A DNA stretch of 64,000 nt from Squalus acanthias (Eukaryota). The stretch's first letter is position 1, and each line of letters opens with the position of its first letter. The position numbers and the translations under genes are program-made. Positions 1-64,000 of this stretch are shown one piece after another. The stretch covers positions 76,942,001 through 77,006,000 of the forward strand of contig CM059438.1 of assembly GCA_030390025.1 (NCBI GenBank), in the 5' to 3' direction. The notes beneath the pieces were generated by a model. It saw only the letters and a list, made by a program, of their open reading frames with translations, did not search any database and was not told the DNA's origin.

Positions 1-2090
1 TGACGATAGACAAGCAATGGCTAGCATTTAAAGAATTAATACATAATTTACAACAAATATACATTCCTTTTAAGGCACAAAAACCCCACAGGAAAAGTGG
101 TCCATCCGTGGCTAACGAGAAGTTAAAGATAGTATTAGATCAAAGGAAGAGGCTTATAATGTTGCCAAAAAGAGTAGTAAGCCTCAGGATTGGGGGGATT
201 TTAGAATTCAGCAAAGGAGAACCAAGAAATTGATAAAGAAAGGGAAAATAGAATAGGAGAGTAAACTAGTGAGAGACATTAAAAACAGTCTGTAAAAGCA
301 TCTATAGCTATGTAAAAAGGAAAAGATTAGCGAAAGTAAATGTGGGTCCCTTACAGGCTGAGACAGCAGAAATTATAATGGGGAATAAGGAATTGGCAGA
401 GAAATTAAACAAATACTTTTGTGTCTGTCTTCACAGAAGAAGACGCAAAAAACCTCCCAGAAATAGTGGAGAACCAAGGGTCTAGCGAGAATGGGAAACT
501 GATAGAAATTAGGATTAGTAAAAAAAAAAGTACTTGAGAAATTAATTGGACTGAAAGCCGATAAATCCCCATGACCTGATGGCCTACATCCTAGGGTTTT
601 GAAAGAGGTGGCTATAGAAAGAGTGGATGCATTGGTTGTCATCTTCCAAAATTCCATTGCTTCGAGAATGGTTCCTGCAGAAGGTATCAAATGTAACCCC
701 ACTATTTAAGAAAGGAGGGAGAGAGTAAACGGGGAACTACAGACCAGTTAGCCTGACATCAGTAGTAGGGAAAATGCTAGAATCTATTATTAAGGACGTG
801 GTAACAGGCCACTTAGAAAATAATAATAGGATTGGACAGAGTCAACATGGATTTATGAAAGGGAAATCATGTTTGACAAATCTGTTAGTTTTTTGAGGTT
901 GTAACTAGCAGAATAGATAAGGGGGAACCAGTGGATGTGGTGTATTTGGATTTTCAGAAGGTATTCGATAAGGTGCCACACAAGAGGTTATTAAACAAAA
1001 TTAGGGCCCATGGGATTGGGGATAATATACTAGCATGGATTGAGGATTGGTTAACGGACAGAAAGCAGAGTAGGAATAAACGGGTCATTTTCGGGTTGGC
1101 AGGCTGCAACTAGTGCTTGGGCCTCAGCTATTCACAATCTATATCAATGATTTGGATGAGGGGACCAAATGTAATATATCCAAGTTTGCTGATGATACAA
1201 AGCCAGGTGGGAATGTAAGGTGTGAGGAGGATGCAAAGAGGCTTCAAGGGGATATAGACAGGCTAAGTGAATGGGCAAGAACATGGCAAATAGAATATAA
1301 TGTGGAGAAATGTGAAGTTATCCACTTTGGTAGGAAAAATAGAAAAGCAGGGTATTTTTTAAATGGTGAAAGATTGTGAAATGTTGGTGTTCAGAGGGAC
1401 CTGGGTGTCCTTGTATGCGAATCACTGAACATTAACATGCAGGTAAAGAAAGCAAATGGTATATTGACCTTTATTATAAGAGGATTTGAGTATAAGAGTA
1501 AAGATGTATTACTGCAATTAAACCAAGGGCCCTGGTGAGACCACACCTGGAGTATTGTGTACAGTTTTGGTCTTTTTACCGAAGGAAGGATATACTTGCC
1601 ATAGAGGGAGTGCAACGAAGGTTCACCAGACTGATTCCTGGGATGGGGGGATTGTTTTATGAGGAGAGATTGAGTAGACTAGGCCTATATTCTCGAGTTT
1701 AGAAGAATGAGAGGTAATCTCATTGAAACATACAGCATTCTTACAGGGCTTGACCGGGAGGATGTTTCCCCTGACTGGGGAGTCTGGAACCAGAGGTCAC
1801 AGTCTCAGAATAAGGGGTCGGCCATTTAGGACAGAGATGAGGAGAAATTTCTTCACTGAGAGGGTGGTGAATCTTTGGAATTCTCTACCCCAGAGGGCTG
1901 TGGAGGCTCAGTCGTTGAGTATATTCAAGACTGAGATCAATAGATTTTTGGATATTAAAGGAATCAAGGGATATGGGGATAGTGCAGGAAAGTGGAGTTG
2001 AGGTTGAAGATCAGCCATGATCTTATTGAATGGCGGAGTAGGCTCGAGGGGTTGAATGGCCTACTCCTGCTCCTATTTCTTATGTTCTTA
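1..2090 (+). mobile_element. Degenerate CR1-clade LINE (3' part of ORF2 with RT, plus 3' tail), running off the window start
   Basis: ORF fragments 931-1113 (DVVYLDFQKVFDKVPHKRL), 1113-1379 (FTIYINDLD..SKFADDTK) and 1723-2001 (TRGHSLRI..RRNFFTERVVNLWNSLP) are CR1 RT/C-terminal motifs. It has frameshifts, lacks the GVPQGS motif near 1112, and ends in an ATTTCTTATGTTCTTA tail. Confidence 0.95.
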
Positions 2091-2414
2091 TTGCTACAGT
2101 CCACATAGCAGACATACAACGATACCATATGTAAAGTAAGTGCGCTGTTTCCCTCAAAATGAAGGTGAAGAAGCTGATGACTTTCCAACCAGACCAAAAT
2201 ACAGGAGTTTTAAAGAGAATGAGAAAAATTAAGCCATTACAGTACCTTAGTTATACATTCTTCTCACTAAAATATAAAATTAGTCAGAAAGGCAAATATA
2301 GACATTAATATATATTTTTCCCCTAACAGAAATTGAACAGTGCAAAGGATTGTTGCAGTGACTCCGCCAGATTCTGACCAAAATTTTAAGAAGTACTGGA
2401 TAAAGGCCAACACA

Positions 2415-2625
2415 ATGAGTTCCCTTGATGCAGCAATAAAGACTGAAAATAGAGATGATGAGAGTGAAGTGCATGCTGAGTTGTGGCAAGATGAATCCAA
2501 AGATCACAAGAGCAACAATAACGTTAATGACAACGCACGTGAGGTAGCGGAGATCTGTGTTGTGATTGGTGAGGATGGGGCTCAACGGTGTTCTGAACAG
2601 GATCAACCCAATAATCGATCCAGTG
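2415..2625 (+). CDS. ZNF618: ZNF618 ortholog, first visible coding exon (exon probably starts at 2330; CDS given from ATG 2415)
   Basis: Encodes MSSLDAAIKTENRDD..ELWQDESK..AEICVVIG, resembling the ZNF618 N-terminus (VKTE..VIWQ..AEICVVIG). Acceptor TTTTTCCCCTAACAG ends at 2329; donor G|GTAAAT at 2625/2626 (phase 1). The start position is uncertain. Confidence 0.8.
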
Positions 2626-2714
2626 GTAAATATTAACATTCAAGTCTATCTATATATCTATCTTAAAAATCTTATGTTTTGTGCTCACTTCCTGTACTCA
2701 CTTCTTGTACACGG

Positions 2715-2771
2715 ACATAGACCAGTTGGGCCGAATGGCCTTTTTTGTGTTGTAGATTCTATGTAATTCTA
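2715..2771 (+). repeat. Short CR1-type 3'-tail remnant
   Basis: TTGGGCCGAATGGCC...GTAGATTCTATGTAATTCTA resembles the stem-loop plus ATTCTATG tail of CR1/CR1-SINE 3' ends. Confidence 0.55.
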
Positions 2772-5700
2772 CATTAACCTTTTTCCTGTGTTACATTTTT
2801 GTCACGGAAAGCCCATATGTCAACAGCCACAATGGAAAACCCAATGTTAAATAGTTGATAATAGGAAAACTATAATAAATATTTTGCAATCAATAGTTTA
2901 ATTAATCAATCACTTAAAATCTCATTTCACAATAGCATGATTAAACTTAGCCATTATTTTTTCTGTCTTCTAATACCTTCATTAAAGTTTTTACTTGGAG
3001 GCTTCAACTTGGGCTTTGACATGGTATTTTTGCCCAAAGTGTTGGCCCTGTTAGTAGAAGACAGGTCCTGCAGTCTGATCATGTATAATGTGCCAAATGA
3101 TAGAGCACTTCTCTTCCAGTCTTTTACAAAGTCTATTCAATTGCTTTTCAAAACTAGTTGAAGAAAATTTATAGAGTACAGATTTCAAAAAGATTTCAAA
3201 AGCTGTATGTCTGTCGGCTGCTTACACACCTATTGTACCACATCTTAATTATATTCTATAAGGTTGAGAAAGCATATTAAGGTGAAGTAGACTGTGTCTT
3301 CATTCTAATTTTAATTATTATTCAGTTGAATTCTGAAACCAAGCAGAAAACCCATAACTATTATTACTGGTCTTTTGTTGATAGAAAATGTAAACAATTT
3401 CATTAATGGCACCTGCGTGACAGAGGGAGAGACATAGACAGAGAGGCAGTGTCTTTCCTAATCGTAAGTTTAAAAAAAAATTACTCGAGTTGAATCTTGA
3501 AAATGGAATTTAAATAATGTCACTATAAATCAATGACCCTGATGTGAAAGTGTCCCTTTCTTGTTCTAAAACAATGTATCCTCAGATTCACCATGAGCAA
3601 TACAATATAACCAGAAATATTGATTAGTGCTGGTTTCATTATGTACAGTATGGTTACCACTGACCACCATATGATGATATCTGTATCGGTTTATGTACAA
3701 GCCTGTTGGGACAGGAGAGGTCCTACACATTCTGTAAGCTTTTCCTTCTTCCGAATAATGTCCTCAAGATGCTTAATCTACTGGTTGAACACTGGTAAAT
3801 TTGACCCAATGAGAAAAGTTGAACTTGAGCGATTGAGGCTTAAATATGATCTTGCACATTGAAAATTGTGTTTTTTATACTACATGTACTGTACAAAGCC
3901 ATCAACAAGTAAAAAAGAAGCTGGAATTTTAAACAAAACTTGGTGAAGCAGCAGATTGACTTGGAGTGGTTATGATGGTTAGGGACTTTCCAAAATTGTG
4001 TTAGCTGGAATGAGATCCGACGAACTTTTACTCCCTATTTTGCTTCCCCCCAAAGTATATTCCGCCTGCCTGACCTGACCTGACTTGAACGCTCCCATAT
4101 TTGCAGGTTTAGGTCCTTTGTTTAGGCCAACGCAACCCAGATGCAGATCTATTATCCCTTGGCCTGAAAGGGTTGTAGCAGCAGCAATAACTGCCTGCTT
4201 TTGGGGCCTTTGGCTACTCTCCAGAAGCAACGGATTAGAAGGTCCTGAGCCCCAGAGATTGATGGAGTAGCGGGAAAAAAAGAGTAACTTGTCTTTGTGG
4301 GTCTTAAATGGCCATTCCTGCCCCTCTCAGATCCTTTTTATCTGTTGGGGGCTGGGTGCAAGGTGTAATGCCAGCTTCTGGGCGCTCCAGCATTTGATTG
4401 CCTGCCCTGACTTATCTCGAGGAAAATTAGGTGGATAGTGTTGATGGAAGGTAATTCAACAGGATCAGCTGTCCCTGAATGAGGAATATGTTCTGCACTA
4501 GTTTTTTTACTTCTGCCGTATGCCAGCATCATACCTTTATCTAATTGCCTCCATAAACTGGAACATAACCATTTATTTGCTAAAAAGTCTGCATTTTTTA
4601 GCTTTTGGTGACATTTGATTCTGCCTGAAAACAAATTGAGTTTTAAGTCTCGTCTATTTGTTTCCTTAGCTTATTGTAATCTCTGGTTCACTGATTTTGC
4701 ATGGGAACTTCTTACTTTCTACCGTATCAATTTTCTGCATAAGTTTGAATACTTTGATTGTAGGCCCTTTGTTAGTCTTTTGTAATGACAACAAATAGAA
4801 TTCTCTGAGACCCCTAACTCAGTGCTGTTAAGTATAAATTTTAGGAATGTAGTCTTAACCACAAATTAATGTCTACTTTCAGACAGCCGGATTGATAGTT
4901 GATTAATGTGCCTTCCGGTGAAGATTAAAGGAATTTGTGACCTTCTGGTATTTATTGTGGATGCAACTAGTTGCTCCTAGGTCTTTTCTAATGCCATTCT
5001 TGGCAGCTGCTACGATGAGCAAAAAAAAAGAGAGATATTGAAACAAACATCTTGTTAAGCTCCATTCACATAAATGTATAAAATTGTACCTGGCATGAGT
5101 CTCCACCTTCAAGAAAGGTGAGGGAACCAATGGCTAAATCTGCGAACATTATTTTGTGAAATTGAAGTCCCCAAATATTGCCACCAGTGGAAAAGAGCCA
5201 TCATCAGTTCCTTGTATTGGTAGGTGGAAGGGAGGAGGATCACCTGGTAGAAAATTTCTCAAAGGGAAAATGTCTCGGATGACTTTACTTCATGAAGACA
5301 ATTTTAATCTTACATGTACACTGAGATTAGTTAATATCATCAAGGACTGGAAATCCTGAGCATCATTCTGCTGGTTCAGTTCGGGCAGGGGAGCTGTTTA
5401 AATCATCAGAATTCAGCCAAGAATGCCATTGGTAATAAAAGCTGGGAAATGGGGTCTGTAAAGTATTACAAAACATTGTGCAGTATAAGTGCTTGCATGG
5501 TTTTAAAGCTTGCAAATACAGTAAGTAATCTCATTTCGAAAGCACTGTTTTATTTTGGTACACTAGTGGTAGAAAAGCACCAAGAAGCTATCATAGAGAT
5601 TTTGTAAAAATCTGCAGTAATGGAAATTTTGGCCACAATTCAACTCTGGAAAAATGCCGCAATAGGTTTGTTTTGTATTGTATATAGTACTTTGTCAAAC

Positions 5701-7422
5701 AGCATTTATTTAAACAATTGGTGGAGGGAGAGAGGAGGCCAAGTTGATTGTGGTGTTCATATATAGATCCTGAGGTACATCAGTCTTGGGGTGAAAGTTA
5801 CTGGAAGGTGTTCTGTGGAGGCAAAATGTGAGAACACATGCTCCTGTATCCAGTGTTCAATAGTTATTTTCATTGGGTTGCACAGAGCTGTGCTGAAACT
5901 CTACCTCGAACTAGTGGATCCATTATTCCATGGTGGTACTATAGTGGTCACGAAGGTCATGTCAGTACATTCACATTTTATGCTGAATTGTGCTGAATAC
6001 CATTCTGCTCATTGAGATCCTGCTGTTTGCTGCCCACCTAGTGAGCACTCAAACCTGTGCTGTTGTCTAAAAGCTAGTGACTATTCCCTTTGGCGGCAGG
6101 AGAGAGAAGATAGTAGGATCTCTTTGTGGTTGAGGTGGCTTCAAGATCATGTGTTTTGTGATGGAAGATTGGAACCAAGTCATTCTTCTGTGGTAGATTC
6201 AGTAATCTGATATCTAACCTGATACTCTGAGCCAGGGAAGTCAGCAGTAGTCCAAGCAATGTTGATAATTTACTTGCCAGCTTGATTGATGAATGGGACC
6301 TGAGAGGATAGAGCCTCATCACTGGGACTGAGATTCTTCCACTTGGCTGCAAATAATTCTGCAAACCAATACCCCAACATGGCTGGACGCTCAGTGAGAA
6401 GCTTACCAGTGTTCATTGCTGATAAGACGTGTGATTTTTGCCTGATTAAAATCCAACAGTAACACTTTCTATGCTTAAGAATCCCTTAAAGAGCTTATAC
6501 CAACTTGTAACTACTGTCTGAACTAAGTAAGGTATGTCCCTCGGGAGGAGTGACATTTATACCAGCAAACAAGCTTTACCTGTGTGGATTTCTCAGTAGC
6601 TTGGATTGGAGATCTTTAAGCATGTGTGATCTCCACACATGTCAGTTATGCAGATGACCAAAAAGAAATTTGTAATTTATTGCTTGGACATGACTTCACA
6701 ACTTTTTTTTCAGCTATTAACTAACTGCTCCAGCTATTTTGAGCAAGAGTGTCCCCATTGCAGTTGCATTCTTTTCCTGTCATCAACACCAGTGGTATTT
6801 TATGTGCCCTGCAAAAATAATAAGTCTGTGTTGGGTTATTTCAAAATAATTCTTAATATTGAGAGTTTTGCTACTTATGCTCAGTTTAAAAAAAAAAAAA
6901 AAAAAATTTGTATGAGAAATAGTTTTCAATGTCGGACACACACATCTCCCATTTTGACCACAGTTATCCTTGTGCATCAAAAATCTCATAAGAATGAAGT
7001 TACAGCTCGGCTCCTCTTTTGAGGCAAGAACAGCGAGCACTAAGAAAGGTACTAAGAGGGTGCACAGAAATAACGCATGAAGAATCAGTATATGCAGTGT
7101 GTCATAAAGTCAATTGAAACCAAATTCGGGAGAGGTGTGTAACGGGCGACCAATCGATATCGCTCTCTTTACACTATCGGCAAAAGTTAACATGACCCCA
7201 CTCTCACTCCAGTTTCTGTTTTCTGCCTGTCTGATTATTATTCATGCAAAACATCTAGGTGGTTCCTGAGAATAGGCATGGAGCAGGGGCGACAGCGGAG
7301 GAAAAAAAAGAGGGAAAATAGGAAAAATGTGGAAGGAGGTGGGGTAAAGAAGCTACTGCCTTTTTTCTGCCTGCCATTTTACTGTTTTTTTTCTGACATT
7401 GCTGCTGCTCTAATTTTTACTT

Positions 7423-10400
7423 TAAGAACATAAGAAATAGGAGCAGGAGTAGGTCATAAGGCCCTTCGAGCCTGCTCCGCCATTCAATAAGATCATGACT
7501 GATCTTCTACCTCAACTCCACTTTCCCGCCCTATCCCCATATCCCTTGATTCCTTTAACATCCAAAAATCTATCGATCTTCGCCTTGAATATACTCATCT
7601 ACTGAGCAATCCATAGCCCTCTGGGGTAGAGAATTCTAAAGATCCACAACCCTCTGAGTGAAGAAATTTCTCCTCATCGCAGTCCTAAATGACCGACCCC
7701 TTATCCTGAGACTCTCTAGACTCTCCAGCCGGTGAAAACAGCTTCTCAGCATTTAGCCCTCTAAGAATTTTACACATTTTAATGAGATCACCTCTCATTA
7801 TTCTAAGCAGGCCCATTCTACTCAATCTCTCCTCACAGGACAACCCTCTCATCCCAGGAAACAATCCAGTGAACCTTTGTTGCACTGCCTCTAAGGCAAG
7901 TATATCCTTCCTTGGGTAAGGAGACCAAAACGGTACACAGTGTTCCAGATGTGGTCTCACCAAAGCCCTGTACAATTGTAGTAAGACTTCTTTACTCTTA
8001 TACTCCAACCCCCTTGCAATAAAGGCTAACATATAATTTGCCTTCCTAATCATTTGCTGTACCTGCATGTAAACTTTCTGTGATTAGTGTACAAGGACCC
8101 AAAATCACTCTGAATCCCAATCTAACTAGTATCTCACCTTTTAAAAAATATTCTGCTTTTCCATTCTTGCTACAAAAATGGATAATTTCACACTTCCCCA
8201 CATTATACTCCATCTGCCACCTTCTTGCCCAATCACTAAACTGGTCTATATCCCTTTGCAGCCTCCTGGCGTCCTCCTCACCGCTTACTTTGCCACCTAC
8301 CTTTGTATCGTCGGCACACTTGGATATACTGCACACGGTCCCCTCATCTAAGTCATTGATATAGATTTTAAATAGCTGAGGCCTAAGCACTTAGCCTTGC
8401 GGCACACCACTACTGACACACTGCCATCCCGAAAATGACCCGTTTTTTCCTACTCCCTGTTTACTATCCGTTAACTAATCCTCAATCCATGCTAATAATG
8501 ACCCCCAATCCCATGAGCCCTAATCTTCTGTAACAACCTCTTTTGTGGCACCTTATCGAATGCCTTCTGAAAATCCAAATATACTACATCCACTGGTTCC
8601 CCCTTTTCTACCCTGCTAGTTAAACCCTCAAAAAAACTCCCAATAGAATTGTCAAACACAATTTCCCTTTCATGAAACTGTGTTGCCCTTACCTAATCAT
8701 ATTGTGATTTTTCCAAGTGCCCTGTTACCACGTCCTTAACAATAGATTCGAGCATTTTCCCTACTACTGATGTCAAGCTAATTGGCCTATAGTTCCCTGA
8801 TTTCTCTCTCCCTCCTTTCTTAAACAGCGGGGTTACATAGAATCAGAGAATGGTTACAGCACAGAAGGAGGCCATTTGGCCCATCGAGCCCATGCCGGCT
8901 CTCTGCAAGAGCACTTCAGCTAGTCCCACTCCCCCGCCCTTTCCCCGTAGCCCTGCAAATTTTTTTCCTTCAGGTACTTATCCAGTTCCCTTTTGAAAGC
9001 CACAATTGAATCTGCCTCCACCACCCTTTCAGGCAGTGCATTCCAGATCATAACCACTCGCTGCATAAAAAAGTTTTTCCTCATGTCGCCTTTGGTTCTT
9101 TTGCCAGTCACCTTAAATCTGTGTCCTCTGGTTCTCAACCCTTCTGCCAATGGGAACAGTCTACTCGGTCTAGACCCCTCATGATTTTGAACACCTCTAT
9201 CAAATCTCCTCTCAACCTTCTCTGCTCTAAGGAGAACAACCCCAGCTTCTCCAGTCTATCCATGTAACTGAAGTCCCTCATCCCTGGAACCAATCTTTTC
9301 TGCACCCTCTCTAAGGCCTTCACACCCTTCCTAAAGTGCGGTGCTCCAGTTGTGGCCGAACCAGTGTTTTATAAAGTTTCATCATAACTTCCTTGCTTTT
9401 GTACTCTATGCCTCTATTTATGAAGCCCAGGAATCCCGTGTGCTTTTTTAACTGCTTTCTCAACCTGCCGTGCCACCTTCAATGATTTGTGCACATATAC
9501 CCCCTCCCAGGTCTCTCTGTTCATGCACCCCTTTTAGGATTGTACCCTTTAGTTTATATTGCCTCTCCTTGTTCTTCCTACCAAAATGTATCACTTCACA
9601 CTTTTTTGAGTTAAATTTAATCTGCCACGTGTCCACCCATTTCACCAGCCTGTCTGTGCCTTCTTGAAGTCTGTCACTGTTCACTATACTTCCAAGTTTT
9701 GTGTCATCTGCAAATTTTGAAATTGTGTCCTGTACATCCAAGTCATTAATATATATCAAGAAAAGCAGTGGTCCTCGTACTGACCCCTGGGGAACACCAC
9801 TGTATATCTCCTTCCAGTCCGAAAAACAACCGTTCACTACTACTCTCTGTTTCCTGTCACTTAGCCAATTTTGTATCCATGCTGCCACTGTCCCTTTTAT
9901 TCCATGGGCTTCAACTTTGCTGGTAAGCCTATTATGTGGCACTTTATCAAACGCCTTTTGGAAATCCATGTACACCACATCCACATTGCCCTCATCAACC
10001 CTCTCTGTTACCTCATCAAAAAATTCAGTCAAGTTGGTTAAATACGATTTGCCTTAAACAAATCCGTGCTGGCTTCCCTTAATTAATCCACACTTGTCCA
10101 AGTGACTGTTAACTTTGTCCCTGATTATCGTTTCTATAAGCTTCCCCACTACCAAGGTTAAACTGACTGGCATGTAGTTGCTGGGTTTATCCTTACATGC
10201 TTTTTTGAACAAGGGTGTAACCTTTGCAATTCTCCAGTCCTCTGGCACCACCCCCCGTAGCTAAGGAGGATTGGAAGATTATGGCTAGTGCCTCCGCGAT
10301 TTTCTCCTTAACTTCCCTCAGCATCCTAGGATGCATCCCATCCAGTCCTGGTGACTTATCAACTTTAAGTACAGACAGCCTTTCTAGTACGTCCTCTTTA

Positions 10401-11340
10401 TCAATTTTTATCTCAGCCAGTATCTCCACTACCTCTTCTTTCACTATGACATTTGCTACCTTCCAATCCACTGGGACCGTTCTAGAATCTAGGGAATTCT
10501 GGAAGATCAAAACCAATGCATCCACTATCTCTGTAGCCTCCTAGGATGTAGGCCATCAGACCCAGGGGTTTGACGGCTTTTAGTCCCATTAATTTCTCCA
10601 GTACTTTATCTTTACTAATATTAATTACTTTAAGTTCCTCACTCATTAGACCCTTGGTTTCCCACAATTCCTGGTATGTTATTTGTGTCTTCTACTGTGA
10701 AGACAGAAACAAAATATTTGTTGAACGTCTCTGCCATTTCCTTATTCCCCATTATAATTTCTCCTGTCTCTGCCTCTAAGGGACCCATGTTTACTTGCTA
10801 ATCTCTTCCATTTTACATACTTGTCAAAGCTCTTATAATCTGTTTTTATATTTCTTGCTAGTTTACTCTCATTTTATTTTCTCCCTTTTTATCAATTTCT
10901 TGGTCATCCTTTGCTGATTTTTAAAAACCCTCCCAATCCTCAGGCTTACTACTCTTTTTGACAACATTGTAAGCCAATTCTTTTAATCTAATACTCTATA
11001 GTTAGCCATGGCTGTACCACTTTCCCAGTGGCGTTTTTATTCCTCGATGGAATTTTTATTTGTCGAGAATTATGAATGATTTCTTTAAATGTTTGCCATT
11101 GCTTATCTACAATCATATCTTTTAACCTAATTTCCCAATTAACCTCAGCCAGCTCACCTCTCATACCTCTGTAATTGGCTTTGTTTAAATTTAAGACCCT
11201 AGTTTCGGACTTAACCACATCGCTCTTAAACTTAATATGAAATTCCCTCATATTATGATCACTCTTCCCCAGAGGATCCTTTACCATAAGGTTACTAATT
11301 AACCCTGTCTCATTACACAATACTAGATCTAAAATAGCCT
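7423..11340 (-). mobile_element. Degenerate CR1 LINE (outer element, same family as 1-2090), interrupted by a nested CR1 at 8839-10448
   Basis: 3' tail TAAGAACATAAGAAATAGG at 7423. Minus-strand ORFs: 7685-8068 ([16 protein letters not shown]), 8046-8390 (YINDLD..KCADDTK), 10482-10667, and 10988-11320 (LGKSDHN, endonuclease end). Confidence 0.93.
8839..10448 (-). mobile_element. 5'-truncated CR1 LINE of a second subfamily nested in the outer CR1
   Basis: Has its own 3' tail (CATAGAATC..CAGCACAGAAGGAGGCC). RT ORF 9460-10032 contains YMDFQKAFDKVPH, GVPQGS and KFADD. ACAT occurs at both junctions (8835-8838, 10449-10452), where the outer element is split. Confidence 0.92.
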
Positions 11341-11727
11341 TGTTTCTCTGTCCTTTTTATTCTTGATGTCTTTATTCACCTTTTGGAGTCTGTCTTGTGC
11401 TGTGCGAATGTCATACCTAGTACGACTATGAGAGAATTTTGTGACAGTTTAGAATATGGACATGAGAAAACCTACAAGGCAAAATGCATGTTTTGCTACA
11501 TCTATCTTGGCAACCATAGGAATTTCCCCTCAATAAGAAATCTTCTCCTTGCCCCAGCTCTACACACATTCAGCTTTTAGCAGGGACTACTGGATAGTGA
11601 TCATAAGTGACAATCCTGGCTAATGTTTTGTTTTAGTTCCCTTGCCGATACTAGCTTGCAGTTACTTGAGGCCACTACATTATTTCAACCACATCTTGGT
11701 CACTGATCTCTTTATTACTTCCAACAG

Positions 11728-11814
11728 ACATTGACGGGCAGCCTGGGAAACCAAACCAAGTGAATGACAAAGAGGAGAATATGGAGTGGAAACCACAACA
11801 ACAGGCCTCACTAA
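11728..11814 (+). CDS. ZNF618: Candidate ZNF618 cassette exon (87 nt, phase 1-1)
   Basis: Acceptor CTCTTTATTACTTCCAACAG and donor A|GTGAGT. Open in the required frame: (D)IDGQPGKPNQVNDKEENMEWKPQQQASL. Purine-rich. No homology recognised. Confidence 0.6.
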
Positions 11815-12644
11815 GTGAGTAACAATAATTAAAAGTTTGTATTACCAAGCTGCAAATCATGCAGTATTGGCATCTACACTACATAGCAGATGTTGCTGTC
11901 CCTGCATGTAAAATCTTTTTAGTTATGTGATATTAGAAGAATAAATGGTAACTCCATGGTTTGGGGTATTTTCTTTATACTGGATAAACTTTTTTGATTT
12001 GTTGTTCATCCATTACATGAATCTTTTGAAAGAAGAATGTTGCTCAAGGTTTGGCTATTTTTTGAATATATAAAAAAAATTTAAAGGTTCTAGAGAAATA
12101 TTGCACAAAATACAGAGCACAATCCTGTTTCAACGCCATAACAAATTAGTTTTTGGCCGTTCTATAGCATAATCTTTTGCTAAATCTTACACAATTTAGT
12201 GCCCTGTTTACTGTGCAAATTTTTAAATATAAACTGTTTATTTAGCTAATCCTGTAGTAATTCCTTTGGTGAGTTCCATATGATATAGGATTGTTGGGCA
12301 CTTCAGTAGCTTTATGAATACAAGATTACTCCTGTAATTATCCCGTTCTGTTGGTGAGATGTATTGTTTAATCGGTAGTCTTGACTGTGAGTTCGCAATA
12401 GCAAATATGTACTAAGTAACTATAGTCTAATGATTCTAGAAATAATTAGAAATTCAGTGTAGACCAGAAACATCACCACCGAGTACAGCAGCTATTTTCA
12501 TTGCAGTACTGTACTGGAAACCTCCCGGTGATTCAGCCACTTGTATGACGGAGCTGTAATCCCTGTTAATAGTGTCTTTAAATGGGAACTCTGACAAATC
12601 AATCTATTATTGAATGGTATCGAGCTTCTTCTTTCTTTTAAACA

Positions 12645-12850
12645 AAAAGAACTCGCATTTATACAGCACCTTATGTTTCTCAGAAAAGTGCTTCACGTAC
12701 GATAAATTAATTTTGAAGTGCAAATAACTGTTATGCAGGGGATTGTGGCAGCCATTTTAGGCACAGTAAGATTTCACAAACATCAGTGAGATGAATAACC
12801 AGTTTGGCCTGGGCATGCTGGACAGTTCCCTGTTCTTTGTTGAATAGTTT
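12645..12850 (-). mobile_element. Degenerate Deu/L2-tailed SINE remnant
   Basis: AAAGAACTCGCATTTATACAGCACC...GGCAGCCATTTT resembles the reverse complement of the 3' half of the SINE at 19621-20062. Confidence 0.55.
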
Positions 12851-12889
12851 CTGAGCCAAACTAACACTACGAGTGCTTGCCTGATGGCT

Positions 12890-13130
12890 GAGTCTGTTCA
12901 GGGAATAGCTGGGCCTTAGGAAATAAGACCATCCCAGATTCAATCCCCAGTCTGTTGTTAGCTGATTTCAACTGGGTGGTGGTCAACAGTGCTTCATTTG
13001 GCCTCCTGTGGATTAGGGGTGGAGGGAGGGATTCAGACAGTTGTCTTGCTTCTGATCATTTATTCAGTGAGTCCTATTGGAAGTGGATGTATGTGGACAT
13101 CAGATGAGGGGCAGGATTGGGATCTATGAT
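12890..13130 (+). mobile_element. Old tRNA-headed SINE-like repeat (family unassigned)
   Basis: B-box-like AGATTCAATCCC followed by CAGTCTGT..TAGCTGAT. Similar to 42230-42330 and, inverted, to about 11560-11670. Confidence 0.45.
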
Positions 13131-13885
13131 CAATGTTTTATTTTGTGATGTTGGGTTCATACGAGTGTTGCACAACACTTAAATCCACCAATTATATTTA
13201 TGATCAATTTATTCAATTCTCAGTCTGGCAGTTGAGTATGCTGCCTTGTACAAGTGAGCTGTAAACCTTGGGAAAGAAAGAATAAACTACTTCCTTCCTG
13301 CACAACACAGCACCTGTTCACTGAACATAGAGCAGAATTGATACAGAATTTATGGAAAGTCTGCTGCTCTATCATCTGTCATACTATCCAAAGGATGCTG
13401 TTCAAAGGTGAGATTCCATAGGGAGCAGAATCTAGGTATATTTCAAAAATTAGATGATTTGGTCAGTTGTTAACGCAAGCCTGTTTATACTGAAAATGAT
13501 GGAGTAAGATTTTTTTTTAAGCAGCAAAGTTGCTTCTAAACAGCATGTTTTAACATTGAAGGAAGCAAAATGTTCAAGTCCTAGATTCCTTCAAAAATAT
13601 CTTAATTCAGATATGAATCTGAAAAATCATTTCTGCTGCATCCTGGTTGTTCCAACGGTAATGCTCAGCATTGGGTAACATCAACAAAATGCTGACAGCT
13701 TTCTGTTATTACTTTATTTGAATAGTTTAATGGAAGATAGCATTAAGTATGTGGTGAAGAACAATTTTAATTTTGTCAGTGTTCTGGCCAGGATTTTTGG
13801 TGCTAATATTTTTCTAGCACATTATAACAGTTCACAATATTTAAGTCTGAAAGAACTTGGTCACAGTATGACCATGGATAGTTAA

Positions 13886-14074
13886 CCCTCTGAGTACTGA
13901 GTGCCCTTTGCTACTTTCTAAACACTCTGACTCTAAAACTGTACAAAATTTTACATAACTGCTGACAAATTACCATTAGAAAGAAACCTTGAAGCATAGA
14001 ACATTTCTGAATAAAGAATTAATTTTGTTCTGTGTTTTTATTTGGTGCAGAAATGCTGGTATATTCCTAAAAGG
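13886..14074. mobile_element. piggyBac-like (TTAA-flanked) MITE, degenerate copy
   Basis: TTAA|CCCTCTGAGTAC ... AAAAGG|TTAA. Its left end and internal TTTGGTGCAGAAATGCT resemble the copy at 16463-16692. Confidence 0.5.
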
Positions 14075-14469
14075 TTAAACCTATCTATTGTTGAAAAGTT
14101 AACTTCCACAATAGAAGTTAGTTTGTTCCAATCATCCATTAAGTCTAAGTAGTAGAACAACAGCATAGGTTGCTATCCTCAGAATTATGTTAAGCCCTCT
14201 CTGCAGGATTTCTTTGTGGTTTCTTTATTAATGAGGGAGGAATGAACAATGCATGATATTTAGGAGAGGGCTCAAATTTTAATAATTGCCACTTTGTGCA
14301 CTGATGTGTAGTTTTTTGCATTTGGCATGTTACAATTATGGATTAGTTCATCTGAGGCATAGCACTGGTGCAGTAAACTAAGAGGGCCTTTGCCGAATTG
14401 GGGCAGCTCATCGAGCCAGTTCCTATGTTTGTGGTTACTGTGGCAGCACAGTCAGTTTAAGTCACCTGT

Positions 14470-15790
14470 AGTGCAGATCAGTCAGCATCTCTGGAGAAAG
14501 ATCAGTTCAGTTTTGGGTGAAACCCTTCATCGGACCCAAAACAAGGACAAGTATTTAAATAGAATCAGAACAGGGGAAGGGGGGCAAAAAAAGCAAACAC
14601 ATGAGAGAGAAAGTATGTGCTTAAAAGAAAAGCAGGAGATGGTTAGATGGATGATATGATCTTTATAACAGATGATGGCATGAAGCTTAATAAAAGAAAT
14701 TAAGACATAATGGGAATTAACTGAGACAGTGCGAGGTAAATCCGGTCTAAAATAGAAGCTAGTCAAACAAGGCAAGGTCTGACGACCTGAATAACAGTCC
14801 AATACCAAAGACGCAGACTCCTCTGCCAGCACTCTTTTGAGACCAAGGATCTCAACCCAAGCACCAACCTTCTTTCCCCCTAATGTTGTTTGATCTCCCC
14901 AGTGTAGAGGAGTCTGCATCTTGAGCAGTAAATACTAGATTAGAGGGAGTACCTGAATTAGAGGAAGTACTTCCTCCATTCCAGTATACTGTATTTGCTG
15001 CTTACAGTGCAGCGTCTTGCACACTGGGAAGACTGAACACAGATTAGGTAACCGCTTTGCCGAACATTTCCATTCTGGCTGCAAGTGTATCCCTGAGCTC
15101 CCTGTCGCCTGCCACTTGAATTCCCTGTCTCGCTCCCACTATGACCTTTTTGTCTTTGGCCTTCTGCACTGTTACATTGAAGCTCAGTTAATGCTCAAGT
15201 AACAGCATATCTTTTTCTTGGGCACTTTGCAACCCTCTGGACTTATCATTGATTTTAATAATTTCAGACGTTAACTATACCTGACACTGTTTATGGTGGG
15301 AGTAGCTGGCAATTTGGGATGAGTGTTGTTAGCATTGGGAGTGGGGAGGCAGATTGGCACTTGAATTGCATTTCTTCTTTGGGCTGTTGGATCCTGCTAT
15401 TTTGCCAGCTTTCCCCCTCTCGTCCTCTCCCCTCTTCTCTCAGCCCCTCCCTTCTCCTACCTCCCATTGCTTCAGCTATTCATACGTTCTTTGTCTCTGT
15501 TGTGCCGTTAATTCCTTTTATTGCGCTTCATCACATGTCTGTTGTAAGAATCATCTCGGCCATCTAAATGTCTCCTGGTCACTCCACCTATACTTCCTTT
15601 TTAGTTTTTTTTTTTGCTTTTGTTCTGATTCTATTTAAATAATTGTTCATTTTTTCAGTTTGAATGAAGGGTTGCACCCAAAACGGGTCTGTTCTCTCCA
15701 CAGATACTAACTAGCCTGCGGAGTGTTTCCAGCATTATCTGGGGTTTTTTTTGTTGATTTTCAGCATTTGCTGTTTTTTGCTTTTTATTT
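14470..15790 (+). mobile_element. Penelope-like retroelement remnant (GIY-YIG endonuclease fragment, 3' end, inverted terminal segment)
   Basis: 14984-15202 translates VYCICCLQCSVLHTGKTEHRLGNRFAEH..LPVACHLNS..GLLHC, a decayed Penelope GIY-YIG domain. Segments ~14470-14535 and ~15660-15720 are inverted copies of the terminal sequence. Confidence 0.75.
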
Positions 15791-16344
15791 TTGCTGCAGT
15801 GAAGACCTGCTTCTTTTATGGTGTTAGCCAGGTTACCACATTCTGATCTGTTTCTAATAAATTGTAATTAAATTAAAAAGGGCTTAAGTTATAATTCAAT
15901 ATGGACAGGACCATGCATAAATAGCAAAAAAAGGTATATAACAAAAAAATCAAATGGAAAGGTTGGGAAAGAAACTGGTTCCCCACTCCTCATTGCTGCA
16001 GAAAACAGCATTGCTGCCAGCGAGCTGCACTGCTCGTTTCCACTGAATTGACATGCATCTTTACTGCAGCATTGTGCTGTATTTGCAGCCATGATGAATA
16101 TTTTTGTTTTTCTCTATCACTTTGGTACTGTTGAGTTTGTTTATATCAGAAAAGGGAAGTTCTAGTGAGAGGCTAGTGTATGTGGTTTAAGATAAATGTA
16201 AGATACTTTCCGAAATTAGTGGCTGGTATTCTTCACAATAAGTGAAAGTCTTGCAACTTGGCCTTTTTTTAAAAAAAATTATATCTTACTGCACCTGAAC
16301 AGTGAACAGCCACTGTATATAGTCTGACTCCTTCTTTGTTTCAG

Positions 16345-16422
16345 GGGCCTATATATGTGGTGCCTGTGGGAAGAAGTACAAGTACTACAGCTGTTTCCGG
16401 GCACATGTGAGAGCACACCTAG
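16345..16422 (+). CDS. ZNF618: ZNF618 exon, C2H2 zinc finger 1
   Basis: TTTGTTTCAG acceptor, G|GTACAT donor. Encodes AYICGACGKKYKYYSCFRAHVRAHL. 78 nt, phase 1-1. Confidence 0.95.
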
Positions 16423-16462
16423 GTACATGTTTATTTTTTTTTTAATGCATTTATTGGTTTAA

Positions 16463-16692
16463 CCCTTTGAGTAGTGAAATTTTCCTTTACAACTTTCCGA
16501 ATGTGCACATACTTTGTCATCTAACACCTTCAAAACTGCGGCTTTCAAATCCTAAACGTTATAAACTAGAATTAGAAGAATCTATGGAACCTGACAGCAT
16601 TTCTTCATTTGCAGTGTTTGTTGAATAAAATTAAAATGTTGTAAACTTGTTACTCATTTTGGAGCAAAACTGCTCCTGTAGTACTCAAAGGG
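16463..16692. mobile_element. piggyBac-like MITE (230 bp)
   Basis: Perfect 11-bp TIR CCCTTTGAGTA / TACTCAAAGGG, flanked by TTAA at 16459-16462 and 16693-16696. Confidence 0.75.
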
Positions 16693-16935
16693 TTAACTGC
16701 AGTAATAGTGTAGTTTTGATATCCATCAGCCAGACTGCATCAAAATGGCATACTGCAATACTTTTATTGTTCTGTTGTAAAGCTACAGTATTTGAGTAAG
16801 TAGATGTTATTCAGCACGTGCATCATCTTCCAAATGTTGTTTGTGAATATAGTTTGGTGTAATAAATAATTGGGCATACTATTTTATGCTAAGACTGAAT
16901 TAAGAATATATTTTTTAAATTTCTCCTTTTCACAG

Positions 16936-16980
16936 AAAATGAAACTTCCTCTGCATCAGCTGAGAGCTCACCACAGGCAA
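16936..16980 (+). CDS. ZNF618: ZNF618 linker mini-exon (45 nt)
   Basis: TTCTCCTTTTCACAG acceptor, A|GTGAGT donor. Encodes (E)NETSSASAESSPQA and keeps the frame between fingers 1 and 2. Confidence 0.88.
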
Positions 16981-17394
16981 GTGAGTACTCCAAGTCTTCC
17001 TTTCTTAATAACTCTTGTATTGTCTCTACCATTTGAACATGGATGGCTGGCAAGCAGTAAGGGTCAGTGGAGAAAATGTAGTGTCAGCTACACTAGAGTT
17101 AAAGAGCAGCAAACCAAGGTGCTGGGTTTGAGGATGAAGAGCATCAGAAAAGATACCATTTAGAGGGGAAAAGTCAGGCTTTGAACTTCACTATTTATTT
17201 TAAAATAGGACCTGGATCAACGACCAGATATATTAACATAGGACAGATAAGATTTAAAAAGAGTATCAGGAAGAAGATAGAAGAGAGTACAAGGGATACG
17301 GCTAGATGCTGAGACAAAACCGAAGGCAATGTCTGTTGCACTAAATAACAGGACTCAAAGCAAGGAAAGGAAAGCCAGAATTCCCTCTAAAGAA

Positions 17395-18600
17395 ATATGT
17401 ACATAAAGTTACAACACAGACACGGGCCATTCGACCTAACCAGCCCATGTCCGCCTTTACCCTCCACATGAGTGAATAGTTCTCATCACATTTGCCCACC
17501 CTGTTCCCATATCCCTTCAACCCCTTTTCCTTCATCCACCTATCCAATCCAATCTTAAATATTGGCACAGTTTCTGATTCAACGACTGAACCTGGAAATG
17601 AAACCCACAACCTCACAAATCCGTGTAGTAAGTTTCTCCTCCTCTCTGTTCTAAATCTGTTACATTTAATTTTGTATCTATGGCCTCTCTAGAGCCCTCA
17701 ACTACTGGAAACAGTCTGCTTCTATCTACCCTGTCCTATCTACCTTTTTTAATTTTAAACACTCCATCCAGTGTTCTCTGTAAGCTGCGCAGCCTGTTTC
17801 TTTTAATGCGCGGTTCCTATAAATTTCTGCGCATGCGCAGTATTTATAATGTAAAAGCCAGTGAGCGGCCTGCGTGGGACCTTGCAGATGATTGTGCGGC
17901 TGCACGCGTGCACAGCTTTGCGGGAACATTGCTTCCACCATATTGCTTCAAAATCTACATTGTTCTAATAACACCACCCCCCCCCCCCCACAATTTTCAA
18001 AGTTTTTTTTTGTATTTGTATTTCCTCATAGCATGCAATATCCTGGTGAATCTGCATTGTACCCTCAATGTCTTCCTATAGTCTGGATCCCAGTACTGCA
18101 CACAGTACTCTTAACAGGTCTCATTAAGGCTTTTATATTCTGTACCTCTTGTGATAAAAGTCTAGAATTCTATTTATTAGCTTTTTTTTTTACAGCCTTA
18201 TAAACCTGAAGTGTTGTCTTTAGTGTCCTGTGAACCTGTATCCCCACAGCACCAAACCTGCCTCTATCTGCTGTTACTGTTTTTCCAAAATGTATCACCT
18301 CACACTTAAATGACATTGAATTCCATCTACAACCTTTTTGGCCCATTCCCCCATCTCATTATCATCCCTTTTCGAAAGAATTAACTATACCTCCTATTTT
18401 GGTATCATCTGCAAATTTTGACGCAACACCCTCCAGGCGTATATCCAAATTATTGATGTACACAGTGAACAGAAGTGGTTCCAGAACTGAATCCTGTGGA
18501 GCATCACTGCCCACTCTCAACCACTGTGGAAAAACTGCTTTGGACTCCTACTCTCTTTAGCCCCTTCTAACCAATTTTTAATCCAGTTTGCTATCCACAA
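17395..18600 (-). mobile_element. Old CR1 LINE 3' fragment interrupted by a MITE
   Basis: Minus-strand ORF 17341-17616 (VVESETVPIFKIGLDRWM..KGYG). TCATCTGCAAA (FADD, minus strand) lies near 18405-18415. Confidence 0.75.
17769..17931. mobile_element. hAT-like MITE (163 bp)
   Basis: Imperfect TIRs CAGTGTTCTCTGTAAGCTG / CAGCTTTGCGGGAACATTG. CpG-rich interior. The 8-bp flanks match only 5/8 (ACTCCATC vs CTTCCACC). Confidence 0.6.
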
Positions 18601-19620
18601 AAGTCACTTAAGGTAACTCAAGACTTCTTCGAAATGGAGGGCAAGTTTGGGTAAATACAGAGGGACATTAAACAAAGAAACAGGCTCTACACAAACATAA
18701 GAGTTTGCGTGGAACAAAAACTGCAAGCTGAAAATAACTTTTCCCCAGTCTGTTTTCTTAGCAGAAGTATGTTTAGCTGATTTGTCTTTACATAAAGCTT
18801 TCTGTTTTTCTTGGCAACTAGTCAATCTCCTGTGGATTTGCACACAGGGTGGTCAGAACCAAGTGCACTCTTCTGGTGACGTGGTTTTAGAGGGTAGGGA
18901 TATTTGGACCAAGTTGCACAGATGTAATTCTGACTCTCTTTTAAAATGAAACATTCTTTCCTTATTTTTATATATATTCCATTATAAATTCCTTTGTCGA
19001 CATTTATAATGGAAACTGCCTTTGTAATCTTGCCATACTGTTATTACACCCACCTATCAATGTTGGTACTGCTGCACCTCTACAGGGTGGAAGATATACT
19101 TCAGTGTGACAAGCTTGCATAGACTGTTTTTCATTATCAATGTTCACAAAGGAATTTATCATGCAAAACGTTGGCTGGAAGTGCGCCCAGACATTAGATT
19201 TTTAATATATCATATATATGTTTTATTTTTCCCCTTGTGAAACCTGAAAGATGTCAGTTCTGTTTACTTAACAGTGAGTGTGTCTGTAACATGTTCGATG
19301 AGCTTGATGGGTACAAATGATCTTTTGCTTAAAGAAATGGTCAGTGCCAAATTTGTATTGAGGTTTGGCTCTATTTGTGGGCAGGGTGACAGAAAATACA
19401 TTTTGTAGTTGCACAAGCTAACTTTGTGGCCTTGGAAATCTACAGGGGCATACCTTAATTTGTTCTCTTCATTCCGGGAATCACGTAAAGATTTTGCTCT
19501 GAGTTAGTTTAGATGGGGTGGGGGAGAGAAAGACACCTTGAATTCACAGAATAAGCTATTAATAAAATTGTTGCTCTGCTGCAGTTCTGTACGATGTGAT
19601 GCATTATTTATAATAAATAT

Positions 19621-20062
19621 CAGCTGCGGCTCAGTGGGTAGCACCCTCGCCTCTGAGTCAGAAGGTTGTGGGTTCAAGTCCCACTCCAGGAACTTGAGCA
19701 CAGAATCTAGGCTGACACTCCAGTGCAGTGCTGAGGGAGCGCTGCACTGTCGGAGGTGCCGTCTTTCAGATGAGACGTTAAACCGAGGCCCCGTCTGCTC
19801 TCAGGTGGACGTAAAAGATCCCATGGCACGATTTTGAAGAAGAGCAGGGGAGTTATCCCTGGTGTCCTGGCCAATATTTATCCCTCAACCAACATAACAA
19901 AAACAGATTATCTGGTCATTATCACCTTGCTGTACGCAAATTGGCTGCCGTGTATCCCACATTACAACAGTGACTCCACTTCAAATAGTACTTCATTAGC
20001 TATAAAGCGCTTTGAGACGTCTGGTGGTCATGAAAGGCGCTATATAAATGCAAGTCTTTTCT
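19621..20062 (+). mobile_element. Near-full-length DeuSINE (SacSINE1-like)
   Basis: tRNA-like head with A box (GGCTCAGTGGG) and B box (GGTTCAAGTCC). Deu-type core (GTCCTGGCCAATATTTATCCCTCAACC). L2-like tail AAAGGCGCTATATAAATGCAAGTC. Confidence 0.88.
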
Positions 20063-20131
20063 TTTTTAATGGCTCGTTGTTGCTACGTTCTTGTTTTTAT
20101 TGTCTCTTCCTGTAACTAAATGATAACTTCA

Positions 20132-20160
20132 GGGGAGTGGGGCGGGGGGGGGGGGGGGGG
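20132..20160 (+). repeat. Poly-G tract
   Basis: GGGGAGTGGGGC followed by 17 G (20144-20160). Confidence 0.9.
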
Positions 20161-22301
20161 CGGTTGGCGGTGATGTCTGTCTGGTTTTGAAATATGCAAT
20201 TTTCCAAGCTGACTGAAATTTACTGATCCTTCATGTCGTTCACAGAATATAATTAATACTATGAATTAATTTAAGTTGAATAATTCTGCATGGATGTTGA
20301 AATGCTGAACATTTGCAAATGTTTTGAAGATAGAGGTGATGTGACTTATGCTTTTGTGTATGCATTTAACTCTCGAGAGGAGGAGTGAGCGAAGGAAGAT
20401 ATCTTGATCTGATCTGGTGAATAAGCCAGGTCAGGATATCTTTGATCTATTCAATAATAGTTTCATTGGCATATTTTGCCAACAACGGACAGATGTTATT
20501 TTAGTTCTTTGCTTGCATCCTGAATTGTTCCAGACAGGGAAAATGCTTTATAGTAAAGTACTTCAGTCTCTCACTTTTCTTTTAAGAAGCCAAATATATG
20601 ACTTTCTAATGGGTCGCAGTGGAATACGCAAGTGTGTATAGTATAGGCACCATCAAAAAAAAACTTTTTGTGAGACAATGTAAAAAAAAACTATCCATTT
20701 TTATCCCGCATCACCCAGGATTAATGCAATATATATCAAACATTGAAGTTTGGAAGGTAATTCAACCAACTTTGGACGAGACCAAGCTACCTAGTTCTTG
20801 TTAAATAACTGGACTCATATGTCAGGGTAACATTATTGAGAAGCATATTTCTTTTATGATTTTTATGCTCATTGAAATCTGCAGTTCTATTTTTATAATC
20901 CTGCTGTCTGGTTCATCTTGTCTAGTTGTAGACTATTATTATTGTCAGTTCCTTAATCATTTATCGTGCAATTGGAAGGGTTGCCATCCAGACAGTGGAA
21001 ATCATGGCAATATTGCTCTTTTTAAGGTAGCCAGACAAGCTCCATGATCCCCTCTAGCCCACTCTTCTGCCATAGTTTTGGAATCTTACCTTTGTCCTCT
21101 TTCTCCCCACCCCCACCCAGCCCCCTCCCTAATTGCTGTTACAGCTCTGTAAATCACACCTGGAAACAAATCTTCAACTTGCTGTTGATCTTGTAGGGTT
21201 CATTATTTTGGTTGCTGTTGGTCTTCACTGAGTTTTTAAAAAATCTGCATCATAAAGGTTTTTCAAATTTCTTCACCGTTCCTGCACGCACTCTTGAAAT
21301 TGATGCGCAGTTTTTGAAGCTGTTTTTTTTTCCCTCGTTTAAGTTGCTCAATTGAGTTTTGTGTCAATTCGGCAGCATTACTTCAATTGAAATTGCAGTT
21401 CACCCTTCTTGATATCTGCACCAGTCGAAGTCAGCAGCCCGATTTTAGAAATGAATTTATTTTTGCCTCTGGGACCATTCTGACACTAAACAACGGTGTT
21501 GTTTGCATTGAATTCCCACATCATGTAACTTTTAGCCAGTCTATTCTAAGCTCTCCCAGAGGACTTGATATCAATGCCTGAAATGATGGAAAGTAGTAAT
21601 GTAAGAAAGGATGGTGTTGCTGAGTCTCCAGTGAGACTTCTAAGTCGAATTTACATTCAAAACACAAGAAATACGTGCACTTCAGTTCAGACAGAAAGTT
21701 GACTATAGGGTCATGTTAGTCAGTCTGGTTGTGAGTTGATTTTTCTGCTCGAATGGAAGATAAATCTTCTGGGCACTGCCGCACGCAAACCGGGAGCAAG
21801 GTATTTCACATTCACGTGTTTTTACCTACGCGCCTGTTTATGTCTCGCGCACTGATTCTGCAGGTTAACCAACAAAAAAGCACATTAACCTCCAGAAAAA
21901 AGGTAGGGACGGGAGCTGGGTTTTCTCCTCCAGTATACAATTTGACTGCCTGTATTGCCATAACTCTCTGGCTGGCTGTTTGCTATTAAGTACAGGCTGT
22001 TCCAGTTCAGACCAACTGAATAGAAAATTAAACAAGTTTTGAGGCTATGTGGAGTCTCTGTCTAATATTTCTTCTCACTTTCTGCCATGGTATACGTGTG
22101 CGTGAGTGTCGGTGTGCGTGAGTGTCAGTCAAATTCCTGTTGACTGTTCACAACCACGTCCCTTGGAAAACAACTTCTCTCTTGAAAACGCTGACCCACA
22201 GGCGCCAGCCATTCCTTCCTTCCCTCAGTATCTTGACCCAGTGACTATGATTTGTGTATGAGCCTGCACAGTGACTCTTAGCAGGTTAGTTGATCCTTCA
22301 G

Positions 22302-22560
22302 TAGGGTCGACAACCCTTCCGGATCGTCCAGAAATCTCCTGGAATGGAAGATGAGCTTCCCAGGCACTGTTACTAGCAACCCAGGAGAAAAGTGAAGATC
22401 ACGCTTTGCAACAAAAGTGTGTGCAAAGACACTGTTACAGGGGACCCAACCTTTATAAGGTAAATGTAATAACATTTTCAAATTGTGGCCAACTGTCATG
22501 TGATCAGTTGTCACATGATCAAACCTCCAGGACTATATCCGACCAGAGTTGACAACCCTA
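22302..22560. mobile_element. hAT-like (TAGGGTTG-ended) MITE
   Basis: Imperfect TIRs TAGGGTCGACAAC / GTTGACAACCCTA. No clear TSD. Confidence 0.55.
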
Positions 22561-22775
22561 CCCCTCCTGCACCACCTACAAAAATGCTGCAAATGTAGAC
22601 AAGGCGAGCACTGTGGGAAGAAAGAGACAAGTAGTGCACTAGCAGTTTCACAAAATTGAAACTACTTTGTGAAAGTCTAAGTACTTAATTCCCTAAGATT
22701 ATGGAAGTGCTTTTTGGTTTAGGAAATGGGAAGCAAGCCAAATTAATGACTTTTTTTTTCTCCCCTTGTTTCCAG

Positions 22776-22865
22776 AGAATTTTAGATATATGTGTGACAT
22801 TTGTGGCAAGAAATACAAATATTATAGCTGTTTCCAAGAACACCGGGATTTGCATGCAGTAGATG
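22776..22865 (+). CDS. ZNF618: ZNF618 exon, C2H2 zinc finger 2
   Basis: Strong polypyrimidine tract plus CCAG; G|GTATGT donor. Encodes (K)NFRYMCDICGKKYKYYSCFQEHRDLHAVD. 90 nt. Confidence 0.96.
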
Positions 22866-23509
22866 GTATGTATTTGCAAAGTAGTTGCTCAAGTTTGTTG
22901 ATGGATATGGGAAGATGCATATAGCTGTTAATTGGGGCTAAAATAAATGCCAACTTGAAATTTGTTGGAGAAAATTTCACAATACTAAAATCAATACATT
23001 TTACAAGTAATAAAAGCAGGAACAAGTTGAAAATACCTGAATTAAAAAGAACTCTCAGCTTTGTATCTTTGTCTGCGATAAAGAAGTGAGAACTTATATA
23101 AAACACAGAAACTAATGATTCTTAAATGTTCGAAAATCACATTATATTGCTTGTCAAGCCCTACTTATTCTTTTAAATTTACCATGGATAGTAAAGCATA
23201 ATGTGTGTGTGAAATTTTTGTACTTGTGTCCAGTACATGTAATTATAGATTTTGTCCTTTTAAAATTTAGATTTTGTACTTTTGAGCTATATAAAAGTAG
23301 GGTAGGAGTAACTGGGGGTGGCAAATAAATCTTATTGCACGACATTAAGGTGTACTTGTTTACATGCCATTTTTCATCTGGCATATTCATATCAATACAC
23401 AGAAGAAAAATCCAGGAACAATACTGTAAATCACAACTGGATTCTAAACAACTTTCCTTTCTAATCACTCATGAAGTACTTCTGATGGTGAGTTAGTGGG
23501 GTTAGCACA

Positions 23510-24050
23510 AACATAGGAACAGGAGTAGGCCATTTAGCCCCTTGAGCCTGTTCCGCCATTCAATGAGATCATGGCTGATCTGTGACCTAACTCCATATAC
23601 CCGCCTTTGCCCCATATCCCTTAATACTTTTGGTTAACAAAAATCTATCCGTCTCAGACTTAAATTAACAATTTACACAGCATCAATTGTTGTTTGCGGA
23701 AGAGAGTTCCAAACTTCTACCACCCTTTGCATGTAGAAGTGGTTCCTAACTTACTGCTGAAAGGCCTGGCTCTAATTTTTAGACTATGCCCCCTAGTCCT
23801 AGACTCCCCAACCAGCAGAAATAGTTTCTCTCTATCTACCTTATCAGTTCCCCTTAATACTTTGAAAACTTCAATCAAATCTTCCCATAACCTTCTAAAT
23901 TCCAGCGAATACAACCCTAGTTTATGTAATTTCTCCTTGTAATTTAACCTTTTGAGTCCAGGTATTATTCTGGTAAATCTACACTACTCCCTCCAAGGTC
24001 AATATATCCTTCCTAAGGTGTGGTGCCCAGAACTGCTCACAGTACTCCAA
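23510..24050 (-). mobile_element. 5'-truncated CR1 LINE
   Basis: 3' tail AACATAGGAACAGGAGTAGGCC. Minus-strand ORF 23717-23914 (YSLEFRRL..DLIEVFK..SRTRGHSLKI). Confidence 0.9.
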
Positions 24051-25120
24051 AGTCCTTTCACCTCTCTGATCTAAGGGATAACCGTATCTTCTTTCTTCTG
24101 ACTCTTAAGATAGTACTTGTAGAATAAGTTTAGGTCATTTTAATACATTTCCTAAAGTGCAGGGGCTCACAGGACAAAACTGTCTGCAAATTGGCAGCCT
24201 CACCCCAAAGTGAGGATGGTTGCCGTGGAAAATGTAAAACCTCACTGCTGCCGTAAGCAATAACCCTTCTGCGTTTGAGGCTGAGGCACATTGTTAGACA
24301 GAGTAAAGTGAACTTCATAGTGAATCTGACCATTCAGTACCTGACCTGGGTGTGCTTGATATCACTGAGTGATCAAATGGGGGGGGGGAAGAGAGAGAAT
24401 CAAGTTGCCTTTCACCTTATTCAGAAGATACATCATAATTGTAAAACTATTATTTAAACGGAAAATTAATGTAGTGGAAACAGAAGAGCACGTAAATATA
24501 GTTTACGGTTCATTTTGCTTAAAGCTATGTGAAGATTTGCAAGGATGATGTGTTTGGATGTGATTTTCACCCACTTCACTGTTGAATTCAGATTACCTGT
24601 TCTACTCTACCAAAAATTGTTTGTTTTAATCTTATTTACCAGTCAACAGTTTCACCTGGCCAAATGGCTACATATTTGATTTTAATAAAACTGAACTTGG
24701 AGTCAGTCGAATTAAAGTGACCCTGTACATCTTTCCCCGAAAGCTGCTAATTAAAATCTTGGCATTTACTTTGTAGGCATAGTAGGTATCAATCTGCAGT
24801 GCTGTGAACTATACACAGCTAAGAACCTTGATTTACTTGTAGACTGTAAGTGCTTATCTTATGCAGTGAAATTAGTTGTGACTATACTGGCATTCACTTT
24901 ATTTGGTTGCTTCTGTAGTGAATATTGCAGTGAGTTCAGGTTATATTACTGTTATGTGGTGCTGATACTGGAACGGCACACCCCACCAATGACCTCCAAA
25001 ACACACTTTGAACTGTAAGAGGAAACTAATCCTTGACGGTTTGGCAAGCTGTTGCATAAATTAATGCTGTTCCTTCGGTGTTGTGTTAAATAAACTAATT
25101 AACCTGTTTCTTAATTATAG

Positions 25121-25201
25121 ATCCTTATGATCATGCAGTTGAGACACCAGCAGAGGTGAAAACTGAACAGGTGGAAGAAACGGTCCGCAGCCCTGGATCA
25201 A
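25121..25201 (+). CDS. ZNF618: ZNF618 linker exon
   Basis: TTCTTAATTATAG acceptor, A|GTATGA donor. Encodes (D)PYDHAVETPAEVKTEQVEETVRSPGS, similar to ZNF618 DPFDQ..EVKEE. 81 nt. Confidence 0.9.
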
Positions 25202-27029
25202 GTATGATTTCTTTTTTTAATGGAAAACATACATGCATTTTGGGAAGTCTCCATACAGTTTCATTATGTGGTACTTCGACATTGACGCAAGAGGTTGTTT
25301 GTATTGTTAACTGCATGTTGGAGACCACACGCTTTGGAAGGGTCAGGGTAATTTGAAGGTGTCCCTCACATTCAGCCGAATTGAGGACATTTCAGAGATC
25401 CTGCCTGCATGGCGGTGTTGCGGGAGGGGCAGTTGTCTCAGGGTTAGGTTGTTAGCATATATGCGTCTTTCACGGAATGCAAGAGAACCTTTGATAACTT
25501 ATAGCGTTCCAAGTTAACCAATTGTTACCTTCCTGTGAGTAGAGTAGGTAATAAGAAAAGGGCTTCAGACTGTGTAGTACTTCCAGAGCTCCAGGCTTAG
25601 ACTCTACGTTAAACATTCTGGCTGGCATGTTTCCCACAAGTGTTTCTTCCACATGCCATGGAGGGGGATGGCATTATGCAGCTATTACTGACCACTGTAT
25701 TAACTTAGCAGGGTTCCCGGAGGAGCTCTTTCTCCAGTGGCTAGGCTCCATCGGCACAGACCGCCTGGGTGTGTAGGAATTGAGAATCTCAATTTAGCTT
25801 CAGGGCTGCTGTCCGGAATGCCTGAATGCAGGGAATGACCAGAATATGTGTAATGTTGTGATTTTTCTGTCCCAACGCTCCTCCAACAGTCATCCCACAG
25901 AGATAGGTGTAATTTGTGAAGCATTGGGGGTAGTTCTGTACTCTCCACTATTAAGCTGTCCCTTTCACATTCTACGGCAACTGGTATTTGTGAGGCGTTT
26001 GCTTCCATACCTGCCTCCATTCTTCCTCTGCTAACTGCCAGCCCAGGCCCCATTCCCTGGCTTCCCTGTGTGATTTCTAAATGCCTAATGCAATAGCGGG
26101 TTGGTGTATTAGTGAATAATACCGACTAAGTGCGACTTGAACAACAGGCTAAAATGGCACCATTAATACCAGCAGGTGATCTAAAACACAGATTGCAAAT
26201 ATGGACAGTTTCAGAATAGCTTCTGTGGGACTATATTCTGATATCGTCAGTAGCACTGATTTAAGAGTTTTGTAGAGTAAAATTGATATTTATTTGTATT
26301 TCGTGTTGTGTACAAGTGATCTTGAATTATGTAATTCTGCTGCAGATGTGAGTAGAGGTGGGCCTGTGAATAGAAAGCTCCATTAGTGTCAGCTCAGGAA
26401 GACTTTCTACTTGGACAATCTATAAGCAGATAAATCTATGATATAGTTTTAAACGTGAAAACAAACCACAGAGACATCAATATATTTGCTAACATCTCAC
26501 TGAAATATTTTGATTTATGTAGAATTAAGGTCGCCTTCAACTGTAATTGTATGGATTTAATTTTCTTTGGAACTCTCCAGTTGGAATGATGAGACCCAGC
26601 ATATACTTCTGCAGCCTTGCTCAGTCCAGCCCACTAAATCTGCAGGAGGAAATAATCATTTTTTGTGACGGTTTGCTAAATTGTTAATGTGTCACATTGC
26701 CTTGACTTTTACGAGTGCCACATAATATCAAGACAAATTTAGGCAGAAGTACATGGTTTTTATTTGGCCACTGGGAAGAGAGCAGGGTCATCAAAATATG
26801 ATCCCTCAATGTGGCAGTCATGTTTGAAATGAGTTTCCAAAAAATCTGTTACAGGTGTTTTAGCCCAATTTTTATGACTGGAGTACTCATAATTGCACCA
26901 GACTTAATTTATTGAACACAAGTCAGATAATTCTTGTTTTTCTTATAAGCACAAATCACTAAAAGCTTATTTTTGAAAGAGATTTTAAAATGTGAAATAC
27001 CTAGGGAATGCCTTAACTTAGGGCACAGA

Positions 27030-28246
27030 ATGTACTCTGGGTGGGGGACTTCAACGTCCATCACCAAGAGTGACTCGGTAGCACCACTACTGGCCGAGTT
27101 CCGAAGGACATAACTTCCAGACTGGGCCTGCGACAGGTGGTGAGAGAACCAACACGAGGGAAAAACCGACTTGACGCCCTCACCAATCTACCTGCCGCAG
27201 ATGCATCTGTCCATGACAGCATTGGTAGCAGTGACCACCGCACAGTCATTGTGGAGACGAAGTCCCGTCTTTACACTGAGGGCACCCTCCATCGTGTTGT
27301 GTGGCACTACCACTGTGCTAAATGGGATAGATTCAGAACAGATCTAGCAGCTCAAAACTGGGCATCCATGAGGCACTGTGGGCCATCAGCAGCAGCAGAA
27401 TTGTATTCCACCACAAGCTGTAACCTCATGGCCCGGCATATCCCTCACTCTACCATTACCACCAAGTCACAGAAGTGCCAGACAATGACATACTCCAACA
27501 AGCGAGAGTCTAACCACCTCCCCTTGACATTCAACGGCATTACCATCGCCGAATCCCCCACCATCAACATCCTGGGGGGGTCACCATTGACCAGAAATAT
27601 AACTGGACCAGCCACATAAATACTGCGGCAACAAGAGCAGGTCAGAGGCTAGGTATTCTGCGGCGAGTGTCTCACCTCCTGACTCCCCAAAGCCTTACCA
27701 CCATCTACAAGGCACAAGTAAGGAGTGTGATGGAATACTCTCCACTTGCCTGGATGAGTGCAGCTCCAACAACACTCAAGAAGCTCGACACCATCCAGGA
27801 CAAAGCAGCCCGCTTGATTGGCATCCCATCCATCACCTTGAACATTCACTCCCTCCACCACCGGCATACCGTGGCTGCAGTGTGTACCATCTACAAGATG
27901 CACTGCAGCAACTCGCCAAGGCTTCTTCGGCAGCACCTCCCAAACCCGCGACCTCTTCCACCTAGAAGGACAAGGGCAGCAGACACATGGGAACACCACC
28001 ACCTACAAGTTCCCCTCCAAGTCACACACCATCGTGACTTAGAGGTATATCGCCGATCCTTCATCGTCACTGGGTCAAAATCCTGGAACTCCCTACCTAA
28101 CAGCACTGTGGGAGTACCTTCACCACACGGACTGCAGCGGTTCAAGAAGGCGGCTCACCACCACCTTCTCAAGGGCAATTAGGGATGGGCAATAAATGCT
28201 GACCTTGCCAGCGACACCCAGATCCCATAAGCGAATAAAAAAAAAA
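27030..28246 (+). mobile_element. Internally deleted CR1/L2-group LINE of a distinct family
   Basis: APE motifs GDFNVHH (27044 onward) and IGSSDH. C-terminal ORF 27667-28182 (IYKAQVRSVMEYSPLAW..WNSLP). Ends GCAATAAATGC...AATAAAAAAAAAA. The RT domain is missing. Confidence 0.88.
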
Positions 28247-29032
28247 GCTATGCAGTAGGTGTCTACTATCTCTTTCTCTAATGCTGAAAACTAAGCTGGA
28301 AATTGTGAAAACCAAGGGAAAGTAAACTAAGAAATCTCCCCAGTGGCACATAAGTTTACTGAAGTTTGTAGCAAAAGTAAAATTGGGTTGAAAGTTGGGC
28401 CTAGCATATTTTATTCAATCATTTATTATTTCTGAACTTGTTCAGATTCTCACAGCATTTTAATTTAAATGTCATTGCCAAGCTGGACATGTTAACAATT
28501 ATTGGTACCCAGCGTGTGCCATAATTGCAATTTTTATATTTATGTCTATAATATATTAATTAAATACACCAATATTAGTATTAGAACATTGTGAAATTTA
28601 TATCACAGTGTATGATGAATTGCAAGAAGAAAGGATGCAGTGTGAGGTGTTTACAGTCTCTTCATCCACTTACATTTATCTGTTTGCATCTGTATTGTCC
28701 TTTGTTGAAGGAATGCAGCTTCCTCACCCGTGGATATTTTCATTACTTATAACAATATAACTTCTTTACTTGAGTGCTGCAGGAAAAGAGAGGCTCTTGA
28801 CTGGTTTCCCCCTCATTTCTGGTGACAAACTAACAAATGCAAATTTAACTCGCCATCCAGGGCAAGTTAGAGATAAATGTCAGCCAAGACCATGATTCTA
28901 ACTCTGATCTTGTAGTTGGATCATAGTATTTTTCTCTAGTTTATCATTCTTGAGGATTTTAACAGCTTTTCCACTAAACATAAGAACTAAGAGTGGGATG
29001 TTAGTTCTCACTATTCTGTTTTACTGTTCCAG

Positions 29033-29122
29033 AAACAGGTAGTTACATCTGTGAATACTGTGGCAAACGGTACAAGTATTACACTCCTTACCAGGAACAT
29101 GTGGCTCTGCATGCATCCTCTG
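29033..29122 (+). CDS. ZNF618: ZNF618 exon, C2H2 zinc finger 3
   Basis: TTTTACTGTTCCAG acceptor, G|GTATGT donor. Encodes (K)TGSYICEYCGKRYKYYTPYQEHVALHASS. 90 nt. Confidence 0.96.
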
Positions 29123-30393
29123 GTATGTATGATGTTCCAAACCTAAATTTGCACTTGGTATGAGTAACATATTGTAGGATTATGAAACATAAAACTAACT
29201 GAAGCGTGCAGGTAAACCAAAGCCCCTCTCCGAACGTTTGGGAATGTATAAAAGTGTGTTAGTGAGGGGCATGTTATGGGCAGGGCATTTGATCTGGTTC
29301 CTGTTCAGAGGAAGTCTCCATAATACTTGGTAACTAGAGAAGGCCAAGTTAAATTTATACACATACAATGTTTTCATGAAAATATTAGTAACAGAAGTAA
29401 ATGGAAAACATACATTAATTTCATAATTTGATATGTTTATTTTGATTTTGTTTGAGGTGGAATTATACATTGTGCCAACCACTTCCTTTTCTAAAATAAT
29501 AAAGATTGAACTTTAAAAAAAAACATTGCTTCCATGGGATGCTGCCACCAGTGATGGCAAGCAATATGTGTTCCAAGTGGGTTAATTTGGTTGATGGTTC
29601 TCGAGACAGCTGCTTTGTATCAGCAAATTAAAGTTGAATGAAGGGGGGACCCTTTAAAGTGTAATTTTTAGGACTTTGAAAACATACTTGAGAGAGAATT
29701 CCCCTTTAATAAAACCCTGATGGGAATAGAGTAAACTGCTCCATCACCTGATTAAAATGTATGCCAGTCTCTTGCCTAATTTCATTAAATTTCCCGCTTC
29801 CCTCAGTCCTGTGAAGACCTTTCATTTCAACTCTGCTCTTGCACTGGGATACTATTCCATTGGTATCAGTCGATGTCTATTATGACCATACAAAGGAACA
29901 TAGTGAATCCTACAAATTGTCATCTAGGATCAACACGTAGTCCAATTGGGAAGCATCCAAGCTGGGAAAAGTTAGCATCAGTTGGAAACCGTCGTTTCCA
30001 GTTCTGGGATCTCCAGGTCAGCATCTGGACCAGTCACCTGCTAAGGTCAACAAAGCACCTACTTGGTTTTATGGAAAACCTGAAATAGTAGGTGGTCTTG
30101 GTGTTGAAAAGTTACACATATTTACTATTTTCTCTACATGACTGTCTTACAAGATGTACAGCATTCTTGTGACACTTTAGCAAACAGATAATCCATATGT
30201 GTTTCCCAAAATTGAGGAGTTACACTTCAGGATGTTATCTTGTTTTTACTGTCAGAATTTAAATGTGACAAAGCTTCTGCAATTTCAGCAAAAAAACCCC
30301 AAAGAAATGGTCCACATAATGCTAAGTTTTTCTTTAGGGCACGACACGTTTCTTAAAAAAGAAATCTAATTACATTTCTCAAAAAATGTGCAG

Positions 30394-30480
30394 ATGCAGA
30401 GAGCCCGCTTGTCAAAAGAAGTGAAGCTAAACTGCCAAATACATGTGAAGAAAATAACAACAGCTCTCAGAATTCTAGCG
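30394..30480 (+). CDS. ZNF618: ZNF618 linker exon
   Basis: Encodes (D)AESPLVKRSEAKLPNTCEENNNSSQNSS, matching ZNF618 AES..EETNSSSQNSS. G|GTACGT donor. An alternative in-frame acceptor would start the exon at 30400. Confidence 0.88.
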
Positions 30481-30642
30481 GTACGTACAATGCATTAAAT
30501 ATATGTGGAGCACAATCCCTCAAGCGGCACATCATTGTGTTGAAGGCAAGGGAATCTGTATAGTGAATTGTTGAAAGTCTACCTTTAAAAAGTAGTTAAT
30601 TTAATCTATTTTAACTGCCACTATTAAATCAAGGATACAATG

Positions 30643-31108
30643 ATCGGAAATTTCAGTCCGCATTGGTGGGAATATTGCATGCAGGTGCCAGAAAATCGGA
30701 AGTTCTTCAACTTCTTGCTTTTTACGTTTCCAGCATTGTACGTGAAATTCCAGCCCTGGTTCTCTTCTGGCTGTGCACGCTCGAGCACCAAAGTTGCAAG
30801 AATGTCATTAGCAGTGCCGAATGCATGGATGAAAAATGTTCATCGTCCAGGAATTTTGGAGCATAAAATCCCTCCCCTATATTGCGGACAAAAAGGCAAC
30901 CATTTAAATGGACGCTGGAGTATTTAAATGAGAGCCAGCTTGTGCAGTTGTTGCGCGAGGTGGACTGCAGTGTGGGCAGCAACTTGCACCGAATAGTCCA
31001 AAAACGCAAATCTCCAATATCAAGAGTAAACGTCCATTAAGTGCAGTGATTGGATACTCAGCACAATATTTACCCTGTTTTTACATGCAATTTCTGAAAT
31101 TTCCAAGC
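30643..31108. mobile_element. Possible MITE
   Basis: GGAAATTTCAG near the left end is inverted relative to CTGAAATTTCC near the right end. Interior is CpG-enriched. No TSD established. Confidence 0.4.
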
Positions 31109-32869
31109 TTATTATTTAATTTCTTTCACTCTTCTCTGGCGGCACTTCCACAATTTGATACCAGTTAAAGCAGTGGCGTAACCCCCCTCTCTTTCACCTC
31201 ACACCCCCCACCGCCCCACCAGAGCTAGTAATGGAGGGGCTGGGGTCAATACTAATTTAGCACAAGAGGTGTTGCTTTGTGGCTTCCCTTGGGACATCCA
31301 CAATGTCTGTACCTCCACCGTGGAAACTACATCAGTCGTCACATGGCCATTCAAACAAAAATTAATAAAAATTGGACTTGTAGACCCATGACTATAAATG
31401 GGTTCCAAATGCATTTTGTGCCATTTTAAAGTTGCTAGTTTCTATTTTAATGAAGTTGTTACAGTGAGCTACCCAAAAAATATGCAGTATATTTGGCTGT
31501 ATTCTCATTCATTAGTGATTTTCTACAAGTATAGGTTGTTTTGTAGAATATAGCAGTATAATTAGAAAAGCTTATTTGTATTACAGAGCTGTGTAGGAAC
31601 AAATTGACATCTTGCATGCTACAGCATCACTACAAACTTAACTTGCTGTACTTAGGCTCTGTCTGCATATTGCATTGTGAATGCCTCTTTAAAGTAAATG
31701 CTCTTATCTCCATAAAATGTTTTACAGGAGGTGCCAGTGTACAGAAGTCGAGTCTGTCTTCTGTGAAAAGTAAGTCTGAATGGATCTTGTTGCAGTGTGT
31801 CTTGCTTTAACTTTCAATGGAAACTTGATATTTAAAACCGCAGCAAAATGTATTCTTACAAAATAAATAAATCCTGTTTTAACAAAAAATGAAGTGAAAA
31901 TCAATGCTTGAACACAACTTCTCAGAAAAAATTTATTTTGCTTGTGAAAAAATTATGGAAATTGTATACTAGTTATGGTTTGTTTAATATTTGCAGATGG
32001 CTCCACATGTCAGAGCTGTGGAAATGAGCATAAACACTGCACCTGCTTAAGACAACAGGCACATAATAGCAGAGCAAGAGGTAATTTATAAAGTGTTTGC
32101 TGTACAAATTAGAATAATAAAAATGCAATCTTTTTACAACTAAACTTTCTTCACGCCTCAAAATCATTTAATGTAGCAATGAACATATTTATTTGCACTG
32201 TATGTTTATGCATTATTACGATAATTCACTGTCTTGTAGCATTTGTCTTCACCCAGATATCCTTTAATTACCAAAGAGTATGCTAAGCTATCAAGATGGG
32301 AAATTCATAGACTTGGCTGATGATTCATTGTGACTTGTATTGTATTATATAACTGGCATAAATGTAGTATACAGCTGTATACCAATCACTGCAATTTTAT
32401 GATTGTGAATTCCCTAAAAATTTTGATTTGTTATTTTGGTGTGTTGTTGCATCTCTGTTACTGGATGCAATATCCCGCTTTAAGATATGAAAAGACAGAT
32501 GAATGTTTTGGGAGGAGATCCTTTGTTCTGACAGCTTCCACCAAAACAATTCCGCTGTCTTTTCAGATGTGAAAGGACCTGCTGGCGACATGAACATTTT
32601 TGCTTTTTATTTTGTGAAGATGTGACTGCTCATCAGATTTTACACTAATTTATGGTGGGATACTTGCTCAATTTTTTTCCTCCAAAGCATAAAATTAACA
32701 ATTGCACATCTAGAAACTATATAATATGTTCAGGCAATTTGGGAACTCACTGCAGAAGAGCTTTTTAACCTAAAGTGTAGTTCTTACCTGATTTCGCTAC
32801 ACAAAGGATACCACACCAGCGAAGGACAAAGCTAATATATTTTGTAGGAATATTTATAAAGATATAAGC

Positions 32870-33455
32870 TTCGAGTTTGATTATATTTGCCCCACCCCTT
32901 TCCCCAGTGGAAGTCGGGCAGCATGCTTTTCACATTTGCCTGACTTGACCGGCTAAATAAGCTGTTTATCCAGGTTTGGCTAAGTGTGCAGGACTACTGC
33001 CGCTAATGCGACACACATTCCAAACCAGGGGCAGGAAGGTGCGCAATGCGACAGACTTTAAAGCCTTCAGAATTTTAAAATCAAAGTGTTATTTTGGCGA
33101 GGTGTCAATCAGCAACTAAACGGCCTCCATCAACTCAGTGCAGCCCTGCCCGAGATAAGCAGAATTTGCTGGTTGTCGTCTTTCAGATCTTCCAATCTTG
33201 AGATGCAGTCCCGCAACCCCTATCGCCCAGTTTCATGGTTGGTCTTCAGGGCAGTTGTCCGCTGAGCAGTATGGCCAAAAGGTGATACAGAAGGCGTTAT
33301 GACGTTAATTCCAGTCCAATCCTTTCAGCACCAGGAAAGACGTGACGTGTGGAAATGGGATGGAAACCTCGATTATAGATTTCCATTCCTCTTTCCTGTC
33401 TCTAACAACCCAGAATTCAGTTCTCACGGAGCACAGGGGCAGGAAAATTGGCCCC
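32870..33455. mobile_element. Possible decayed Harbinger-type MITE
   Basis: GC/CpG-enriched block ending GGAAAATTGGCCCC, resembling the other GGGC..ATTTT termini in the window. Left end is unclear. Confidence 0.35.
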
Positions 33456-33682
33456 AATAATTTTGCTCGACACCGTTAACAAAATGGCCGGATTGTAAAA
33501 AGCTTTGACTGAAACATTCTTGCTGAGCCATCCTGGTCTTGGACCAAATGTACATTGTATAGCAGGTTACATTAATGTGAAGTTGTCATATTGTTTGGAA
33601 TTATGATCTTATCAGTGCTGCTTCATATTTTTCAGCCTCTAAACACTTAGATATTATTTGAATCAATTGTGCAAAATACATT

Positions 33683-34404
33683 GGGCTGGATTTTCATAGA
33701 CCCGCGGAGGCGGGTTTGGAGGCGTGTGGGGGGTTAAAATTGTGAAAAGTGGCGGGTGGACCCGATCCCGCCTCCACGCAATTTTGATGAAATCGTGTGC
33801 GGTGGTCCCGACTCCGTCCCGCCTTTAAGAGACAGGATAGGCTGTTAAGGCCCTTAACAAGCACTAAATTGGCTTTATAATGCCTTTTGAAAGGCCTTTG
33901 TGATTTTAACCCTTGATCTACATGAAGCACGCCTGTTCAGAACCACGATTGTGAAACCTGGCGGGAGCACATTTGGATAGCTGACTATCAGCTGCAGGTC
34001 CACTATTACAACGGAAATGTGATGAAGGTAGTAGTAGTATTAGGTCTGAAAGTCACCTCTAATGCTGCTGCATTGAATGTCTTCAGAGACTGCCTGGCTT
34101 TTGCAGTGAGAGGACCTGGATGCAAAAAAATTTCTCTCTCTCTCTGCTCATTTTGCATCCAGGTCCTCTCACAGCAAAAGCCAGGCAGTCTCTGAAGACA
34201 TTCAATGCAGCAGCAATGATGACATCATCAGAGGCAACTTTCAGACTGAAACCACTAATTGGTTCATGGGTTCCCACATGCTGGGACTCAATTGCCCAAT
34301 TAAGTGAAAATTGCATCAATCTCCCACATCCAATTGCAGTCGGGTGGATAACACGAAATGCGGATGACACGACCCCAACCCGCCCCAGTATCAAAATCCA
34401 GCCC
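33683..34404. mobile_element. PIF/Harbinger-like MITE with internal long hairpin
   Basis: TIRs GGGCTGGATTTTCATA / TATCAAAATCCAGCCC (15/16 match). 3-bp TSD ATT at 33680-33682 and 34405-34407. Confidence 0.85.
34063..34215. repeat. 65-bp inverted repeat (64/65 match) with 23-nt spacer
   Basis: 34063-34127 is the reverse complement of 34151-34215 with one mismatch. Confidence 0.95.
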
Positions 34405-35762
34405 ATTGTCTCCAACGGATGCTGAATAACCAAAAATATAGTTCCAAAATAGACTTCTTCATGTCTTGATTCCTTTTTTTAATAGTATAACTTGGGTGGC
34501 TCAGTGATGCAATATCTGGTGTACCAACATGCTGTTTCATAGAGCAGTAAGACACTGATTCACAGGTGATGTTCCTGATGTGCTACCTTTCTGCTCTGAG
34601 TCTGAGGTGGTACTGAGCAAAAGCTAGGCACTTCCTCTGCAGGAAGAAGGTGGAAGCAAAATGAGTCCTCCCAGATAACACTTGCACACCTCCTGCTGGC
34701 CACCTACAGAGAACACTGGCTATGGCCTGTCTGCCATCTTGCTCAAAGAATGGATGTCGCAGAAGGTAACATAGCGATGGGGGTGGTTAAAAAGAACACC
34801 AGGCTATCAGTTAAATATAAAATGTTCCCTTAAGATCATAGTCATTTCAGCAAGTGTCTAAGTAAAGCTGTAGGTGGCTGATACTGTTACTTCTGTCCAA
34901 AAGATTTCCTTGGGATATACCATTAAACCACAGTTTTAAGCAAATAATCAATTAAATCTCACTACGAAAGAACTGGATAAAGTTAGTGTCAGAACTGTCC
35001 ATCAAAGGAAGCAGAACCTCCCCACAGAGCAATCAAACATAAAATGAATTCACTTTTTGTTCCGTTGTGGCACATTAGTAAAAGTTACATAAAATAGTGA
35101 ATTTGTAAGATCATGCGGGGTGACTATTGATGGCATCCCTCAGTGGTTTATAGAATTTTCCCCGCCTTCCTCGGTTCTCGGAATTGAAGCATTCCATTTG
35201 TTTTTAACTTGATTTGAACAAATGCATGTGTTTGGTATCGAGTTAAATTCCAATTGCTGCTTAAGATCTTAACTAGATGGTATGTGTATTTTTGAGAAGG
35301 CCTTTGAGATTCGGTGACCAAATAGTGCAACAGTTATTCTTGCATATTTAAATATTGTGTGATGGGGGTGTGGTTTTTCAGTAGTAGATTTAGTCTGTCT
35401 GTATAGGCATTTTTATTAAAGAAATCTTCCATCTGGCTTTGATTTTTCAATTTTTAATTGTATCTCATTTTCTTCTTTCCTCTCCATCCATATTAGTTCC
35501 TGCATCCATGTTGTCTTTGGTTAGAAGAGGAGGATGACTTTGTAGTGGATGTCTCAATGTTGTTTACTTGGGCTCATGAGCATAGTTTAAGGGAAACTTG
35601 CCCTAGAGGATCTATTTAAGACAGTGAACTTTGCCCCTAGGAAAAGCCAATGTACTGGTCACAGTTGAGATTTGAATTTGGTGTTTCCATTTGGGAGCAC
35701 AATACTCCATTGTTGCATTGACTTTATCGTTTCTGATTTTTATCTTTTCTGTTCCACTTAAG

Positions 35763-35840
35763 AGCAATACACCTGTGGGGCATGTGGAATTCAGTTCCAG
35801 TTTTACAACAATCTAATAGAGCACATGCATTCCCACACAG
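35763..35840 (+). CDS. ZNF618: ZNF618 exon, C2H2 zinc finger 4
   Basis: Polypyrimidine tract plus TAAG acceptor; CAG|GTAAGT donor. Encodes (E)QYTCGACGIQFQFYNNLIEHMHSHT. 78 nt. Confidence 0.96.
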
Positions 35841-37176
35841 GTAAGTGTCATTTTTTTCCCTAACAATTATGTTGGTTCATTTGGGTATTAAACCCTTTTC
35901 ACTACAAATAAGTTCCATTTATTGTACTTATCAAATGTTGTTGCAGCAGGAATTTTATTGTATGCTGAGAATGTAAAGCTTTACAAAATGACATTTATCC
36001 TCATATTTTCACAAAACACCCCATCAGATCATATGATCAGATTAAAGTGCACTTAAAAATACAGTAAATTTCTTGGAAATATGTCCAAAAGGATAGCCAA
36101 GAATCATGAAGGAGTGGTGGGGGTGTGTGCTTATTCGGAAGAAACAAAACTGGACGAAGGATCAAGGAAGGAGAAGAAAGGATTGCAACTTAGAATTCAG
36201 TGTTAAATTATGATCTATCTGCTAATCTGCAGAGGAAATGTCATATTGGGCCTGCTATCTGAAAATCACACTAACATTCTTTAACTTATAATAAATTATA
36301 TATGTAATTCTACAGGCATCATTTAATCCATAATTCTTTACCATTCATTGCTATAAATAGTTCTATTTTAAATTGCCTGGTTTCACTTGCATTTTAAACA
36401 GGTATGCAAAAACAAGGTCTACATTGAAGTTGAGAGACAAGGTAGTAGCTGGAGAGGGTGTATAGCTTCCATTTATTTTATTTATATATGTTGGAAGCAG
36501 TCACCATGTTTCCGCTATTTACAGTATTTTACGAATGGGGGTTGAATAAAGCATTTTGAATAGAATTAATTCTTACTTCAAAAACTCTTATAATTTAAAG
36601 ACTGGTAAAGTTGTATCCTCCAAAGCACATCAAATCTGGACTGCCTATTAAATGCAGGTGGATCTGAACAATAAAGCATAATTAGCTATTCTACATATAT
36701 TTAAAAATGTACACAATGTGCACGCACTTGGCTACACACCTGGTGAAAGATGTGCACGGAGTGAATCCAGATGGATCACTTGTACGAACAGGGGCCTTTA
36801 TCTCATTTGCCACAAGTTCATGTATCCTTTATTAAAACCTCTTAACATATCATAAGTATACCTCATGGAAAACCACACTTGGCTCTTCTTTCAGCATATA
36901 AGGCTCGTGAGATTCAGGTGCGAGTTTCTGATCAACCTTGCCTTATTTGCCATTTTTATCATGTGGTACTTGGTTCCTGCCAAAGGTTCTATCCAAGTTT
37001 CATTTGAGTCAAGAAATCATATCACCTCATTTTTATCCACATCCTTAGTAATCGGGTCACCCTTGGAGCGTATGAAATTTCTCCGCTAATCTCAGCAGTT
37101 TTATATGAACAACAGTGTCAACCCGTTCTCCGACCCTGATCAATCTGGCCCTTGAAGCCTAGACAACTTAGAACTA

Positions 37177-37272
37177 CTCTGTGGCTCAGTTGGTAGCATC
37201 CTTGCCTCTGACTCATAAGGTTGTGGGTTCAAGTCCCAATCCAGAGACTTGAGCACTAAAATCTTGACACCC
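37177..37272 (+). mobile_element. DeuSINE head fragment
   Basis: GTGGCTCAGTTGGTAGC..AAGGTTGTGGGTTCAAGTCCC..GACTTGAGCAC matches the head of 19621-20062. Confidence 0.75.
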
Positions 37273-37982
37273 CTGACCTAAGCTACCTGATAAGTCTGTC
37301 GCTAAAAAAATGACTTACAGATGGTTTGTTAAATATATACTACATTGCTACCATCTAGCTGTCACAAAACTAAGGGCCATTCCATCCTTCATGGATATCC
37401 TGAAACAGGTGTCCATAGGTAATAAATGCAACACAGGCTACAAGAAGCAACCTACCTGCCTTTACCAAATATAGTTTGGATTCAGCAACGTGCAGGTCTA
37501 TCTTGGTAATTGGAATCTTTTATTTTCATGAACCTCCTTCCTCCTAGTCCTGATAGCTACTTGTTCACCTCTTGTATGTGGAGGATACAATCTCTCAAAC
37601 AGAGAAAGATTACATGTCTTGAGGCGTGGTCTTCATTCTTCTAAGGAGCATTTTCCACACCAGTATCTTGGGGCTTAGTGTAGATGCAAAGTGGGGGAAG
37701 CTTACCTATCTAAACTGTGGGACCAGGAATAACTGAATGTGGGATGGCGCCAATGCATGACATGACAAAACATCTTGAAAGGAGCTTGGTCCCATTGTGA
37801 CTTTCTTTTCTCCTTGCCCTCTGTCCCGCCTCCTCTCCATACCCCAAACAGTGTGATTCAGTGGTGGTCACACTCCAGCTGTGTGGGGAGTTTGTTCCAG
37901 ACAACTGAAAACCCTATACGGTTGATAATCTTTCTCTTCATTCTACTTATCCTTGTAATCCACATGACTTCTTTTTTTGTAG

Positions 37983-38144
37983 CTGATAATGAAAACAGCA
38001 TAGCAATTAAACAAGTACAGACACCTCGCACTGCTGCTGCTACTACTTCTACATCTACTTCTGCTACTGCTACTACTACAGCTGCTGCTGCTGCTTCTCC
38101 GGAGAAGAAGAATGCACATCGCCAGAGTAACTGCACAAATGATG
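37983..38144 (+). CDS. ZNF618: ZNF618 linker exon with Ala/Thr/Ser-rich tract
   Basis: TTCTTTTTTTGTAG acceptor, G|GTATGT donor. Encodes (A)DNENSIAIKQVQTPRTAAATTSTSTSATATTTAAAAASPEKKNAHRQSNCTND. 162 nt. Confidence 0.92.
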
Positions 38145-38441
38145 GTATGTACTGTATTGAAGCCCTGGGCAGAAGTGGAAAAAAAATGTTTTAAGTTTCT
38201 CACATGGCTAGATTAGTGTGGACTGAGCTGGGATATGAGTTTCTTTTTCTAATTTTAATTCTCATCAAGACAAAATATCAAATCTGTTTAATAACTCCAC
38301 ACCTCAGAGTGGTAAGAAATGGGTTTGTTGTAGGTTTCAGTTTCGCAGTCTTTCACGTGCACAAGAGAAGTAAGTGGAAGTTTGGCACTTAGCCACCAGG
38401 AGAGGGTTAATACTGGGACACCAACATTAGAAAGGTAAATG

Positions 38442-38499
38442 ATTCTCATTTAGCATTCACGTATGTACCCACCTCAGCGTTTGAATGCTAAATGAGAAT
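38442..38499. repeat. Perfect 18-bp inverted repeat, 22-nt spacer
   Basis: ATTCTCATTTAGCATTCA (38442-38459) / TGAATGCTAAATGAGAAT (38482-38499). Confidence 0.9.
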
Positions 38500-40562
38500 G
38501 ATGTGGGAAAGGCCAAAATATTTTTGAAAACAAAGACTATTAAAAAAGAAGCAAATGTGAGGGGTGTTCATTTTTTTTGAAAGAGACTGCTAAATTATAA
38601 AGGTACGGTGAACTGAAAGTAATTTACTGGGTCTTGTGTTTTCTGCTTTGTCCAATTTGTATACTTGATTTGATTTCTGATTATTTTTAAAAACTGTCAA
38701 TAAAAGTATTCAACAATCAAAACCAAGCAATCAAATGAGGCAAAGCAACAAATACTATTTTAGTTGAGGCATTGTAGTACTATGTATATTCGTGTAGGAG
38801 AGGTCCTACATATAAGATGCTGACCCTGGTCTATACCCCGTCCTCCACCTTCTATCTAAAAACCAACTAGAAAAATATTCCATAACCCATGTACAAGAGG
38901 TTTAACATAGTGTGGCACTGAAACTTAACAAAATTCCATTCATGTCAAATTTTTGTTCGGACATTTTTCATAAACATGCTATGCAATGCAGCAGTTAAGT
39001 TGGTAAATCTAAGAGAATGAGTGTGGGCTGAACAAATTATTGGATGCCTAGTTCTGAGTGATCTGACAAAGTATTAGTCTAGTTTGCATTTTAATCATTT
39101 TTTTAAATGCAGAACATCAATTAATTGTCAGTCTCTATAACTTACTCAAATTACTTCCCTGAATAAACAAGAATATGCAATAATAAAGCACTAAAGTTCA
39201 ACATTCTTTAGCTCATGCTAAAAGATTAATGGCATTGAAACAAAAATAAACCTTGCATGAATAGAATATGAAGTTCATTCAGCTTTGCGAAAACTTCTGT
39301 AACTAATCTGGGTATTTCCAGCAGCAAATGTGATATTAAATGACTGGAGGGAGGACTCTCTGAAGTCAGCTTCGGTTTAGTCTCCAAGGCTTGGGGATGT
39401 CCCCAGTGGCTATTAATTCTAGAGATAAAGTGATGGCACCCTGCTTGGGAGTGGTGAGGGATGGACTCTGCAGGCTGACTGCGCCACTTGAATTACTGCA
39501 GTTGCTAAGGTTCTTCTGTCTTTAACTCCTGCTTCCAGTGAAAACTTCAAATTTCTGTTCTCTAAGGTGAACAGCTTCCTAAGCTTTGTTAAATTTCCAT
39601 GTCTTTTTTAAAAATCCATTTGGATGCTTCAAAAAGCCAGAATGCAAATTTCCAGTGGTTTGAGGGGCCACCTTGTTGATCACAGTTGCTCTCTAGTTCC
39701 GAGTAAATTTAATCCTTTAATTTTAACGCGTGCATGTGCTGCTAATATCTACTTTGTTTTAATAGAGTTCCACTCTCCACAAAGCATATCTGGATATTGC
39801 CTGCATACTCCCTCTCCATTCCGCCCCACCCCCATTTAAATCTTTGAACAGGGACAGACATTTCTCAGCTTTATATGCAAGTGATAACATTTCTATTAAC
39901 CTGATGAAACATGTAAGGTAAATGATTAAACAGAGACACTGTCACATGTTATAAATATGGGAGGCTCATGTAGCTATCAGCAAGGTCAATTGGAGTTGAA
40001 AAGGCATCTCGGTCAGCCGTGAGGTAGGGAGAACAAGACTGATCAGATCTGAAGCAAGGGTTTGTACTGAAAGCAGTGTACATTATTTTCAAAACTGTGA
40101 AAAGCTGAGAACTCAAAATAATTGACCTTTTACACTGTACTACACGAACTATTACCTTTTATAATAAATCAGTGTTAGGGCTATTTGGTGTCCACTTCCT
40201 TCTTGCTATTGTAACAGTCCTAATTATTGTTTCACCACTGTATAATTCGATGTAATGCTATATTGTCCGCTAATGAAATTGATTTAAAAAATCTCAAATC
40301 TTGTTGTTAGAGACAGCCCTTTGGGCATGCAGTAAAATACACATGGAAAGTTTTGCCGTATCATCAATGGCTTTTCAGTAGTGCAGTCTTCAAAGAGCGG
40401 ATTATCAGTTGATAATGGAAACCTCGCATTTTTCACCACATGAATTATTCATCATAGTGTTACTGCAGTAATTTCCAGATTGTAAAGTTGCCAATTTGGT
40501 GGGAAGAATCTTTATAACTATGAATTGCAGTTGTTTGCATAATGACTTATTTTCATTTGCAG

Positions 40563-42079
40563 TTAATAGCTCAGTCCTTGAAAAAGAACGCCAACATGTT
40601 GCTGAAAAGTTGCTCAGAGTGATGTGTGCTGATCTGAAAGCACTGACTGTGATAAATGGGAAAGACTTCGTCAAACTTGCTCAGACGCTTGTTGATATCG
40701 GTGCGCGTTATGGATCCTTTCCTGTAGGTGATGTCCTTGGGGACATGAATACACTTGCTCTGAAACATCTGCCCAGAATGTACAACCAGGTGAAGGTAAA
40801 AGTCACATGTGCACTTGGAAGCAATGCGTGCTGGGGGATAGGTGTCACCTGTCATTGTCAGAATGTTGGCTCGGAGTCGTACTACATTCTAACAGCACAT
40901 CAAGTAGAGGGATTGCAAATGAAGAGATATGTCCTGGGCATTAAAGAAGTAGATGGCAAAGAAACTGGTGAGCAGGTTCACCAGTGGGTATTGAATGTCC
41001 TTTCAGAATTTGTCATGTCAGAGATGCGAACAATTTACGTCACTGATAGCAAAGTCAGTTCAGCCGCACTGTTGAAAGCTGGAATGTGTCTACGATGTTC
41101 AGCTTGTGCATTGAACTCAACAGTAAGAAGCGTACTTAACGAAAGGACATTGCAGGCACAAAACATGCCAGAAGTTACCGAACTTGTGAGTAACTGCATG
41201 CAGTTAATGAGTTCTTTGGAACAAGGTACCATCACTCCAGAGTTATCCAGCCTTCTTGAAGGGCAACAGGTCCCCTGTTGCTGGAATTCTGTTGCAGACT
41301 CTCTCCTCCTTGTACATGAGAAGTATGAGCAGATACGAGAATTAATCAGTGGAAGGAAGGAACTCAAGCACCTCCAAAATTGCAATAAAAGTTTGTTGAG
41401 CAACCTTACAGCCATTTTGGCTCCCGTAAAGCAGGCTGTAATAGAACTGAGTTGTGAAAATAAGCCAACGTTACAGCTTGTGCTCCCAACCTATGTAAAA
41501 TTAGAGAAACTTTTCACTTCCAAAGCTAATGATGCTGGCACTGTAAGTAAACTCTGCCACCTTTTTCTGGAGTCTTTAAAGGAGAACTTCAAAGTGGAGA
41601 CTGCTCACAAAGTAGCAATGGTCCTTGACCCACACCTGAAGCATTTGAGGTCAGTGCCACACTACCAACAAGAGGAAGTAATCAATAGAGTTTGTGAAAT
41701 GATTTCGGATATTGGGCAGTCTTGTGAAGATGTCATTGAATTTGAACCTGCAAGAAAGAAAGTGTGTGGGATTAGTGAAAACCCGAAAACATCGTCAAAC
41801 AAAGAGGTGATTCAGGATACGCGAAAAGATGAAGTATTTCAATATTTAAAGGAACCTGTGCCCAATAAAACCGTAGATCTGTTCAGTTACTGGTCGAATG
41901 CCACTCAAAAGCATCCTAAGTTAGCCAAACTTGCCTTTTGGCTTTTGGCTGTGCCAGCTGTTGGTGCAAGAAGTGACTGTATGAATAATTTTGGTGAGAC
42001 ATTTTCAGGAAAGCAAAAAAGGCAGCTGACACCTGAGGTGGTGAACAAACTAATGTTTTTGAGATCAAACTTGCAGTAG
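40563..42079 (+). CDS. ZNF618: ZNF618 terminal coding exon: hAT (Hermes-like) transposase-derived domain with C-terminal hAT dimerisation region
   Basis: TTATTTTCATTTGCAG acceptor. Uninterrupted frame to TAG at 42077-42079. Contains ZNF618-diagnostic stretches EKERQ..LLRVMCADL, LALKHLPRMYNQVKVKVTCALGSNAC, PTLQLVLPTYV.LEKLFT and KLAKLAFWLLAVPAVGARS..NKLMFL.SN. Confidence 0.97.
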
Positions 42080-42229
42080 CTGCCTCTCTGTCTGACACAT
42101 TGGTGCTTTAAAGCAGAACTAAACCCAGGTGGTGAAGTCAGTTTTATTACATAACTTTTTCTTACTGTGATAATTTTTGTGTCTTATTTCTGTGGTCAGA
42201 CCACGCTGTATTTGTTAAGACAATATGGA

Positions 42230-42330
42230 TGAGCTGCCCCCGATGGCTTACTGAGTTTATCCAGTGAGTGGCTGGGCCATACAGACCAGGAATGCCCCAG
42301 ATTTGATCCCTGGTCTGTGCTGAGGTAATA
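42230..42330 (+). mobile_element. Old SINE head fragment in proximal 3' UTR
   Basis: GATGGCTTACTGAGT..CAGACCAGGAA..AGATTTGATCCCTGGTCTGTGCTGAG, similar to 12890-13130. Confidence 0.5.
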
Positions 42331-44574
42331 ACAGGATGGACTGCAACTGCTTTTTGGGCCACGTTGCTATTAATCTAAATAAAAAGTTAGAGAAAGTGTT
42401 TTCCTGGAATAATGACTTGAGCACTATTGGTTGCACAATTTGCAACAAATTGGCCAATTTTACATTTTAATTGAAGTCATCATGTCAAGATTGGAGCATG
42501 CATTCGGCTATGGGAAATCTGTGGCTTGTCCATTTTGTGCTTCCAGCAACCAGCAGGGTCAAATCTGTGTGACCTCTGTCCTTGTTACTGTTGTCTCTGA
42601 CTATACCCTGTTTATATGTACCAAATGCGCAAAGAAGAAAATTGTTCCAATCTTAACTGTTAAAAAAAAAACAGCAGTTAATAAGAGATGAGAAAATTGA
42701 TTCCCAGCCAAAGTTTGAGTCCTTCACGGTTCTACACTCAGCCTGTGCTCTCCTGGCTTTATATTGATGGCCATCTTTAACATAGGCAGTTGTCTAAAAT
42801 TGCAATGTATGCAGATGGTGCTGTTGTATATTACTTGTCAAAATCAATGGAGCTATTATCTTCTATATGAGATATGTCTACTATTTCAAAAGTGGTTATC
42901 TGACGGTCATTTATATAATTAAAATGTCATGTTCTCTGAATGGCAAGTTCCCAGACTATGAAATTTGATGTCCAAATTAGTGGAACTTGATTAGAATTTA
43001 ATATTAAATATTTATCAGTTCAACTAGATGATCTGCTAAATGTATTGAATAAAAAGATTGCACAAAAGTAGCTCCTTTTGAGACATATGAGGGACATTGG
43101 AAAATTTTGAACTCTTGTTTGATTTTAACTGGTTTTATTTTAAACTAACAAAGCCATATACTAAAAAACCAAATATTAACATACAACAATCCAAAAATAC
43201 ATAGTGAGACAGTACTGTAACAAAAGTGACTTAAAACCTTGAATACAAAACACAACAACCGACCAAAAAAATAAACCAGCATAGGAGCAATTCCTCTCTC
43301 ACTCCCCATTTTTGTGCAATGTACCTGACTCTTGAATCCACATAGAAGCCAGTATCAAAACCAATAGAAACTAATGGATGACCAGCATACATCCACCATA
43401 CCTTGGTTTATCTCTACTAAAGTCAGTAAAAAAAAAAAAATTACATTGGAGTTTCTAAATTTACAAAATGGTTCTCTCCCCCCAGGAGCTACCAAGAGCC
43501 CTTTTGCAGGTCAGTGTTATCAAGGCTATCCATTCTCTCACTGACACTCGATCCTTCACCCTTCAGTGCTGCATTACTACCCTCGCAAAGGTTTGTCCAA
43601 GCTGATATCCTGACAAAGAAATCCTTCAATAATATCAATGTTACCCAGCAGGACAGTGCCGTTGCACCTAGACGTCTCCACTTGACAATGTCTGTATTAT
43701 TCAAACGTACTTTCTAATAACTCTTCGAACCTCAGATATTCTACCAAAATATGGGAGAGTGCACCCATAGACGAATTACATCCATGACACAAATATTTGG
43801 TCACTAACCCAGTTGTTCAAAGTCTGATTGGGGTCCAGTAGATTCTATGAGTAAGTCTGAACTGTATTCATAATATTTGCATCTATCTAACACAAGAACA
43901 TACTTGTCCACCATTTAGTGAATTCCTCAGCTGAAATTTGTACCACAAAATCCTTTTTCCAAATTGTCCCATGACCTCTTGCTGTCACACAGATTGGGTC
44001 AGACTTTTTCAAATAGCGATAAAGCACAGAGACACACAATTTTATTATTTGTCAAAAATGTTTCAAGCTAGACGGTATGTAAAATTCTGTTCTTAAATGC
44101 AAGGGCACTGTGTAGTCGCATTAGAACTCTATGAATAGGAAGTGATATTTAAGCTGGATTTGTTCAAATGAGCACCACTTTCTTTGAATAAATTGTTAAT
44201 AACCCTATCTTTAAAACAGCCAGGCTTCTTGTTGACCTGTATATATGAATTAAACTAAAATGGTGACTTATTGGACTGAAATGAATTGTCTTGTTTAAGC
44301 GTTTTCACAAAATGAAATATCTCCCACTTGGAACCAATTGAATCCAAAAGCATACTTGGGATTAAACTCAGGATGCAGTTTCAAAGTCTCCAGCTCGAAC
44401 TCCATTAATTATGATTTACCAGGGAAGTAATCAAAATGACAGTGGCTACTCCATTTACGGGGAATAATATATTCGAAAGACCCAGCAACCTCCAATTATA
44501 AAAGTAACACTGTTTTCATTATTGAGCAGGGTCCACCTGCCTGCATATCAGTAGATTTTAAAAGTTTATGAAGT

Positions 44575-44618
44575 GTAGTTAATGATGTGAATCGACGTAG
44601 TTAATGATGTGAATCGAC
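44575..44618. repeat. Perfect 22-bp tandem duplication
   Basis: GTAGTTAATGATGTGAATCGAC occurs twice in tandem. Confidence 0.95.
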
Positions 44619-45765
44619 AAAGTTCATCATCTTTTGTAGCCTAGGTAGGTTGAATACAATCAATTTCACCTCTATCATACCAAAATTAATAAGCATTATG
44701 CACCTAAGATCCAGAGTAAACATCCCAAATACAAGAAACCCTAATTTTCTCAACCAATTGGTGTTTCTGTATTGTCTTTTTATGGTGCTGTTCAGAAGCC
44801 AGGAAGAACCTGTCCGACTGGGCTAATGTTTTCTATGCTGCAAGAATACCAATTTAAAAAAAAAATGAAAATCTATTAAAGCAGTGGTTTGCAGCATTGT
44901 AATTTGAGTTTAATAATTAACTCACATATATCATGAACATTACATAATCTTGCATTAATAAATGTCCTCTGACCATAACTAGGAAATGGTCACAGAGCGT
45001 GTCATGCAAGTGGTCACTTTTATTGTGATGTGTGAATAATGTGCAAGCTGAAAGCTTTGGTTGGCATCTTCTATCTTGCCTTGGGTTGGTCTAGTTGGCC
45101 CCGTAGCAGGGATGGAGGGACCAACATGTGTTTGAGGTGTTGGATTGCTCGGATGGTGGCCCACACAGCTTGGTCTTTTCTCCGCTCCAGCCCTAGTCTG
45201 TGCAATAGCTGCTTCAATTGTCAAATGCCTTCCAGTTAATTTCTCATCTTTGCTGAGAAATTTCAAATATACACAGTTTTTAATCATAGAAAAAAATCCC
45301 TAGCTTTATTGCATGAAATATCTGTGCCGCAAAAATCTTTTACCCATATTTTATTGCTTCTGTCTATTAGTGAACAAGGTAGAAGAATTCCCTAGTTACT
45401 CGACTAAAAACTGCCTCTTTTGTGGATAATATACAATTTTTAACTATTACAGCTCTTGGGTCCTTAATTCTCCTAAAGGCCTCATGAGCGCCAACAGTTC
45501 CAGTAAGTATACCACTAGATCCTATACAAAGTTCTGCAGCTCGCAATCCATTGTTTTTTTAGAATTCATGACAAATTTTCAGCTGACGTTGAGGGTTGTG
45601 ATGTTTATTTCCCAATTAGCCTCACTGTACACCTTTCCCTCCAGGACTTCCATATTTTCTATGTTCACAGCCATTGCCTCTCTGCTGAATTACTTTTAAC
45701 TCAAAAGTCTGTCAATTCCAATCTCAACACGAAGATTTTATATTTAAGATGAACAGTAAATCAAG

Positions 45766-45950
45766 TGTCGGCTGGTTTCAGTTCATAGCACTCTGGGTCA
45801 GAAGGTTATCAGTTCGGACTTCACATATTCTAGGCTGACACTTCAGTGCGGGACTGAGGTGATGCTGCATTGTCAGAGGTGCCATTTTTCAGATGAGACG
45901 TTAAAACTGTGGCCCCATCTGCCTTTTCTGCTGGATGTAAAAGATCCGCT
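45766..45950 (+). mobile_element. DeuSINE 5' half, degenerate
   Basis: GTCAGAAGGTT..CTAGGCTGACACTTCAGTGC..TCAGATGAGACGTTAAA..GTAAAAGATCC matches the 5' half of 19621-20062. Confidence 0.75.
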
Positions 45951-45954
45951 GGGA

Positions 45955-46213
45955 AGTCGGTGACAAGTGATCAATTTAAAATGGTTACTAAGATAGCGAG
46001 GAGACAGTTTAGGAAAAATTTCTTCACTCGAGAATTGTTTGAACATAGACGGCTTTGCCACAGGGAGTAGTTTAGATGGACCACAGAAGAAGATAAACGA
46101 ATTAGAGGAAGAAACCGGGCTATGGGGAGAAAGCAGGGCAGTGGGATTAGTGGGACTAGCAAAAACTCAATCGGCCAAATGACCGCCAGTGCTGTAAACC
46201 TTAATGATTCTAT
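45955..46213 (+). mobile_element. Old CR1 3'-end remnant
   Basis: AGGAAAAATTTCTTCACTC..GGGCTATGGGGAGAAAGCAGG..GATTCTAT. Confidence 0.6.
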
Positions 46214-48513
46214 TTTATAAATATAGCTCCAGCATCTAAAGTTTTGGACTGTTGGATTGCCAGGGACATACCATATACAAAGTAGTCTGAGCCATTTCAA
46301 AATTAAATTTCTATATGGCATTTTCAGTATAAAAAACCCACTAATCAGTACTATTGAGGTTAAAAGCAATAATTGGAAGAAATTATTTAACAACACTGGG
46401 GATTTGGAGCTCACCGCTAAACAAGCATTTTGCACCACATTGTACACCCCCATCCCCCTTCAAGAATGCTATCCTGCATCTGAGATTCATATTAGTATCA
46501 AGGAAGCATATTCTGTGGTATATCTACTTTTATTTTCACCAGCCCCCATTTCATCATTGTTCTGTTGTGTGTATATAAAGCTTTGCACTCCTGTCATTTG
46601 GCAACACGATACATGTTCATGTTATTTATGTTCTATATAAATGTGCTTGTAACTTCGCACCCAAATATTTTTCTAGTAACATTCTGAAACTAAATAGTGA
46701 AATTGCTACTTGCAGCAGCGAATGATGCAGTTTAAACTGTTGTCATACCTATAGCGTTCACAGATCGTTTGCAACTTCTGCTCAGTTCAGCCAGTGTGTG
46801 GAATAAATGTAGTATGAAATGGGTAGAATTCTTAGGGCTCTTGAACATACATTGGACAAGATGTTTAAAAAGAATTCTGTGTTTTCATTAGACTCGCATA
46901 TGCATAAATGTGTGTTCTCCACTCATTTGTATATCGTTATGTCTAAATTCCTAACTCTTTATTTTCTTGCTGCAATCATTCAAAAATTAGTTAAGAACTA
47001 AGCTGCATGTCTTTGTGTGTGTGTCCCCCTCTAAAATTATGTTGTGAATATCCCTGCTAAAATTTCTGAAAAATTAAAGAAGACATTACAAAATGTCAAA
47101 GATGGATTCTATTTTTAAAATCAGATTAACTTCGCTACTTGGGCTTCTGTTCCGTTTGACAAAAACCTCAGCTTAAATCTGTCTGATTCTAGAAATAAGG
47201 GATGGCACATCCAAAAATATTTTCAGTTAAGTGAATTATTTTGGGCAAATTAATACCTTTTTTGTGCTTTTAAAAAGGTAGATTATCCACTAAAATTGTA
47301 GTCATTCTTATTCTCTGAATCAGTCTACCTGTTTCATGTTGCAGCCAGCACGCCAAATGGGAGAAGTAATGCATGCACCTGCCCCTTAAGACGATCACGT
47401 GCAACAACTTCATGTTGAGCCATGTTAGCTCGATTACTTAAATATTGTATGAAAAGAAGTTTGGATGCCCTATCACTGGATATATATGATTTGTGCATTT
47501 TTCATTGACATTTTTGGTCAATACAGAAATCAGACAGTTATCCTCATATTGGCATGATGAAGCATATTAACAGAAAGCTTTATGTAAAAGTGGCCTCCAA
47601 AACTAATTTATATTCCTGCCCTTCCAACAATGGCTGAGAAAGAAATGTCTATTATGTGAAGAAGATATTAAATTTAGGATTTCTGCCTCTCTGGTGAGTA
47701 ATCTAGCTTCCCTTTTCATTTTCAGTTATCTTGTAAGTAACACGCTCCTTTGGGTGACAGTGGTATTGCTAAGAAATAGAAGAAAATGAGTGTCTGAACT
47801 TATTGATTTGAGTACTGTTATTAAAGGAAAATTGTTCAGCCAAATCACAAATTTCCAGAGGAGAATTAGTCTAGTTAATACATGAATAATCCTAGATATT
47901 TGGAACTAAGGATGATTGACCAATCCTGATGCTTTCTTTTAAGACCAACACTACAAGTCTTGTCATATTTTGGTCTTAAGCTTGAATTAGGGATGCATGT
48001 TTTGAAGAATTAAGTTAGGCTCCTATTGAAGGGCAAATGTCTTGGGAGATCTATTCTCCCCATCTCTATTCATAAACTATGACCATATGTGGTGAACTTT
48101 CAGTTATTGTGTACTGAATACTGAAATAGGTATTTCATGGGCATTAGTTTGGATTCAGAATCATGCGATCTAAATTCCGGAGACTCCTTGCATCATGCGA
48201 TTATCTCCACAATTCTGTACGCTTCCCCCTTCCAACTTTTATAGACCAATCACGTTGAAGGTTTTATACAACCAAGGTGACCACCTCTAAGCTTTTAAAC
48301 TTTCCTATCTATAGCCAGTCTCTGAATGCAGTTTAGGTGCTGAACATTTTTTCCTCTGACAAAGGTCATGCCAGTTGAACCTGTTCCTTCACAGAGATGT
48401 TCTACTTTCCCTTCTCATCAGCAAAGATTGAACATGAAGCAAGATGGATGTGCCTTATCTTCAGTTACAATGTGAACCTTCATTCGCATTCACACATCTG
48501 TGAGAGTGTTTTT

Positions 48514-48658
48514 CTGAATTCCTGGTAGAGGCTTCATGTGTGTGGTTATACTATGTATCCGTTTAGATGACTTCATTCCTGCATCCAACAGAATGTACCT
48601 CTGAATTCTCGGTAGAGGCCATTGATGTATTATCTATCTGTTTAGATGACCTAATTCC
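48514..48658. repeat. Imperfect direct repeat (two ~60-bp units, period ~87)
   Basis: CTGAATTC..GGTAGAGGC....GTTTAGATGAC..ATTCC at 48514 and 48601. Confidence 0.75.
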
Positions 48659-50144
48659 ATCTTGTCTGGCTTTTATTAGCATCGGTGCTACAACTGGCTA
48701 GTATTTTGCACAATATTGGGATGGAAATCGGCCTTTTTCATACAAGCACAACTGTCATGCCTTTGTGTGACATCTTTCTCTGAATGAATCATCCTGTTAC
48801 TGCTTCATGTTCTATCTGGATCAATCATAGCCCTTTTGTAGGATCCTAGAAATTTCAACACACAGTAGAGGTCATTTGGTCTATCGGGTGATGCTAGTTC
48901 CACATTGGACTTACCCTCCAGTCATTTTTCCCTGCTCTTTTCCTCATAATCTTTAATACGTTTTTCTTTGGGTTTGTATAATTCCCTCTTCAAAGTTGTG
49001 ATTGATTCATTATTTGTGATATGTATTATATTATCAGAATCAATTGCAGGAAAATATTCAATAACCTTCCCCTGTAGAAGCTTGTATGTTAAGCTTTCCT
49101 ATGTGAAGTGCCTCAGGACATTTATTATGTTAAAGCACCATAAGAATATATGTTGTTAATGTGAGTCTTCAACCCATGTTTCCTAAACGAATCACTCAAT
49201 GCTTCCGTTCAAAGTATTTCCCCAGTTTAAAAAAGAAATGTAGCCATAAAATCATCCATGTGAATAGGGCTGCTATTATGGTCCTATTTCTTGAGTTATT
49301 CAAGGTTCTGCTACCTGAGATTCAAAGTGGGGTGAAAACCTCCGAATATTTTAGGGTTGATGAGAGTACCTGGAGCAACAGCCCTGTTGATCTTTTTGGG
49401 GAGACTGGTTTGATGGCTGTTGATTTTAGTAACCTTTTTTAGTTGGGCAGTAACCAAGAGTCGCACCCTACTCTATGCAGGAACATTGCCCAGCCCTGTT
49501 GAATAGTATCCCAGAGTTCATGCAGGGGGACCAAGTTTCCTGTAATGGCCAATGTCCAAGGATTGTGGGGTCCACTTGGGGAAAGCTATGTAATCCGTCA
49601 TGCTGTTGAGATTTGAGGTCACAGTGTCAGTGTCTTGCACTTGCAAAGTACGATTGAAACTCACCTATTTTCTCAAAGAATGATGGAAGGACTCTTAATA
49701 TGACCCGGATGAATGTGCAAATATGAGTTGACTCTTGTGCCCCATGCTGCTCTTGTAGGCAGTGTGTATGGTTTTCTGCACATTCTTGACATCAGTAGAT
49801 ACAATGAGGCCCGTTACTGTGTTTTGCCTCTCATTGCAATACAGTTTTGAAATGTGTCACAAAATAAAGCAGATCAGAGTCATGCCTTTTAGCCAAGAAA
49901 GGCCTTACTACAGCAGGTACAATTCTGAAATACTTGGCATACACTGAAGATTGATTTTTGGGAATCTTGAACTGTGTGGTTCTTGAGAACTATTCGCAAA
50001 CATGCACTGCTTTTGGAGGTTACCCAGCATTTGCTTTGCTGTTTCAAATGGACTATGGGGAGGTGGTAGAATGAAAATTCAAAATGTTGGAAATGCATCA
50101 AAGTGACAGTAGGAGAACAGAACTGAGCAGGTATGATGCTGGTA

Positions 50145-50145
<1 letters not shown>

Positions 50146-50176
<31 letters not shown>
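50146..50176. repeat. (TA)n microsatellite
   Basis: Uninterrupted TA run of 31 nt. Confidence 0.97.
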
Positions 50177-50178
<2 letters not shown>

Positions 50179-51726
50179 ACTGGAAGAGAAAGTAATGTTA
50201 AATTGGGAAAATGTTTTGGGGTCATTCCAGTGCAAATTCTTAAAGGCAGGCATGCAACTTGTCCCATTATAGAGCTGAGAGAGTTATATTGGCAGAGACC
50301 TGAAATGGTAGTTGCTGTGGTAAACAGCAGGGAAGCATTATCACCAAAAGGCTTCCTGGTAATCTAATACACAAAAGCCTGCTGAGTTTTATTTTTTTTA
50401 ATGCACCAATGTACCAGGTATAGTAAGCTTTAGTCCATACTTTCTGGATTTGCATATTTATTGTACCTGTTTCTTAAATTGTTTCCTCCATGTCCCTCTC
50501 TTCTCAGCTCCCTTCCCAGAAGCACTCTTGTTCTTTCCCCCCAAGTCGCCTTCAATTCTATTGTTAAAAACTGGTATCGCTGTACTATAGTTCCCATACC
50601 TACTGTTAACCATTTTCCATGTATTGCGTTAAATTTCAGATTTGTAGAGTGAACTCAAGACATGTCTCCTTTATGTTTGTGTCATTCAGTTAAAGGTGCC
50701 ATGTTTAAGAACATAGTATGTAATGCAATTTTAATGTAAATATATATATTTAAACTATTGTTACTTTAGGCATTATTTGAAATTTAGGCAAAAATGAAGT
50801 ACACCTACTGTAGTCATGGCACCCATATATATGTATATAGAGTATGGTTGGGGTGTATTACAAAGATGTATGGGGTTCTGATTTTGCTTTTTTTTTAACC
50901 AATACACTTCATGTAATCATCATCAAACATAAACACCTTTGTAGCGCATCCTGTTTTCTAATACATAGAATATTTTTACATTTAAAAAAAATAAATGCTG
51001 GCCTTGAACGTTAGTCGTTAAATAGTAAGAACTTGATTTTGTACTGAAAGGTAAAGAACATTTGGAAAAATACATCAGACATTCAGTATCAGATATGAAA
51101 ATCTAAAACAATACAAATCACAAGGTTACTTTGGCAAACATGGCATTTAATTTCTGTGTGTGTTAGAAATTGGAGCACTTTGTAGGGGCAATGATCTTTC
51201 ATCAGGCTGCGAGGTGTACATGTTTGATTTTTCAAAGCCAGTAACAATCCTTCACCTTTTTTGCAACATGGTTATTTTATACATATTGCTTCATATGAAA
51301 ATCCATAAGTATATGCCTGTGTTATCCAAACATTGTGTTCAAATCTTTAAAACACTAGTACAGTACCTGTTGTGAGATTGGAAGACCGCACAAGAGGTTT
51401 TCAAAAAAGATCGAAACGGGTGCCATTTCTAGTATTGATGTGTCAAAAATCATGTCTCATTAAGCTTTTTATTTGACAGAGCAGATTTTGTCATCCAGTC
51501 CTGATGGCTGTTGCCTTATTTTTATTACTTTCCCAAATCTGTTTGTGTAATAAGACATTAACAGTTTTTAACAGTATTTTCTATCTTTGTTCTTTTCTGA
51601 AATATATAATCAGGTTTTATGCAATTATAAAAATGTTACCACATCCATAAATTGTTATCCATTTGACTGATGTTTTCATTTGTTGGTTTCCTTCAATTTG
51701 TTTTCTTAAATTAACGTTGGACACTT

Positions 51727-51732
51727 AATAAA
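51727..51732 (+). terminator. Candidate distal polyadenylation signal
   Basis: AATAAA preceded by a long U-rich region and followed by U-rich sequence, at the end of the repeat-poor block. Confidence 0.4.
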
Positions 51733-53779
51733 ATTTCAGGTTTACCTTTTATTGACGAACATTTTACTACTTGACTAGATTTAGATCTGGGTTTGAATAC
51801 ATGTTGGTTTATGGTGAGGTGACAGTAATTGTTGGGCATAATGGGATTTCTCTATTAAAGGCATATACAGATTTTTTAATTAATTCAACATTACTTTTTT
51901 AAAGCATTTGAAAGACTGAAAAATTAGTATGTAATTTGTTGGTCGAAGATAGAAATAGGTAGTTTTATATACATGTACAAAATAGTGTGTCTTTCTGAAT
52001 CCAGCCTGTATAATGTATAGTTTTTCATAGAATCATAAAAATTTACGGCACAGAAGAAGGCCATTCAGCCCATCGTTTTTAGTATCTTGGTTTGGCCAAA
52101 AAGCTCATGAACGGTTAGTAATCAAATTGCTTGTTAATATTTGATAATTGAACAGGCTTGCTCTAAAACAAAAGTTAAATGCTATGTAATTTGGAAGTTT
52201 TCACTAAATTGATATGTATTGACTTAACGCTGATGCAGCTCGTCAGTGCTCCAACACTGTGCCACGGAGTGGTAGAACATGAGATTCTCAACATGGTGAA
52301 TTCCTGATGTTGCACATTCTTTCACAGCAAAGCACTAAGTAGAGACTAGGCATTCCCTACAGATGCAAAGTGGGGTTGGGGGGGCAGTCGAGCAACTTAG
52401 CTGTGGCTGTTAACTGGAGTGATGCTAGCAAAGACCTAGGAGCAGGTTGTCTGCCCCTTCACCGGCAAAGTCTGGGAACGGTGCTCGACCCAGGGAGACG
52501 TAAAAAGGAGATGGGTAGGAAAATGTGCATTTTCACAAGAGTGCATGTTTCTGGTAACCCTATCCAGGTGTTGCATTAAAGGGCAACTAGATAACCTTCA
52601 CTCCTTTCAAAATGCTGTTGTGCAGTATTTGCTTGAAGAGCAGATTTAAAATACTCGTTAACCAGCCTACTTCTGGTCATAACAATAAGAATACATAAAT
52701 CTGTGTTCTACTTTATTAAAATGAGGCTGTGGTATACTGAACCCGGAAAAGAACCCAATAGCAATGTATGAAATATTGTCACATGATTCTGGTATTGTCA
52801 TTGATCTCGCTTTTACCAAACTAGGTGAAACTATTCTATCTGTGGTTATAAGTTTATGACTGTACAATGATGTCTTGTGTGAACTGTATCATAGAGGTAA
52901 TATATTATTTGTTACATACAGATTTGTGTTTGAGAACCATTGTCTGTGCTGGAGGGCACTGCATCACAAAGACCTCTGAGTTTTAGTTTGAATTATGGAT
53001 CATAACTCTGGCTCAACAGGCAGAAAACATTTTGCTTAGTATGGTTGCACACTGTCTTAATGAAATGACGAGTCACTCCTGGTATTCCACAAAAATCCTG
53101 AGATTTGCCTTGGGTTTACAAACTTCCTGTGCCTCAACTTGACAAGTTGCAAGTCTGCAACTTACAGGCCTCTTTCAACGTGTCCCTGTAGATATTGTAC
53201 AGTGCAGCTGTCATGGCTTTGCATCTTTTATGTCTAATATAAAGCTGCATATATCTCCAGATGTGTGGCTCGGCATGTAAGTAGGAAAGCTGACTAGTTT
53301 TTGTAATTTACTTTTAGGTTTGAAATGTATAAATGTAAACGGCAACACGTTGTGATTGTTGAGTGTGCAGAAGTCACAAATATTTGTCATCTCCACGAAG
53401 CTGCTGATTGTTATTATCAAAACCAGTGTTCTGAAACAGCTTCCAGGTGGGTTAAGTGCACACGGCTGGATAAGTGGAGGTGCCTTGGAAGGTACTACTA
53501 TGTCGCATGATTCTGGTTGTTTTCATTATATTCCATCTGCTATATTTAAAGGTGAGATCTACACCCAGGAAAGTCAGTGATAGCTGTCTATTTAAGAGAT
53601 TTTAAAAAATTATACAATGTCACATCATCGAAACAGGCCATTCTTCCATGAAGTCTGCACATGTTCTTCTCCACATGAGCCACCTTGGCTCACTCCTGCT
53701 CAACTCCCATTCCTTTTTTCAAGCAACAATCTAAAATTCTTTGAAAAGAATTAATAGACTCTGCTTCAACAACGGTTTT

Positions 53780-55990
53780 ACATAGAATCTACAGCGTAGA
53801 AACAGGTCATTCAGCCCAACTGGTCTATGCCAGTGTTTATATTCCCCACGTGCCTCCTCCCACTCTTAATTACCTCTCCCACCATGCCCCCATATCTCTC
53901 TATTCCCTTCTCACTCACATATGTATCAAGCCTCCCCTTAGATGCATCAATGCTCTTTACTTCTACCACTCATGTGACAGCAAGATCCACATTCTTACCA
54001 CTTTCTGTGTAAAGAAATTCCTCCTAAATTCTTTATTTGATCTGTTAGTGACTATCTTATATTTATGCTCCCTCTGTTCTGGACTCCCCCACAAGTGGAA
54101 ACAGTTTCTCCACATCCACCATATCGAACCCCTTCATAATTTTGAAAACTCCTGTTAGTTTTCTCTCTTCTAGAGAAATGAGCACCATCTTCCCTGATAC
54201 TGCTTCAATGGCCTGGAACTTGCGTTTGCCATCATTTTGCCTTTGAAACTGACCGCAACTTCAGCATTTAGCGCATGCGCAGCCTATCACGGAAATCCTG
54301 AAGTTGCGGTCTGTGATTCACTGTTCCTCCACAGGCTGTGCTGTGGACCCCCCCCCCCCCCCCCGCCCCCCAGTCGTCAATCAGTGAAATCACTGGCCTG
54401 ACGAAAACTTCCCATTTTCCGAACAAATATCGCTGTTGGAAACCCCATAAAAAGTTAGACCCATTCAAATGAGGTGTAACTGGGTTTTTAATGGCAATCT
54501 GAGTAATAACTCCTGATAAACAACCGTTCTGGCCCTGAAAAACTAATTTTATATTGGTGGAACGTCAAAATTTCTCCGTTAAATTAAAAATTATTAGATT
54601 TTAAAAGTTCATGATATTTCAGCTTCAACCTTAACCCAATGTGTATGTCCCAATCTTTATTTAGCTCTCTGTAAAAAAAAATTTTAAGTGATTATTAGTG
54701 CTTTCTATTTCCTGGTTCCCTGTCTGAGAATTCTGCAGTGATTGGCTGCTTAGACAGCTTGTTGACATCACAGCAACTCGCACTATGGGATTCCCACTAT
54801 ATTACGTTGATTTCAGCTGCATGTTGGAAAAGCCAAACTTCTCGCCACAAAGATCGCAAGATCTTTTTGGGGCGCTCACTTTGGGGCCAGCGGCGAATGC
54901 CTTTGCTTCACTGCTGACCGCAAGTTACAAGCCAATATTTTTTGTAGTATGCAGACCAGAACTTCACACAGTACTCCAAGTGTGGTGTAACCAAGGTTCT
55001 AATATAAATTTAATACCTCCCTGCTTTTTGTTCTATTCATCTAGAAATGATCCCCAGTACTTTGTTTGCACTCTTTATAGCCTTACCTACTTGTGTGGCT
55101 ACTTTTAGCAATTTATGTATCTGTATTGCCATATCTCTTGCTCCTCTACCCTATTTAGTTTTGAACCTTCCAGGGAATAAGTTGCATCCTTATTCCTCCC
55201 ACTACGCTATATTGAATTTAATTTGCCATTTATCCACTCACTCTGCAAGCCTGTTTATGTCTTCCTGTATTTTGGGGCAGTACTCCGCATTGTTAGCTAT
55301 ACCACACAATTTAGTATCTCGTCTGCAAATTGCAACACCGTACCTCCAATTCCTGAGTTCAAATAATTTATGTATATGGTAAACAACAATGGTCCCAGCA
55401 TAGATCCCTGCTTGAAAACACTTCCACTTTCTGCCAGTCCAAGAAACTTCTTTTAACTCCTACCCTCTGTTTTCTGTTGTAGCCATCTTCCAATCCATTC
55501 TGATACCTGGCTTCTGACTCCACAAGGCATGAACTTTGTCATGAGTCTCTAGTGTGGCATCTTATCAAAGGCCTTCTTAAAGTCCGTGTATACCACATCC
55601 ATTGCATTGCCCTTGTCTACACTTTCTGTTATTCAAAGAATTCAATAAGGTTGGTTAAACACGGACCTTCCTTTTAGAAATCCATGCTGGCTATTTTTAT
55701 TATATTCTCTGTCTCAAGATGTTAGATGATCTTTTAGCAAAGAATTCCATAATCTAACCACCCTCTAAAGATTTTTATAACCTAACCACTTTAATTCTTT
55801 TTGTGGTCGTCTTAAATTTGCGCCATATTGTTACCATCTCGTCAAACAGTTGAAACAGTCCATCATTATTTACCCTATCAAACCCCTTCATCATTTGGAA
55901 GACACTCATCAGGTCACTCTTTAATCCTCTCGACGCTAGTGAAAAAAGCCCAAACTTCTGAAGTCTTTTTGCATAACTATGATCTCCCAT
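53780..55990 (-). mobile_element. Cluster of decayed CR1 fragments split by a MITE
   Basis: 3' tail ACATAGAATCTACAGC at 53780. RT remnants at about 55320-55620 (CGTCTGCAAA = FAD; GTGGCATCTTATCAAAGGCCTT = KAFDKMPH). A second 3' fragment lies at 55775-55990. Confidence 0.8.
54210..54933. mobile_element. PIF/Harbinger-like MITE (724 bp)
   Basis: TIRs GGCCTGGAACTTGCG / CGCAAGTTACAAGCC (13/15 match). 3-bp TSD AAT at 54207-54209 and 54934-54936. Confidence 0.8.
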
Positions 55991-56410
55991 GATCTTTTAC
56001 GGTAACATGCCTCAAAGCGTCAGCTTTTTCTTTTGCATTCAACATTAGTTACAATAAACTTACAAATTTGGAATTTTCCAGTTCGCTATTGAGCTTTTTT
56101 CATAGTTTACCATTTTCTATTTAATCCTTTTTATATAAAAACAGACCACTTTTGTGTTGTTGGAACATTACTGTTTAATTCTGTTGATCTAAGGGATGTG
56201 CTTTCGCTTCATTCATTAGCTACAAGATTGTTTTTAAACAGAACTTTACGTCTTCCTTTTTTACTTTGTATTAAGATAGTGAAAACCCTTGCTTGATGCT
56301 GGTGGAGTGCCAAGGTATTTTTTGCGAAACTCTAATTTTACAATCTGAAGTTTTTAAATTTTCAAAAAGATCAACGAAAAGCACAAATGTAACTCAGCAG
56401 CATTATTCAA

Positions 56411-56830
56411 AAAAGACTTGCATTTATGTAGCGCCTTTCACGACCTCAGGATGTCCCAAAGCACTGCACAGCCAGTGAAGTACTTTTGAAGTGTAGTCAC
56501 TGTTGTGGAAACGTAGCAGCCAATTTGCCTCAGAGCAAGGTTCCACAAACAGCAGATAATAATGACCAGATAATCTTTTTTTTTAAGTGATGTTGGTTGA
56601 GGGATTAACATTGGCCAGGGCACCGGGGAGAACTCTCCTGCTGCTCTTCTTGGAATAGTGCCATGGGACCTTAAACTGAGGCTCCCTCTGCCCTCTCGTT
56701 AAACGTCTCATCCAAAAGACGGCACCTCTGAGTGTTGGCCTCGATTTTGTGCTCAAGTCTCTGGAGTGGGGCTTGAGTCCACAACCTTCTGCCTCAGAGC
56801 TGAGTGTGCTACCACTAAGCCACGGCTGAC
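56411..56830 (-). mobile_element. DeuSINE (SacSINE1-like), near full length
   Basis: Reverse complement of the head, Deu core and tail of 19621-20062, with internal deletions. Confidence 0.85.
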
Positions 56831-56914
56831 AACAAGCTTTAAGTGCTAACAAACATCTGGAAGTAGAGACAAAATGGACTAAGATGCAACAGTCCAAAGG
56901 TAATTCATCCTTAA

Positions 56915-57148
56915 TATAAAAGAAAATGCTGGAAATACTCAGCTGGTCAGGCAGCATCTGTGGAGCAAGAAACAGAGTTAAAGTTTCAGGTCGATGATCT
57001 TTCGGTCAAAACGGTTTTGATGAAAGGTCATCGACCTGAAACGTTAACTCTGTTTCTCGCTCCACAGATGCTGCCCGACCTGCTGAGTATTTCCAGCATC
57101 TTCTGTTTCTATTTCAGATTTTCAGCATCTGCAGTATTTTGCCTTTGC
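56915..57148 (+). mobile_element. Palindromic short Penelope-type element with 13-bp TSD
   Basis: Arms ~56921-57012 and ~57014-57104 are inverted copies. Flanked by AATTCATCCTTAA at 56902-56914 and 57149-57161. The right arm resembles the 3' end of the Penelope remnant at 15660-15790. Confidence 0.85.
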
Positions 57149-58763
57149 AATTCATCCTTAAATGGTTTCAAAACAGAGAAGGATTTAGAAATTGCTATGA
57201 TGCGCTCAGCTTCTAGTTTCTTTAGAGCCCCTTGCATCACTTGCTGGTAGGTGAAATTTTCTAATTAGACTTTGTCTATTTAGTGCAATAAATCATACAG
57301 CTGTAGTGGGAATTGTGCTAAATAATCTGTGCAACAGTTTAAAATTGGGTTTGGAAAGTAAACAAGTTGAATCATAAAACATTTCCCATTTAGTTTTTAC
57401 CCACATTTGTAAAACAAAATAGATTGTATAATTTCAGGCAGAGACTAGTTAATATTCTTTCTATGGAAACTTTATAAAATTTGGATGAATAATGTTTGCA
57501 ACATATATTTGCTTTTACAATTGGGCACTCAAACTAGATTTGAAAATCATGTAAAAAAATTCCCCTTATATGTCTCAATTTTATTTAGCATTTTGAAAAA
57601 CAATACAAACAAAATGGAACCCTGATCTCATGCAAACTTTGTTTGAAAAATACAGCTGACATTGTTGGCATAATTTAGATTACAGCATTTGGATGCCGTG
57701 CCAAATGTATGCTGATAGTGTACACAATTTAGAAAATGGCAAGTTAAAAGGAATTACCACAAATATTTAATCTCCTCGCAATTTGTGAAACTTAACTTCA
57801 TAAACGTTAAATCCGTTTTACTTAACAGTTCAAGCATCAGTCTTACTGTGAAGGCTATCTCACCAAAGTTAAACTTTAAAAGAAGTTAAAGTGAGACACT
57901 TGAGGTTCACCACTGTAATGTCCCATCGGTGTAACAATGGTACCAGCTCCTCTCGCCCACCCCACCCCCGGCAACAAAAATAAACTGAATAGGTAACTTA
58001 GCAGCATATTTGTGGTCTGAATTTCCTTCCACTCACCTAGATATTAGTCAGACAGAGAGCACTTAAAATATAAGCAACTGGCCTGCATCTCTATATTCAG
58101 ATCATTGTAATAGGTCTCCCTGGTGCACGCCTACCCCCTTGTGCTTGGAAGCAGGGGAGGAAAGTCCACCATTCCTGTAGGCCCAAGATGCCTGCAGCAA
58201 TGGTTATGACTGCCAGCTGCAGGGCCTTATGGTTGCTGCCCAAAAACAACAGCCAGAAAATCTGCAGCCCCCAAAGATCCTGGTTTGAAAAAAAAACCTG
58301 CATCTTTTCGGCTGCCCCTTCACTGATCCTCTGATCTGAGTGGGACTGCTCACAAAGCCTAAGGCCCACGTGCTGTCAGCACACCGAAGAAAGGGTGTCA
58401 GTCCAAAGAGGACGCAGGACTAAGCGGTAGGAGGTGCCATAACCTAACACCCGCCTCATTAGGTTGGTATTTCCATGTTTGTGCCACGCAAAGGAAGCAG
58501 AAAACGAGCTCATTGGTCCCAGCTCTTTGATTTACCTCTGCTTTGCGCCCAGGTAGTAAGTGTTCAGCGGACACAAAGCAGAGGAAAATTGTCTCTGGAT
58601 TTCTTGTTGCATTGCAGAACGTTGGAAGTATTCTGTTCAGTTGACTTTCAATGAGATACAGCAAGCAGTTTTTTAAATTAATGAAGCCTGGTATTGTAAT
58701 TTATCAACAGATGTGTGTGGAGATTAAGCGCAGTCACAAAGCAGCGATTACTTCAGTTACAGC

Positions 58764-60243
58764 AGCCGGAATTTTCCAGGGTGTCAGCAGGCGGGATTAG
58801 TGGCGGGTCGGGAACCTGCTGTCATCCCACCGCAACGCGCCAATCCCAATGGTGTGTCTGTCACCACTGAGCAGACCAGACGGGCAGCGGCGGGCGACCC
58901 AATTAAACTCATTATAATGTACTTAACAGACCCTTAATAGGCTTTTTACACTCACTTTTTAACTTTAACTTCATGGCCACGGGAACCACGCTGTTCAGTG
59001 ACCACGTCTGTCAACCAGAGGCGGGACTTCAGTGGCCATTGCTCCAGCTGATTTCTTGACAGCTTCAAATGTACAGTAAAAGCTTCCACCCGACAGAGAT
59101 CACTTGCCTCAGCCACAAGCTGTTCTTCACTGTATTTCCACAACAGATTCAGCACGCTGCAAGTCTTTCCACCAAAGTCTCCATCCAGTCTCAACTCATT
59201 ACCTCTCTCACCATTGACAGATCATTTCTGTCATCTTTACTTTCACCTGCCATCTATTCCATTGGCATAGGTGCCGTTTACAGTCTCACCTTGGTCCTCA
59301 GAATTGGACCACGATGAGCCCAACACCAGCAGCACCAACAACACCAACCTCCGCAATCACCTGATGCTGCACAGGACAGAGGGCATCAACACCCGAGCAC
59401 ATTGCTGCCAGGGATGGCCTCATCATGGCCAGATTTACTTAACTTTACGCTGTACACCCTGGCTACCACATGACACACCACGTTGGCACCACCCCACACC
59501 AACACCATAATGCATCTCTACAATGCCCAAGACATTCCTTTCACACTCATCACCATTGCGGGGGGTACCATTATGTCTCACCATTCACTGCAACTCATTA
59601 AGCCACTTCCAAAGGTGCACACAAATCTGTCCAGGAACGCAAAGTGTTGAAAATAAAGATTTCAATGTTTGACGCCATTCACAGAAACTTTACATGAACA
59701 TTGCATAAAACACCCAAGTGGCTACCCTTGTCTGTTGTTAGTTGGTATGATTGCACTAGGGTGAGGGCGAGTGTGAGGGATGGCTAGTGACATGGGGATG
59801 TGATGACATAGAGAGGGATGGGTGGAGGTGCAAGGTAAGTTGGTGTGAGTAAGGATATGCAGGAGTAGGGTAGGGAAGGCAGAGTGATGGAAATGTGATG
59901 AGGCGCAGCAGGATGCGATTGAGTGTGGCTTTGTACTAACGTTTCGTGATCTACTGAGATAATTGAAACGTTTGCGGCACTGCACCCAGCTCCTCCTGAC
60001 CACATCCCTGCTTGTGCCTTCCTCTGCAATCACCAACCAGGCTGTTTTGATCTCCTGGGAAGGTCTCTTCCGCTCATCGGAAGGGAAGAGGACCTCCCTC
60101 CGCTTCCTCTAATTGGACCGGGAAACGCGCTGGGCGGGCTTAACAAGCCCCATGGAGTTAAGTTCATTTTAGGCAGCGGGATGGAGCCAGCAGCGGGGCC
60201 ACGACCCCGCACTAGACCCGCCGAGCTGAGCAAAATCCCGGCC
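58764..60243. mobile_element. Internally deleted PIF/Harbinger transposon with Myb/SANT-like gene remnant
   Basis: Imperfect TIRs AGCCGGAATTTT / AAAATCCCGGCC. 3-bp TSD AGC at 58761-58763 and 60244-60246. Minus strand ~59940-60100 reads REVLFPSDERKRPSQEIKTAWLVIAEE..RRSWVQCRKRFNYL. Confidence 0.8.
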
Positions 60244-62274
60244 AGCAGCACTGTACCGACCCACTAAACGCAGGTACTAGTCCATCTTATTGACTATGCA
60301 TTTATGATTAGTGTATTACAACACATACATCTTAATGCTAGTGCATTGTTTTTAATGGTTCAAATCTCCAGCCATGTGTAAAACCACGTAGAACAACACA
60401 GGAGATTGTTCCACCCAACACTTTCTGTGCACCTCACCTCTACATCAGTTTCTGTTTCAGTAACTATTTGTCATTGTGGTACATTAACAGAGTGATAATG
60501 GATTAAGCAGTTGTTTTGTTCCATCATTCCTTTTCTCCCAACAACCACTGTGTATTTGTAATTTGTATTGCTAATTTCAATTAGTGGTGTAAAATTGGCT
60601 TGAATAGATGTAATTTCATATTCTCGTCTTTTGTTGTCACTCGCACCTTATCTGCTGATGAATTAGAGGGGAGGAGTATGCAGTCTTGCTCATTTCCAAA
60701 AATGCGCTCTCTATTTATCTCACTATAAACATAAAGCATTGCACCACATTATTTTGCTGCACAGTGCCGTCTGCAACCAGCAGCAATGGGGTTTGGTATC
60801 GGGATCCTGTTGCAGTGCTAGCATGTGACAGAACTATGCTTTGTGGTATAATTAATCATGGGGACTAAAAGTGAAGTTTCCTTTGATGATGATTTTTTTT
60901 TAACAAAACACGAAGAAATAAAGATGTGCAGAGACTAAAACAGTACAATGTTCCAAAGCACTTGACTCCCTTGGCTCCTGGCTCTGCTGGAGCTATAAAC
61001 TGTTGCTGGTACATTAATGTTGGCAGCATTCTCTGAAGTTGGACTTCTTGTGTTGTAGCTCTTCATTTACTTTACATACGGCACACTCCATTTTTGCAAC
61101 AAAATAAATGTAATCTCCCTCTATTCCCCAATTGCTCATAGCTTGTAAAATGTAAAGCCACTGTTCCAATGAAATGCGCACCCCGAGTTGGTATTTTCTT
61201 TCGGAGATTATTTTAGGAATGTGTGCACGTCTAAATCTGATCTAAAAGACGCATTCAGCTTTCTTGGCTATTGCAATAAACTGGTGATTTAAAACTTTAA
61301 AAAAATGTTTTGAACAGGTTAACAGGAGAAGAATTAGCTAGTCCCATTCCAAGATGTATAATAAAATACAAACCAGGGTCACTTCAGCTCCACACAAGAG
61401 CATTTTATACGAAGGCGTCTACACATTCAAGCCATGAGTCACTAAGTCCAGCTGTGTTCATGCGTTGCTTTATTTAGCTCGCATGGTTTTTTTTATTAAT
61501 TTGCATGCCTGCTATATCCAAACTAATATCAAAAAAATTCTACTTTGAATGAAGCTAGATTTTTCACTTAGTTTGATTTGAAATTGGCACTGAAAAATGT
61601 TTAATCTTCTATTACAAATGAAAATGCACTTCACAACCATAAAGCCCACAAGACTCTGTCTGGGTTGGTTGCCCAATCTAGATTTCCACTGTGTCAGTTC
61701 TTGTTTGTTTCGAATGTTTGGTATCCAGCTGATGATTAAGTAGAGGCTGCGCCAATGCATTAGAAGATGGCACAAGCTGCGCACACAAGTGGAAAATCAT
61801 ATCAAACTGTACACCATAGAATCGGTTTGTCTTCGGCTCCCTCCTTTTGTTTTGTTTAATTTTAAGTAACAGTTTTAACATGAATGCAAATTCATGTAAA
61901 GCGATCTGTTAGAATAGAGTTTAACTGGTTTATTGGGAACCGCGTTCTACTTTTGTGAATGACATTTGAGTTTAGGACCACATGCAGTTTTTCAAGTTAG
62001 CACTTTATAAAGTGGTTCTGAGTTTCTCGAATCCGTTACAAATCCTTTGTTTTACACAGAACTAGTTTTTAAAAATGTAACCTGCTAACAAAATATGTTA
62101 GCATACTGTTATAAGAAAAGAAAACCAAATCGTTATACAACCCAAGGAGATAAAAGGACCAGAGGAAGCTGCACGCTGGGCACTGATTATTGAACTGAAG
62201 CCTGCCACAGTAATAGTGAATTCACCACTTAACTTATTGCTGGTTACACTTGGCTGCAGAAAAGTAAATAAATG

Positions 62275-62718
62275 TGTTCAGAGACGATTCACTCGGTTGA
62301 TTCCTGAGATGAGGGGGTTGACTTACGAAGATAGGTTGAGCAGGTTGGGCCTATACTCATTGGAATTTAGAAGAATGAGAGGTGATCTTATTGAAACATA
62401 TAAGATACTGAGGGGGCTCGACAAGGTAGGTGCAGAGAGGATGTTTCCCCTCGAGGGGAAATCTAGAACTCGGCATAGTTTCAGAATAAAGGGTCGCCCT
62501 TTTAGAACTGAGATGAGGAGGAATTTCTTTTGAGGGTCATAAATCTGTGGAATTCTCTGCCCCAGAGAGCCGTGGAGGCTGGGTCATTAAATACATTTAA
62601 GGGTTATGGGGAGTGGGCAGGGAAGTGGCTTTGAGCCCAAGATCAGCCATGAACTTATTGAATGGCGGAGCAGGCTCGAGGGGCCAAGTGGCCTATTCCT
62701 ACTCCTTTTTCTTATGGA
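62275..62718 (+). mobile_element. 5'-truncated CR1 LINE
   Basis: ORF 62216-62533 ([35 protein letters not shown]) plus CR1 3' UTR. Confidence 0.92.
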
Positions 62719-62719
62719 T

Positions 62720-62822
62720 TCTGCACTACACTGTAACAATAATTACACTTCAGTAGTAATCCATTTGGCTATCAAACACTTTGGGATGACCTCAGGACAT
62801 GAAAGGTAAATACAAGTTTTTT
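62720..62822 (+). mobile_element. DeuSINE/L2-type tail fragment
   Basis: TACACTTCA..ATTTGGCTATCAAACACTTTGGGATG..CATGAAAGG resembles the 3' end of 19621-20062. Confidence 0.6.
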
Positions 62823-62897
62823 TTTAGTATTTACTGAAGTAAAAGCCTGAAACTAACAGACCACAAACATTAAAGTCATTTTTCATATTTTTTTTAA

Positions 62898-62988
62898 ATT
62901 GCTGGAAATTTTAAATGAAACATCAAATGCCAGAAATACACATCAGCATCTGGAAAACAAAAGAATAGGTTAACATTTCAGGTGTAGC
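62898..62988 (-). mobile_element. Decayed Penelope-type terminal fragment
   Basis: GCTGGAAAT..AATGCCAGAAATAC..CAGCATCTGG..GTTAACATTTCAGGT resembles the left arm of 56915-57148. Confidence 0.5.
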
Positions 62989-64000
62989 CATGCGCCAAAA
63001 CAGAGAAATGGAAGGTTTAAAAAAAAAACCTTTAACTAATCTGAACAAAATAAAGGTGGATGGGCACAGAACAATGAGTTTTAAAACAAAACCCAGCGCT
63101 GTACCAGGACTGCTGACTCCTGTCAGGGGTAGCAGTCAACAAACAGGTTTTAAGTTTTTCCGTCTCATTTCACTTCAGGAACTACAAGCAAAAGGACCAA
63201 AGTAGACTTATTTTCTACATCTGAACATGAGGGAGAAACTCTCCATTTTATGGAAGGGACGCAGCAACCTCAGTAGTGCTTCACATATTTAAAAACATTT
63301 TTGCTAATAGCCATGCTGCGTAAACACCACTAACCAGGTATATGAAAATGAGCAGCCTTTCGCTAATATTACACAACGTGCATCTTTATTTTTAAATGTA
63401 AAAACATCAAAATGTCTTTCAATTTAAAAAAAAAAAAAGTTCCATAAATGCTTATCTGGCAGTTTCTAACCATCACAAAAGCTGATCCTTCACATTTTGA
63501 CCTGGTCTTCAGATGTGTCTCTCTCTCCCCATTAAGGTAGTGGGCGTTAATAATCTTCATAATCCAGAGATACAGACTTTTGAAAAATGTGACCTGTTTC
63601 TCCTCTACATTTGCCATGCCCTGCAAATATGGATTGTTAGAAAAACTTTCAATATCTTTCTACAACTACATTTTATACCTGCCGATCACTCCATTCTGGC
63701 CTGGTTCATATCTTAAAGCCATGAGCATACGTATTGAAAAGAAACACCAACATTCTTACAGATTTATTGAAGTGGTTGCATAATGGGGATAGAACTCCAA
63801 GTTAAAGGATTTCAACATATACAGCATGAGCTTTAGGAACTGCATATTCCAGTTGGTGCAGTAGAATAATATTCTGCTGTAAGGTTTTAAAAAGACACTG
63901 GGGTATATTTTCCACCATTCATTAACTTTAGTAAAGTAGTTGCGAGTATAAATCTGATTCTCTAAACTTGGCAACCTTTTGCTAAAATTAGCAGATAGTG

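Follow-up and report, generated by a model that had tools for sequence, protein, structure and literature searches.

A short fold-back insert in the Squalus acanthias genome consists of two head-to-head pLTR ends of an abundant autonomous Penelope-like element

Inverted pLTRs, a tail at one end only and target site duplications (TSDs) have been described for Penelope-like elements (PLEs) (PMC3846280, PMC8557442). In the EN+ PLE Pen2a_Av of Adineta, a 5'-truncated copy lies inverted and head-to-head, with a 30-40 nt tail at one end, a TSD, and TATA and Inr-like motifs in the pLTR (PMC3846280, PMC8557442 Fig. 2). The minimal hammerhead ribozymes (HHRs) of metazoan PLEs have a 4-bp helix I, a bulge between positions 9 and 10.1 and a palindromic 15.2-16.2 segment, occur as thousands of solo motifs, and have already been mentioned as pairs on opposite strands 100-700 bp apart (PMC4209133). 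For the Poseidon element PAc of Anolis, two internal reverse-transcription start sites bound the tail, both target strands are cut and extended, the substrate is uncut RNA, HHR-cut RNA was not seen as template, and a dimeric form is predicted for the protein (PMC11167929). Finally, non-LTR retrozymes are non-coding elements with a type I HHR, a relation to PLE pLTRs and long TSDs, arranged as direct tandem repeats that give circular RNAs (PMC7229834, bioRxiv 10.64898/2026.07.22.740005). The locus analyzed here resembles each of these systems in part.

The window, a stretch of 64,000 nt, contains a 234-bp insert (56915-57148) bordered by an exact 13-bp direct repeat, with the left TSD at 56902..56914 and the right TSD at 57149..57161; the rough chance of such a repeat is about 3e-6, allowing +-3 nt per border. 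Element positions are counted from C3 of the HHR core as 0 (57017 in the window), which puts the predicted cut between +28 and +29. The left arm (56915..57012, minus strand) is an inverted, tailless PLE pLTR end from position -3 to about +97, and the right arm (57014..57114, plus strand) covers the same positions. Both arms end at -3, separated by one filler nucleotide at the head-to-head junction (57013..57013, given no strand, as are the TSDs). The right arm continues into a one-sided PLE tail of about 34 nt (57115..57148, plus strand; positions about +98 to +131), and these final nucleotides have no pairing partner. The inverted arms match over 86 ungapped nucleotides (56918-57003 with 57022-57107; 92% complementary), the pairing extends into the centre, and the RNA is predicted to fold as a single long hairpin (-151.8 kcal/mol; z -22.9, 0/200 shuffles as good). 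The exact TSD and the inverted arms had been noted in the first-pass annotation, and both were verified.

The same annotation had read the right arm as hammerhead-like, with T for C3, a 5-bp hairpin, GAAA and a palindrome; this motif was located at 57017-57045. The putative minimal type I HHR spans 57013..57049 on the plus strand, as judged from the sequence, the family form and the architecture given in PMC4209133. It comprises stem I (57013-16/57046-49), the core (57017-23, with T for C3), a bulged A (57024), stem II (57025-37, pairing 57025-29 with 57033-37), GAAA and a palindromic ACGT, with the predicted cut after 57045. A decayed copy on the minus strand had been proposed for the left arm, and the alignment places it at 56980..57009, where T at C3 (57009) is common with the right arm and three more core or stem changes are found; the copy has a 1-nt insertion and alterations of stem II and of the palindrome. 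In its family form, the HHR has the CUGANGA/GAAA core, helices I (AGTT/AACT) and II, a palindromic stem III and an NUH site, in agreement with the minimal type I form that the first-pass annotation had named for Penelope-like elements. Helix II has 5 bp here, not 7-8 bp as in the Schistosoma motifs, and the window copy combines U3 with G8 instead of the covariant U3-A8 (PMC4209133). An Rfam scan of the insert gave no hammerhead family at E<=10. Its mir-559 and 23S-methyl matches were far under their gathering scores and are explained by the hairpin alone.

A change of C3 to U impairs hammerhead cleavage. With T at C3 in both arms, the window copy is probably catalytically impaired, as had been supposed from the right arm. 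There seems to be a subfamily that was mobilised repeatedly despite an altered catalytic core; in the genome (G000), a changed stem II loop (TT) accompanies 19 of the first 100 listed T3 cores vs 4 among about 150 listed intact cores. The C3G mutation is known to abolish cleavage, yet such mutants still insert (PMC11167929). A T3+G42 subfamily was considered as the origin of the window copy and rejected, with G42 present in 1 of the 100 first-listed of 218 T3 cores. The two variants common to both window arms would thus stem either from an uncommon template or from conversion between the arms.

In the 3.7-Gb genome, 4543 candidate places for the insert were found, 40 of which were scored, and the thirty best copies align over their full length except at the centre. 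The repeats flanking these 30 copies vary in length (10-19 nt in 26/30), so that the variable-length TSDs expected of such a family were indeed found. The intact HHR core has 19,677 exact genomic occurrences, as against 0 for the reversed control; the family therefore keeps the core that the first-pass annotation had proposed to look for in a consensus. Loci chosen by the core alone mostly run on upstream into common sequence. On this side the unit is continued by coding sequence for a reverse transcriptase (RT; YIDD), a linker of the form CxxxxCxxC and GIY-YIG, as in L061 and other loci, and an ORF start follows downstream of the tail. The HHR-plus-tail unit stands in direct orientation upstream of the parent ORF start (156 exact junctions), and in the autonomous element the tail continues towards this start. 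Since the unit precedes the parent ORF, each arm of the insert corresponds to the pLTR end of this autonomous element, and the unpaired end of the insert is the PLE tail. The suggested Penelope derivation is thereby confirmed, and the suggested short non-autonomous family gives way to the ends of a full-sized element.

One locus (L061) displays both arms at greater length, with a 3.1-kb tailless arm and an inverted 2.1-kb tailed arm that encode the RT (YIDD), a CKRRRCNTC linker and GIY-YIG. The GIY-YIG of the parent ORF is recognised by Pfam (E 1.3e-4), and its translations contain the CCHH motif with two internal cysteines, formed by YCIRCSRCGLLYIGET and downstream His residues. The RT motifs were recognised by eye, the Pfam RVT_1 match (E 0.0045) being under its cut-off, and a PDB sequence search with the parent ORF gave 0 matches. 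A CX2-5CxxC linker between RT and EN marks Neptune/Nematis elements (PMC8557442), and the CKRRRCNTC linker would place the parent in this type. PAc, in contrast, belongs to the Penelope/Poseidon clade and has an ORF that starts in stem II, whereas the shark parent has a long ORF after the tail (PMC11167929).

Thus the family has the attributes of EN+ PLE insertions: an RT with a C-terminal GIY-YIG carrying the CCHH motif, a pLTR or partial tandem with HHR and tail before the ORF, and an inverted 5'-truncated copy with a one-sided 30-40 nt tail and a variable TSD. MITEs and other DNA transposons, which end in inverted repeats and have a short TSD of fixed length, do not fit, because the TSD length varies, the tail is asymmetric and the parent encodes an RT. 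The architecture of the insert is therefore already in print, and the insert is one of about a thousand or more such stubs. Compared with Pen2a_Av (PMC3846280, PMC8557442), the arms here are cut to about 100-135 nt and hold no ORF, exact stubs number about a thousand, and the 5' ends pile up at one site.

The arm ends were analyzed in a sample obtained with a pattern anchored at +50 (19,218 matches), whose first 100 places correspond to 98 loci; 90 loci were left after three that did not align through and five duplicates had been dropped. Like every positional sample in this study, it was drawn from the start of one contig. The 3' ends in the 90 loci are bimodal, at about +97 and +133. An adjacent inverted arm was found in 25 insertions, 23 of them classifiable and two not. 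A tailed arm is paired with a tailless one in 21/23 (p 3e-5 against 0.5), the remaining two being one tail-tail and one with neither. Both 3' ends also occur in copies that were not flagged as inverted, 33 of these 62 being tailless and 29 tailed, and TSDs were detected in only 9/28 short non-inverted copies (1/28 in the control).

We consider it probable that the insert, two head-to-head pLTR ends of an abundant autonomous PLE with a 34-nt tail on one of them, arose by twin priming, run-off at the transcription start and end-joining, likely in a single insertion event. The RT-GIY-YIG protein would nick the two target strands with a stagger of about 13 nt, and cDNA would be primed from each nick at internal RNA sites, one at about +97 and the other at about +133; the stretch between these sites corresponds to the tail. 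The template would be RNA uncut at the ribozyme, either one molecule or RNAs of one source. Short cDNAs would result from run-off where the RNA begins, probably a Pol II start on the initiator-like A at -4, immediately before the hammerhead. The cDNA ends would then be joined, likely by end-joining.

One-sided tails can also be explained by snap-back, as proposed earlier: the cDNA primes itself on its 3' end, the other arm is copied from it, and after resolution by the endonuclease a tail is left at one end only (PMC3846280, PMC8557442). This mechanism would account for the tail/no-tail asymmetry, for the near-symmetrical centres of many copies, including the window copy, and for the rare variants common to both arms, which amount to 25 in 30 insertions vs 0.16 per random pair (0/5000 permutations) and which speak equally for twin priming on RNA of one source. 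The arm lengths argue against snap-back. By hand count, 7/21 insertions have a tailless arm that extends beyond the tailed one on the 5' side by more than 5 nt (up to 421 nt), the tailed arm reaches further in nine, and five are ties. In these seven, each arm has sequence that the other lacks, and neither can have been copied from its partner, a result in favour of two separate events of reverse transcription; the same is seen in L061, with its 2.1-kb tailed and 3.1-kb tailless arms. The presence of both 3' ends in non-inverted copies is a further point against snap-back, and we regard it as improbable for the family, although it may have produced some symmetric copies such as that in the window. 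Twin priming, for its part, extends the in vitro result for PAc to genomic copies: the strict tail/no-tail pairing and the mutually non-nested arms speak for priming twice on an RNA template, and this population evidence bears on the way in which inverted pLTRs and tails of PLEs are formed.

The 5' ends of the arms are clustered as well. In the first family, 27/90 lie at -7..+1 with the mode at -4, vs 20 in 90 flanking positions (p 1e-16, for a window that, like that of the second family below, was chosen after the data had been seen), and junction microhomology blurs these ends by 1-2 nt. Only 1/90 comes to lie 2 nt or less from the predicted HHR cut, and HHR-cut RNA was rejected as the template, since 5' ends do not accumulate at +29. 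The A of CCAGTT occupies position -4, with TTAAAA about 31 nt before it. The same position coincides with the helix I boundary and lies behind a splice-acceptor-like tract.

A second PLE family of the same genome (53,240 exact anchor matches), with GIY-YIG ORFs and a minimal HHR that differs in its palindrome (AGCT) and its helices, was found at L016, L119, L163, L174 and L244-L313. It has many fold-backs, and its two 3' ends are at about +85 and +121. Among 88 arms from 70 loci, 35 of which extended past the reference, the 5' mode is -7, a position noted before this sample was counted but after a few examples had been seen; 16/88 arms end at -10..-2 vs 22 in 90 flanking nt (p 7e-8). This position is the A of TCACTT; most subfamily references have TATATA about 30 nt before it, an AG is lacking, and the shift of the mode between families is significant (Fisher p 6e-5). 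We take TTAAAA and TATATA to be TATA-like boxes and CCAGTT and TCACTT to be initiator-like, following the general consensus motifs. The 5' pile-up probably marks the transcription start in both families, at an initiator-like A some 30 nt after the TATA-like box. Similar motifs of both kinds have been noted (PMC3846280); in D. virilis, the transcription start lies in the pLTR, but the promoter is reported to be TATA-less (PMC2377424).

The pile-up could instead reflect stalling or drop-off of the RT at the 5' boundary of the HHR, at the U-tract or at a splice acceptor, with twin insertion otherwise unchanged. In D. virilis, helix I is where the intron terminates (PMC4209133), and the first-family mode coincides exactly with the helix I boundary, after a pyrimidine tract and CAG. 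Further, an extra cap-type G at -4 was seen in 1/8 non-fold-back copies; the excess of G in fold-backs (7/12 in the first family, 6/7 in the second) is confounded by the opposite arm, and a cap-G signature is thus unsupported. ORF-linked copies end at the peak in 4/15 cases of one sample and 0/13 of another, many of them extending further upstream, which implies that many templates begin before -4. The second family, however, separates a start from a boundary or a splice site, as its mode (-7) is off its own helix I boundary (-4), lacks an AG and has a clear TATATA 30 nt upstream. In addition, the copies have no common upstream exon, the TSDs of several abut the start with microhomology, and a GT..AG joint at the site is absent among 15 joints listed of 56. 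Stalling is therefore a rather unlikely source of the pile-up, and a transcription start is the reading that we prefer. Contigs of a guessed RNA type on one locus (L188) have loose ends near -5..+1 and +90..+139, although starts and strand are not readable from contigs. The accessible text of PMC11167929 describes no 5' run-off hot spot for PAc, and a search of literature mainly outside the subscription journals, on the 5' pile-up or on short shark fold-backs, returned only the general papers cited. As the peak tracks the initiator-like motif in two families, it offers a cheap and testable prediction of PLE transcription starts.

The first-pass annotation had seen in the insert a retrozyme-like element, that is, a short non-autonomous unit that would be transcribed, cleave itself in dimeric form and retrotranspose as a fold-back. 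Several observations could be read in its favor: the genome holds 986 exact short fold-backs with both cores intact, the family core is preserved, and the second family keeps the HHR architecture with different helices. Some short junctions also recur, since by hand count the first 50 of the 986 short fold-backs include junctions in 6, 4, 3, 2, 2 and 2 copies. These are mostly very short, and the same 50 fold-backs fall into 37 centre-junction classes, the three commonest of which are found on both subfamily backgrounds. Four copies that have two private variants in common have four different centres, and arm lengths are continuous from under 50 nt to 3 kb. Thus fold-backs are made anew at each insertion, across several subfamilies. 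Short head-to-tail HHR tandems are nearly absent (of 188 cores in the loci analyzed, a single pair on the same strand lies less than 1 kb apart).

The two HHRs of a fold-back are on opposite strands, so that one transcript contains one ribozyme paired to its own antisense. In the folding model, the hairpin destroys the hammerhead fold, with a stem II probability of 0 in the fold-back RNA vs 0.88 for the isolated arm. A fold-back is likely a dead end, having no upstream TATA-like box and an RNA whose predicted long hairpin would block folding of the ribozyme. Non-LTR retrozymes differ in being direct tandem repeats (PMC7229834, bioRxiv 10.64898/2026.07.22.740005); the shark insert is an inverted pair that never places two sense HHRs in one RNA and likely does not propagate as a unit of its own. 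The retrozyme-like reading is largely refuted by these observations, and we give it very little credence.

More speculatively, the stubs could be failed strong-stop products. The RNA would be terminally redundant from the initiator to the tail, an RT dimer would prime both target strands from the pair of sites that bound the tail on one RNA, and the run-off cDNA would normally jump to the repeat's 3' copy and so restore the pLTR, in the manner of LTR elements. We consider this extension possible but doubtful; if true, thousands of fold-backs would record PLE integration and the transcript start of each family. There is also a risk in annotation, as PLE hairpins may be mistaken for MITEs, for retrozymes or, as the weak mir-559 match illustrates, for miRNA precursors.

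Other repeats were observed in the window and in the genome. An older, more diverged inverted pair of pLTRs from the same family lies at 14478-14703 and 15508-15785 of the window, with 71% arm identity, a tail on the right arm and a decayed HHR core, and another decayed pLTR-end fragment is found at 62900-62946 on the minus strand. About 70 bp to the left of the TSD, a dispersed repeat with a tRNA-like head (56408-56830, minus strand) matches 19620-20060 and many other loci; presumably it is a tRNA-derived SINE. The segments 7-2090 and 7423-11109 match each other as large inverted repeats (about 80% identity) and probably represent LINE copies. Finally, the PLE copy at L062:334-3950 is interrupted or partly duplicated around other sequence of about 3.6 kb, in which one ORF, by eye, seems to resemble a Harbinger-type transposase.
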